Assembly (NCBI GenBank): GCA_045837725.1
Contig: JBEWZL010000043.1
Span: 124,001-188,000, forward strand
Origin: Vermamoeba vermiformis
Lineage: Eukaryota
DNA: 64,000 bases
Reading direction: 5' to 3'
Shown here: positions 1 to 64,000 of the stretch, in pieces
Layout of the letters: every line of letters starts with the position of its first letter
Numbering within the stretch: the stretch's first letter is position 1
The notes under the pieces: model-generated
Told to the model about the DNA's origin: nothing
The model's input: the letters and a program-made list of their open reading frames with translations, nothing else
The model's database searches: none
Translations under genes and position numbers: made by a program

Positions 1-974
1 TCGCCAGAGTCCATGTATGACTTGAAGTACCAGTCAATGTCGTTGTCCATGTAGGGCACGTAGAGCTCGCTAAGAGTGGCTTGGTAGAGGATTGAACGGC
101 GAGCACCATTGGCAGTCAAAGGATCGGCAAAAGATACGTCAGAAATGGTCATACCAGTGCGGAAGTCCAAGCGGAGGTGCATCTTGAAGCCTTGCCAAGT
201 GAGCACGTGATCGTTCAGAGTGAATGAAGCACCGTCAGGTTGAATAAGTTTGACGTCCTTGACATTGGCACGAGGTGGCACGGCGCCAGCAGTGAAGTCA
301 ATTCCTTGAGCGGAGGGCACAGTGACGGGTGTATTGAAGTTATACTCGAGCACACGACCAGTCAACAAATCTACAGTCAAGCGCAAATGTTCGACAGGTC
401 TGAAGTAGTAGTTGCTAGTGTCGGCAGCTTGGCGGCAAATGATTTCCACGGCACGAGTTCCTTCTTCGAAATCCATTCCGAACTGACCTCCACGAGCGGC
501 AGGCGAGCAGACCAAGGTAGAAGGGTCAATTCCACGGTTCAAAAATTCCATAACAACGGTCATGTTAACAATGTCAGGTGCTGTCAAAGTTTGAATGAGT
601 TCAGCGTATGTGAATCCAGGTTGTCCCTTTGACGAGTCGATCCATTTCCAACTGAGAACCTTGGCTTGAGTGATACTGACGACAGTCTCGTAGTATTGAT
701 TAGCAGGAGATTTCAGCACGAAGTAGGCGGCACGTTCGAGAGGAGCAGATCCGGGGGTCCAGGCCAAGACTTGTTGCTTAGGAGGTTCTTGAACTTCAAA
801 TGCTTGGAATGACCACGCGGAAGAAATCAAGGGCTGACCATTGACGGTAGCGTTGCGCAAAACTGCAACGGCAAAAGAGATCTCATCCGCAGTGAGAGGA
901 TCCAACGGATGGTATACGGCGTGAATTGAGCTGGTAATGCCCAAAAGGAAGATGATGCTAATCAAGGTATTCAT
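1..974 (-). CDS. Copper-containing primary amine oxidase, secreted; 5' part only, runs off the window start
   Basis: Not in the ORF track. Reverse frame from the ATG at 974 reads MNTLISIIFLLGITSSIHAVYHPLDPLTADEI (signal peptide plus HPLDPL motif) ... WQGFKMHLRLDFRTGMTISDV ... ILYQATLSELYVPY ... YMDSG, typical of Cu amine oxidases. No intron seen in this stretch. Confidence 0.9.
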   Translation of the reverse strand, partial: MNTLISIIFLLGITSSIHAVYHPLDPLTADEISFAVAVLRNATVNGQPLISSAWSFQAFEVQEPPKQQVLAWTPGSAPLERAAYFVLKSPANQYYETVVSITQAKVLSWKWIDSSKGQPGFTYAELIQTLTAPDIVNMTVVMEFLNRGIDPSTLVCSPAARGGQFGMDFEEGTRAVEIICRQAADTSNYYFRPVEHLRLTVDLLTGRVLEYNFNTPVTVPSAQGIDFTAGAVPPRANVKDVKLIQPDGASFTLNDHVLTWQGFKMHLRLDFRTGMTISDVSFADPLTANGARRSILYQATLSELYVPYMDNDIDWYFKSYMDSG

Positions 975-1475
975 AGCAATTCTTCCGAGCAGGAGCTAGC
1001 TGATCTGTTGTCGATCTATGAGTAAAAAGTATTGAAACAGAAAAAGAAAAAAATACGAATTTATCGCTGCTGATTTTTGACGTTTGACAAAATAAATGCT
1101 ATTGTGCTCACTTTTGGATTCTCGGCAGATTGTTACGACGTTTCGAAAAAAAAGACAGGGTTATTCCGACGGTTTTGTGGATGCGACTGATGAGTTATTA
1201 CGCAGTGAGGCACGACGTCATAAATCTAACAGTACCTGCAACAACAAATCATATTGCATTAGTAAAGGCGATAAAAAAAAAGAATTATGATTGTGTTTCA
1301 GTATCTTTTTGCGTACCATTTCGACAAAAAAAGAAGTATTCGGAGCACGTGATTTTCAATCTGATGGAAACTCCACGGTGATTAATGACAGTACTAAACT
1401 TTGAAATAAGTATTGACTTGTTGCGGAGTAACATTATTTTTGTTTACCTTTCGACCTCAAACAAGTCCACCAAAC

Positions 1476-3382
1476 ATGATCCAAAAACTCTTATTGGCGT
1501 TGTGTATTTGCGCAACGTTATTTTGTGCAGCTGATTCACGGTTGATAATCTTGTCCCCTGAAGAGTTTGCAGCAGACTATGAGACCGCCCAGATATTCTT
1601 TCGAGGTAATACTTTGTCTCGCGTATCAAGCTTTACTAGCTGTAGCTAATGACCAATGATAGATACATTAGTCTTTGAACCTATTAACGGCACGATGGTG
1701 TTAGTTCCACGAGGATTTGAGGATCAAGTCGACGTGCAAGGCAAGATCGCGTTAGTCTCTATACGCTTACCTCACGAGCAAACAATTCGAAACTTGCAGA
1801 ATCGAGGAGCCATCGCCGTTGTTATGGGTGGCTTTACAGGTCAGTTGGTCTTACTGCATCACATCCGTAAAACGAGTTTGACCAAGTTTGACTAACACGC
1901 GGAACAACTCTTCAGGTGTGCCAGGATTTGTGATGTATACTGGCGACAATGGAAATACTTCTGACATAGTTATCCCTATGGTAGAGCTAGCCGATGAGAA
2001 CTGGCAGCTGTTGGTGCCTAATTTAAACAGCTCAGTGGATCTGCGCGTGATTGTGACTGCGGAAGGTACGCCGAAAAGTTCCGGAACATGGCCAAAATCA
2101 TAAACTGAAACAAAAGTTTAATATTTGCGAATGTGACACCCTCAACTTACGGATAAATTGTAGAAGGCAATGCATGGCGTGATGTTCTGGCGAGCCCGTG
2201 GATGTACGTTATTCAGATCTCGATCGGTTTGCTGGCTATATCGTGCGTCATCGTTGCGTCCATTCAACTGCATAGATTCGTCAAAAATGACGACGGCAAG
2301 CTGATGTTCCATATCCCGCAAGTGTGCCTTTTGCTGAACATACTTTCTAATCTCGGTAAGCCAATCTGATCAAATTTCGATTCACTTAAAAATAAGAGAA
2401 AAATTTTGTCTCACATAATTGATATTTATAGATATAAAATCTACAGTACTATTAAATTTGGACGCGATTAAATTTTAAATGGCCCAAACTAAAATCAAAC
2501 GATCTCGCCAAGTTTACCGCCCTTACCTTGACTAATACATTTCAAATGTGCAGAACGAATCGTCATGATTGTAGATCCGCAAGGAACTCGTCAGGTTTAC
2601 GATAGATTGGGAAACACGATCATGGTCCTGCTTCACGTTCCTTTAACGTTGATTCCGTGCTTGCTCGTAACATTTTACTGGTATGTTACAGTTCATTATA
2701 TTGCTTACAAGTGTATGATTCGTGTTTAAAAGCTCGAGTAATTAATTTAATTTTTCAGGCACGAAATTTTGAACCGCCAATCAATTATTATCAACAGAGG
2801 CATTAAGAAGGCTCGTATTCCTTTCATCATATTAAGCATATTCATCTTTGCGTTCGAAATTACGTTCTCAACTCTCCGTGGTCTCGACCTTGGATTGCAA
2901 AATTTGATGTTGCTTATTATGGTCATCATCTACATAGTTGTTTCCGTCGGCATCTCCATATTTTACTTCATTACCTCTATTAGAGTCCTTTTACGCATGA
3001 GAACTAGCACTAGAACGAGACACGTCCACATGAAACGAGTAAGATCAACGGCACCTACGGAAGTTTTAGTTCTAACGCTTTATTATTCTTATAGACCACG
3101 AAAAGGATCGTTGTTACGAGTGCCTGCTTAGTATTGTTCTGCGTTTCATTGATTATGCTCGCTCCTTTGGCACAATTCCCTGTTGGATTCGCTTTCGACC
3201 TTTGGTTCGTCATCTTCAGCTGTGCTTGTCTATCCATGTCAAATATATTGTCTTTCACTCCTCCTCCTAAATCAACTTCGAGTGTATCGAGTGGAAAGAC
3301 GCAGAAGAAGTCTGCCAGTGAGAATCCAGGAATGACTATGGACACGCTGCCGACTGATACGACTGCCGAGTCTAAAGCTTAA
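1476..3382 (+). CDS. Signal peptide + PA (protease-associated) domain + about 7 TM helices, receptor-like; multi-exon
   Basis: MIQKLLLALCICATLFCAADS signal; DVQGKIALV...NLQNRGAIAVV...DIVIPMVEL is PA-like; about seven hydrophobic segments follow (including LLVTFYWHE), then a Ser/Thr-rich tail. Exons are joined by GT-AG introns. Confidence 0.7.
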
Positions 3383-3498
3383 TAGAACTTGTATTTTATA
3401 TAACTACCAAACAATAAATGACACGTGTGTGACGTTTATAAACCTGAAAATGTGCAGATCTTCAATTCAATTTTTGTTCGTCCAGGTGTAAACAATAA

Positions 3499-5007
3499 AT
3501 GGAACACTTGACCTTAACAATTGCTGAATACATCGAAAAAATAATCAGCACTGAACCTCGTAAGCAATCCACGTTGTATCCCACTAAACTGATCGATCCC
3601 ATTTTGTTAGAAAGTGATTTGACCGAGCTAGTTAGTTTTCATCCGATATTTTGCCAATCTGTGGAACTTATTAAGTTGATTCACGCGAGATATCCTTTTT
3701 TTGAAGGTAGATCCGATTGATTAATTATAATCTTATTTATTTTTCTTTAACTACCAATCACGCTATTATTAATTTCAAAAAATGAAAGTAAATTGTATTC
3801 TTATAGAGCGCCTCTTGTAAGGTTAGTATTTTCAAGTCAAATATTACTAAAATTGAAATAATTTTTGTTGATTGACTAGGCTCGGTGCTTGCGTTTTACG
3901 GTGCATAAAGTTCTTGTGGAGTCAAAATATTGATTTATTATATCATAATGGAGGAGATGCATTGCTTACGAACCTCTTGGAAGATTATAACAAATATCAT
4001 CCAAAAGCATGCGAAGCAGTAATGGGTGGTTTTGACCGAATGAAAAGTGGTGATTATGGCCCAAAATTAGTTTGCATTCCTCCAAAGCCTGCCGTATTAG
4101 TCACTGACAGCGATAGAACGAAGCCGCTCTTGGAAATTTCAACCGAGGAGATTGCAAGGCAGATCACGCTCTTAGACTGGGAATTTTTTTCTTCGATAAG
4201 TGGCTTAGCTGTCATTTACGAAGTTCAAAAAGATTTTTCCCCCGCGATGAGTTGCGAACGCGATCCACTTGAAAAACAAGCCGAAAATATCACCAAACTG
4301 CGACAACAATCGTTGAACTTGACAAATATGGTCATTGGAAGCATTTTAGACTCGAGTACCATCGAAGAATGCAAACCAAAAGTGTCAAAGTTCGATAAAC
4401 TCGCTCAACACTTGCTCGAACTGAACAATTTGAACTCGTACATGGCTGTTGTGGACGCGTTGGAGTCATTTTACGTCCATTCACTCAATATAACGGAGGT
4501 AAGTCGGCACTAAAAGTGACACTTTGACACCAACTGAATGACATTCGCACAAATTCGAGCAAATAATGATACGTCAAAGTGGCTATTAACGAAAATTTAA
4601 TTGTCAACTCTTCTTGCACTAACTTTCTTTTGAAGATTACCAGGAAAAGTTCGGACGTAGCTCCGATATTCACTAATAAAGAAAACTCATCAACTTTGGA
4701 CCCGCCTATCGTATGGCCTCTAGGCGACTCAGGTCATTGGAAAGACGTTTATTTCCACAATATACGGAACATATTGTATGACCCTTGCCGCCCTCTCTTC
4801 CATAACAACAAAATCAATTTCAACGCTGTTGAAGAATTGCGACGGGCCGCGCAGAAAATGGACTACTGGCAGTCTAGGGGGTACAACTTGCAATCCGCTC
4901 CTTGGCTTCAAGACAAAATTTTGCTCGAACAAGCGTACTACAAACAAAGTAATTTTTTTGAGCAATATCAAATGCTTCGTAATTTAGTCAAGGTGTCAAC
5001 GAAATAA
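3499..5007 (+). CDS. Divergent RasGEF (CDC25-like domain) protein; multi-exon
   Basis: LLEISTEEIARQITLLDWEFFSSI, LLELNNLNSYMAVVDAL and KINF...WQSRGYNL match conserved blocks of the CDC25 domain. Confidence 0.75.
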
Positions 5008-5182
5008 AGTTGACACGTGACATTCCGAGCGATTCTTAGTAGCTTTTTGACATTTAAGTAGGTAGCATGAAGGCAGTAAATCACACCGAGGAATTACTGA
5101 CCGGAAAGTAAAGTAAGATAACGCAGCTGATACGAGTAAGTTTTAAAACACCCAAATACGTTTATTAAGTTGATGAAAAAAA

Positions 5183-6116
5183 TCAATAGAACGCAATAAC
5201 GCTAATAATAATTGCAGATGATAGCAAGAAGGATAACCGGTGCGCAGCGCTAGTTTTTGCTGTATTGCTTGTTGTAACTGGTACATTGCTTGCGACCGGC
5301 CTGGCTAACGGCGATGAAAAAATCGGCTGACTTGAGCTTTGAGGCTCGCTAGTCACCGGCGGATTGACTGGCACAGCGACAGGTGCTACTGGCGGAGCAG
5401 GGGCGCAAGTAGGCTTGGCATTGAGATCGATCTTGGGAATGTACGTACACCCCTCGTTCTTGTATACTAGACCCACGTAGTTCGTGCCGTTTTCGCAATC
5501 GGATCTAGTCGGGTAAGTGTCAACGATGAACTCGTTGTTGTCGGTGCACTCTCTATATGATGATATGATGTAGTCATTGTCTAAGAAGCATACACCAGGC
5601 GGTGCTAAACAAAAATTAGTCCCAGCACGGGCGAACCCGTTTGGTAAATACCTGCAACTGCTGATACGTATGGCATGGGCTGAGTTGAAACACAATCCGC
5701 GTCCATTCGGGCATGGGTGTAAAAACGGGCTACGCGGGTAGGAAGATTTTCGGGCGAGACTGGATCGTCGAAAACACATTCAGTCTTAACGTAATATTCA
5801 TTTTTTGCGGTGCAATCGGGATAAGAAGTTAGGCAATTACCACTAAAGGTCTGAAATAATGTTGTCCAATAAATCAGTTGATTTTGTTAAATGAAGTTAA
5901 AAAAAATTGAATTCTTACCGGTATTATTGTGATGCCAACACCTCCCGTTGGAATTGTGCAATTGTCGTCACTGTATGTTCTCATAATCTGATAGGCTAGC
6001 GGAAGTTGACTGGACACCAATCCGACAGCAACGATGAGAATCAATACTCCTTGGTGCAATAGTATAGCCTGTCAATGATTAGTACTTCGTAATGATTATT
6101 TGGGTATTAATACCAT
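5183..6116 (-). CDS. Secreted/surface Cys-containing protein with Pro/Ser/Thr stalk and probable GPI signal
   Basis: One-codon first exon (ATG at 6116), signal peptide, Cys-spaced ectodomain, APAPPVAPVAVPV stalk, hydrophobic C-terminus SAAHRLSFLLSSAIIISVIAFY. Confidence 0.65.
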
Positions 6117-6615
6117 AGCAATTGTGGTCTTATATCGTGAGTAAAACGTGAACTGAGTGTTTGCAAAAATCTGAAAACTGAACGTTTAGTTATATTTGTG
6201 GAAGACGACTCTTAGTTTTGTAGCATCACAGATCAACACAGGGACTAATCTTGAATCAAGTTCTCTTGTAGCTTAACGCAGATCGAAGTTCGAAATTCGG
6301 CTAGCTATCTTCCTAACGATAAAATTGGGTTGATAATAGTCGGATAACTATTTTAAACAGATATGTAATGTAACTTACATTTTCCGCAGCCAAGACAGAG
6401 CTGTCTTAAAGAGCTGTCCTTCCGACAAGTTGGATGCATTAAATTTCTTCACCTTGCGCTACGAGTCGCACAGCAACAAGTTGCTCTTGCACAGCTGAGC
6501 TGCACTACCAAGCAGTTGCAAAGTTGCCATAATATTCACTTGTCTGGGTAACCGGAAAAGCTCCGTGGACAAAATTTCCTTGCCAGCACTTTGGTTAATC
6601 TTTACGATACTGCTA

Positions 6616-7602
6616 ATGAACGAAGAGAAAGCGCAGCTGCTGTTGTCGCCCTTCAATAGCAGTAGATTTCGAGATCACGAAGCAAGGGTGGCAGATTTAC
6701 CTTTTGCTTCGCAAGATGTTGTCAAGAAATTATTCAAACGTAATGAAAAAGAGCAAGTGATAATACGACAAGATTTTTGGAGAGCAAACTGGCATCATAT
6801 GACTCTTTTTTGCTTTTCCTTATTAATTTCCGGCTGGATGGTGTTTCTCTCTTTTACAACGAGTAAGTAAATTCCTTCCATCACTGAAAAATGATATAAT
6901 AATTCAATGTAACATATATTAATCCTTGGAATAATTTTAGAATTTACTCCAGTCAAAGATCCAGAAAGTAAGATCGAAATCTGACCGTTTCATACGTAGT
7001 ACTAATTAATTTTCCTATTTAGTCGTTATATTTTGGACTTATAATTTCGCGTACGGCATTTGGCTCATTGTGAAAGCAGTCCTGTGCCGAAGATCATTTA
7101 TTATTTTAACGAATAAACGATTAATTATGTGGAACGGTAAGGACCGCTTATTGGCATAATTACGATAAATATCCCTATTTTGCGAGAAATAGAGGCATCT
7201 AATATCTTGACAATTTAGGAGCCCAAGAAATATCGAAAATTCTGTATTCAGACATAATTGAAGTGACTTACCGCGTGAACTGCTGCGGACGAGGTAATTC
7301 ATATATGAGAATAGCTTATACTAATATTTATAGTATTATAATGTGATTACGTCGAAATTTTGGATTTTGAAACCATTGTTGATCTGCTACTTTTAGACGT
7401 TTACATCCGATACGACGATGAGCCACGTACCCTCCGATTATTTGCTGTTGATATGGCCGAGTGGGTCATTAATCAGATCAACTTTATGCGACGGCAGCAT
7501 TGGGAGGATACGAGTGGCGTTGGTTCAAATCCAGGTTCGATCTCGAATTTGAATTCGAAGAACAGTCTGCTTGTGCCTGACGAATATGAAGACTACGTGT
7601 AA
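6616..7602 (+). CDS. Hypothetical membrane protein: two TM helices plus a soluble C-terminal domain; multi-exon
   Basis: Exons near 6616-6862, 6941-6967, 7023-7136 and 7333-7602 with GT-AG borders; hydrophobic MTLFCFSLLISGWMVFLSF and YNFAYGIWLIVKAVL segments followed by IILTNKRLI. Confidence 0.5.
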
Positions 7603-7999
7603 ATAGAATTGCGAAATAACGATAAGTAAATGGAATTACTATATTTGACAATCTCTTAAGAAGACTCAACTGATCAGGAAGAAAAAAACTAAAAAAAGCC
7701 TGAAGGCAAAGAGGAACGAGGTTCAGCCGCAGAGCCTCAGTGCTGCCGAATCCGTGAAAACGAGACGAGACCAATGCCCACGACTTGAATTCAATCAGTG
7801 CTGGCACCAACAGCGAGAACCTCGATGAAAACTCGCTTCGTTCAAGCCAAGAACACGTGTAAATATTCTTAGCGACCCAAATGTAAATTAATTCCTTCAT
7901 TGTGTGAATATGATAAAAATAGGTCAAACAGTAGACGGTTTTTTCATTTTGACTCACAGCGTATTATATTAGATTATTACTCGTTGCTTGATATCAACT

Positions 8000-8831
8000 A
8001 TGCCTGGAGTTCGAGTTATCATTCAGCAATGCAGCGAGGCGAGCATTCTCGTTGTAAGATCAGATCGAGTCTGGTAGTTAGGCGATCTGGATTAATGTCT
8101 TTTGGTTAGGATAACAAAGATAAATGGGAACATATTAAAGAAGGAATTATTATCTATTTAGCCTTTATGAAAGAAGCGACAAATGAGGCAATTGACGAAG
8201 CAAGTAAGAATTTCAATTTACACTAATTCTAAAAAATACGCCAATCACTCCACGTTAAATATACACCTACGCAAACAACAAATATGACGTTATAATAATT
8301 AAGCAAATTTGTAATACCTACATCCAGAGAAATAAATTGAGAATCTCTATCCAATCCGACGATTAATCATATTTTGTACTTCATAGTTACTACTATTCTT
8401 AATTTGAAGCTGGTATATGATCCTGATACAACAAAGAACGCATCAGTCCTAGATCTCGGAGCTGACGTGCTAATTATTCCTCAAGCTTCACTAGCAGGAA
8501 AAATTAAGCAAAAAACTACTCAGTAAGATCATATATATCCTTTTTAAATTATATTATCGGTTTAATCTCGCATTTCAAGTTATTTTAAACGAATATTTTT
8601 TGACTTACAGCGGATCTGATCCAGTTTTTCAGATACCACGGACTTATTGACAAAGAAGTTGGTGCTGATATGTACAAAAAATTCGTGGAAATTGTTACAG
8701 AACGCGTGAACAAAGCAGCGGAGTCGGAGAATGCGAAGAAAAAAGGTACAGTGAAGTGTGGCACTTACGGCAACAGACAAGGCTTGAAATTCGTTAGTGG
8801 AGGACCATTTACGCACCAATTGGAATTTTGA
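8000..8831 (+). CDS. DTD2: D-aminoacyl-tRNA deacylase 2 / ATD-type tRNA deacylase; 4 exons
   Basis: Spliced product MPGVRVIIQQCSEASILV-DNKDKWEHIKEGIIIYLAF...ILNLKL...DVLIIPQASLAGKIK...YHGLIDKE...GTYGNRQGLKFVSGGPFTHQLEF carries the QQC, PQAxL, GTYGNRQ and GPFTH motifs of DTD2/ATD. The ORF track missed it because of introns. Confidence 0.9.
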
Positions 8832-9007
8832 AGCATTGATAAAGGAATATGTTCGTGAGTTTATTTACATTAGACGTCAGTATTACTTTCGCTGATCAGA
8901 TCACGCATCCGGAGATTTCCTTCAGTTGATGCCGGATCAGTATTTCCAAACAAAATTTTAATGCCTCTAGAGTATTATGATCATACAGCCTTAATTTTGG
9001 CAATTCT

Positions 9008-9511
9008 TCAGGCTGACACGTGTCTTTCAAAATATTCTGGTCCGCGAGTGCCAGAAGAGATCCACGCGTCATTCAAAACTTGAAAGTTGTTAGCAAAAAT
9101 GTTATGAATGGCTTCGTTGGTGATATTTTCTTGTGCAAGAATCAGCTTTGTCAATTCGTCTGCTGGATGTCGCGTGGGCAAAGAATGACTTCCAATCATG
9201 TGGGTTGTATAGAGCCATTCATGAAACACCCAGGCATGCGATGTGTTAAATATCTCGCTGCTATTTCCGTCGGCTAAGAATGTTGGTGGCACGTGTATAA
9301 TTTCAGTTGAAGATCTGCATCCGCTTTGATCGGCGAAAATTAATTCGACTTCTGCAGTGTAAGGTTGTTTTACTACATATTTATATTCGGTGATTATTCT
9401 TGACTTTCCTCTTGAATCTTGAACTTCAAAAGGTGGTGCTACGAGGGCTACCAAGCCAAGATCTAATTTTTGAAGGCTAATTTTTATCTTGCCTTCATTT
9501 GTTGCGCTCAT
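9008..9511 (-). CDS. Intronless hypothetical protein, about 167 aa
   Basis: Open frame from MSATNEGKIK after an A/T-rich leader; globular-looking composition; no family recognised. Confidence 0.5.
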   Translation of the reverse strand: MSATNEGKIKISLQKLDLGLVALVAPPFEVQDSRGKSRIITEYKYVVKQPYTAEVELIFADQSGCRSSTEIIHVPPTFLADGNSSEIFNTSHAWVFHEWLYTTHMIGSHSLPTRHPADELTKLILAQENITNEAIHNIFANNFQVLNDAWISSGTRGPEYFERHVSA

Positions 9512-9644
9512 TACGAACAAAAATAAATAAAATAACAAAAACAAGATTTTTTTGGTTTTTTTTTTGCTTACGGACTGAAGCATAAATGACATTCTATTCT
9601 TTTTCCTATGACAATTAATTCTTTGCGTATACTACGCGTTTTAT

Positions 9645-12604
9645 TTACAGCAATGTAATATTATGATCATTTTTCAAGGAATTTTTAACGGTCTCTTCAA
9701 GATTTTCTGCTTTTAACTGCGCTGCAACTGGATGTTGAAAGTGAGTTTCGCGGCCGAATATTTTTCTACTGTACAAGTGTGTTGCGTGGTCCTTAACGAC
9801 TACTTTAGTAATATCAGTCGAAGTTGTGAACAAATCGTGAATTGTTCCTGCGGCAGCTGAAAATTTACTTTCCGCATCTGCTTTCTTTCCTCCAATAAAA
9901 CCTAAATACCAATATTAATAATTGTAGTATAAGATAAATAAATATATACATATGTATTATTTTAAATGTTCGACGGCTCTTTTTTTGTTTCATGAAAGCA
10001 ATTCTTTTTTTTGTGGCTTACTTTTCTGCATCTGAGTCAATTCGTTGAAGGTCACAAAATTGTAACTAGCTTGCTTATTGTCGTTACTAGCACCAGCCAA
10101 TATATTAACATTAGTGCTCGGATTCGTTGGCCTAACGTCACTCGCGCCTTCTTTCGACTTTAAATTAGTGTTGATCTCGTCTTCAGGCTCGGTTTGTTCT
10201 TGGCCCCAACTCTTCAACGTCTGTTTCATTTGTTGCAATATTTTCTCCATTTCATACAGCTTTGAATTCGATAAATGCCTCTGTAATAAACAAAATTTTA
10301 GTACCTCGAAAAAACCCGATCTAGATTCAACAAAATTGAATCAATTAGCCTATAAACATTAGATATATGAATAGTGTGGATATACAGTATTAATAGGATC
10401 GTTTAAGAGTGTTTGTTCAAAATGATTTGAAGAGCGCGTACTGGATCTTCCAAAAAAGGAAATATTACTTACGATTTTGTTAATGTGCGTTTGTTCATCG
10501 AGTGCAGAACTCTCCATCAATACGCCGACTGATATATGATACATAGTGACTATTAACAGGCCAACGAACACTCGATCGTTCGTTTTCTTGCTGTTTTTGG
10601 ATCTCCAAGTCCTTCACTTCTGATTCTAACGCGGATGCAATATCGCTCATATTCATACTTGAATAGGCCTTATTATTATTGTTGTTATTGTTGCTTCTAT
10701 TATTTTTGTCGATTGGTTTTAACAGCGGTGAGTTTGGTTGAGGAATCGTTTGAATATATTTTTTCTTCGTCTCTAATAGCCTAGATACGCGAAATATAAT
10801 GATTAGTCACGCTACAAAATAATAATATAATAAAATCGTCACATTAAGACGTAAGGAATTTCAAACCGCAGTAAATCAGCCACAAATAAAAATTGATAAA
10901 ATTATGTCCGTTCATGAAAAGAATACCGCAAAAATGAAATTGATAAAATTTCGTACTGGCTTGAAATTTGATACCAAAAAGCTTATTTTAGTATTATTGT
11001 ACTATAATTATATTATATTATTAATGCTAAGTATTTGATATTACTTACTTATCATATGTCGTCTTTGGAATTGAAACTACGGTCATATGTTCAAATATTC
11101 TAGTCTCTTCGTCGTTATCATCTGAACCTTCAGGTGCTTGTTTGTATTCGGGTTTGGGCTTATTTTTCTTCTTTTTGGATACGTAGAAATCTATTCAACG
11201 AAGGAATTAAATTTCAGCTCACATCCAACTCGGAATGGTTATTTTTAAATGAAAGAAATTTAATATCCGATCGGAAGTATATATAACAATACGGCTATAT
11301 AGAATATTAAATAAATATTATGAATTTTTAAGACGTACCTAGAGCGTCAATCAGATTCACGACCCATCGCGTAACAGAGGTGTCCAAGTGCGTGCAAATA
11401 ACGCGATTTTGATACAACAAACACGCGCCTAAATTCTTTGTATCGCTGTTGATCGAGGTAAGAATTTCATTCGCGAACACAAAGTGACGACTGAAGAACT
11501 AAAAATAAAAGTTAGATCAAGTCCTTTTGCGAGCCAACAATCGCTAAAAATACTATAGACCGCATTACATAGGAAAGATATAAATAAACATTAAACTTAC
11601 TTGCGGTATTTCCTTATATGGTAATGGATTGAAAAAATGCAATGAGGTGTTCCAATATTTTTCAACGGCGTGAACGACGTACTTGCAAGCTCTATAATAA
11701 AAATATTAATATGAATATAATTATAATATAGTATGCATTTAAATAATGAATATTATTATGAAATGTCGTACTCTTTAATAACTGCCTGCGCTTCGCGTCG
11801 ATCTCGAGTATCTTTCATAATATGCTCAAAGCCACCATTATAGAACTATAATAATATGTTATTAATAGGTCTCATAATAAATAAGCGATATTTTATCCTT
11901 ACTTGGAACGCATCCCAAAGCAGATCCATTTGATGAACGAGCGAAGTACTAGAATCTTCCATTGAGCTGCTCAAAACCTATCAAAATTATTAATATACAT
12001 TTCAATACGTATAATATCATATTTTATAACATTATGAATCGATTATTACCATGGTGTAATGACCAGTCTGTTTGTAAGTGAATTTTGAGTGCGTCATTTC
12101 AATCACACGCAGCGGTGAGCTAGTGAAGTTCTCAGTGAAGTCGCGAAGTGCACCACATGCTCCTTGGAAGGCTATTTGCATCTAGTAATATTACACGGTC
12201 AGCATTTTGAATCTAAATAGAAATTTGGATCGAAAAGTCATTATGGCCACGCGATCTGAATTTTGATTTTCTTCGGGTTCAGTTATTATATTAATAATTT
12301 ATTAACTTCTTGCTATATTTATGTTGTTCATAATATTAAACAATAGCCTTGTAATATAAGTCAATCAACTTTGCTTGATCGCGTCTGCAGGTCAAAAACT
12401 GAATTATTGCGGTTATTAATTACTGATTATTGTGAAATTAATTTTAATAATTTTTTTAACGGTAATAATGTACGTAATATTTACGTGTTCTGGAACGGTC
12501 TCTGGATGAAAAAACAAAATAATATCCTCATCTGCTGTTTCTTCTTGAACTCTATCGTATATAAAAAATGCTTTTGGAAGACTCTTCAAAGCACCGCCCT
12601 CCAT
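9645..12604 (-). CDS. HPS4/CCZ1-family longin-domain protein (Rab GEF subunit), most like HPS4; many exons
   Basis: N-terminal FFIYD...EDIILFFHPETVP...GALRDFTENFT longin block, low-complexity Asn-rich middle, and C-terminal LYSRKIFGRETHFQ...KNDHNITLL resembling the HPS4 end. Confidence 0.7.
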
Positions 12605-12699
12605 TTCAATTGTGTTCGTTTGGAGGCGAAATCTGTCAAAAAAAAAAACGAAGGAAAATCGTCCAGTCTTTTCAGACCTACGTTTTAGTATCGTGCACC

Positions 12700-15600
12700 A
12701 TGGACCGTGAAACCGAGCCCTTAATTCTTAATGATAAGGCCCGTAAAAGAACAAGCTTCAGCGAGAAGGTAAGCTAAACTCTAAAAATAGGAACTTCAAT
12801 CCAAGCTTGTAAAATCTTTTTTAATGACCTCCTTTACATGTGGTAATAATAATCCTACCATGCAAATAATTTTGTATATCGATAATGATCTATTTAAACA
12901 CGAAATCTGGTCCCGCTAATCTGATCCTTAAAAAACCATTTTATTTTTAAAATTTCTATTTTTCGATCTTAATGCTTCAATTGCTCTAAATTTCATAATT
13001 TATATATCGATCTATAACTAGTTTAATAATTTGTAATGCCTTGCTCATTACTGATTTCGATCAGCTTCGAACTCAAGTATTGACGGCGGATAATTGCAAA
13101 TGCTTATCACTCTGGTCCTTTATATTCATATTCTACGGCATTCTAATGATGATTGTCGTCCTCCGCGCGAATTCAATGCCAGAACTTGTTCCGCTCTCCG
13201 CAGATCCGACTGTATTTTCAGAAGAAAGGTAAGAAAAACTCTAATACCTACTACATGCAACACAAATTATGTTAATACCACTGACAATAAGACTCTAGCC
13301 TTTATTATCGGATAACAATTTTCTCGATCGGATTTGTAAAGTAACATTTTTTTAATCCAGAGCCCGTATACCTTTGAAATATTTAACCACCGATATCGGA
13401 GCACGTCCGATGTGTTCACTGAAAAACGCTGCAGCACGTGACTACTTATTGAACACCTTGCACGAGCTGGCCAATCAAACCAAACACTTGTTCGTGTCGA
13501 CGGATGACTTTGGCAACATTTTGTCCGTGCTCGAAGGCAGCAATGGACCTGACAACGCCTTGTTAGTCTCCTCGCACTATGATACTGTATTGTTGAGCCC
13601 TGGTAAGTGTAACGGATCCAAAGCTCGAGCCAAAAAAAAAAGACTTCAATTACCCCAAAATAATATATAACATATAATAGTAATGACGATCTAAAGGTCG
13701 ATAATATTTTAATATTTAGCAATAATTGGATAATTCAATTTTTTTCAATGTTATCCCCATGAACGTCGTGTATTGATTATTTCATATAACCACAGGTGCC
13801 TACGACGACACATCAGGTGTGGTGACGATTCTCGAAGTGTTGCGCGCATTAGTTCACTCGCCACAACTGCCACACAGCGTCTTGTTCTTGTTGAACAACG
13901 GCGAAGAAATGGGGCTCTTGGGCTCAGCGTACTTCGTGCAAAACAGTCCTTACGCACAACAGTAAGAATTTCATTTTCACTGAACGAAATTTATTCATGA
14001 AAAAATATATCGCCGTTCGAATGTCATTTTGACTCATTTTTTCTTGTTAGCGTCGCTGGCTTTGTCAATATGGACAGCATTCCCGGCACCAAGCCGATGT
14101 TGTTCGAAGTGACTGGCTCGTGGATGGAACAAGAATTTGCTAAAGTCGTGCCCAGACCTCTTGGAAACGTAGCTGTAAGTCGACCCGAAAAACATGGTTG
14201 TCAAAACAAAATCCGCAAACATAACCAGAGTGTGACGTGTCAAAAGAGATTGTATTTGTTTGACGTTGGAATTCTTTTTAGGGCTCAGACACGTTCCAAA
14301 ACGGATTGACCTTGGGCTCGTCGACTGATTTCCTGAACTACGCCACGCTCAATGTCTCTGGCCTTGATTTTGCTTTCTTTGACCGAAGGTACGCATTTGA
14401 TCATACTTTAGACTCGCATTTCACTCGAAAGAATCTGTTATTGGTCTTAATCTAAGGCAAAAATTGTCCTTAAGTTTGACGCGTGTCAAGTTGACATTTG
14501 TACGAAGTGATTTTGACACTTGGTTTTTTCAGACAATTCTACCACTCGTTGCAAGACAACTACGAGCGCATGGAGAACGGCAGCATTCAGTTCTTGGGCG
14601 ACAACATTCTCGCTGCTGTCAAGGCCTTTGCTGCCAATGACAAGCTGAACAAGTCTGACTCGGATCACGGTCCTCGTGTCTTCTTTGACATTTCAGGTAC
14701 GAATATACAATCCCTTATACGTGCCTATTTAACGCTACTGTTATTTTCTTAGAAATTTCAATGGTTGTTTACAGCAAATCAACTGGCACTTTGCTCAACG
14801 TCATCTTTTTGATCTTATTGGCTGCCTTCGTTGTTTTGGCTGGCGTGTCATTCAGGTACGAAGGTTAATCATATTATACTCGAATATTATACTAAAGACC
14901 TTAATTATTACAGAGGAGACAAGTTGGATTTTTACACGTACGATGAAGACAAGAGCGTGATTGTCGGATTTTTCCGCGGCTTCGTAACGCACATCTTGAG
15001 CATCATTGCTGGTTTTGGTATTGCGCTCCTCGTTGCGTTTTTGATCAGCTTGTGGAACCCTTTCTTCTATAATACTTCGTTGCCCATTGCTTTGTTCACT
15101 TACGGATCTGCAACTTTTGTTGGTTACTTTTTGGTACGTTTATTCATTTAAAAATATTTGTTTCTATGTATAATATTATAATACTAATGATATTATATAG
15201 GTCCGATGGCTTGCTGATCGCATGAACGTGAGGTTGAAACTTTCAGATCGAGCGCAAGAAACAGATGCGTTCTTCGGTCTTCAAGTGACTTGGGTCGTGT
15301 TCTTAATTATCGCTGCTATTGTTTCGAACCACTACGGCACTGCTTATGTCTTGACTTTCTTCGGCATCTTCTCGTTTGGTGGCCTTATCGTCCAATTCAC
15401 GATTGCCTTCTATGGCCGAAATTTCATCTTGGTTTCTGGTACGCAATTGTAGCTATTTTTAGCAATATTTACTAACAGGTAAGCAGTCAATACTGATCGA
15501 TTCTTGTTGGCCTTGCTTGTCTTCATGGTTTCAACCTTCTTGCCAGTGTGGCTGTTGATGGAGTTCGTCTTCTTGTTCCTTAAATTCGCCGTACAAGGCA

Positions 15601-16584
15601 AGTATAATAACCTATACTGGGCGGCACTGGCTAACAAAATAATTCATCGCTAGGCTTTGGTGACGTCGTTGTAGCCGGTCTCGTGGCGTTGGTTATCGTC
15701 GTGTCACTGTTGAGTGTCATTCCTTTGACTACATATGTGCGCAGTTACGGCAAGGTCCTCATCGTGTCGTTGATTGTGCTTGTCATCTGCGTGCTCGTGG
15801 CATCATTCAAAGCTCCTTATGACGTCGACCATCCTCAGCGATTGAACGTCAATCACTTGTACCGCCCCTTCGACAACAGTACGTCAGATCTGCTGAAAGT
15901 TTTTGCACATGATACTTAACACTATAGTATAGGTACTCACCCTAGTGTCCTTGTTGTTGCAGCGCTCAATCACGCGAAAGATTTGTCGGAAGTGTTGAAG
16001 GACTCGTTCAAATACGACCCGTCAAGTTTCGAATGCGAAGCAGGTGTATCGCTCTGTTACATCTACGTGCCTGCGCCCAACGTCACCATGGCACAATACA
16101 TTGCTACGAACATGACTGTTGGCGAGGCTCCTAATAATAATGCTAGCAAAGTGTGCACATTCAACCTCGACATGTTCAACAACGGATCTTTCTTCCACAA
16201 ACTGCACTTTGACGATAACGTAAGTCTTATACGTATTATATCCGAATATTCGATGTTGATAGTGATACCTTTTTGTGAATCCAGATCAAGGTGGATGTGG
16301 TGATTGAAGGAGGTGTGCCATTGGCCGAATTGAACAGCAAACCCTTGGGCTACAAGAACTACGGTCCTAATTGGACTTGGAATATCTCGATCGATCTTGC
16401 AAATGTGGCAAGCGACGAGATCAAGGCCAAACTTACCGCGCACTGGAACGACATCCAGTTCTCAAACGGCATTCAGCACTTCGTCTCTGTGTTGCCTGAT
16501 TGGGCTACATTTGTTGGCCGCGGCAGTGGTCTTGTGATCGTCGAGCAGTATGTTGAAATTAATATTGCTGCTTGCAGAAAGTGA
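12700..16584 (+). CDS. ER metallopeptidase 1-like (M28 family) multi-pass membrane peptidase
   Basis: M28 motifs LLVSSHYDTV, PGAYDDTSGV, LNNGEEMGLLGS, STDF and FYHSLQD, followed by about 8 TM helices and PYDVDHPQRL. Confidence 0.88.
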
Positions 16585-17369
16585 TCGCAGATCTGACTGG
16601 TGAGCAAATCCAATGCAATTTTATTGTACATTACTACTTGACCGTATAAATTGTCCACAAACGAATAAAATGAAGATATATAATACAATGTAAAAGAGAC
16701 CATACGGTGTCTGAGTTGGCTTGTTAATAGCGTACTGTTGTGGATCCTAAAAAACAATTATTAGTTCCCGCGCTTTTTTGAAGCCCCAGTTTGAATATTA
16801 ATATTAGTAGTACATAAATAGTATTGAAATAAACCGAAGGACGGAGTAAATTGCACGAATAAGGTTAAATGAGACAGATGTGTTTCTAATTATTAAATCA
16901 ATTTAGGCAATTTTGCAATCCAATTTAAATAATTCTTGTGCGTTTTTTATGGCCTAATGTGATATTATTTGAATTTATTTATTTTTTTACCTTTATAGCG
17001 ACTTTTTTGAACGAAGATAATGACCACGCATTTGGATAAACAAATTTGTCCGCCCAAGCTTCATTTCCTCGACTAATGTCCTATATTATTATTATTATAA
17101 CAAGTACAGTTGAGAAGCGCTAGTGTTTAATATTTTGGTGTCAGATCCGCTTACTCTATCGGGCTCGTATTCTCTGGGTACTTTTAAATTCATTCTTACT
17201 TATTTCGTTATTTGTTACGTGAGTACGAACGGCAATCACATTAAAGCCAAAGCTAACTTAATTTCACTGAACCAAGGGCCTGAACCAACCACGCACCAGC
17301 ACATGAAAGTTACCACTTGATTAATTAAAAATATTTACTGTGTAGCGTATAGAACAAGTCAAAGCAAGA

Positions 17370-18746
17370 ATGAGTCTATTAGAGGCAATCACCGCAAAAA
17401 AATCGAATCTAAAGATCACTGAAACGAAAGAGCGAGTGTTTGATCTCGCGCATATGATCAATAAAGATGGTAAGTAATTAGTTTAATTTTAAAGAATTAA
17501 TTTGGGCTTAGTTATTACGGTAGTTATTAAGTTCTTGAATAAATTCTTGCGTAGATTTTTTTACGATTCAGTAGAGGCTACACAACTCATCAATTATTTA
17601 CAGTAGTGATCGTTATGGGTAATTCACCAGGCAAAAGAGGATTGCGAATTTTGTGCTTTGGTAAGGCAAATTAGCTCGCCCATTACACCACATCTGGCCA
17701 CAAAATTAATCAAAATCATCATTACTCCTTAAAATATTAAGAATATTATTAATGTTTTATTTCAGTATTGAAATTAATTTTATTTTTCTTAGGCGACAGT
17801 TTAACGTGGGGCTACATAGGTCCTTATGGCGTAGACCAGCATCCTTACGCCAATAAATTGGCCGAATTAATTAAAAATGATTTTGCAGAGTATCCTTCAA
17901 TAGAGGTACGACTAAAATCGAATTCTGTGTTGCGGATTGGAATTTGAAAATTTAGATCTCGCATAATATGCTTCCATTTCGATAATCTATCGCTGATATA
18001 GTATGTAGATTATAGCAAAGGGTGTTAATGGCGAAAGAACGCAAAAAATGGCCGACAGGCTTGCAGAAGAATTGAAAAAAGATTCAGATTTTGACGCGAT
18101 TATTCTATTAGGAGGTAAACCCATCATTGCAATAATGAATATGTATACGTTATAATAATCGCTTAAATATTACTTAATTTTCGAGTTCATCAAGACAAAA
18201 CCGGATTTGAATTATCTCGATCTCGCTTTCAACTTCGACTTACTTGATATTATCGAATATTATAGGCACTAATGATGTAGGCGATAAAACACCCGAAAAA
18301 ACAATTGAGAATTTGAAGAATATGCAATCAACTGCGACCAAATATAAGATCGACTTTTTCATCGGAACTTTGCCGCCAGCGAGTACGTAATTAGCCAGTA
18401 TAATTAGCAAAACACATATTAATATCTACGTTTATCTATTTTTACAGAAGCAGATGATATCGATTGGGTACTCGAAGTAAAAACAAAGATCAACGACGGG
18501 ATCAAGTAAGCTTTCTTATCGTTCGAATATTTATCCAAAAATTAACAAGAATGTAGGACGTTAGTGCCTGAGAGCCATTTAAACGACTTTGCGAATGAAC
18601 TACTGATGCACGATCTGTCGGATGAAGAACGAGACAAGTTATGGAGCGACCATTTGCATCTAACAGCAGCCGGATACGATCTCATGGCGGAGATTATTTA
18701 TAAGAAACTTAAAGTTGTGTTACAAGAGCACAAAATACAAAAATAG
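17370..18746 (+). CDS. SGNH/GDSL hydrolase with an N-terminal WH2/thymosin-like peptide; multi-exon
   Basis: Spliced blocks ILCFGDSLTWG, KGVNGERT, ILLGGTND and SDHLHLTAAGY are SGNH blocks I, II, III and V. Exon 1 encodes MSLLEAITAKKSNLKITETKER. Confidence 0.88.
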
Positions 18747-18826
18747 ATCATTGAAAAGTTATTGATCATTATTCTTTAAGAACTGAATCAGTTGAAGGTC
18801 AGGACGAATTGACAACTTTCAGCAAA

Positions 18827-21321
18827 TCACTCGTCAATGTGTTTTTCATGAGCAATTTTGTTGTCATTTGCATTGTTGTTAAGAGCAAACTTTTGCAGCT
18901 GCTTGTTCTCAAGTAGGAGATCTAAAACTTGTGGTTCTTTGATCATGTACTGATAGCAATATCGGTGCTTGCCCTCTGAGAAGAGATGGTTAATGCTGAT
19001 TTTAATCTAAAATAATTGAGATTGAAACACTTACCATTATCAGTTTTCTCAAAGAAGAAAAATCCAGTATCATCTGGCTCAAAACCAAATCGTTTATGAA
19101 AAGCCTTGGGATCCCATGTGAAGTTAGAATTCTTAATGCTGCTGACCATTACATTGGTAATGTGAAGCAGTACTGTTAACAGCAAAATTAGTTCTGTTAT
19201 AAAGCACAGATTCTAACATACTCAGATGAGCTTGAGAATTGTTGCCAGTGCTTGTCATAGATTCCAGTCTCTCATCAATGAAGTCTTTGATCTCACTTTG
19301 TAACATATCCAATGATTCATTGAGAAGCTTTGACATGTTAACTTTTGTACTGCAGTCTCTTGCTTGCTGAAACATAATTCCAATTACTCTCACAACGTAT
19401 CTAAGTCTCCCTTGGAGAAGTTTTGCAGCGTTCTCTTTCACTTCATTGTCTATATCTGACAGATCAAAATATTTTTCCAGAATAGCAAGTGATTCTGTTG
19501 ACTTCACATAGGGAAATGTGTTGATGGCTGATGTTTCAAGGTCAAACCAGTTGTTGCCTTTTGCACCTCCATGTTGTGTGCGACTTGAAAAGTCTATCTT
19601 CTTTTTGCCAGCCACAACAACACTACATTTGGCAGAAGGAAGGGCATCCAACACCATTATCTTCAACAGGTCTCTCTTTGAAGTACTGTGAATTCTGTAA
19701 GATTATGCTTCAATTCATAATCAAGCTGCTTACTCATTGCCACAAGATACATTTTGAATTATTTGGGCTTCATCAACTCCAAACCAAACAAAACCTAATT
19801 CCCCAACAGTTTCTCTAATCAAGTATGTCAAGTTGGCTAATAATGTTGGGTTATCCCCAAAGTGAGAGTCTCTGAAACAAAAAAAATCAGTCCTGGGACA
19901 ACAGAATGTTGGTTACACTTACATGCATAGTGCAAATTCATGTTGAATTTTGTTAATTGTTCTCATTCCTTCAGTGTTGCACCAAAATAGCCATTCAGCT
20001 GGAGTTAATTTTGACTTCAAATGTTTCAACAATCTAAGTCTAGCCAGCCAGAATGCTTGAGCAAGAATAGTGCAGTACTGTGCCGAATGTTGGAAGGATT
20101 TGATGCAATGCCTAAACAATTGGAAGGCCTCATCAAGCTGTTAATGGTTTGGTTAGTGTTCAAGCACAAAGCAATTTGGATGTTTAACTTAAATCAACTT
20201 ACATAATCACCTTTTGCCCTGCCCTCTTCATTCTCACCTTGAATATAAATCAGATATGCATTGTGCCCAATTGCATTCAAAATTGTGCCTGGACAAAGCT
20301 GAGTGAGGATCAATTGGATGGAGAAAATATTACCTGTTTTTCCTGCACCTGACATAGCTCTTAATGTATAAATGTGGTAACCAGGTTTTTTGCTTTGTGA
20401 TTCCATAAATTTGTAAACTGGATCATCAACAGATCTTGGCATGAAACGGATGTCAGCATGCTTGTCCATAAGAGGGTTGAAGAAGATAGACTGCTTTATA
20501 TGTTCTCCAAAAATTGTTTTGAGCTCTTCCATACGTTCTGCTTCTGCTTGCTTAAAGTCAGGAAGATTTAAGTCAGAAATACATTTTTTCTCAATGCCTT
20601 CCAACTCCTGCTTCAGTATTGCAAAGTAGTCTGAGCAATATTAGTTAAGATCATGTTACTCATTAGATTTTGATAGTGCAACATACCTAGTTTAGGTCTT
20701 TTGGCCACTTGATCCACTTTGTCACTAAGCCCAATATCATCAGCGAGGTTATCTTCTCTTTTTCGTTTTTTTGAAGTTTCAGGCTTTTCAGTTGCTAAAT
20801 AGAACTTGTATTAGGATTGATTTTGCAAAAATTTTTGTTGAAGCCAACTTTCAACAACAATTTGTTGATTGTTAGCAATAAGCCATCTATCACATACCTG
20901 GTTCTGCTTGAGACGTCAGTTTTCCAATCCCCGTCCACAACCTTATCACTGAACCAAAAGGTAAGTGAAGAGCCGTGGCTAGGTCTTGATGATCATCAAT
21001 GTAGAGCAATAAACTGCCGTTAATCTTTGCACTTTTCAGGGCAGCCTGGTCCTGCTCGTTGAAGTTCAACTCTTTGCGCGCCCAATCCGCCACTTCTTCA
21101 ATTGTCCACGCTTTGGGCGGCTTATCTTTAAGATTTGGATTAATTAATTGTTTCGATGTTGTATTTAATAGTTATAATGTTAATCGTCGCGAATATTTAC
21201 GATGGATTGGTTTTTGCAGATTTTAAAAGTTTTCGCGCGTACAGTTATATTTTACAAATTGTAATTCAATACAATTTTACAAATTATTACCTTCAAAAGA
21301 ACTTCTCGTATTATTCCCCAT
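18827..21321 (-). CDS. SAM domain + Crinkler-type P-loop NTPase, apparently lacking the usual C-terminal effector domain
   Basis: Exon 1 MGNNTRSSFE; SAM-like AWTIEEVADWA...KINGSLLL...LHLPFG; KKRKR...KRPKL; Walker A AMSGAGKT; LARLRLL...LTPAEWL; Walker B GVDEAQ; LQGRLRY; KEPQV; stop at 18827-18829. The apparent frameshifts resolve as GT-AG introns. Confidence 0.7.
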
Positions 21322-21618
21322 GTTCTCTTGGCGTTAGTTTCTAGGATTAATTTAGCGGATATCCGCTGGAATGAAGAGATCGCTGTTTTCGATTATTAGG
21401 ACTGAGCCACGACTGCTTAAAAGCTTACTTACGTATAAAACGAAGGTGTTGCTTTGCATCAAGCGTAAGTAAACTAAGCTGCGTTCAAAATTGGGCTACC
21501 AAGGATTTTCTTGAACCCGGTTATTTCCTGGCACGAACAAAAACCATGGCCTGGATTGTTTGAGCTTTTAAAGGATTATAATTAGGTAAAAATATGGTTT
21601 ATTTACCTTACAGGCTTT

Positions 21619-22938
21619 TTAGAGTGAATGAATAGGAGCGTCGAAATTGATCTCGGGACCAACAGGAACAATGCCAGTCGGATTGATAGACTTTTGCGAA
21701 CCATAATAACCGGACTTAATATGCTCCATATTTACAGTGCGCTTAATCTCAGGCATTTGATAGAGCTCGCGAGTGAAGCGCCAGAGATTGGGGTAGTCAA
21801 CTAATCTCTTTTTGTTCGTCTTGAAATGACCTAGAATACGAAAAAAATATTACTACATGAGTCAATAATATAATATAACATTACGATTAGGAAAAATAAG
21901 TGGCACTACAGTTCAAAGTTTCGTATCCAGATTCGGATCGAAATTCAATTTTAGTTAATCGCAAGTTTTCGTAAATTTAATTCAGCGTCAATATGTATAC
22001 GTACTATAATATACGGGATCGAAGCGAAGCAAAGTCGTCCACAAACGAACGTCAGCAAGGGTAAGTTTGTCACCGGTCAAGAATCTATTCTTGGACAAAA
22101 TGTCCTCAGCACGGTCCAATGACTCGAATAAAATATAATAACTCTTTTCATAGGCAGCTTGAGTAGTTGCAAATCTATTATTCAATCAGTTTTCTTGGAT
22201 TCAAATCCGGATTTGAATTTAAAATTCAAAGTCATCGCTTACCCGCACTTATAGACAGCGTTATTAATTCCATCGTAAATCCATGCATTCAATTCTTCGA
22301 TTTTTTGCTGCAATTCTTCAGGGTACAAATCTAATTCAGGGTGCTTGGCAAATTGATTGAATTCTTTGTTCAACATTACTATAATCTCTGCGGACTCATT
22401 ATTGACGATCTTTTTGGTCTATATATGTGGTTAATAATCAATGGCATATTAATAGACTGTTACGTACTTGTTTGTCGTATAAAACAGGAACAGTGTAACG
22501 GCCTTCGTAATTCGGATCTGATTGCTTGTACACCTCAGAAATGAAGTTAAAATTGTTGACGCGATCATTACTGGTTGTCAATTTGAAAGGCCTCGAGGAT
22601 GTGATTACGGTGGATGTGGTTGACCCTGGCTTGGGTCCTGAAGGCTGGAATAACGTACCCAAGGGCAAGCATAAGAGACGTACAAGTGGTATCTGTTAGC
22701 CTCAGCTTTAAATCCGCTACTTCCATCAGCAGTAACTTTGTTTCGGAAAGCAGAAGCTAAACAAAATGTTGAATTAATAAATATTTGAATTTATTGCAGC
22801 AGAGTAAAATCTTCGTGTCAAATCCGAGTAAAACGCGCAGGCAAGCAATTTATTCATATTCTTACCTTTGCGCACAAACTCTCCATCCTTATTGTTATGT
22901 TGGGTCACATCGACGCCTTGTTTATTGTCGGCAGACAT
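21619..22938 (-). pseudogene. Glutathionyl-hydroquinone reductase (Xi-class GST, YqjG/ECM4-like); disrupted as assembled by an internal inversion
   Basis: [49 protein letters not shown] and INPTGIVPVGP are all present. The segment expected after CPW lies on the opposite strand (22562-22650). The family call is secure; pseudogene status is not. Confidence 0.75.
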
Positions 22939-23559
22939 ATTTTTCAATAAAGCAAACGCAGATTCGAGCTAGAACTTGTTTTGTTTGATTTTGTCGCGGT
23001 GAATGCTCGTGCAGCTTGTCTTAAAAACTATTTAAAATTGTTTTCAACATTTGGCAATATTTATGGGCGTAAAATAACCTTCCACAAGTTTCTGGAAGAT
23101 CTTTTTCACCTTTCCCGGTCTTCCCGGCGATTTCCGGAAGGTTATTGCGTAATTAATATATTACGGACACTTGCTCCGATAATTTAAAGCCTTTTTTGGA
23201 TTAGATCTACCCACAGTAATTTAATTAATTTCTTGCAGATTGTTAGAGCCCGCGACACGCATCTGACTCAAGCATGCAGGATTCAATTAAAATGCCATTA
23301 AAAGTACAATTCTACTTACTTGTATCGTGCAGTTGTGGTGTTTGATGCTTTGTTACTGATCATTCACAGTTTTTCTTGCCCGCCTTTTTCAACAACACAG
23401 ATGCAACAACTTTGTTTAATTTCACCCTGGTATAGATAAGATCTATTAATGCCACCCTTTTCGCGTGGCGAACCTAACGTCAAACCAAATTACTTCGATC
23501 GACAACCTGGCCAGATTTGATCCGAAACTCTTCGGTGTGAATCAAGTAAGAGTGAAAAA

Positions 23560-23640
23560 TTTTTTTTTTTTTTTTTTTTTTTTTGGGGGCCCAAAGGGGA
23601 AAAAATAAATAAAAAAAAAAATTTCGCGCGACAAAAAAAA
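23560..23640. repeat. T25 homopolymer followed by a G/A-run low-complexity patch
   Basis: 25 consecutive T (23560-23584), then ggggcccaaagggg and several A runs. Confidence 0.85.
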
Positions 23641-24143
23641 ACAGGTCAAGGAGCGATCGTTGAATCTAGCAGATCAATAATATGATCTCATAGCGGAGAA
23701 TATTATAGAAAGCTTAAAGTCGCATTAGAATTGTTTCTGAGTTGAGGATGTCTCGGAGAAACGGAGCCTGTTCAGCCCGTGCTTTAAGTGCGGTTATAGG
23801 GCATATAATAGCATGCAATACACGACACAGTACTATGGTAATCGAAATGCACTATCACGCGTGAGATCCATCGCTCAGTTCTCAATTGTTTCGAAATTTC
23901 AAGAAAGGTTTTAGATGTGTGCGGGAAAGTTGTTTGCTCCTTCCCAACTTGAATGCATAATCAAATAAAGAGACGTAAATTAAAGTCTATTGAATTTAAC
24001 AGAAAGTTCTAAAGCTGTTTCCTAAATTTGGATCTTCTTGTTTGCGCAACAGACACTTTGCAAAAGATTTTTTTTGTCAATAGAACAAATAATTCCGAGC
24101 GCAAGAACATACGAGGCAACAATATTATATTGGATGTGTCGCC

Positions 24144-26765
24144 ATGGCTGATAGCAAATGTAAGTCGGTTTGATCGGGCACGTGGCGGGAATAACGGCAA
24201 ACGGATTTGCATTTGTAGCCTCCGTAAATTAATAACACCAATTTATTATATATTTCCTACGTGAATAAATAACAATGCCACTGATAATATCTTAAATTCT
24301 ATTTTTTGGGCTTAGTTTCCGTTTTTCGCCCCGACCCGATCAAGAAATTGCTTCAGTAAACATTTTAATACGTTTCTATTCTTTAATATATCACGTTTAA
24401 TTATATACCGCTATCATTGCTCCATGCAATCGAAAGCAGATCGGATCTTAAGAGTTCTATTGCAGATCTCTTGTTTTTTTGCGTGGCAATCATTTGATAT
24501 TCAATAGCGTGTAACGAATAGATGTTAATATGATCTTATTATACAGCTTCATCGCTCACGCACTTACTGGCCGGATCTTCCGCCTCACTTTTTACAACGG
24601 TCCTGTTTCAGCCTTTAGATGTCGTCAAAACGAAAAAACAGCAGCTGTTGTTTAATAACGCCATGCCTAGCGTTGCAAATACTAAGTACACGTAAGTATC
24701 TTTCGCTAAACAATTAATTTCTCCCGATCTGCAACTATTAAAGTCTGATATTTGGAGTTATATTTAGTACTCAATTAATTATCGGATATTTCCCTCGATG
24801 ATGATACTAATTATGGTAAAATATATAGGACTATGATAGGCACGATGAAAACAGTTGTTAAAGAAGAAGGAACCAAAGGTAAGTTTTCATCATCGCGATC
24901 CGTCGAAAAAAACAAATCTTTTTAGCGCTCTAATAGCTTTAAATTGCATGAAACTCGCTAGAGTATCATTACGAAAATACCCTATATTCATGATAGGGCT
25001 TTTCAAGCTCATTAGGCAAATACAATTTTATCTTTAAATTGGATCTTTTGCTGTCACAACATTGCCCTTATTATTCTTTACTATTATGAGACAAAGGTAG
25101 AGTTACTAATAGCACTTATTATTTTAGGTCTCTGGAAAGGTACCGCGCCGTCAATTTATCGAACAGTTCCTGGCGTTGGACTTTACTTCACATTGCTCAA
25201 CAACGTGCAAGCTTTGGTAAGTACTTCCTTAATCAAAAGTTACTATAGTAATGCGTATATATATATATTATAATAACAATCCGGATAAACCATCGTTGCA
25301 TGATTATTTTTAACGCTGAATCTGCATCCGATCTAGTTTTCTATTTCTTGTTCGCCAATAACGCTATAACATGAAGAATGCGTAGAAGCATATACTTAAC
25401 GTCGTTATTAAACTTAATATGAAGATTTGAAACGTTTTAACTGATCGCTTTTTTGACCATAGACGCGAAGGACACTTGGCGCCAAAGCAGACCACTCGTT
25501 AGTGGCGCTATTCTGCGGTTCTTCAGCGCGATGTTTGGCAACTATGACGTTGATGCCCTTCACGGTCGTCAAGACTCGTTTTGAAGCGAGTGGCACCAAC
25601 CAAATCTATCGCGGAACTTTTGACGCGCTGAAAACTATTGCTAGTCAAGAAGGAGCGAGAGGTATGTAATCGATTAGACTATAGATATTATTTAGAGCAA
25701 AGATTATGCTTGGCTCAAAGTAAGAAGAAAATTCGAGCGGATCCAACGAATATTTTTTAAGAAAAACGCCTTGAAATTGCGCTAAAAATAATTTTTTAAT
25801 GATTCTATTCATTGCCGTTGAATTTGATATGGTATTTATATTAAATGAACCTTGTTTATTTTCCCACAATATTTCTTTGCTGGATGGACCCGCTCAGTTT
25901 TAGAGTTTAATCTTGCTTTTGCTTGATTTAAAGATTGATAATTTTTTATTACGGTCATCTTGCCTCCCATTTAGGATTTCACCTGAATATACAATGGGAA
26001 CTTATATGACCAATAACTTTTTTTTTGTTGGATCGAGATTGACGATCGGCAAACTTTTCACGATCGAAATTTGTACTAATAGTATGACTAGGCTTATACA
26101 GTGGTTGGATAGCAACGATTGCACGAGACGCACCGTTCTCGGGCTTGTATTTTATGTTTTATTCAAAGTTCCGAGAGAACATGCAAAGTAAGATCTGAAA
26201 CAGACTTGAAACACATTGTACTAACTTATATAATATAGACGTGTCTGTCAATAACAAGAAGATGCCGCAGACAGCGATCAATCTCAGCTCTGGCCTCACT
26301 GCTGGTGCTATTGCGACTCTCGTAACGCATCCGCCAGATGTGATCAAAACTCGCTTGCAAATCCAAGTTTTTGGCTCCGAGAACTCTAATTACTATTATA
26401 AGAACACGTGGGACGCTATGATCAAGATATATAAGGTACACGATCTATTCTAACAATTCAGATCGAGCTCAAAATACCTCGCTTGATCCATGACTGATTA
26501 TTTTGCTTTATTACAACATTACTAACATCCTTTTATTATAGACAGAGGGTATCAATGCATTTTTCAAGGGAGCAGTGCCTCGTGTCTTACGACGTTCATT
26601 AATGTCTGGTTTCACTTGGTATGTTTTAGATCTTCGTTCAGTGATGCTTTGTTCAGTGAAAACTAACGAGATTACTATATTAGGACATTTTACGAAGAAA
26701 TCAAGCGTCACGTGAACACATTTGTTGCGCCGACCGTGAAAACAGTGAAGAATTACAACATGTGA
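24144..26765 (+). CDS. SLC25A38: Mitochondrial carrier, SLC25A38/Hem25 glycine-carrier-like
   Basis: Three carrier signatures (QPLDVVKTK, MPFTVVKTRFE, HPPDVIKTRLQ) plus subfamily-typical RTVPGVGLYF, RDAPFSGLY and RRSLMSGFTWTFYE. Confidence 0.85.
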
Positions 26766-27271
26766 CGAGATAGACGACAATAACACAGCGTCAGTTTTGA
26801 ATTGTTACTATTATTAGTATAGACAAGGTACATACTATTAATAGCAATAATATGAGATGACAGGCTAGTTCATTGCGCGATGATGTAACTGGCTAATGTA
26901 AATTATGTACATATAAACACTTAACCCTTTTCGTTCGACATTTGCGTGAGCATTGTTTTACTACGCACAAGTCCTATTCGTATTATTTGTATTATCTATA
27001 TGTTAGAAGGTAGTTATGCATATCTTAAGTGACTAGATCCTGTAGCAATCGTTGCACCGTCCCGGAACTTTCGTGGATGTCGTTGCTTTTTTTCATTATC
27101 TCTGCAAGCCGTTACATTATTCGTTTTGTAACTTACTTTTTCTATTGAATACTATTTATATTTTATGCTTTTTAAATGAGTGAGAATGTGGATTTTTTGA
27201 CGGCGTGAATGTGACTTTGTTTTAGTTTTTGATGACAGGGAGGGACCACACCGCTCTCCAGCAATAATCAC

Positions 27272-27840
27272 ATGGCCGATCCACAAGAGGCTGTTTGGAA
27301 AGCTTGCAGCTCCGAATCGCAAGAACTATTAGAGTGCAAGAAGGGTGCTGCTAGAGGTACATCTAGATCTTACCAACAACATCGATAAAATTGAATTAAA
27401 ATAATTATTAAAATATACGAGCGTATATTAACGCATGTTATATTTGAAATAACGATTTATTTGGCCGTAATAATTTTTTAACTAATTATTTATTTTTTCC
27501 AGTCGGTAAAACTGTATATACGTGCTATCCACAAGCATCAAAACTTGCCAACTGTGCCGCAGAATATTTTTGTAATTTTGAATACACGCAAATCATGACA
27601 GTATGCAACAAACAGGTACGATCTACTTTATGAACTCATTTTCGATTGTATGATTTTTATCATTTGCATCTTTTCTCTTTAAAAATTGCGATATTTAAGT
27701 AGTAATATTATTTGATTTTTGTTGCAATATTTTTTGACAAGTGGATTTGGATGTAGAACGGCAGTTTTGACGAAGAGAAATGTAGCGTCGCACAACGACA
27801 ACTTAAAAACTGCTTTAAGCTATATGGTCTGCCTATGTAA
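27272..27840 (+). CDS. Small CHCH (CX9C) protein with four Cys pairs, likely mitochondrial intermembrane space; 3 exons
   Basis: Spliced MADPQEAVWKACSSESQELLECKK...CYPQASKLANC...CNFEYTQIMTVC...CSVAQRQLKNCFKLYGLPM gives CX9C, CX9C, CX10C, CX9C. Not in the ORF track. Confidence 0.75.
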
Positions 27841-28031
27841 CAGGCCAATAATATTCAATACTCGCTCTGTTTCGTAGATTCGGTCCAGAGATCTACCGAA
27901 ACAACTTAGCGAGACTCAAATACATGTAAATACGCCATAAATACAATAATTACATCAAAATATTTACTAAGATATCAACTATACAATATTACAACAACAA
28001 CAAAGCCGAGATCAGATCCTCGACTCGAGCT

Positions 28032-28882
28032 TCACTTTTTAGCTCTATTAAAGCCACCGAAGCCCGTTGGCGCAGAATTTCCGCTAGATTTCAAGGCCAC
28101 GTGACTACTCGCCGTGCTTGTAGTGCCTGCACGAGGACTTCCTTGGGAAGCAACGATCGCGCTTTGAAGATTCATTGGCATACCTTTGCGAGGACTAGTG
28201 GGCGGAGGAGAAGCGACTGGTGAATCTTGATTTTGGCCTGGCTTCTTAATCACTGGTGGTGGTGGTCCTCCTAAATGCAAATAGGCCAAGGTCAGTCGGA
28301 TTCAATTTCAGAAAAATTATGATCTCGGTCTTACCGTTACCAAGAATGCTAACTGCGCTACCATGAACTTTCTTGGCATAATTACTATGATTTTTAAGCG
28401 TTAATCGATGGAATTATTCAAGTTTAAAAGATTTTGATTTGGATGTACCTTTCTAACTCGAAAATCTGTTGCTTAGTCTCGTCATCGACGAAGTTCTTTT
28501 CATAACATGCGTTGCAATACACGTCACTACCACGATCGCTCCAATTTCCGTTGCTCAAAGTCTTCTTGCAAGTTTTGCACTAGATCCAAGAGTGAGTAAC
28601 TTTTTTAAATACTTGAAACTGCTAGATTTTTACCTTCAAGCATGTCTTATGGAAATTTTTACCTGTGCGAAGAATAATAAGTCAATTTAATTGAAAATCT
28701 TGCGGTTAAAAAAATCTTTCGTGGATCGTGAGAGAAAATCTTAAAATTACATCGCTTAATAATAAGTCGCCAATTCTACATATTTACTAAAATAATACTT
28801 CAATTAATTTCTGCTTACCTACGGCCTTAACGAGCTCCATGGCGTAAACTGACTTGGAACACACTGCGCATTTTGTACTCAT
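28032..28882 (-). CDS. Single LIM-domain protein with Pro-rich tail
   Basis: MSTKCAVCSKSVYAMELVKAVGKNFHKTCLKCKTCKKTL...VYCNACY is a CRP/CRIP-type LIM domain; the last exon has PPPP motifs. Confidence 0.85.
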
Positions 28883-29221
28883 TTTCAATTGCACTGGAAT
28901 TACAAGATCGAGCAAAATATGGTTAAATATTAGTAGACTTGATGTGCACTATTATAAGATCAAATCAAATTATCTTTCATTTTGCAACGAAGATTTTTTG
29001 TGCGAGCACAAAACCTAACGGCCGTTTAAATTCCCTTCATGAAGGATTAAAGTTAGCTCTATCATTACTTCCGAGAGATACTCAACTACTAATTTCGTTT
29101 CGCGAGTGGCAATGTGAGTTTACTTGTGATTGGGACAGGTCTCGTCTTGTCTACGGAAAAAAATTAGAATACGGTACTACGTGCGATTCGTAACCTGTTT
29201 TAAATTAATTTATATTTAATA

Positions 29222-31609
29222 ATGAACGCAATAGTCAGAGGCTTTCGGTGTTTCGCAGCGGCGAGACGGCCATCTCCCGTAGTGACGTCCACGTCCGGAT
29301 TGCATCCGCCTGTCAGTTTTTTTCAACGACGATCAGCACCAACGAAATCGTTCGTTACAAATAATGCAAAAATTAGCAGTATTTTTGTGGCTCAGAAACG
29401 TACGTTGGAGATTGCTATAATTTATGACGGAGCGAATTTATTAATTGTTTATCAGGTTTCAAAGCCACAAACGCAATCCCCAATGAAAAATTTAGTAAGT
29501 AAATATCTATAGTAATTATTTTAGCTTAAAATCGTTTCAGGTAAAATGGATGTGATGGGCCGTCACTTTGAGGAGCGAGGACAATTCGACGAGGCACTTG
29601 CCGCCTATGATTTATCGCTCAAAGAGCAACCTAAGGCATTTACCCACGCCAGCAAAGGTATTTTACGAAGCTTCAATAGCGCTGTGAGGTCACTAACCTC
29701 GAAGTTTTTTTCTGAAGGTGTCATTTTGTCCATGTTGGGACGATTTCACGAGGGCGAAGAATGTTTCAGTGAAGCAATTAAAATAGAGCCTAATTGGGAC
29801 GAGCCTCATAAACTCCGCGCACTCGCTCTCGTGGAGCAGGTAAAAACTGAATCTGCTTCTGAGTAGTCAGCCGAATTGTTTTCCTCGCCTTTCTATTTAC
29901 ATACTCGCGAGCTTATATACAATACTAGCAATAACGTTTAAATTTATCAATAACGGAGGTACATCCAAAAAAACGGATGCAAGATCTCCGCTGATACATT
30001 GATTGGGATGCAACAAAATATCTATTTTTATATAATGAAGAAAATATCGCTTATTTGACATTATTTAGGGTCGCTTTGAAGATGCAGAACGCGATCTCAA
30101 AAAGTCAATCGAGTTGTCAGGCGAACACGACTACGTATCGCTCATCAAAGCAAAATTAGCGAGACTACGCGACAATAATATTATAGAAGCCAAGAGACTC
30201 GTTGAAGAAGTATTACGACAAAATGACAAATTTTATTTTGCCATCGTCGAGCTATCTATGATCTATCTGATGCAAAAGGACTATAACAATGCGATTAGTG
30301 TCATTTTGAATGCTGTTGCAGATCAGATTGAAATCAATGTTGCCTGGCTCAATCATTTGTCAAAAATTGTTGGTACGTCGTTGATTGGCAAAAAAAACTT
30401 AGTTTCAATTTCAAAATTATTTTATTCTAATATGGACAAATATCTTTCTTTGTTCGAATGCTGAAATTTCTACGAAAGACTGCGAATGATGAATGGATCT
30501 GAAAGAAAAAGATTAGTAATTTTTTTCATTATTAGGCTATGGCACTGAGGCACAACAAGCGATGAATGAGGAATGCATGAAAAAAAAACTCACTTACGCA
30601 TATTTATGGCAATCCATGATTTACGCCAAGGCTAATGAGTTTCAAATTGAACTTTTTTTTCAACGAAGCGATGCAGCTTATAAGGAGGAATACATGACCA
30701 GGTTTTACAAAGAATTAGGAAAAAAGGACTTAGACCACCACTTATAAAGCAATTAATCAGTATTTTAAGTACGTCGAACGATTATTAACGAAAAAAAAGG
30801 ATATTAATTTCCTTTTTCTTGTAGGTACGATTTTGAAGGCGCCATTAAAGCTACGGAAGCAGCACTTGGAGAGCCAAATACGACAGAATATTACAAGAAA
30901 TTAATGTTCATTGCTGAATGCTACGAACGGCTGGTACGAATACGGATGACTGGTATTAACAAAACTTGACATTTTTCGCTAGCGAAATTTCCAAGCTGCC
31001 GATGAAATACTGAATAAAGCGCTGTCAATAGTCGAAATGAAAGAGCCATCAAGACCACTCGTAGACACAATCTTAGGTCACAAAGTGATTGTGCTGGCCA
31101 ATCTCGGAAACATCTCCGATGCTCGCCGGATTGTTGAAGTGCACCACAACACCACTGAACGGAATTACTTTTATTATGAAGTGCTTGGCCATTATTTCTT
31201 CCATAACGGTAAATAACGGATCTGCCAAAGTGTCAAAGTGTCATAATGTCAACTAATGACACTTTTGACACGCAGCACAAATACTGATATTTCATCACTA
31301 GGTGAATTTGATAAGGCACTCGAATGCTTTAACACATCGCTCAACAAGTGCGTTATTATTCTGCGGTACCCTATTCTGTTATCTAAAGCAAAAGTGTTGC
31401 TGGCCAAGCAAGATCTAATCGAAGCGTCAAAGACACTGCAACTCGTTCTCAATCTTCATCCGACAGAACCAGAAGCACTAAAATTGCTCGCTAAGACATA
31501 CATTGACCTCGGCCAAGCACCACTAGCATTACCGCTGATTAATAAGCTGTTAGAATTGCAGCCAAATGACGCAGAAATTTTGAAACTAAAATACGAAGCA
31601 CAAAAGTAA
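29222..31609 (+). CDS. TPR-repeat protein with probable mitochondrial targeting peptide
   Basis: Arg/Ser-rich, acid-free N-terminus; TPR-like units GQFDEALAAYDLSL, LGRFHEGEECFSEAIKIEP, GEFDKALECFNTSL and LINKLLELQPND. Confidence 0.8.
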
Positions 31610-31657
31610 AATTTTGTTTTTATTGCTTGAAATGCTACATTCGTCTAATATTATTGT

Positions 31658-34600
31658 TCACGTTAGCGTGATTACCATTGTAATAATACAGTCATGCACA
31701 AGGCAAAATAAAATTGATAAAATGACGAAGCACCACTCGTTGAAGTTGGCTCCACTGTAGGTGTGACATCTCGTTGTTGACCACGCACTTCAACTCCAGT
31801 TGGATTGGGTGTCACATTTTTGATTTGAGGATTCTTCTCGCTCAGTCCTTGTGTCAGATCGCTTGACAGCTGATCCTTCGCGTCCTTCAGGTCTGAAAAT
31901 AACTCCCTTAAATGCGATAGTTAGATTAGAGAGTTTGTTGCAATTAAAGTTGTACTCACTTCAAAATATCTTGCGCACTTGGCTCTGACGAATCTGTGAA
32001 AAGTTAAAAAGCACAACCACAGCAAAAAAAACACCCCAGGAAAAAAAAAATCGGTAGATAGTTTTTCGTGAGTGTAAATGAATATGTCCGTTTGTACTAA
32101 ACACGCCAATTGTGTAGATTAGAATATAGAATGAGTTTTAGGAAAAGAAAGAAAAATAGGGTAGGGGAGGGGAGAGGGCCAAAGAGGGGCGGTGATATAA
32201 AGGTGGTGGAGGGAAGGTGTAGTGAGTAGGGGCGTTAAATGAAATAATGAGTAATAGAATTGAGGTATGGTGAAAGAAAAGGGAGGAAAAAAGTTAGAGA
32301 AAATTAGAAGGGGAAGAGAAGATACTAGGGGGGTTCTGATATAAGAGAAAATAGGAGGAGGAAGATCTGAGTAAAGTATAAAAGTGGAGGAAAAGGCAGC
32401 CTGTGAGAGAGGAAGAAAAGATCGGAGATTGGAGGGGAGTTGCTCAGCTTTGGGAGGGCGCCAACGAAAATTTGTCGCGGAGAACGGGGGCCCGGGAGTG
32501 TGAGGTTGGGGGCTCTCGCTCAGTTGGTGACACGACAGTTGATCTTTCGAGTCCTTCAGGTCTGAAAATAACTCCCTTAAAATGAGATTGTTAGATTAGA
32601 GAGTTTTTTGCGATTAACGTTGTACTCACTTCAAAACATCTTGCGCACTTGGTTCTGACGAATCTGTGGAAATTTCAAAATTAACATCCATCACTTCATA
32701 CCATCAATGTTACTCACTCATTGAAGCAAGTAATGTCACTGATATCGAGTAGATATTGGGCTCTGTTGCACTGCCAGGCGTCGACAAGCGATATGTTGCA
32801 TCCAATCGATCAATGCTGATGTTGTACTTGTGTGCAATGTTCACAAGGAGCTGTCGGACATCAGCATCACTGAGTGTATCGAATGTCGCCACTGTTATGA
32901 CGAAGCCAGCATCTGAATTGATCGAGGTTAACATCACGCGTCAAAAAAGTTCGTGGAAACAGGTCACGTGACTCACTCTTTGGACATTGCAATGCATCAG
33001 CTTTGTTGCCTGAGGCATCAACAGTCAAGTTATATGATCCTAGAAGCCATGTGAACTGATTGACTGAACGAGAGACTGTCAAATTATATGGTGACACGGG
33101 GTACGTCAAACTCGTGCCAGTGGGGAAGAACGTTGGTCTGTCCGTCTATCGTCTCTAACATTAGCGATGAATGCGCCAAAATATAGCTTTGACTTACAGC
33201 AAGCTCAGCGGGACTGAAGTCGTTCATTGTGCCGTACGGAATAGTTTGATCGAAGGAATCAGAAGACACAAAACTGAAGAACAGATCCAATGTGTTGTTG
33301 GCACTGTTGATGATCAGACAATCAAGGGAAGGACCGACCTTGGGCACAAAATCTACAGGAACGAGTCTGCACTGTTGCTGGACGACGTAGGGCTGATATC
33401 CTGCTTGACAGTTGCACGTGACTGGATCACAACCAGTCGTTCCGTCACAATCTTCGTTGCCCGTCACAATGCCGTTGCCGCATACTAATGACACGTTAAC
33501 ACCGACAGGGATATATAGGACGCACTTACTATCGAGACATAGGCCGCCCTTGGCTTGTGTTCCATATTGACAAGTGCAGTCAGCGCTGCATCCTGATGAC
33601 GCGTCACACTGCTCGTCAAAGTCCAACACACCGTTGCCACAGAAAGTTAATACGCGCGTTACTACTGAGGACCCGTAACCATCGAGCGCTGCCATAACGA
33701 TGTTTTTGCCAACCTTGGCCATATGGACACCACGACTGCTCATTGGAGCTACAAGGATATAAGGTCGTGTTATTATCGTGCTTTGAATTGTTGCGTTTGT
33801 CGTGTAAAAAAAAAACGGTTTTTCAACTTACCTTCGGTCATGACCGGTCCAATCAGATCGTACGAATCCGTATTGACTCTTACATATCGATCTAATGTAC
33901 AAATTAGCAATGCGTTGTTAATAGCCTATTGTATTTCCAATACTCACATGCAACGCTCGAGTTGACCGTGCTTTGAGCTATCAACGCATAATTCGATCCC
34001 AAAGGCAGCGCGTCAGGTCGCAACTTGCTGTTAGTGCTCGCATCGAACAACACACCGTAAGCAGCTGTCAAAGTGTTCATCTGCGTGTCCAAGATACCTA
34101 AATAAGCTCAATGTAAATGTCTGATATATTCGTGTACTGCTAGACTTACCGAGTCTTACACCGTTGCTTGGAACGTCGGTCACGATGTACCCTAATATTC
34201 GTGGATTATCTGTCAAGAATGGCACGATGTACCTGAAATCGTTGACAGTGTACCAATCTGGCGTGCGCGCAAAATTGGGGTTCGCTTGGTATCCGGAATA
34301 AGACGTTAAGACAAAATACGAAGAAAAGTGCTGAACAAAATAAAAACTGGCATTGATTCTCGGATCGTAGATAGCTGCTGGAATATCGGCCTATGAAAGT
34401 TAACTAAATTGTTCAGTAGTTAACATTTGCTTACGGCTTGCGTGTCATTTAACTGCGCAAAAGGGGTTGTGGTGCCAGTGCTATAATAAAGGAAAATAGG
34501 CGAAGTAACGTTGGCGGGAGAAAGCGTCACGCCAAATGTGGAATTATCAACAGCAAATAAGCCTAGAATATCGTTCTAAAGAAATTTGATTTAGAAAAGA

Positions 34601-35226
34601 ACATTAAAAAAAATAAATTTCCGCGCTTACCGTATTCAACATGGACGAAGGAGTATTTATAGGGAAGGTAGCGACTGTTGTCGTGCCATCGGATGTAAAC
34701 TGGCGGCATTGAATAGGAGGGCCGAGAATGCCTCTCCATACTGCAACAGCACTAAATGCATATTATATTAATTTAATAAAATAATAGATCCGTATATAGG
34801 TCTCTTACACGTCACCAACGACAATAACATTCGGTGCATAATATTTGCCCAATGTAGGTGAAATGATGGTTTCAGGCACTTTCACGGAGCCGTCAGCCGC
34901 GAAGATCTTGAACGCTATGAGAGAATTTGATAGTCCTTGTGATATTCCATAAACAACGACATAATCCCCATTGCTAAAGGTAGCAATTCGAGGACAATCG
35001 GAACTTGCTGACTGTTCGCTAATTACGGCCCAGTCTGTCTTCGGAATTGGCTGAGATCCCGCTGAAACCAAGCATTAATTAAAATGAATTAAATTGCTAA
35101 AAAATCATTTAAAACTGCGATATTTGGCGATAAATTCCATTCCGAGTTATTAAATTGCAATGTCTACTTACAGATCGAGATAAACACCAGAATCACCAAC
35201 GCAACCACTAAACCGCTCCTATTCAT
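31658..35226 (-). CDS. Secreted/GPI-type surface protein with CGNG Cys-rich repeats (DUF4215-like); 3' end interrupted by a garbled duplication
   Basis: Signal MNRSGLVVALVILVFISI; CGNGVLDFDEQCD and CGNGIVTGNEDCD repeats; terminal TSGASSFYQFYFALCMTVIITMVITLT. Confidence 0.7.
31882..32668. repeat. Imperfect direct repeat of about 117 bp (31882-31998 and 32551-32668) around a purine-rich spacer; probable assembly artefact
   Basis: gtccttcaggtctgaaaataactccctta...ctgacgaatctgtg occurs twice with scattered mismatches, and each copy degrades toward the spacer. Confidence 0.8.
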
Positions 35227-35524
35227 TTGTCGTCGTGTGAAGCTTAATTATATTAATTACTGCCAAAGAAAGCGAGTCTGCGCAAAGGGGACGCCGAGAA
35301 TGTCCCACCCGTCTCAATTTACGTGCTTTGCATGTTTGGTCCGCATCTCCCAAGTGACTGATCCACGGAAGCTAACCATAATAGAATTTCTTTCTAAAAG
35401 AAAAAATGCCTATGTAATCTCGCGACACCAAATTTCGAAAATTGTTGTAATTTATCAACTAAGAGATATATATCACAAAGCATAATATTGCGTCAATCAT
35501 ACCAGGCACATCCCGAGGCCAGTT

Positions 35525-37396
35525 TTACAACTTGGCAGTAAGTTCGTATTGCTTCATGGCTTGTCTGACACCCAGATCCAACATGATTTCTTCCGAGCCA
35601 CCAGGAATTGAGTACGCACGCACTTCACGACTCAAACGCTCAACTTTCTCGGCTTGACCACCACGAGTGTACGACAAACCTCCGAAGATTTGAGCAGCTT
35701 CACGGGCACTAAAATAATTGCGTTAGCGATGAAGCTTCATCAGGGACTTTAGTTTGACACGTGTCATTCGTACCAGTACTCAAAGGTTTGAGTGGCTTGA
35801 GCTTTCAACAAGGCGACAGGACCAGCCAATACTGTAGCAGCCTCAGCGTAAGGCATTTTTGTCATTTGATAAGTCAATTCCTCGAGCCAGTTCTGCGTGC
35901 CTTCAATGTGACGCGTCATTTGAGCGAATTTGTATCTGATCACGGGCTGATCGATCAATCGCTGGCCAAAGACTTTGCGTTTGTGCGCGTAACGGAACGC
36001 CTCTTCGTAGCAGCAACGAGCAAATCTGTTCGCTTGCACGACAAATCCCCATCGCTCGTGGTTAAAGTTTTTAACGATGTACTTGAAGCCTTCGTTCTCT
36101 TTGCCGATCAAATTCTCGACGGGCACTTTAACGTCCTCCATGGTAATGTAAGCGGTACCTGAAGGCCAAACACCAGTGCACTTCATTTGCTTGGTAGTAA
36201 TGCCAGCCATACCTAATAGACATGTTAGCACGGTAAAAATAGCGAAGTAGACTGATTAGCACGTACTTCTATCGAGCAACAAGAACGAAATTCCACCCAT
36301 TCCAGGGCCTCCAGTACGAACGGCAACAGTGAAATAATCAGCGAACACACCTAATTAGGAAAGTAAGCTGATGATGACACGTGTTAAGGCATTAATGGAG
36401 TTGCACGTACCGTTGGTAATCCACTTCTTTTCACCGTTGACAATATAGTGCTTGCCATCAGCGGTCTTCTTGGCCTCAGCACGGATGCTAGCGACGTCAC
36501 TGCCAGCATAAGGCTCAGTGATGCAGAGACAGATCACCTTCTCGCCAGTCAAACAGTCACGCGCAACCTTGTCACGCAATGACTTGTGACCAAAGTTCAT
36601 CACTGGAGGCAAACCAATGTTCAAACCTACAACGAGAATATTAGTACCTCATTATCGTTGATGCACGAGTTATATATTTCTGACCTTCAACGAGACCCCA
36701 CACAACACCTCCGGATCCACATCGCGAGACTTCATCCAACAAAATCAACTCGTGGAACGCGTCCCATTCTTCGGGCTTGACACCACCAGCAATGTTGGGT
36801 CCAATGTACTCGGTAGGCCCTGTCAATCGTTAGCACGAATACAGGTACGATAACAATTATAAGACATGCTTACAAGTGCCGCCAATAACACCGGGCAACC
36901 ATCCAGCAGCGTAGGCCTTGCGATACAGGTCACGAGGCAGTTCTTTAGCCTCGTCCCAGTCGTGGCAATAAGGCATGATTTCCTTTTCAACGAAGGCACG
37001 AATGGCAGCGCGGAATTTGCGGTGCGATTCGTTGTAGTAAGGTGAGTGCCATGATTGGTACCAGTTGGGATCACCATAGGGAATCAACTCGCCAAAAGTG
37101 TCTTGACCAGATTTGCCGGATGTCGCGGGCTTTTTGGAAGCAGCAGGTTTCTCTTCAGCGCCAACATCACCGATATAGTATTTAGGTCCATACTTAGTCA
37201 AAATATCGGCGTTGTGGAATGAATCGAATTGCTTGGTGGCGTCAGTACCTGCGACTTTCACGATCACCTTCTTGCCTCCTGGATGCTCGTCCAAAAATTT
37301 TGTAACGTCATATACTTTATCTTTGACGATAATCCAACAATCCTCAGCGGTGTTGTGCTTTGACACCTCTTCCTTAGTGATTTTACGGGCACTCAT
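35525..37396 (-). CDS. Cytochrome b5 domain fused to acyl-CoA dehydrogenase
   Basis: DCWIIVKDKVYDVTKFLDEHPGG (b5), then CLCITEPYAGSDVA, VNGEKKWITNG, FNHERW and AYSIPGGSEEIMLDL (ACAD). Confidence 0.93.
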
Positions 37397-37745
37397 CTGG
37401 ATTTAAAAGACAAATTAAGTTATTGCAGTTTTAATTTTATAATTAATGGTCCATAATTATTATCATAATTATTGGTAGCCCAAATACAAAATAGATAGTG
37501 GGATCTTCAAATTTACTGTTGAAATTTTCAAAGTCACCGACAACGCAATAATTTCACAAGCTACCGATAGAAGTTGGCTATTTAGTACAGTACTTACTGT
37601 TGGTAGCACGAGGATAACAATACAAATAATCATGGCAAATTTCGAGCTCGGAATTACCAGGCGAGTCACGTGACCGCTCAACAAACTTAGTACAATATAG
37701 TTTATTTACAGGGTATTCTATTATAACATACGACACATAAGTTTC

Positions 37746-40700
37746 TTATTTCTTTTGTGTCTTTTGTTTCTTCTTAGGAGGCTCAAGCAGAACTTCTTCC
37801 TCATCGTCCTTTTCCGGTCGATCTTCCTCCTCTTCCATTCGCGAAGGTTTGCCACGTGATTTGCTCTTCCTGATGCCTTCTTCTTCAGCGCCTGTAGCGG
37901 ATTCGTTGTCGTCAGTAGTCTCGGTATTGCTGGTAGGTCTGAATCCGGATCGGGTTTGTGACGAACGAAGCTCGGAAGCAGCAGTCTGGCTAGCCCGCAG
38001 ATCATCTCCTTCATTGCGCTGCTCGTCATGCACTGGCGCCACGAAGCTCTTGGGATTGATTGCAACACTCTTGGTGCAGTTGTAAGTCTTGTAGATGCCG
38101 ACCAATCTATCTGCCAGCTCAAACATGTAGTTACGCAAGCTGACAATGATAAACTGTGCGTTCTTCGTGCGCTCTTTAATGTAGTTAGCAACGATAGAGA
38201 CGTTCTTGAAGTCCAAGGCAGCATCAATCTCGTCCATAATGTACAGCGGAGTCGGTTTGTAATGATGCAAAGCAAAGACCAAAGCAAGAGAACTTAAAGT
38301 CTGTAGATCCGTTAGATTCGTACTTGGTCAAGTGGTAATAGCGCTCTTTACATACCTTCTCACCACCAGACAAGTTAGAGATGTTCTTCCAACTCTTCTT
38401 TGGCGGTCTAACGCTGAAAGTAATGCCTTCTGAGAACGGATCCAAGTTGTCGTTCAATTCGAGCTCAGCATCACCACCGAGAGTGATCATTTGATACATT
38501 TCCTTTAACTTCATTGAGATTTCAGCAAAGCCTGCCATGAACTCTTCAAGTCTAATCAACGATGGTCAGATCAATCTTTTTGAAACATACTAACTCAAGT
38601 TCGTGTGCTTACCGTTTCTTTCGCAGCTCTTCATAGTCTTTTCGCTTGCCATCACGCTTTTCAGTGATTTCATCCAACTCTTGAATTCGTTGACGGAAGA
38701 TCTCCTCTTTCTTGCGGTACTCCTTGATGGCATTCATGTTCGGCTTCATGCGAGTTAATTGCTCTTCTAACTGAGCAATCTCTCCTGTAAGGTCATCGAC
38801 ACTGTATTCCTCCAACTCAGCCTCGTTCTCAGGAATAGGCAAAGGCTCGTCAGGATCTGTTTCGAGGATCTTCAAACTAGATGCAAGTAACTTGTTAGTG
38901 ATGTTTTACACTCGTGAATAATACGTGACTTACGTTTGCTTCTTCTTCTCCAAGGCAGAAATCTTCTTCGTGTAGTCAACTTGTCGGTGCTCGCTGTCCT
39001 TAACAATCTTGGTGACATCTTCAAGCTTGTTGTTCAGATCTACTTCAACACTGCGCAGTTGATTCAATTCGGCCTTGATCTTGTCATGCTCTTTGCGGAT
39101 CTTCTTGAGCTTCCTGCCACTTTCTTCGTACAACGCTTCAGTCTCCTTGAAGCTGTCTTGCACCTTCATGGCGTCGTCAGTGAGTTGCTTCATTTGTGCC
39201 TCTTTCTCGGCAAGATCCGTCTCGAGCTGAGCAATCTCTTCTTTGGTCTCAGTGATGACCTTCTCAGCCTTCTTAACGACCTTATCAGCAGACTTCATTT
39301 GCACCTCCATCTTGGTCATAGCGGAAGTGGCGTTATCGATCTGAGCTGACAAATCATCAACCTTAGTCTTCTGGGCCTTCATCTCAAGACCACCAGCACC
39401 AGCGATCTTTTCTTCTAGAGTTTTGATCTCACCCTGCCACGTGTAACACGTTAGTCCTTGTTCGTTGTCCTTTACACTTGCTAACTTACGGAGAGCTTGG
39501 AAGAGGCCTTGTTAATGCCGTCAATGTCAGCTTGATGCTTGGCAATCTTGGCTTCAAGCTCTTTGATCTTCTTTTTCTCGTCACCAGTCATGCCTGTATT
39601 CTTTTCGAGCTCAGGGATGCGTGCCTCGAGTTCGTCACGAAGCTTAGCCAAACCAGTCAAGTCCAAATCCTTCTTCTTGAGCTCGGTCTCGGTCTTGGAG
39701 ATGTCCTTCTCAAGGTCCTTGATCTCGGTTTGCAAGGCCTCATAACGCTCACGGATCTGCTTCAAGTCCTTGGTCTTTTCGTCGATCTGAGCCTTGATGC
39801 CTTCAATTTGAGCCTTCAACTTGGCGGGATCTTCTTGCAATTGGCTGGACATGCCACCCCTAGTACAAGTGTTAGTTGACCGTCAATAACAATTTGCCAA
39901 ACACTTACTTAGCCACTTTACCACCACCGCTCATAGTACCAGATTGGTCGATCAACTGGCCTGCCAAAGTAACTACTCTCCAACGGGTAGCACCGTAAGC
40001 AATCCTACGTAAAGGTTAGTTAAATGTTCGTACGAGACTCAGGCAGAATTAACGTACTTTGTGGCGACCTTCAGATCCGCAGTCACTAAGGTGTCGTGCA
40101 AGCCAAAGTAGAAAGCGACCATGAACTTCTTATCCTTGACCTTGATGAGGTCAACCAAACGCTCAGATTGTGCAGGAGGTTGGTTCTTCGGATTGTTGAG
40201 ACGGTTGTTCAAGTGCTGGATCTTGTCCATAATAATGAACGTGGTACGACCCAAGTTCTTCTTCTTCAACAAGTCGACGCACTGTTGACCAGTCTCGGTA
40301 GTGTCAACGACGATAAAGTCCAAGGCCTTGCAAGCGGTAGAAATGGCAACATCGTATTTGGAGTCGATCGCACCTAAGTCGCCTAAGCGGCCGTAAACGC
40401 CAGGTAACTTGCCCTTGGCCTTTTCCTCCATCAACGCACTCAAGATCTTGTTGTTAGTCTTGTTTTGTTGCAACTGCGAAGAGATTTCTTCCTCTTTAGT
40501 GCGCAGCTCGCGGATTTCGTCGGTGAGACGAACGTCGTCGGTGGAGAGTTTTTCGACTTCTTTTTTAGAAGCAACGAGCTTTTTCTTGCTGGCCTCGATT
40601 TTCTTCTTAATCTCAGCCATTTCTTGTTTCTAAAAACGAAGTTAGTACTGACGACTTTAATCGGAGGCATATTGAGTTACTTACACGCTCGCCCAAAGTA

Positions 40701-42275
40701 GTCTCAGAGTCAGCCAAGTCCTGCTTAGCCTTCTCCAACTGCTGCACTGCTTGCTCGGATCGTTGCTTCAACAAATCGAGTTCAGATTGCACGACGTCGA
40801 GTTCACCTTGAGCGACGTCCAGCTTCTTTTGGTAAGGCATGTATTCTTTTTGCTTCTCGCTCAACTTGACGTGAAGAGGAGCAACTTCGTCCTTAATGGC
40901 CTCGCGCATCTTCTCGAGTGTCTTTTCTTCTTTGGTCATCTTCTGAGTTAGCTCTTCGATCTCGACTTTGTATTTCTCAATGTCATCGCTGCTCATCTTC
41001 GAGCTCGCCTTCTTTTCATCAAACTTCTTTTGCTCTTCTTTGAGCGTCTTGCTGAGCTTCTTGATCTTGTTCTTAATGTGCTTAATTTCTTCTTGCAACT
41101 TGACGTCTTTTCGTTCAAAACTTTCGAACTCGCTCTTGGCGTTCTTCAAGTTCTCAGCGATCTCATCGTACTCGGCCTTGTATTTGTTGAACTGTTCTTC
41201 GACAGTTGAAGCTTGTTCTTGCAATCGCTCCATCTCAGATCGATGGTTCTCGAGCTTGGCAGTGAGATCTTCTTGCTGCTTGCGAACTCCTTCAACTTTC
41301 TTGGCGTGTTGGCTGCGTTGAAGAGCGTACAGGATGGCAGTTTTATCGATGATTTCGCTCTCAGTCTTCAAGTACTCCTCGGCCTCAGCCTTAGATCCTT
41401 CAAGCGCGTCCTTCTCTTTTTCAACGACCTTAGCACGGTTGAGCTTTTCAGTGCGGTCTTCGTTCAAAGTCTCCAGCTCCTTGTAGGCCTCTTCAATCGG
41501 TTGCACGTACTTGTTCGAGCCAATAATGTCTTCCAAGTACTCTAACATGCCAACATCATCGGGCGAAGCGCCTTTCGGTTTCATCATGGCAATCTGTTCG
41601 ACTTCTCCTTGCAAGATCAAGAAACGATTGTTGTCGAGATCAATGCCTCGTGACTTGAGCAGGTCAACGACTTCTGATCTCTTCTTTTTCTCCTTATTTA
41701 CGTAATATTGCGAGGACTCGTTACGGTTGACAACGCGCGATACCACGACTCTAGTTCCGGGCACCTCTTCGAACTCATCGTCGTTCTTTAAATGATAATA
41801 AATTAGTTAACCCGGAAAATTAATATAGGTGAATATTTGACGTACCTTTGCAATCGCATCAACGAAATGGACTTCAACTCGGACGTAATCCAGGTCAGGA
41901 AATTGTTCTGATCGGTGGATCAACTCTGACATCTTCTTTAAACGCAGCTTCTTTGCTTGTTTACCAAAAACGAATAAAATAGCGTCGATGACGTTTGATT
42001 TGCCAGATCCGTTGGGACCTACGACGGCTGAAAAACAATGGTGGAATGGACCAACCTCTTGACGGCCTTTAAAATTCAAAATAAGCCACCTGTAATTTTT
42101 AAAAATATTACGATGAATAATTACCTGCATAGGACTTAAAATTCTCTAAAACTAATTTTGTGATCAGCAATCTTGGCGCGTTTTGTTTCTGTGACGCTGC
42201 AAACTGCGGTTGTGACCCTTGTTGAGAAGATTGCGATAAAGCAACATTCTCGGGTAAATTTTCTTTATCGTCCAT
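37746..42275 (-). CDS. SMC4: Structural maintenance of chromosomes protein 4 (condensin)
   Basis: [42 protein letters not shown], hinge [30 protein letters not shown] and [20 protein letters not shown]. Confidence 0.97.
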
Positions 42276-42489
42276 TGTGGCGTTGCAGAAGAGGGAAGCG
42301 AATGAAAAGAAAATTTGATTTCCGCTAAATAAAAAGGCGCCAAAAAACTGCGCCAACCAAAAGCGACCCGAACCAGCCCAGAAATACAATTTCCCTCAGC
42401 GGTATTGAACAACATTAAGATAGACTAACGTAACGGAACTACGATATTTTTAGTTGTTGGGATAGGCTTCTTTTATTAACGAAAAGGAT

Positions 42490-44166
42490 CTATTTCGCTT
42501 TGTGAGCGTTTTGGAAGGTCTCACGAGATAAAGGAGGATTTGGCAATAAATGCAAGAATAACGAGTCGCTAGTCAATTCTACGTTTGCAAATGCTCGGTT
42601 GAGATCGTGCTCGCCTGTAATAAATCCGTCTCTCCTCTCGCTGACAGCTTGCTCAACAAGAGAAGCCTCGATAGCATTCTATAAATAATAATTAGAGCGA
42701 TAATTCATTAAAAATTATCACTTCAAAACAGTTGCACTTACATCCAAAGAGAAAGCTCGGTGCCACAGACCCAAAGCACCAACTAAGCTGTGCATGTGCG
42801 TGGCCAAGGAGTGGAAGCCAGTTAATGTCCAATCATCCATTTCATTAAGGACATTCTAGTAAATGAAGTTAGTACTTGCCAGCGAATCTCGTGCGTGCAC
42901 GCGATCAGGTTACTCACTTCGAGGGCACGAACAGTCTCAGCGGGCTGACGGAAGTTATACCCCGAGCTAACGTTGATAGGCAAGTCGAATTGTTTTCTGA
43001 ACCAGTCGATCCAAGGCTGATGCAACATGATCTGGCGAGCGCCCAAAATGCTAGTTGCATACTTGTCTCTCATACTAGTAATACTCTGTCAGCACTGCAC
43101 TGATCATAAATATATCATAAACGGCATTGCTTACCAAAATGAATCGCATTCGAAGACTTCAATGATGTGGCTAATGAACAGTTGCGCTTCAGATGTGTTA
43201 AGATCCGCGGCAGTAGTTGCCAAGTTTGTCTGCGAATATGAATATTAATCAATGACCGCGTGTAAGCATTCGCTTGGTGACATTGTCAGGCTTTTCTATC
43301 CCGATTACAAACGGCAGACAAACGACTAAGTACGGCAAACAGGTGTTAAGACACAAGGTTTGTCAATTAGGTGTACTGTTACAAAACAGTTCATAAAGCT
43401 TATAATAACGTACCATTGGCATGCGTCCCAAGTCAATAATTTCGTGCTGCTTCTCCCATTCTGCGGCAATTACTTGAGCCAACTCAAGCGACGGAATCAT
43501 CACTCTAACAAAGATGAAAGGTCAACACTCAAGACAAGTATAAGCGTGAAGTATGAAGTATTCTTCGTAATCATCGCGTTGACAAATAACTCATACCTGT
43601 GACCCTGTGGTGTCAACAACGCGTGCTCATCCAACAAAACTTCCCAGCCAGATGGCTTTTCGATAATGGTAACCTACTAAATTAGTCATTTGCTAAAACA
43701 ACCTATTCAATATTTATTACCTCTTTGAAAAATCGTTGTGTCGTGCGATCTCCCTTTACTGAAAAATTAAAAAAATAATTAGTAAAAATTATCAACAACC
43801 GCAATCCTTCATTATAAATTAATAATACACGTATCGTTCGTTATTGAACGAAATAAAAATATTAAAATATTTACTTCTGCCAATACGAGCGACTTTTTGG
43901 TTGTTTCTTGTAACATCTTGGATGACAGCTTCTGGATCGGGTCCCGACTCGTCTTGTGCATCTGTAATTTGAGTTTGTTGTTGTTGAAATACTTTTGAAT
44001 GTGTAGAGAAGAAAAATTTTGTTTGGCTTGAGAAGGTTTTGTTGATCTTCAGATTGGTGGATCTGCTCGACAAAGCCTTGGATCCCCATAGGCTGCTGAT
44101 AGCCTTAACAGCTTGTTGACGAGAAACTACGTTTCTAACGCAAATTGATGCAGCTCTGTTCCACAT
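42490..44166 (-). CDS. ATP12: Mitochondrial F1 assembly chaperone ATP12/ATPAF2
   Basis: Targeting peptide MWNRAASICVR; RFFKEV...WEVLLD...TPQG...LAQVIAAEWEKQ...MPMTNLATTAAD...DSFCMR...GEHD. Confidence 0.85.
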
Positions 44167-44266
44167 CGTTTTGACAAATAAAAATCGGGAGAAGGACAGT
44201 TGCAATTTTTTTATCCTTCGCAATTGTTAGCAACATTTCACTATAATTTCTGAATAGAATATTAAT

Positions 44267-45804
44267 ATGTCCAGACCTCGTGCTTATACTGATACACCGC
44301 GCAAAGTATGCGTGTTTGGAGGTGGGAGTTTTGGAACTGCAATGGCTACTGTGCTTGCACGCAAAGGACACAACGGTATAGATTACTTTTAATATTTAAT
44401 AACTAAAAATAATAGGATTATATTGTGGGTGGCTCTAGATTGCAATTTTCCGTATTTAGACATTTTAAATTGATTTTAATAATTATTGTAGTCTGCATGG
44501 TGGTCAGAAACGAAGAGCAGTGCAAGAGCATTAATGAAAATCATAGAAATAATAGATACTTAAAAGATTACGTCTTATTGGACAATATTAGCGCCACCAC
44601 AAATCCCGAAGAGGCACTTGCAGGTAATTCTTTATCAACTAATGTATTGTAAAGAATTAATATATATTCATTAGGCTGCGAATTAATTATTCACGCAATT
44701 CCTGTACAAAATAGCTTCAAATTTTTGTCAGATGTTAAGGCGCTTATACCTCCTGATGCCCCGATTGTGTATGCGCAGTAGATATCGTTGCTTGGCATAC
44801 CTTATTAACGATAATGATATCATAGTTCTGTTTCTAAGGGAATCACTATTGACAAACTCGAATTAATGTGCGAAGTGTTTCCAGATGCACTTGGACACGA
44901 CCATCCCGTTGCTTATTTATCAGGCACGTTATGAGATATAATATACATATAATCTAATCGATATCTAGGTCCTTCATTTGCCAAAGAAGTCATGGACAAA
45001 TTACCTACAGCCGTTGTCGTTGCAGCGAAAGACGAAGCTATCGCTAAAAAAGTCCAAAAATTCTTCTTGACGCTTGATTTCCGATGTTACATTACCACTG
45101 ACGTCGTAAGTCCTTTATTTCATCTAGCACAGTAACCTCAAAACTAATACGGGCCAGACCGGCGTCGAAGTCGGAGGAGCCATGAAGAACGTACTGGCTA
45201 TTGCAGCTGGTAAGAATTACGGCCGCATCCGAGTACATATAACGTGTATGTTATTAACGAATTATTAGGTGCTGTGCTCGGAATGGGCATGGGTACGAAC
45301 ACATTGGCCGCGCTCGTTACTCGTGGTTGTTCTGAAATTGCCAAGCTCGCCAAAGTTATGGGAGCAAAGCCTTTTACTCTAGCCGGTATGTGCTCGCTAT
45401 TCATCTAGTATGTTACTGATCCAAGACTATTAGGTCTGTCTGGCATTGGTGATTTGATGTTGACCTGTTTCGGTGGATTGTCTCGAAATCTTAACGTAGG
45501 AAAGAAGCTTGGTGAGGGAATGAGCCTCGAAGAAGTACTAGCCGGCATGAAAGAGGTAAAATAGTGATTTAATTGCTCAATGAGCAAAATTAATTCACAG
45601 ATTTACTGAGATTCGGATTAGGTTGCCGAGGGTGTTTACACTGCACGAGCGACGAGGAGGTTACTTGCCAAATACAACTTGGAGTTACCTATTCTGCTAG
45701 CAGTCGCTGACGTCGTTGAAGGAGTGAAGCAAACTCGCCAAGCGTTGATGGATTTGTTTGCTCTGCCTCTTACGACCGAATTTGATGACCAATTGTTCTC
45801 CTAA
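44267..45804 (+). CDS. NAD(P)-dependent glycerol-3-phosphate dehydrogenase, GpsA-like
   Basis: [56 protein letters not shown]...SRN and VAEGVYTA. Confidence 0.93.
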
Positions 45805-45990
45805 CGCTTATGTACCATGACACGTTTAATGAATACCTTTCTCTGCTTTCAGTTCCAATCACGTCACGCGCTCGTCCCAAAGCGAAATCTCGTCCGATCC
45901 CAATCGTACTGGACGCGCTGCACAACCGGTTACTCGCCACGATGATAAAAGTTATTAATTGGACAGAATATTAATCGAACTGACCAAATA

Positions 45991-46677
45991 ATGGCCACAA
46001 GTGAACAAGAACCCCAAATTGTCTCCAAGACTGCGGAAGATATTGACGAAGCGTATTCATCGCCTCCCTGGTGGTACGATCTGCGCGGAGTTTGCATCTT
46101 GACTTTGACATATAAGCAAACACTTGATATGGTCACCAAATTCTTCGCCAAGAATATTGGTAACAGACATATTGAAGTGGCTTGCGGTACTGGAACGTTG
46201 TTGAAACTCCTCTTGGATTGGCGCAAGAACCACCGCTTGCCTAAGAGCGAACTCATCGTTGGCTTGGACTACGCAGAGTCTATGATCAAAGGCGCACAAA
46301 AGCGGTTCAAGAATAAGAAAAATATGGAAATGATCAAGGGAGATGCGCTTGCGCTGCCTTATCCCGAGAACCACTTCGACACGTGCAATATCGCCAATGC
46401 TGTTCATTGTTTCCCCGACGCACGAGGAGCGCTTGTTGAAGTCAAGCGCGTGCTCAAGCCTGGTGGTAGATTCGCGGCCAACGTACTGCTCGAACCACGC
46501 GGATCTGGCAAAGATATCGCCAACAAAATCAATACCTGGGGTATTAAGAAGGGTATTTTAGTAAAAACATTCACTATTGAAGAGATTAAGCAGATGTACG
46601 CAGATGTTGGATTAGAAATTGTTAAAGAAAAGATTGTTGGCAATTGCTGGAACGTCATTGCTACCAAATCGATGTAA
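45991..46677 (+). CDS. Class I SAM-dependent methyltransferase, intronless
   Basis: IEVACGTG, VGLDYAESMI, GDALALPYPENHFD and EVKRVLKPGGRF. Confidence 0.9.
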   Translation: MATSEQEPQIVSKTAEDIDEAYSSPPWWYDLRGVCILTLTYKQTLDMVTKFFAKNIGNRHIEVACGTGTLLKLLLDWRKNHRLPKSELIVGLDYAESMIKGAQKRFKNKKNMEMIKGDALALPYPENHFDTCNIANAVHCFPDARGALVEVKRVLKPGGRFAANVLLEPRGSGKDIANKINTWGIKKGILVKTFTIEEIKQMYADVGLEIVKEKIVGNCWNVIATKSM

Positions 46678-46986
46678 TTAATTAGTCTATATTGTATAAT
46701 TTGTAAATTAAAAATAAACTAGGCTTTAGATCGAATTTTGGATTCAATCCGTGCTTTGGTGCCAACGAATACAAGTCTCAAAATAATGATTGGAATAAAT
46801 TTAGTAGAATAATTAGTTGTGTTGGAGGCACTAGTGCTTGAAATGAAATGTTGGGAATACTGTGCTCGAAGGGTGAAATAAAATTAATGGCGGGAAATCA
46901 ATTAGCCGTTTTTTGTCGCGAAAGATGTTCATTTGATTATTGAATATGCTGCTGCACCATGAGTGACTTTGAGTATATGCGCAAGT

Positions 46987-49874
46987 ATGCGACGCCAAAG
47001 AAAGGGTAAGCATAGCGAATAAAACTTACTGCATTCCCGCGCTATTTTCAAATCCACCGAAAACTTTGTGTGGAGCAAATGATGAATATTTCACGTCAAT
47101 AATTAACCATTTTATAATGGAATCATATCCTTCACGTCGAAACAAGAATGGTGCTAATTGAATTTTATTAGGCGATCACAGCAAACGGAGAGGTAATTAA
47201 ATAATTATCTTAATAATTAATAATGATTATAGCCGATGTTAATAAACAAATGCACGAGAGGAATCATTATTAAACAATTTTACAATAGTCCGAACAGAAG
47301 ATCGAAGAGACTCGAAGATACGAATGAAATAACAAAGACAGCTGCTGTAAGCACAATTTTGCCCTTATTTTATTGGACTTACTTTTAATATTAATTTTGC
47401 AATCGATTACAGCGACGAAAGAGACAAGCGAACGATGAAATCGGTAAGTTTTTTAGCCATACAATAATAATTTCAATAAGAATGCTCGTATATACGTGCA
47501 ACCGAATATTAAATGATCAATATTTTAGAAAAGGAAGTCGATTTTACATTCACCGTAACAAATCCGAACAAGAGACAGAAAAGAACTGCAGGAGCGACCA
47601 CAAAGGAGAAAGAGCCAAGCAAATCGTCAAAAGCGACTAAAATTGATTTAGTAGATGAGAGCGACGAGGTGGAGAGTCCTCCTCAAAATAAGAAACGTAA
47701 GGCTGGCGAATCTGCTGGATCTGAACCGGCCACGAAGAAACAAAAGACCAACGCTGCTAAAGAAGACGATAAAAAGACAACAAAAAAGTCTACAAAGTCC
47801 TCTAAAAAGGAGGAAGAAGAAGAACCCGAAGAAAAACCTTCGAGCAAATCCACCGCGAAAAAAGAATCGCCTGCTAAAGGTCGCGGCAAAAAACAACAAA
47901 AAGAAGAGACCGACGATAATGGTGCCGAAGAGGTCTCATTTGAGGTCGTAGAGAAGAAGCCTGCCGGTCGTAAAGGATCTGCTACGACCGCTAAGGCCCC
48001 TGCCAAAAAAGGAAAAGAAACGAAGAAAGAAGAGAGCGAAGACGAAGCTGAATCTCAAGAAGAGGAGGAACCGCAGAAAAAGCCAGAGGTATATATTATA
48101 GACCATAATTTCGATCAAAAATTCTAACGAGATTTTAGCCTAAAAAGGCTGCATCCACTCGTCGGGGCAAATCTGAAGAGGCCGAAGAATCAAAATCTAA
48201 TACCAATGTTGAAGTACGTTCAGATTACTACATGACGCATATTCTTCAGTTAATTAATACTCCAACTAGTCTAAGGCCGCGACTTCAAAGAGCAAAACCA
48301 CAACCGTAGATCTGAGCGAAGAAGACTTGGCAGACGAAGATAAGAAAGACAATAAGAAAGCTAAGGCCAAAGAAGACTCTAAGAAGTCATCTGCTAAACA
48401 ACAGGCTGAGAAAGAAAAGACCGTAGAAGAGAAGGTACGACAATTTTTTTGACCACATCCAGAATTAAATCTCATTAGCTAATTGTTACCATAGAAACCC
48501 GTGGCTGCAAAGAAAGAAACAGCTGCCGAGAAAAAGAAGAGAGAGGCCGCTGAAAAGGCTGCTAAAGAAGAAAAGGCCAAGGAAGAAGAGCCAGAAAAGG
48601 AAGAAAAAGACGAACAGCCCACGACCACATCCCGAACATCACGTGCTGCTGCAAACAAGAAAACCTCACCTGCAAAGAGCGCCGCTGCGTCAAAGTCCCG
48701 AAAGATAGTTGAGGAAGAAGAAGACAAGTCTGGCGAAGAAGAGCCGCCGAAAGAAGAGGTCAAAAAGGAGACTAAAAAGGAAGTGCCAAAAGAACAAGCT
48801 GCCAAAAAAGGAAGAACGAGCACACGTGGCCAGCAAAAAGAAACAGCAGCACCACAGCAACTTGAAGTTAGCGAAGACAAGCCCGCGACTTCTGAAGTCT
48901 CTGTGGCCGAAGAAAAATCATCTGAGCCCGCACAAGAGACCAAGGGCAAGCAGACCAAGCGAGTGCGGAGACCTAAAGTTGGTACGTAATGCATCCACAA
49001 GTGTTCAAACAAGCCACACTGCTAACGGTAACTGCCAGATCCGCTGGAAGATTCCAATCCTACAGTCGATGATTTGTTGAACAGAATTAAACAAGCTTCA
49101 CTGAAACACAAAGCCAAGTACAAGCAGAGCCACCCCGACCTCGTCCTGTCAAGTACGTAGCTTAAAATAATCGTAGCTCGATAGATCCTGTATTAACCTC
49201 TTGCTGCAGTCAAAGCATTCACTGACGCGCTGATGAGCCGCGTGAAACAATACGCGAGCAATGTAAAGAGCAAAGTCATCACCAACGAACTGGCTGAGAA
49301 AGAGAACGAGGCCTTGAACGGTGTTCAGAGCACTGAAAAGAAGATCATTGACACCATTAAGAAGTACGCACAAGAATTTTATTTCCTAATTTGGTCAATA
49401 CAGATCTAACTAAAATTCGAATAGGTGCGAAGAAGACGAGAAGAGGCTAAAAGAATTCATGCAAACAATTGGTGCCGAGCCAGTGAACACAAACGCGTTG
49501 TCAGCGATTAAATTCGACGAAAAGATGTTGACCAGCGACGAAAAAGAATTGCTCAAACGACCCTCGCTCAAGTACCAAGACAAGACTGAAATGGACGTCA
49601 ACACGTTCGTGCACGTCTCGAGTGTTCAGGTATATTTAGAGTGCCCGCCGGGGTGACTTCACTATGCATATTATATTACGGCTAGTATTCATACTAATCC
49701 TAAAATCAGATGGACGAGTTGGCCCCGCGCTTGAAGCAAATGGACGAGTATTTGAGTGCTGTGAACGATTTCTGCGGCCGTGTGAACAAACAAGTCGCAG
49801 AGATTATGAACAAAGAGTTGCCCGTCGATAGCAACGCTAATGAGAGTATTAAGGCCCTCACCAAAGCGAAGTAA
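46987..49874 (+). CDS. Lys/Glu-rich disordered nuclear-type protein with C-terminal coiled coil; multi-exon
   Basis: Chain of GT-AG-bounded K/E/S/T-rich exons, many basic NLS-like clusters, and a helical final ~200 aa. The start (MRRQRK) is tentative. Confidence 0.6.
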
Positions 49875-50108
49875 AAATACGTTTTTTGTTTGATTCGGAT
49901 CTCGGTTAAGTCCGAGAAGGATCAAACCAATGTTTGTGACGCATATTGTAATTATAAATATAAATAGCCGTTTATTTATAGGTTACTACATAATTTCTCC
50001 AAACAAAGATTAAGTTGCTTTTGTTCGTTGGGCCAAAACAAAGTGTGTAGATGCGGTACAATAAGCAACTTTCTGTGGTTGTATAGCCCTAGAAAAAAGT
50101 TTAAACAT

Positions 50109-52136
50109 TCACATAGTACAAGCCATTAACTTACCGTTAAAAAAATAGTGCACATAATCCGGGTTTTGTTTCTTCACTTCGTTTTCTGAGAGATTCATAA
50201 CGCGATCCACTCTGCCAACAGCGACGATTTTATGCGCCGCTGTTATCATGATTCTTCCGGGGTGCTTTTCAAATGCGCTAGACTTCAATTGTTCTATTTG
50301 AGCCTTGTCGATTGGGATCAAGATGACGCTCGCAATCTTGCTCAATTTAGGTTTGGGTGGTCTTTTGAAGTGCGTTTGGTGCTCTTTGCACCTCAGTAGA
50401 AACTCCTCTAATTCAGTCTCGCAAGCTTTCTCGTACCAAGCTGCATCTGCTGCTCTTCGCTCTCTTTTCAAAGCCGGTCTGTGGCTGATAATGTCCTTCG
50501 GATGAATTGTAGGTTTTTTCGGCTTTGTTCTTGGCACTCTGCATTTTCTGTCTACGGAATTCGGAGACTCATAGTCGGGAGTATTGTTCCACATCCAGTA
50601 CACGATGCATCGAACTCTTAATGGACCATAGAAAACAGTGTACGTTTGGTTCATAGTGAACAGATCTTCCTCAAAAATCGATATTTCAGCTCTAAACGCG
50701 TGAGTGACGCTCATTGTGTCTTCTTTGAACCACGGTGCACTGCCGTATTGTTTTAGATCCGTTGCAGTGACACCGAGTAACTGCAATGCAATGCGGTCTC
50801 CTTGAATTGCTACAAGTTAGAAGTGTCACAAGGTCAATATATTTTAATCGCTATTAAACGACAACGAGTGCTGCCCGAAGACTATGGATAATATTTGTAC
50901 AAATAATAACTTACCAGGAGCAGCTTGAGTGATGTCCGTAGCTGCTCGCTGCATGTGCAGTATCTTGGCCTTGCGTTGGTAACAGTAAATCAAATCTCCC
51001 TTAGTCACCGTACCACCTGAAACAAAAGAGGTATTAGATCCAGTGTCCAATAAAAAAACAGTAAATTAATTATTAAAAGTTGCTTAGCGCACACGCTCGA
51101 CTTACGCACTACGCGCCCTTCCAATATTTTCGAGCCGTTGTAGGTGCTTACAGCATAGGGTTCAAATTCAAAAGGCTGATCGGCGAGTTTGCGATACTGC
51201 TCTTCGTCAAAATGCGTTCTTTCCTGATCGTTGTGCATTATTGTCGCTAATGGCCGTCCTTCAAACCACGGAAATTTCGCGTCTTCTCTCTCAATAATGT
51301 TGGTTCCTTTGACCACATCCACCGGAATTATTTGTACCGGCATTGCTCTCACGCGCCTTCGCAATGATTTTATAATAGTGAGCACCTTGAGCTTGGCTGC
51401 ATTAAAAACTACAAAGAATGAAAAGTATCAGTTCGTGGCTGTCATCGTAAATTTTTCTTACCTTTTTGAGGGTTCGAGTTTTGAACGTGTTTTGACATAT
51501 TCACTGCTATTATAATGTTTCCAGGGCCCATCATTAGATAAGTGCCGAGGGCTATTATCTTAATGTCATCTTTTTCTGCGTCGATTTCATCGGGGTCCAC
51601 AACCAGCACGCATAGATCCGACTGGGACAAAATAAGTAAAATGAAAAAATATAAATATAACTAAAGCTTACGCTGTAAGCTTTCATCCATAACATTTTTC
51701 GATGCCACTTAATGCCAGTAGCAGTAATTACCGATATCTTTGGCTGTTTGTCGCCTCGTTTTTTTCCATCGAAATGAATCGTCTTTCCCAAGTACTCCAT
51801 GTACCAAGTCTCATATTTCTTTAAGTTCGCGTGATTTTCGGCCGATTCATTCGTCGATAGTGCAAGAGACATCATGTGAACGCCTAGTAAATTGTTAGGT
51901 ATGAAACTAAGATCGGATCTAAAAACGTACGCGGAATTTGTTTTACAACCTGAGGCTCTATAACGACATCTACTTCGTCTAAATTGTGAATATCGTCAAT
52001 ATAATACTATTATAGCAATAATCTTCTTACCGTGTTCAGAGCACGGAGCAACGAGCAACACGCGCAAGTTGTCGGCAACTAAACGGATCTTTTTAGGGAT
52101 GCAACTAATATCATAATATTCCATTAAACTAGTCAT
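50109..52136 (-). CDS. Highly divergent EF1A/HBS1/eRF3-like protein with degenerate G motifs
   Basis: SDLCVLVVD, IIIAVNM, IIPVDVVKGTNI, PWFEG, LEGRV..GTVTKGD, AAPG.D and AVGRV occur in EF1A order. The start is uncertain. Confidence 0.6.
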
Positions 52137-52265
52137 GCGCTTATTAACGATTGCTAAAGGTATATGTGCCGCACTTGGCGCGAACGATATAATTTTCAAA
52201 AGGGTTAAATAGTCCTTAGAAATATTTAAATCACGTTATTATATTTATTTGTTTTTTTATGACAG

Positions 52266-54219
52266 GATGACCCGCACAGATGGCTGACAGTTCTTTTGGA
52301 GAGTTTGGATGACGGATTCCTAGAGACGTTTTATTTTTAAAATTAAATAATTGGCCAAACAACGCGTATCTTGTTTTCTGCATTAGATCTGATATAAACT
52401 CTAAATAAAGGCAGTTTATATTCATTTTCTGGCTATTCAACGGTCTTGAAGGCGAGGATGAACTACACCGAAACGGAACTCAACACAGTTAGCGCAATTG
52501 GAGACATGGGCTTGTGAGTATTAATACCAATAGGAACATGTCACGTGTTCCTCAAATCAATCCGTTTATCGTTACTAAACTTCTCCCGCGATCTGATCTC
52601 ATTTCTTTCAGGTACATTGGAGCGTTACCTGTTGGATTTTTGTATGATAGATTTGGTCCGCGAATTGCTTTCGTTGGTGCCATTACGTTTATCTGGTGTA
52701 GGTTTCTATTGTAGTCGGATTTTGTCTTCAGATCTAAAAGTCTTGTTTATGTAGTGGGCTACTTCCTGATGTACCAAGCGACGAGCTATAACATTGCCGG
52801 ATCAGCCGTGCTAATGGGTGTTTACTTTTTCTTTGCTGGTGAGTATTGGAGTGAAGTCGAAAACAGTTTTCCAAGCTAACCGGATTCAGGTTCTGGAAGT
52901 ATTTTTGGCTTCAACGGTGCACTAGTTACGAATATAAAGAACTTTCCGATGAAACACAAAGGCAAAGTACGTACTCCAGTTCCTTTGTTACCGCCTCACT
53001 AACAGTTCGATCGCAGATCAGCGGCGCTTTGTACGGAGGCTTTGGTTTGAGCGCTGCTTTAGTCACGCAAATGTTCAAAATGTTTTTTTACGATGCAAGC
53101 ACCACCCAATACAACATTGAAGGATTCTTTTTGACGCTGAGCTTTTTGTTATCCGGTCTCGCAATTGTCGGTCTCATTTTCGTCCAAAAAGTACGTCGTC
53201 CTTTGTAATGTTATTATAATGTCTAATGCCTCTCGTAAGGTCAATATGTCTGCTGAGACTAAGCCGTTATTGAGCCATGAAGAAGAAAATGCCGAGAAGA
53301 CCGAGCAACCTGTCGCTGAAAAGAAAGAACACGTAGGAATTTACGGTGCCTTCGGATTAGCTCGATTATGGCGCCACAGTGCTTTCATCGTACTGTTTTT
53401 GGCCTTCATTCTCGCTGCTGGTGTAAGTACTCGAGATCCAAACCTGGAATAACTAGTTCTAAATTTATGTTTAGGCCGGCCTGACCTTTATTAATATTCT
53501 CGGTGGTGTCATCAAGTCGTGGAAGGTCACTGAACTCGATTCAACCAAGTTCGTCATTATTCTTTCGCTGTCAAACTTTGCTGGCAGAGTTTTGGCCGGA
53601 AATTTGATTGACGTGCTGTAAGTACTTTATTAAGACCCTTTTGAGTAGTTCACGAATAATACTGACCAACGAATTCCAGTCAGAAATTTATGCCAGCCGG
53701 CGCTGTGTTGATTTTCCCCGCAGCTTTGATGGCAGTCAGTCACACGTTGCTAGCTCTTTTCCCTTCATTCGCAGTATTGCTCGTCGGTACCATCGGTAGC
53801 ACCGTAGCCTACGGAGGTGAGACCGACAAGTATATATCATTCAAAGTCATCGTACTAACGCAATTTCGTAGCATTCTGGGCTGGCTTCAACTATCTCTTG
53901 AGCGCGTATTTTGGTGACAAATACCTCGGTCAAAATCTCGGCGCTATTGCACTCGGTGCTGTACGTAACAAGATAATTAGAGCGATATGTTCTTATTTAG
54001 ACATAGGGAGGTTCATCTTTGATCTTGAACGTCATTGCCGGTCGCATCTATGACGCTAACACAACACCCGGCGAAGGGGAGTCTCATCAATGCTACGGCG
54101 ATATGTGCTACAGATACACTTTCTTCATTACTGCGGCCATGTCGATTGTCGCTACTGTGCTCGTGATTGGCATGGCAATTCAAGAAGGAAGACGAAAAAA
54201 ATACCTTCGTGTGAATTAG
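52266..54219 (+). CDS. Nodulin-like/Mch1-type MFS transporter; 5' end unresolved
   Basis: HRWLTVLL...GSLYSFSGYSTVLK...LNTVSAIG, GFLYDRFGPR, NIKNFPMKHKGK, SNFAGRVLAG, AGRIYD and CYGDMCYRYTF. Confidence 0.82.
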
Positions 54220-54273
54220 TAAATTGAAGTTTATTCTATAGTACAAGTTATTTCGCGAGTATTTTGTTTACAT

Positions 54274-57200
54274 CTATCGTCTGGCTACAGGGACATCCAG
54301 TGAGATTGGAGCAGCAACTGGAACGTCGACAGGGACTGTCACTGTGACGGGAACATCAACAGGAGCGCTGGTTTGGGTGACTGGTGCATCAACTGGGACT
54401 TGAGTGGCCACGGGGACGGTGACGGGAACGTCAACAGGAGCGCTGGTTTGAGTGACTGGAACGTCAACAGGAGCGCTGGTTTGAGTGACTGGAATGTCAA
54501 CAGGGACTGTCACTGTGACAGGAACATCAACAGGAGCGCTGGTTTGAGTGACTGGTGCATCGACTGGGACTTGAGTAGCTACGGGGACAGTGACGGGAAC
54601 ATCAACAGGAGCGCTGGCTTGAGTGACTGGAGCGTCAACAGGAGCGCTAGCTTGAGCGATTGGTGCATCAACCGGGACTTGAGTAGCTACGGGGACGGTG
54701 ACAGGAACGTCAACAGGAGCGCTGGTTTGAGTGACTGGAGCGTCAACAGGAGGGGGAATATCGGAGCGTAGCTTGGGTGATCGGTGCGTCAACTGGGACT
54801 TGAGTGGCCACGGGGACGGTGACAGGAACGTCAACAGGAGCGCTGGCTTGATTGACTGGAGCATCTACAGGAACTTGAGTAGCTACGGGGACGGTGACGG
54901 GAACATCAACAGGAGCGCTGGCTTGAGTGACTGGAACGTCAACAGGGACTGTCACTGTGACAGGAACATCAACAGGAGCGCTGGCTTGATTGACTGGAGC
55001 GTCAACTGGGACTTGAGTAGCTACCGGTTCAGAGACTGGAGCTGTGACAGGGACTTGAACAGTTACAGGAGGTGTCACGGGTACATCTACTGGAGCTGAG
55101 ACAGGAGCAGTAACAGGCACTGCGACGGGGTCAGCAACAGGCGCGGAGACTGGAATAGCAACAGGAGTTTGAACAGGCTCTGCAACAGGAACAGTGACAG
55201 GGACGTCAACTGGAGCTGCAACAGGGACAGCGACTGGTATCGAGACGGGTTCAGCAACAGGGGCGGCGACTGGGGGTGTCACAGGGACAGCGACAGGTAC
55301 GTCAACTGGCGCGGCTACAGGTACTGCAACAGGTGTGGCAACAGGAGCTGCAACTGGAACGGCTACTGGCACGCTAACGGGAACTGCAACTGGGACAGTG
55401 ACAGGAACGTCGACTGGTGCAGCTACGGGTACTGCAACGGGTGTGGCCACAGGAACTGCAACAGGTACAGTGACTGGAGCTTGAACGGGTGCTGCAACTG
55501 GGACAGTGACAGGAGGTGTCACAGGGACAGCAAGGGGGGCGACTGGGGGTGTAAGGGAAGACAGGTACGTCGACTGGGGCAGCTACGGGTACTGCAACAG
55601 GTGTGGCGACAGGAGCTGCAACTGGAACGGCTACTGGCACGTTAACTGGAGCTGCGACAGGAGTTGCAACAGGGGCCGCTACTGGCACTGCAACAGGTGT
55701 GGCGACAGGTGTGGCCACAGGAGTAGCAACGGGGGTTGCTACGGGTACTGCAACAGGTGTGGCGACAGGAGCTGCAACTGGAACGGCTACTGGCACGCTA
55801 ACTGGAACTGCAACAGGGACGGCGACAGGAGGAGTGACTGGAGCTGCCACAGGGACAGGTGGAGTCTGGCAGGCAAGAGGCACGCTCGATTGACTCCACA
55901 AAGTAGGAGTGTTGGCGCTGTTCTTCACAACAGTGATGACGACTCTATCACTCAAGTAGCAAGGAGCTACGGTCCACAAAGCGGGACTCAAGATGCTTGA
56001 AATAGATGTGAATCTTCCTGACAGACCATTGGCGGTAGAAGCGCGGATCGGAGAGAACCAGCTGAGATCTGGTTGAGTTTGTGCCGTGGATAACGAGTTC
56101 AGCGTCAAAGTTCCATTCAAAGCGAGTGCTAGAAAAGTGCAACGTGAGAACGGAATATTGCAGAAATAAACAATTGCGGGAATATCTTTTCATCTAAACG
56201 TCACTTACTTGAAAACGTCAACACATCATATCTTCCCGATCCGTCCGCAAGTGAATACTCAAAGTCGATCACAGTGTTACCAGCACTAGTTTGAGTGTAA
56301 GAGAAGGTGCGGGTGAAGTTAGCGACAGATCCGCGCACACCGAAGTACGCAGTTCCGCGGTTAACAAAGGAAGAGAGGACGGATACACCAGTGGCCGTGG
56401 CAGGGAAGGTCAATGAAGCACTTTCAGCAACAACCATCGTCGTAACGGTGGTGCTTGCGGTGGTAGAGACAGTGTAGTCACCAGAGGCGAATTGAAGAGT
56501 GCCGTTGCCACCGACAGGCGCGGAAAAGGTGTTGGATCCAGAGGCAACAAGACGCACGGTCGACAGGGGGCCCATGGTTGCACCGGTGAAAGTGGCACCT
56601 TAGTAAATTTAAATTAGTATTACTAAAGATAGTAAGCTCAGTGATGCAGAATCCAAATTTGATAAGTTGACAGGTGCAAAATTTCTGCGTGAATCGTGTG
56701 TTCCTCCGAAATTTCAATAAAAAAGGAAAAAACACACAAACACGCGCACCGATTAATTAAATGATTAGAGGCTTTATATGATAAAGATGCTTTGCCACAA
56801 CTAAGTGTAAGAGAAGTGCGACTCTCAGCCGAGTTCGGGCAAGAGAATCAATAAATAACTATCTAGGGTGAAGATCTGGTTATACCTGCAACCGTCACCG
56901 TGGCGTTAATCAAGTTGAAACTACCGGGGCCAGTTTGTTTGTCGAAAGAAAAGTTGCCATTGCGGAGGGTCAGCACGAACGTCGAGTTGCTAACACCCAA
57001 TTGGATGCTAGAGAAGGTCGCGGTACCAGGAACGAATTGTCTGTTCCAAGTCCAGCCGGTCGCACGGTCTAAAAATAAAACGGATTGTTAGAACGGCCGT
57101 TTTCGTTTAACGATAAAAATTGAATCCGAATCTGAATTCCATTTCATTTCCGGCAATAACTATTGACGTACCAGTCAAGATAGCGCTGACATTGTTGAAA

Positions 57201-58700
57201 GTACCAGTGGTGAGGTAAGTAACGCCGGAAGTGTTGCCAAAGAAGAACATGTTGTTGAAAGTACCGGCAAGGGTCAGAGTGTTGCCCGAGGTCGCAGTAA
57301 GGTAGGTCAAGTTGCCGTAGCCATTGGGATTACCTTCGACGGTAGCGGAGCCGTTAATCTGCCAATTACCTTCAATCTGGAGGTTGGCTGAAACAGAACA
57401 GGTTAGATCCGAAACCTTAATTGCAATTAAATCCACTTACAGTTGTTGAGGCAAACATATCCGTTAATAGTATTAGGGCCAGAAACGGGTTTCAGATCGT
57501 TAATCATCCAAGGGGATTGAATGTCGACGTAACTGCTGCTGTGCCAAGTCATCTTGATGGTAGATGTGGTCGTTTGCAAAACGGTTCTGGTGCTGTAGTC
57601 ACCTCTCTTGATGAAGTTACCGTAGATGTTGAAAATAGGCTCGTAACCAGACCAGCTACCAAGTTCCATGAAGGACAAGGGATACTGGTCAGTCCAGTAG
57701 TTGATCTGGCCGTTGTTTTGGGACAAGGTAATGTTGCCACGCATGTTTCTGAAAGCAATGCGGCGACTCCAAAGGTTGATGCGCTGAGCTTCAATGCCAG
57801 TGTAGGTCTTCATGATGACGGTACCAGGGCAAGTAATTGTTTCGAACGACTTCGGATTGAAAGGAGGAGTATTCAAAGCGCGAATCTCGAAGGTTGCAGT
57901 GTCGGTACTGTAGCAAGCAGATGCCTTGAAGTCGGTGGTACTGAAGAAGTACAAGCCACCAGAGTAGATCGAAAGGGAGGCGCTTCCTTCAACCGCAAGC
58001 TTGAAGCAACTTTCGGAGTAATAACCACTTCCCTGATAGACGTAGAAGCCAGGCCACACTATGTTTTGGTTGACTTGAACGGTAATGTTCTCGTAGTTTA
58101 TGCCGCAGTACCAGGTTCGGATTTGGTCCAAAGTTTCGTCAGTGTAGTTCTGAGGATAGGGTCCAGTGCAACTAATGAATTACTCTGTCAGTAATATAGC
58201 CCATAGACACTAATCATGATAGGATTATATAAGATAATTGCCCTCTCTATTGAATTGCGGAGCGTAAAAATACAAGGTGATTGTTTTGACACATCGGCTG
58301 ATCAAATCCAACATGGTTTTTGAATCAGCATCAATTTAATTGGTCAGTACCGGTGTATTATTGTATCGAATAATCAACTTCATGTTTCGGTTGTCAACCG
58401 GAAAGGGCACCAACGATTAATTAAAATCCAATTTATAATCACTTACGCAATGTTGCCGTTGTTATCTCTTGACATGCACTGCCAGTTGTTTAAATTAAAA
58501 TTGTCAGTGTTGTAGCCAGTAAATCTAATCAGAGTAGTTAGTATCTCAAATTATTTCAGTTTTCTAACGCGCTTCGAATCGCGTCACTGGACTCACCTCC
58601 AAATACTGAGTTGAAGGTTCGGGTTGGGGATTCCTGTGCCTTGGGTATTGATAGCCGAAAAGCAACACGCTAATACTGCAATAATGATGATAGCACGCAT
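54274..58700 (-). CDS. Large secreted protein: beta-rich Thr/Gly/Asn ectodomain plus about 500 aa Pro-Val repeat stalk; two frame breaks inside the repeat
   Basis: Signal MRAIIIIAVLACCFSA; exons rich in T/G/N/S beta-type periodicity; PVxx repeats in three successive frames. Confidence 0.7.
54290..55865 (-). repeat. Coding tandem repeat: PV(A/T/S/D)x tetrapeptides, then longer VPVATQVPVDAPVTQ(A/T)SAPVD units
   Basis: 12-bp periodicity and longer near-identical blocks are visible in both the DNA and the translations. Confidence 0.95.
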
Positions 58701-59036
58701 CTTCGATGTGGTTGGTTAATAATATACAAAGGGCGGGTATCGAAGAGCCTAATGAAGTTGTGCTAATGCAAAAGAGAACGGCAGTAAAAGGTAATTACTC
58801 CGTCGTGTTATTCAATAGATAAAATGTTTCTGGGATTGCGTCATGAATATAATTTTTTTTGTGGTTTGTCCTCATGTCAAAAACGTCACAAAAAAAACTA
58901 GCGAATAAAAATAATTGGGGTACAATACTGATATTTCCGCTTATTTTCTGCCTTGCGTGACGATCAAGAAAGGTACTGTGTGCGATTCCGATAACATATT
59001 ATGCAATTCTTCGTTTGTTAATGTGGCAAGTCTTTA

Positions 59037-62000
59037 TTACAGTTCTTGTCGTTGCACCAATTGCTTAAACATGCCGTTCTTTGCCATGAGTTCATCGTAC
59101 GTGCCTGCGCATTAAAAATTAAATTAGTCTGCTGATTTGCCTCAAATAGTCCGAGGCCACAGTTGTTGCGGAGACAAACCTCCGAGACATTGGGCTCCGC
59201 AGACGCTTACCAATCTCGGCAACGCCTCCTTTATGAAGCACGGCAATAGCATCGGCGTTTTTGATGGTACTTAATCGGTGCGCAATCACAAGCACAGTAC
59301 GACCGTGCATCAATCGCTCGAGGGCCTGTTGTACGTAGTACTCGCTCTCAACATCCAGTGCCGAAGTAGCCTATTAATAGGAGGATATATAAGTACATGA
59401 GAATTCAAGGTTTTTACCTTCGAGTAAAAAATGTGCGGTGAGATCCAAGAAGGGTAAATTGGAGAATCGCGAGACGTCAATCAAAAATTGTACTCGTAAT
59501 CTTTTAATTTTTATCCTTTACCAACTGGCAACTCATATGAATGGCTTACCTCGTCCAATAACAAGATTTTCGGGTTTCGAAGCACTGCACGTGCAATGGC
59601 GATTCTTTGTTTCTGGCCTCCCGACAAAGTCACGCCGCGCTCGCCAACCTCTGTCTCGTAGCCTTTTGAAAAAGACATAATAAAGTCGTGGGCGTTCGCC
59701 TAACAATGCAAATTAAAATCGTTGCCTACCGAAGAACCGGATGTTCTTACCTGCTTGGCCGCTTCTTGGATCTGCTCGGCGGTGGCACCCGGAGTACCAT
59801 AGGCAATGTTCTCAGCGATAGAGCCCGAGAATAAGACGACGTCCTATTGAATTTGAGTAAGATTCTCTCGTGGGAAAAATTGCATGGGATTTTTGGTGCG
59901 TTTAATAAAAATTATCCTGAGCTGTTGTCATAAATTATATGACTTGCGGATGCTAAATTATGTGAACGTACCTGCGGGACAACTCCGATATATTGACGCA
60001 GGTATCCGGCGTCCAAATCGCGAAGCGAGACACCGTCAATGGTGACCTGACCTTCTTGCGGATCGTACAAACGAGATACCAGGCCAGCGACGGTGCTCTG
60101 TGTCTCGCGTTAGTTGTTGCGTTAATGGGTATATATTGATTACCTTTCCGCTACCGCTAGAACCAACTACAGCCAGAATTTTGCCTGGTTGCAAACTGGA
60201 TTCAATTCGGTTAGAAACGATAAATTGAACTCGAAATTTATCCGTGCCTCAAATTCAAATTCTTCAAAATGGTTTCATCAGGTCGCGAGGGATAGGAGAA
60301 GGTGACGTCTTTGAATTCAATAAGTCCTTGGATGTGCTCGGGTTTTATCGTTCCGCTTTGCGTACTATCCGGCTCTCTGTAGATGACATTAATTTGGCGT
60401 ATATATAATCATTTATATGTTAGACAGACCTATCAAGCAATTCAAACACTCTTTGACTTGATCCAAGCGCACGCATGAACTCGGAGTAAAAGCTAGATAC
60501 TCCACTGAATGCGAAACTGAAGCACAAGTTACTAATTATATATGCAAGGCTTAGAGCTTACCCAACGTAAAGACTGTACAGGAGGAAGGAAGTTAGGGCA
60601 CCAGGAGTCATTGAGCCCGCGAGCACCAAGGTGCTGCCGTGATACAACACCGCCAAGAGCGCACAGTTCATTAAGAACCAAATTGAGCCGAAGAAGGCTC
60701 CACTAGCAAATCCCACTCGCTTGGCTAGTTCGTAGACCTGCAGAAGGGTTAGTTACCTTTTCTCAATGGACGACAGATCGACACTTACGGCATTGATTTT
60801 CTCGCCATAATGACTAACTTCACGTTGTTCCTAGAGTTTTTGTTAGAGAATGAACGGTTAAAGGTTTAACTTACTTGAGAGAAGTATCTAACCGTTCTGA
60901 CCGCTGAGATCTTCTCTTCAGCGACGGATGTGGCACGTGCCAAGGCATCAGTTTGTCTACGAAACGTTTAGAGTTTGAAGTTCAAGCGTGTCACTTACTC
61001 TTTCGAAAGCTTGGACACCATACGACCGTACCAGAATGCACCGAAGAAGACGGGAGGAATGACCAGCAACATCGTCAAAGTGAGTTTGGGACTCAAATAT
61101 AACAATACTACACTAGCGTTAGTTTTAAATTGACATAGACACGCTCAGTATCATACCTCCCAATCCGCCAATGCCTTCTACTATTCGGCGCAGACCCTGT
61201 GCCATGTTGTCCACGAGAGTTCTGCCCATCATCGTCGTATCTGAGGACAATCGATTGACCAGCTCTCCCGTCTTGCGCAAATCAAAGAATGAAATGTCTT
61301 GTTTCATGATCTTAGCAAATACTGTCTTGCGTAAGTTCGCTACAATTCTTTCGCTCGCGATTGTCATAAGCTAAAGACAATTGGGTTAGCAAAGCCAAGC
61401 GACATGGCGTATACGTACATTAATTCTAATGAATGACGACAGGCCACCAATAGCAAAAATAGCAGCTAATGCCATGGTAATAGTGTTCAGACTGATCGCT
61501 GTACCCGCGGGATTAGCTATGATGTCGATAATCTACAACGATTAGTTAAGGCATCATTTACACTTCAGTCACGTACTCGTCCAATAGCTGCCGGGAATAG
61601 CAGTGTAGTGCCTGATGATACGGCCAAAGCTGCCAATGCACCGAGCATAAGCTTCATTTCGGCGCGGATCAGCATCAATAATCTTTTAGTATTCTCCCAT
61701 TTGTTAGTTACTTCTGTTGTGTCTTTTTTATCATTGGTTTTCTGAATTTCGTCATTATTTTCATTTTTCGCTGAGTTCGCAGGCACTGTAGCGCTCGATC
61801 TAATATCTGCGCCACTTGCACTCGCCAAAAATCGATTCTTTATCGTAAATAAGGATAACTTTGGGTTTAATATTGAATTATTCGAGCCTATTGAGAATAT
61901 TTTTGGTTTGGGATTGGGTGACAGACGTCTCGCGCTCACTGAACTCAAAGATCTAAAAAATAAAATTCAGAAATGCTCAAAAAAAATTTAACAAGTAAAT

Positions 62001-62243
62001 ATTTGTTTTAGACAAGTAGTTGAAAATACAAAAAATATTTGTGCTAATTAGGCAAATTTTCATACCTTGAAACGGGAAAAAGCGAAGATCCAGAGCTCGT
62101 CTTAGCTGCTATTGCTTTCGCAGTCAATGCTATAATGACAATTAAATATTATTATCATTTTCAATTTGGAAATTTGAGGTCTTACGCAAGAAAGCCTTCG
62201 ATCTGCCTCCCATTACTCCGATCCGTCTAATTTGAGCCAACAT
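59037..62243 (-). CDS. ABCB10: Mitochondrial ABC-B half transporter, ABCB10/Mdl1-like
   Basis: Targeting peptide; [80 protein letters not shown]. Confidence 0.92.
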
Positions 62244-62390
62244 TTCGTTAAAATTGAGGCATGCGGTGATATTTAGTGTTTATATTTACAAATTTTGAAG
62301 CTTAAAAAGAACAGAGCGTCCGGCGAAACTGTTTCCGTAATAATCCCGTTCCGAAACAACGGCGGATCCTGTACGTGTATTCTTCTGGGC

Positions 62391-63900
62391 CTACAACTTG
62401 AGCACTGCATTAATAAATTCCAAGCCCAGTTTTTCTGCCCAGTTTTCTCCGTAAATGTCTCGCCAGCCTAAGTGACCTCCGTTTCTGGTCATGGCGATCA
62501 CCATCTGAGAGGAGAGGTAAGGAAGTGAACTCAATGAACTCACAAAGGGAAATGTCTTACATTTGGATGCTTCTCGATAGCTTCAAGAGGCACGCAGCTG
62601 ACAGGAACGATGGGATCGTCTTCTGCATTTGCACAAAGTAAGGGAATACCCAGGACAGCGGACTCCTTATTCTGCAGAAAACGATGAGTTGTGGACTAAA
62701 AGCAATTGCTTTGGGACGTACCAGGCACATCCTTGAGCTTGCAAGTTCGTAGTAGTGGTTGCCAGACTCGAGTCCGTACAGCGTCGCGCTAAAGTGGTGC
62801 GAAAGCTCCATCAACGTTTTTGACTAAAGCACGCAAATTAAAAATAGGCCAACGCATAATAATGATCTCACTTACTTTCGCAATGGCATCCCAGTTCAGT
62901 TTCTCAACACCGTGGAACACTTCTTTGTGTCTAATAATAAACGATTGTTAGATGGATCCATCTGTGCAAAGAAGTTCAGAGCTTACCTTAAAATCTTTCT
63001 TCTTACTGCACGAGCTGCACCAAGATGGTAAACGTGATAGGCCATTCGAGCCCAAAACGGCTTGGAATTGTGTACACGTTCCAATTCTAGCAATAACGAG
63101 TTACATACTGGGTTAAAGCGGGCCAAGAGATCAATCTACTTACCTAGAAGATCGAATGGATTGCCAAATGATATTGCTGCTTTGAAGGGTACCTTCTTGC
63201 CTTCTTCGGATAGGTACTTGACCAAATAGTTTGCACCCAGTGAGAAGCCTAGATGGCCGTATTAGCGATACTCTACAACGCTTACATAGCATTCCAGAAC
63301 CGTACCCATGGCAATCAAAGTTTCGCCTTGTGTCTTCTTGACGACCTCGGCCACGCCATCGATCAAATCGCTCGCATCTGAAATGTTGTGTAACTTAGGT
63401 GTCTAGGCAGCGTTAGATTATTGTATGCAGTAGCATCAAATGTCTTACGATTGGTTCGTTGACTGAAGCTCGGAAATTCATCACCACGCACTTATAACCA
63501 TTCTCAGACATCGTGCGTACAAACCTTCGAATGTACGTCGAATTACTTCCACCTTAATATTGCAATATTAGACACAATCAATAATTGTCCTCGCACCTTC
63601 AAATCCAGGCAGGACCATTAAGGTCACGTTGTCCTTGGGCTCTTTCGGTTCCCACCAGTCTAGGCTGACAATACCGCCATCGCGGCAAGTAACGAGTTGT
63701 CTGAGAAATATTAGACAAGGGAATGTGCATTGCAAACAGCCCACCTCAAAAAATGAATTTTCGGCGCGATCGGTAAAAAGATCCCGATTATACTGTGCAC
63801 AACTCCGTTATAGGCGAGGTGAATTGATGGCCAGTAGGGTTTAGTTAGGCTGGGACATAAGGATATCAATTTTTTGTTCTGGGAGGTCTCTGGATGAGTT
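62391..63900 (-). CDS. Alpha/beta hydrolase, ABHD1/3 (YheT)-like; 5' end probably beyond the window
   Basis: DGGIVSLDW, VLPGFEGGS...YIR, GFSLGAN (nucleophile Ser), NAEDDP and GGHLGW (Asp and His of the triad). Confidence 0.88.
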
Positions 63901-64000
63901 GGGAATTAGTTACGCGCCACTCCAACGCGCCAAATTAATTAATTTATTTCCAGCATTTTGTGGTACTTTTTTGTGCACATTCGAAAATGTAAAAATTATC

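Follow-up and report, generated by a model that had tools for sequence, protein, structure and literature searches.

The SAM-headed NTPase gene and its relatives

The locus lies in a 64-kb window, the whole stretch of DNA that was analyzed, and holds an intron-rich gene whose parts are collected in Table 1. All nine introns have GT-AG ends and measure, from intron 1 to intron 9, 165, 103, 56, 45, 65, 51, 39, 49, and 59 nt. The order of the exons and the last exon were backed by a tblastn search with residues 32-553 of P0002, a relative from Arcella. Two raw RNA runs carrying the same species label contributed 2 and 6 reads (90-99% alike) over 4.2 kb, neighboring genes included, and were uninformative.

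Table 1. Features of the locus, in window coordinates
Feature	Coordinates	Strand	Basis
Whole coding region, 10 exons, 620-aa open frame	18827..21321	minus	hand-built model, script-checked
Exons 1-5	21321-21291, 21125-20898, 20794-20687, 20630-20334, 20288-20203	minus	hand-built model
Exons 6-10	20137-19923, 19871-19734, 19694-19222, 19172-19035, 18975-18827	minus	hand-built model
CpG-normal 5' part (upstream intergenic, exon 1, intron 1, nearly all of the SAM exon)	20914..21618	minus	31 CG, o/e 1.2
Exon 2, SAM-like head domain	20898..21125	minus	marginal Pfam match
Exon 3, charged linker with KKRKRE, candidate nuclear localization signal	20687..20794	minus	by eye
Exon 4a, family-specific N-terminal motif FNPL..DIRFM..DPVY and Walker A SGAGKTG (~20334-20352)	20334..20630	minus	alignment of relatives, HMMER matches
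In-frame 45-nt intron right after Walker A	20289..20333	minus	position common to relatives
Walker B region VWFGVDEAQ	19763..19789	minus	translation; aligns to VWYAVDEAQ of P0002
Exons 8-10, helical region past the NTPase core, LQGRLRYV and KEPQ motifs	18827..19694	minus	tblastn with P0002
CpG-poor domain	18689..20913		change-point fit, CG and TG/CA counts

The gene is predicted to encode a marginal SAM head followed by a P-loop NTPase, in an intact reading frame. The head scored just above the cut-off of Pfam SAM_Ste50p (E 2.2e-4, 21.8 bits, cut-off 21), its matches to SAM_2 (E 0.013) and SAM_PNT were under their cut-offs, and the best solved chain was the SHANK2 SAM domain (E 0.1). Both signatures of a P-loop NTPase, Walker A (GxxxxGK[ST]) and Walker B (hhhhD[DE]), are present and conserved in the relatives. 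The intron behind Walker A can be recognized in P0001 and P0011 as read-through inserts and in the genomic relatives L001-L003 as a stop after GAGKTGKNS. The window protein ends at P0002 residue 553, while P0002 and L001/L002 run on to about residue 803 (some 280 aa more); no Pfam match was found for this extra C-terminal domain.

An exhaustive HMMER search of 1.84 billion representatives gave 13 matches (P0001-P0013). Eleven were true relatives, and P0008 and P0012 were set aside as spurious bacterial Ig-repeat proteins. The relatives come from transcriptomes of Arcella intermedia and Vermamoeba vermiformis, which places the family in Amoebozoa. Word-based searches for homologs of exons 4 and 7 among longer proteins returned nothing, none of 13 pattern matches in viral contigs was confirmed as a relative, and the gene is single copy in the 64-kb window, where no second copy was found. 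No synteny was seen between L001-L003 and the window. The gene is lineage-restricted and fast-evolving and belongs to a small amoebozoan family. The SMC4 gene of the window was closest to that of Amoeba proteus and other Amoebozoa.

A CpG-poor domain in a CpG-rich window

Downstream of the gene's first ~400 bases, about nine-tenths of the CpG dinucleotides are gone. A two-rate change-point fit, which improved on a model with no domain by 55.7 lnL units, placed the limits of the CpG-poor domain within 2-lnL intervals of 18678-18845 (left) and 20865-20973 (right). The 2,225 bp of the domain hold 12 CG against ~85 expected (o/e 0.16, GC 36.4%), with a TG+CA surplus of ~102. The residual CpG lie at 18805, 18832, 18963, 19091, 19396, 19429, 19581, 20084, 20447, 20534, 20744, and 20764. 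The o/e ratio of the rest of the window was 1.15, and the entire window has 3,005 CG (o/e 1.12). Among 573 other windows of 2,225 bp, the ratio had a minimum of 0.75, a mean of 1.17, and a standard deviation of 0.16, which puts the domain at z = -6.4, well outside the normal range of the 64-kb window. The dinucleotide o/e inside and outside was 0.14 vs 1.15 for CG, 1.45 vs 1.06 for TG, and 1.48 vs 1.06 for CA. All four of the longest CG-free gaps of the window (503, 363, 305, and 210 bp) are inside the locus. Apart from the locus, the lowest 1-kb ratio was 0.59, at 55001-56000; the low-CpG stretch at 54.3-56.2 kb was considered as a second case and rejected, being a tandem PV-repeat coding array.

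Both counts that the first-pass annotation had made by hand were borne out. Its estimates of about 9 CG in 19021-20880 and about 10 in 20881-21120 are exact (9, o/e 0.14, GC 36.8%; 10, o/e 0.72), the body is rich in TG and CA, and the surroundings are otherwise CpG-rich. The boundary that it had seen near the SAM/NTPase junction also held, in that the SAM exon has its 3' end, at 20898, within the right-hand interval. Depletion of the gene body stood as well, but the span had been drawn too narrowly: the domain extends through the 3' UTR/intergenic stretch into the convergent neighbor, whose final 58 nt of coding sequence it includes. The conserved neighbors SMC4, acyl-CoA dehydrogenase, and GST were CpG-normal, and the gene is the only CpG-eroded one of its kind within the 64 kb. 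Since L001-L003, a single locus of another species and the sole relative with DNA at hand, has near-normal CpG (o/e 0.64-1.26 per 500 bp), the depletion is not a family trait. No tandem repeats were found in 17000-23000, direct or inverted repeats flanking the domain amounted to short chance-level pairs with no terminal repeats, and an Rfam scan gave 0 matches.

The loss was specific to the CpG context and affected coding and noncoding sequence. Introns 2-9 (467 nt) contain 0 CG against 13.3 expected (p 1.7e-6), and the body exons contain 11 against 66. At two-fold codons ending in C or T, the body used the two bases much as the 13 host ORFs of the comparison did when the next base was not G (59 C to 54 T, 0.52; host 216 to 246, 0.47), whereas with G next the body had 3 C to 42 T (0.07) and the host 129 to 88 (0.59). 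NCG codons numbered 1 of 97 in the body and 121 of 613 in the host, and GC3 was 0.355 in the body compared to 0.488 in the head and 0.487 in the host. Six of the 11 residual body CpG occupy positions 1-2 of arginine codons, compared to 85 of 458 in the host ORFs (Fisher p 0.009). Reverting ~90 TG/CA to CG gave a GC content of 40.4%, a CpG o/e of 1.12, and a TG+CA o/e of 1.06, close to the host values of 41.1%, 1.15, and 1.06. Two differences went beyond CpG decay, namely, a lower AAG share among lysine codons (0.35 vs 0.54, p 0.027) and fewer C-ending four-fold codons.

The CpG sites are also polymorphic. In the DNA run X1, a second haplotype has CpG at sites where the window has TpG/CpA. Among the 40 listed of the 144 allelic differences in X1, on which all counts by type rest, seven within the domain are T>C or A>G, and in five of them the other haplotype thereby carries a CpG (null 0.265, p 0.017); two of these five are Gln/His in the window and Arg (CGN) in the other haplotype. 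The listed differences in body exons comprised 11 non-synonymous and 5 synonymous ones, a ratio indicating that constraint on the protein is weak or that the protein is diversifying.

Explanations for the CpG loss

Because the deficit is confined to CpG and is mirrored by a surplus of TpG/CpA across introns, synonymous sites, and the 3' flank, the pattern has the form of a footprint of 5-methylcytosine (5mC) deamination. We favor long-term CpG methylation of a resident amoebozoan gene, with deamination in place and the promoter side spared, and give this reading a probability of roughly 60%. The locus would be a resident gene, a SAM-headed P-loop NTPase, of an amoebozoan (Tubulinea-like) genome, and in the replicating lineage it would long have been CpG methylated from ~400 bp past the start codon to just beyond the stop. 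Deamination of 5mC would have turned roughly 90 CpG into TpG/CpA, cutting the GC content from ~40% to 36%, so that the CpG still present fall mainly in codons for arginine. The promoter, exon 1, intron 1, and the SAM exon would have stayed unmethylated and so kept their CpG, and the contrast between head and body would then be a methylation boundary. The mark was presumably confined to one transcription unit, with promoter activity protecting the 5' end. The locus-specific methylation history that had been proposed from the sequence remains the reading that fits best, and a precedent in Amoebozoa has been published (PMC12344493); silencing of an effector family, proposed along with it, is conjectural. 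Table S1 of that work has DNMT1 entries for Amoeba proteus (8), Arcella (3), and Vermamoeba (2), so that the enzyme is listed for Tubulinea.

The first-pass annotation had also considered a different origin of the body. On this view the body became CpG-poor elsewhere (in a different methylated locus, as a mobile copy, or in a donor amoeba), and exon shuffling or recombination then attached it to a promoter and SAM exon that were already resident. The right-hand interval includes the exon 2/intron 2 junction (20897/20898), with 0 CG in intron 2 and 8 CG in the 165 nt of intron 1, and searches for a SAM-like sequence upstream of the relative in L001-L003 and in the N-terminal extensions of P0006, P0007, P0009, and P0013, where the metagenome gene calls are fragmentary, were negative. 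The haplotypes of X1 were collapsed upward of 20834 (4 differences in 1,367 bp) and differed at 45 of 535 positions (8%) in 20234-20768, and CR-type proteins have been described as header-swapping (PMC5289972). However, the codon choice of the body outside the C|G context is that of the host, and mass balance returns it to host composition; its introns are short and host-like, one of them at a position shared with amoebozoan relatives; and there are neither flanking repeats nor viral relatives. The CpG-poor 3' flank, including the neighbor's last 58 nt, is also easier to reconcile with a mark that spread than with the insertion of a block. The boundary at the SAM exon end would be accounted for equally well by ~400 bp of unmethylated promoter-proximal DNA, and a different origin with a putative fusion of body to head is, in our judgment, unlikely. 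From the sequence, CpG decay in place, most likely via locus-specific 5mC, would explain the domain, not a foreign origin. The sharp difference in composition from both flanks could also mark an assembly chimera or a contaminant segment. This is hardly credible, since contigs from two independent runs span both limits (X1, 18537-19061 and 20834-22200; X5, 18560-18725 and 20758-20976), and the gene is spliced across the boundary in one open frame with host-like codons.

Mutational or selective causes were weighed as well. CpG-targeted RIP-like mutation occurs in basidiomycete repeats, and a repeat-triggered genome-defense process of this type, with near-identical paralogs present or past, could have hypermutated a duplicated body. 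We know of no RIP-like CpG process in Amoebozoa. Such a process would fit the finding that CpG loss is limited to the family-shared part and does not extend to the unique head, and CR-type families are often multi-copy (PMC5289972). Yet the X1 depths (body 72 + 82, flank 141) fit two alleles of one locus with no extra copies, the 64-kb window held no second copy, and the noncoding 3' flank is depleted too, which makes this explanation very unlikely. Selection against CpG, for example to evade a silencing or restriction factor that reads CpG, or a local mutation bias unrelated to methylation would be in line with the report that genome-wide CpG depletion in protists is a poor tracker of 5mC (PMC12695648). 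Against either, introns, 3' UTR, and synonymous sites are equally depleted with a reciprocal gain of TpG/CpA, the loss stops abruptly within one transcription unit, and CGN arginine codons are the best retained, contrary to avoidance since AGR codons are available. We consider this account scarcely plausible.

The footprint (o/e 0.16 vs 1.15, limits resolved to ~100 bp) gives a concrete locus at which 5mC may be targeted in another amoebozoan lineage, distant from the single species on which the Amoebozoa methylomes so far rest. A confirmed mark would tie DNA methylation to an NTPase family of conflict type; if 5mC were absent, the locus would represent a CpG-specific mutational process with another cause. 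It is also conceivable, though doubtful, that the locus is a gene-sized heritable 5mC domain with a protected CpG-island-like promoter on a highly polymorphic, conflict-type (CR-like) NTPase gene, where it would work as an epigenetic switch rather than silence junk DNA for good. Methylation that spares the promoter would then exist beyond animals and plants, here on a gene of immune or effector type, and the mark would have endured until ~90% of the CpG were lost, with the reading frame kept in both haplotypes.

Comparison with known systems

CR-type proteins are modular, header-swapping, and often members of multi-copy families (Zhang et al. 2016, as summarized in PMC5289972), and the NTPase body had initially been described as Crinkler-like, Crinkler-type proteins being combinations of header, NTPase, and nuclease. 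The protein resembles them in having an N-terminal head and a P-loop NTPase, to which full-length relatives add another domain at the C terminus, and such proteins are found in free-living eukaryotes (PMC5289972). The P-loop NTPase stood; neither the Ubl header nor, in the window copy, a nuclease-type C-terminal domain was found. Pfam scans of all exons and relatives detected no Crinkler header (PF20147), the head being SAM-like, and the NTPase had no match among Pfam, NCBIfam, and PADLOC models, with P0002 matching AAA_22 weakly and below its cut-off (E 0.0056). Neither HTH plus REase nor another toxin domain follows the NTPase in the window copy, which is without the C-terminal domain, and in the relatives this domain is a nuclease only putatively. 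"Crinkler-like" is a lead from one language-model feature search of the Atlas, in which full-length P0002 scored 0.93 (200/256 features) to a Crinkler family protein cluster and 4 of 30 matches were Crinkler-named; 45% of the cluster members carry PF20147. As α-helical headers other than Ubl also occur in CR proteins (PMC5289972), the gene may still encode a CR protein with another header. In Rhizophagus irregularis, where CpG methylation is bimodal, a few crinkler-domain genes are highly methylated (0.4% of that class; Dallaire et al. 2021, PMC8647823), but that fungus belongs to another kingdom and its methylation was measured, while that of the window locus is read from CpG decay.

The closest comparison is Acanthamoeba castellanii, likewise an amoebozoan, whose genome is almost entirely unmethylated with a small minority of marked genes. 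There, 5mC is restricted to CpG and was reported on 381 genes, or 2.4% of all genes (Sarre et al. 2025, PMC12344493); transposons and virus-derived genes are also marked. The methylated genes are silent and carry the mark over promoter and body (PMC12344493). The footprint in the window, by contrast, is sequence decay and spares the promoter side, which is CpG-normal, so the pattern is unlike that of the only measured amoebozoan. The window gene also differs in being non-viral (0 relatives in viral contigs), intact, and interrupted by nine introns. Were the mark confirmed, the locus would depart from the virus- and transposon-centered picture in Acanthamoeba in three respects: its promoter is spared, its gene is intact and rich in introns, and its alleles diverge strongly.

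The arrangement is reminiscent of gene-body methylation in invertebrates and plants, in which the promoter-proximal part is spared and the body, including introns and synonymous sites, is depleted of CpG with a surplus of TpG/CpA, the likeness here being to a footprint. In animals, however, the depleted class consists of broadly expressed, conserved housekeeping genes (PMC12344493). The window gene is not a conserved target of this kind, with its 11 relatives and, among the allelic differences listed, a non-synonymous to synonymous ratio of 11:5.

The CpG-poor domain and its gene

The entire window contains 3005 CG dinucleotides (o/e 1.12, GC 40.9%), and a list of all of them showed normal spacing, about 1 per 21 bp, on the left as far as 18688 and on the right starting at 20914, with 12 CG in total in between. 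A two-rate change-point fit placed a CpG-poor domain here (see the table), 55.7 lnL units above the domain-free fit; the 2-lnL interval was 18678-18845 for the left boundary and 20865-20973 for the right. The four longest gaps without CG in the window all lay inside this domain, whose CpG o/e was below the range of the 573 other stretches of the same length compared within the 64 kb (minimum 0.75, mean 1.17, sd 0.16). The first-pass annotation had reported the depletion from a hand count, and its numbers proved exact (9 CG, o/e 0.14, in 19021-20880; 10 CG in 20881-21120); the richness in TG and CA that it described was also borne out, with o/e values of 1.45 and 1.48 in the domain versus 1.06 outside. 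The sole other low-CpG stretch in the window, at 54.3-56.2 kb, is a different matter, being a tandem-repeat gene whose values (GC 58%, CpG o/e ~0.6, TG/CA o/e ~1.55) are due to repeat composition.

The gene was modeled from reading frames, splice signals and homology, as a prediction without RNA-read support, and its limits are those drawn in the first-pass annotation. It has nine GT-AG introns of 39-165 nt. When the SAM exon was compared with solved chains, the best match was the SHANK2 SAM domain (E 0.1). The 45-nt intron lies right after Walker A, in frame and without stops, so that gene-calling software could miss it and read on. Since metagenome gene calls of relatives have read-through inserts or stops at the same site, the sequences argue for a gene structure that would be native to the lineage. 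Despite a GC content of only 25%, intron 1 contains 8 CpG (o/e 3.3), grouped into a CGCGCG cluster and a TCGCGACG cluster; it may be a regulatory element close to the promoter. Two RNA runs, X10 and X12, filed under the species label of the DNA run that contains the locus, gave 2 and 6 reads over 18000-22200. All reads from these runs had <99% identity, even on housekeeping-type neighbours, and diverged strains or cryptic species may be grouped under this one label.

Features of the locus and of the second low-CpG stretch (window positions)
Feature	Position	Strand	Content
CpG-poor domain	18689-20913		
Predicted gene	18827-21321	minus	10 exons; ATG at 21321, stop at 18827; open frame 620 aa
Exon 2		minus	marginal SAM domain; SAM_Ste50p 21.8 bits vs cut-off 21
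Exon 3		minus	charged linker with KKRKRE
Remaining exons		minus	P-loop NTPase; Walker A SGAGKTG, Walker B VWFGVDEAQ
Intron 1	21126-21290	minus	
Intron	20289-20333	minus	very short, 45 nt
Intron	19695-19733	minus	very short, 39 nt
Promoter side	20914-21618		CpG o/e 1.2, spared
Upstream neighbour		same as gene	GST (GST_C_2, E 2e-12)
Downstream neighbour		convergent	weakly GDSL-lipase-like
Repeat gene	54274-56189	minus	long Pro/Val-rich protein, VPVAxPV... units; nested tandem repeats of 12-171 nt

Probable CpG decay in place and its rivals

Four independent lines of evidence pointed to CpG-to-TpG/CpA decay in place. The domain has a deficit of ~73 CG and a surplus of ~102 TG+CA, and reverting ~90 TG/CA to CG simultaneously brought GC to 40.4%, CpG o/e to 1.12 and TG+CA o/e to 1.06 (host values 41.1%, 1.15 and 1.06). 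Introns 2-9 contain 0 CG versus 13.3 expected, with 8 in intron 1, and the body exons, which encode the NTPase, contain 11 versus 66 expected; the depletion is not a coding effect. Relative to 13 long ORFs taken from other parts of the window, the body ended two-fold codons in C rather than T at a similar rate when the next base was not G (0.52 vs 0.47 in the host) and very rarely when it was G (0.07 vs 0.59). NCG codons fell from 20% in the host to 1% in the body, with an increase in NCA, and GC3 was 0.355 in the body versus 0.488 in the head exons and 0.487 in the host. Two features did not fit neatly, the Lys AAG share and the use of four-fold codons ending in C, which deviated somewhat from the host. 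Residual body CpG were found at arginine codon positions 1-2 in 6 of 11 cases, versus 19% in host ORFs (p 0.009).

In X1, a DNA run with two haplotypes over the gene, the body was covered by two half-depth contigs (72 and 82), one with 45 differences in 535 bp (20234-20768) and the other with 2 in 434 bp. Over the 5' flank (20834-22200) the haplotypes were collapsed into one contig of depth 141, which showed 4 differences over its 1367 bp. Haplotype comparisons were drawn from 40 of 144 differences; among these, the domain has 7 of the T>C or A>G type, of which 5 restored CpG on the other haplotype (p 0.017); at two of the 5, the window has Gln/His and the other haplotype Arg. The body-exon differences listed comprised 11 non-synonymous and 5 synonymous changes, and the sole coding indels among them were a -1/+1 pair three bases apart. 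The reading frame is kept, but the protein is either diversifying or under weak constraint. Polymorphism at the locus looks high, whether from relaxed constraint or from selection of a balancing or diversifying type.

A head-body fusion, or a foreign origin of the body, was considered unlikely. As the first-pass annotation noted, the CpG boundary falls near the SAM/NTPase junction, its interval including the 3' end of the SAM exon, and the haplotypes, collapsed from 20834 up and so divergent in the body, would fit a join located within intron 2. A promoter-proximal zone of ~400 bp escaping a mark would fit equally well, however, and the coincidence of haplotypes and boundary is weak because the left flank is heterozygous too. 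The CpG-poor state also continues into the 3' flank and the final 58 nt of the neighbouring gene, which is easier to reconcile with a mark that spread than with a block that was inserted, and agreement with host codon preference limited to sites outside the C|G context is not what a foreign gene should show. The interpretation in the first-pass annotation was supported in part: of its two histories, methylation-type decay was favoured by the CpG loss, the TG/CA gain and the codon context, and a different origin was not supported, codon use outside C|G being host-like. RIP-like, repeat-triggered mutation seemed improbable, with selection or another bias ranked just behind it. An artefact is hardly credible: contigs from two runs crossed both boundaries, so that the chimeric join or contaminant raised in the first-pass annotation was not borne out.

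Relatives and the Crinkler question

When the Walker A exon was searched exhaustively with HMMER, 13 of 1.84 billion representatives were hit, two of them spuriously (bacterial Ig-repeat proteins). The 11 true relatives were metagenome-contig fragments, one Vermamoeba vermiformis fragment and one full-length protein (831 aa) from an Arcella intermedia transcriptome. Two short family fragments, P0018 and P0019, carry one source's label 'CRISPR/Cas system-associated endonuclease/helicase Cas3', which looks like an annotation error; the metagenome contig that carries one of them is 606 kb long and presumably amoebal. The window's SMC4 also matched a metagenome protein best (58%), followed by Amoeba proteus (46%) and other Amoebozoa. 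These matches place the window in an amoebozoan, probably a tubulinean, with no proteome of its own in the databases. A water metagenome also contained DNA of the locus, at low depth. One relative, a single locus of one species on metagenome contigs L001-L003, has near-normal CpG; the depletion is therefore a property of the window copy, not of the family.

The alignment of the window protein with the Arcella protein covers residues 32-553 of the latter; the window protein ends there, in 18827-18975, while the Arcella protein and the L001-L003 relative run ~280 residues further (L001:2397-3346). With the stop codon of the convergent neighbour just 80 bp off, this C-terminal domain is absent from the window copy.

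Against Pfam, NCBIfam and PADLOC models, the family had no match beyond a sub-threshold AAA_22, and the C-terminal domain of the relatives matched no recognisable family. In an Atlas feature search with the Arcella protein, unnamed basidiomycete clusters scored 0.97-0.98 and a cluster named Crinkler family protein scored 0.93 (200/256 features, 4/30 hits, PF20147 in 45% of members), a match we regard as a lead, not a test. Crinkler-type proteins are described as header, NTPase, HTH and REase modules, found in free-living eukaryotes too (PMC5289972). The window gene differs in having SAM instead of the Crinkler Ubl header and in lacking the C-terminal domain. Its body is possibly Crinkler-type, and we did not file it as a member.

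A candidate for locus-specific methylation

A CpG-specific, strand-symmetric C-to-T change is the product of 5mC deamination, which would be the source of the decay in the domain. DNMT1 matches are tabulated for Amoeba proteus (8), Arcella intermedia (3) and Vermamoeba vermiformis (2) (PMC12344493, Table S1), the lineages nearest to the window and to the NTPase family. In Acanthamoeba castellanii, the same source describes 5mC as CpG-only, averaging 1.3%, and as marking 381 mostly silent genes, young retrotransposons and giant-virus insertions, and in Rhizophagus a few crinkler-domain genes are reported among the highly methylated genes (PMC8647823). With these precedents, a lone methylated gene in unmethylated amoebozoan surroundings would be a known kind of thing. 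On the genome scale, CpG depletion is described as a poor proxy for 5mC in protists (PMC12695648).

Judged from its sequence, the locus is a sharply delimited candidate site of locus-specific 5mC, in a lineage of Amoebozoa that is still unstudied. What is unusual is the promoter-spared shape on an intact, polymorphic gene, and the candidate can be tested. Methylated genes of A. castellanii are described as marked over promoter and body (PMC12344493), whereas the footprint here spares the promoter side. Its shape, with methylation deduced from composition, is the same as that of animal and plant gene-body methylation, although in animals this mark is described on conserved housekeeping genes (PMC12344493), and the window gene is not of that kind.
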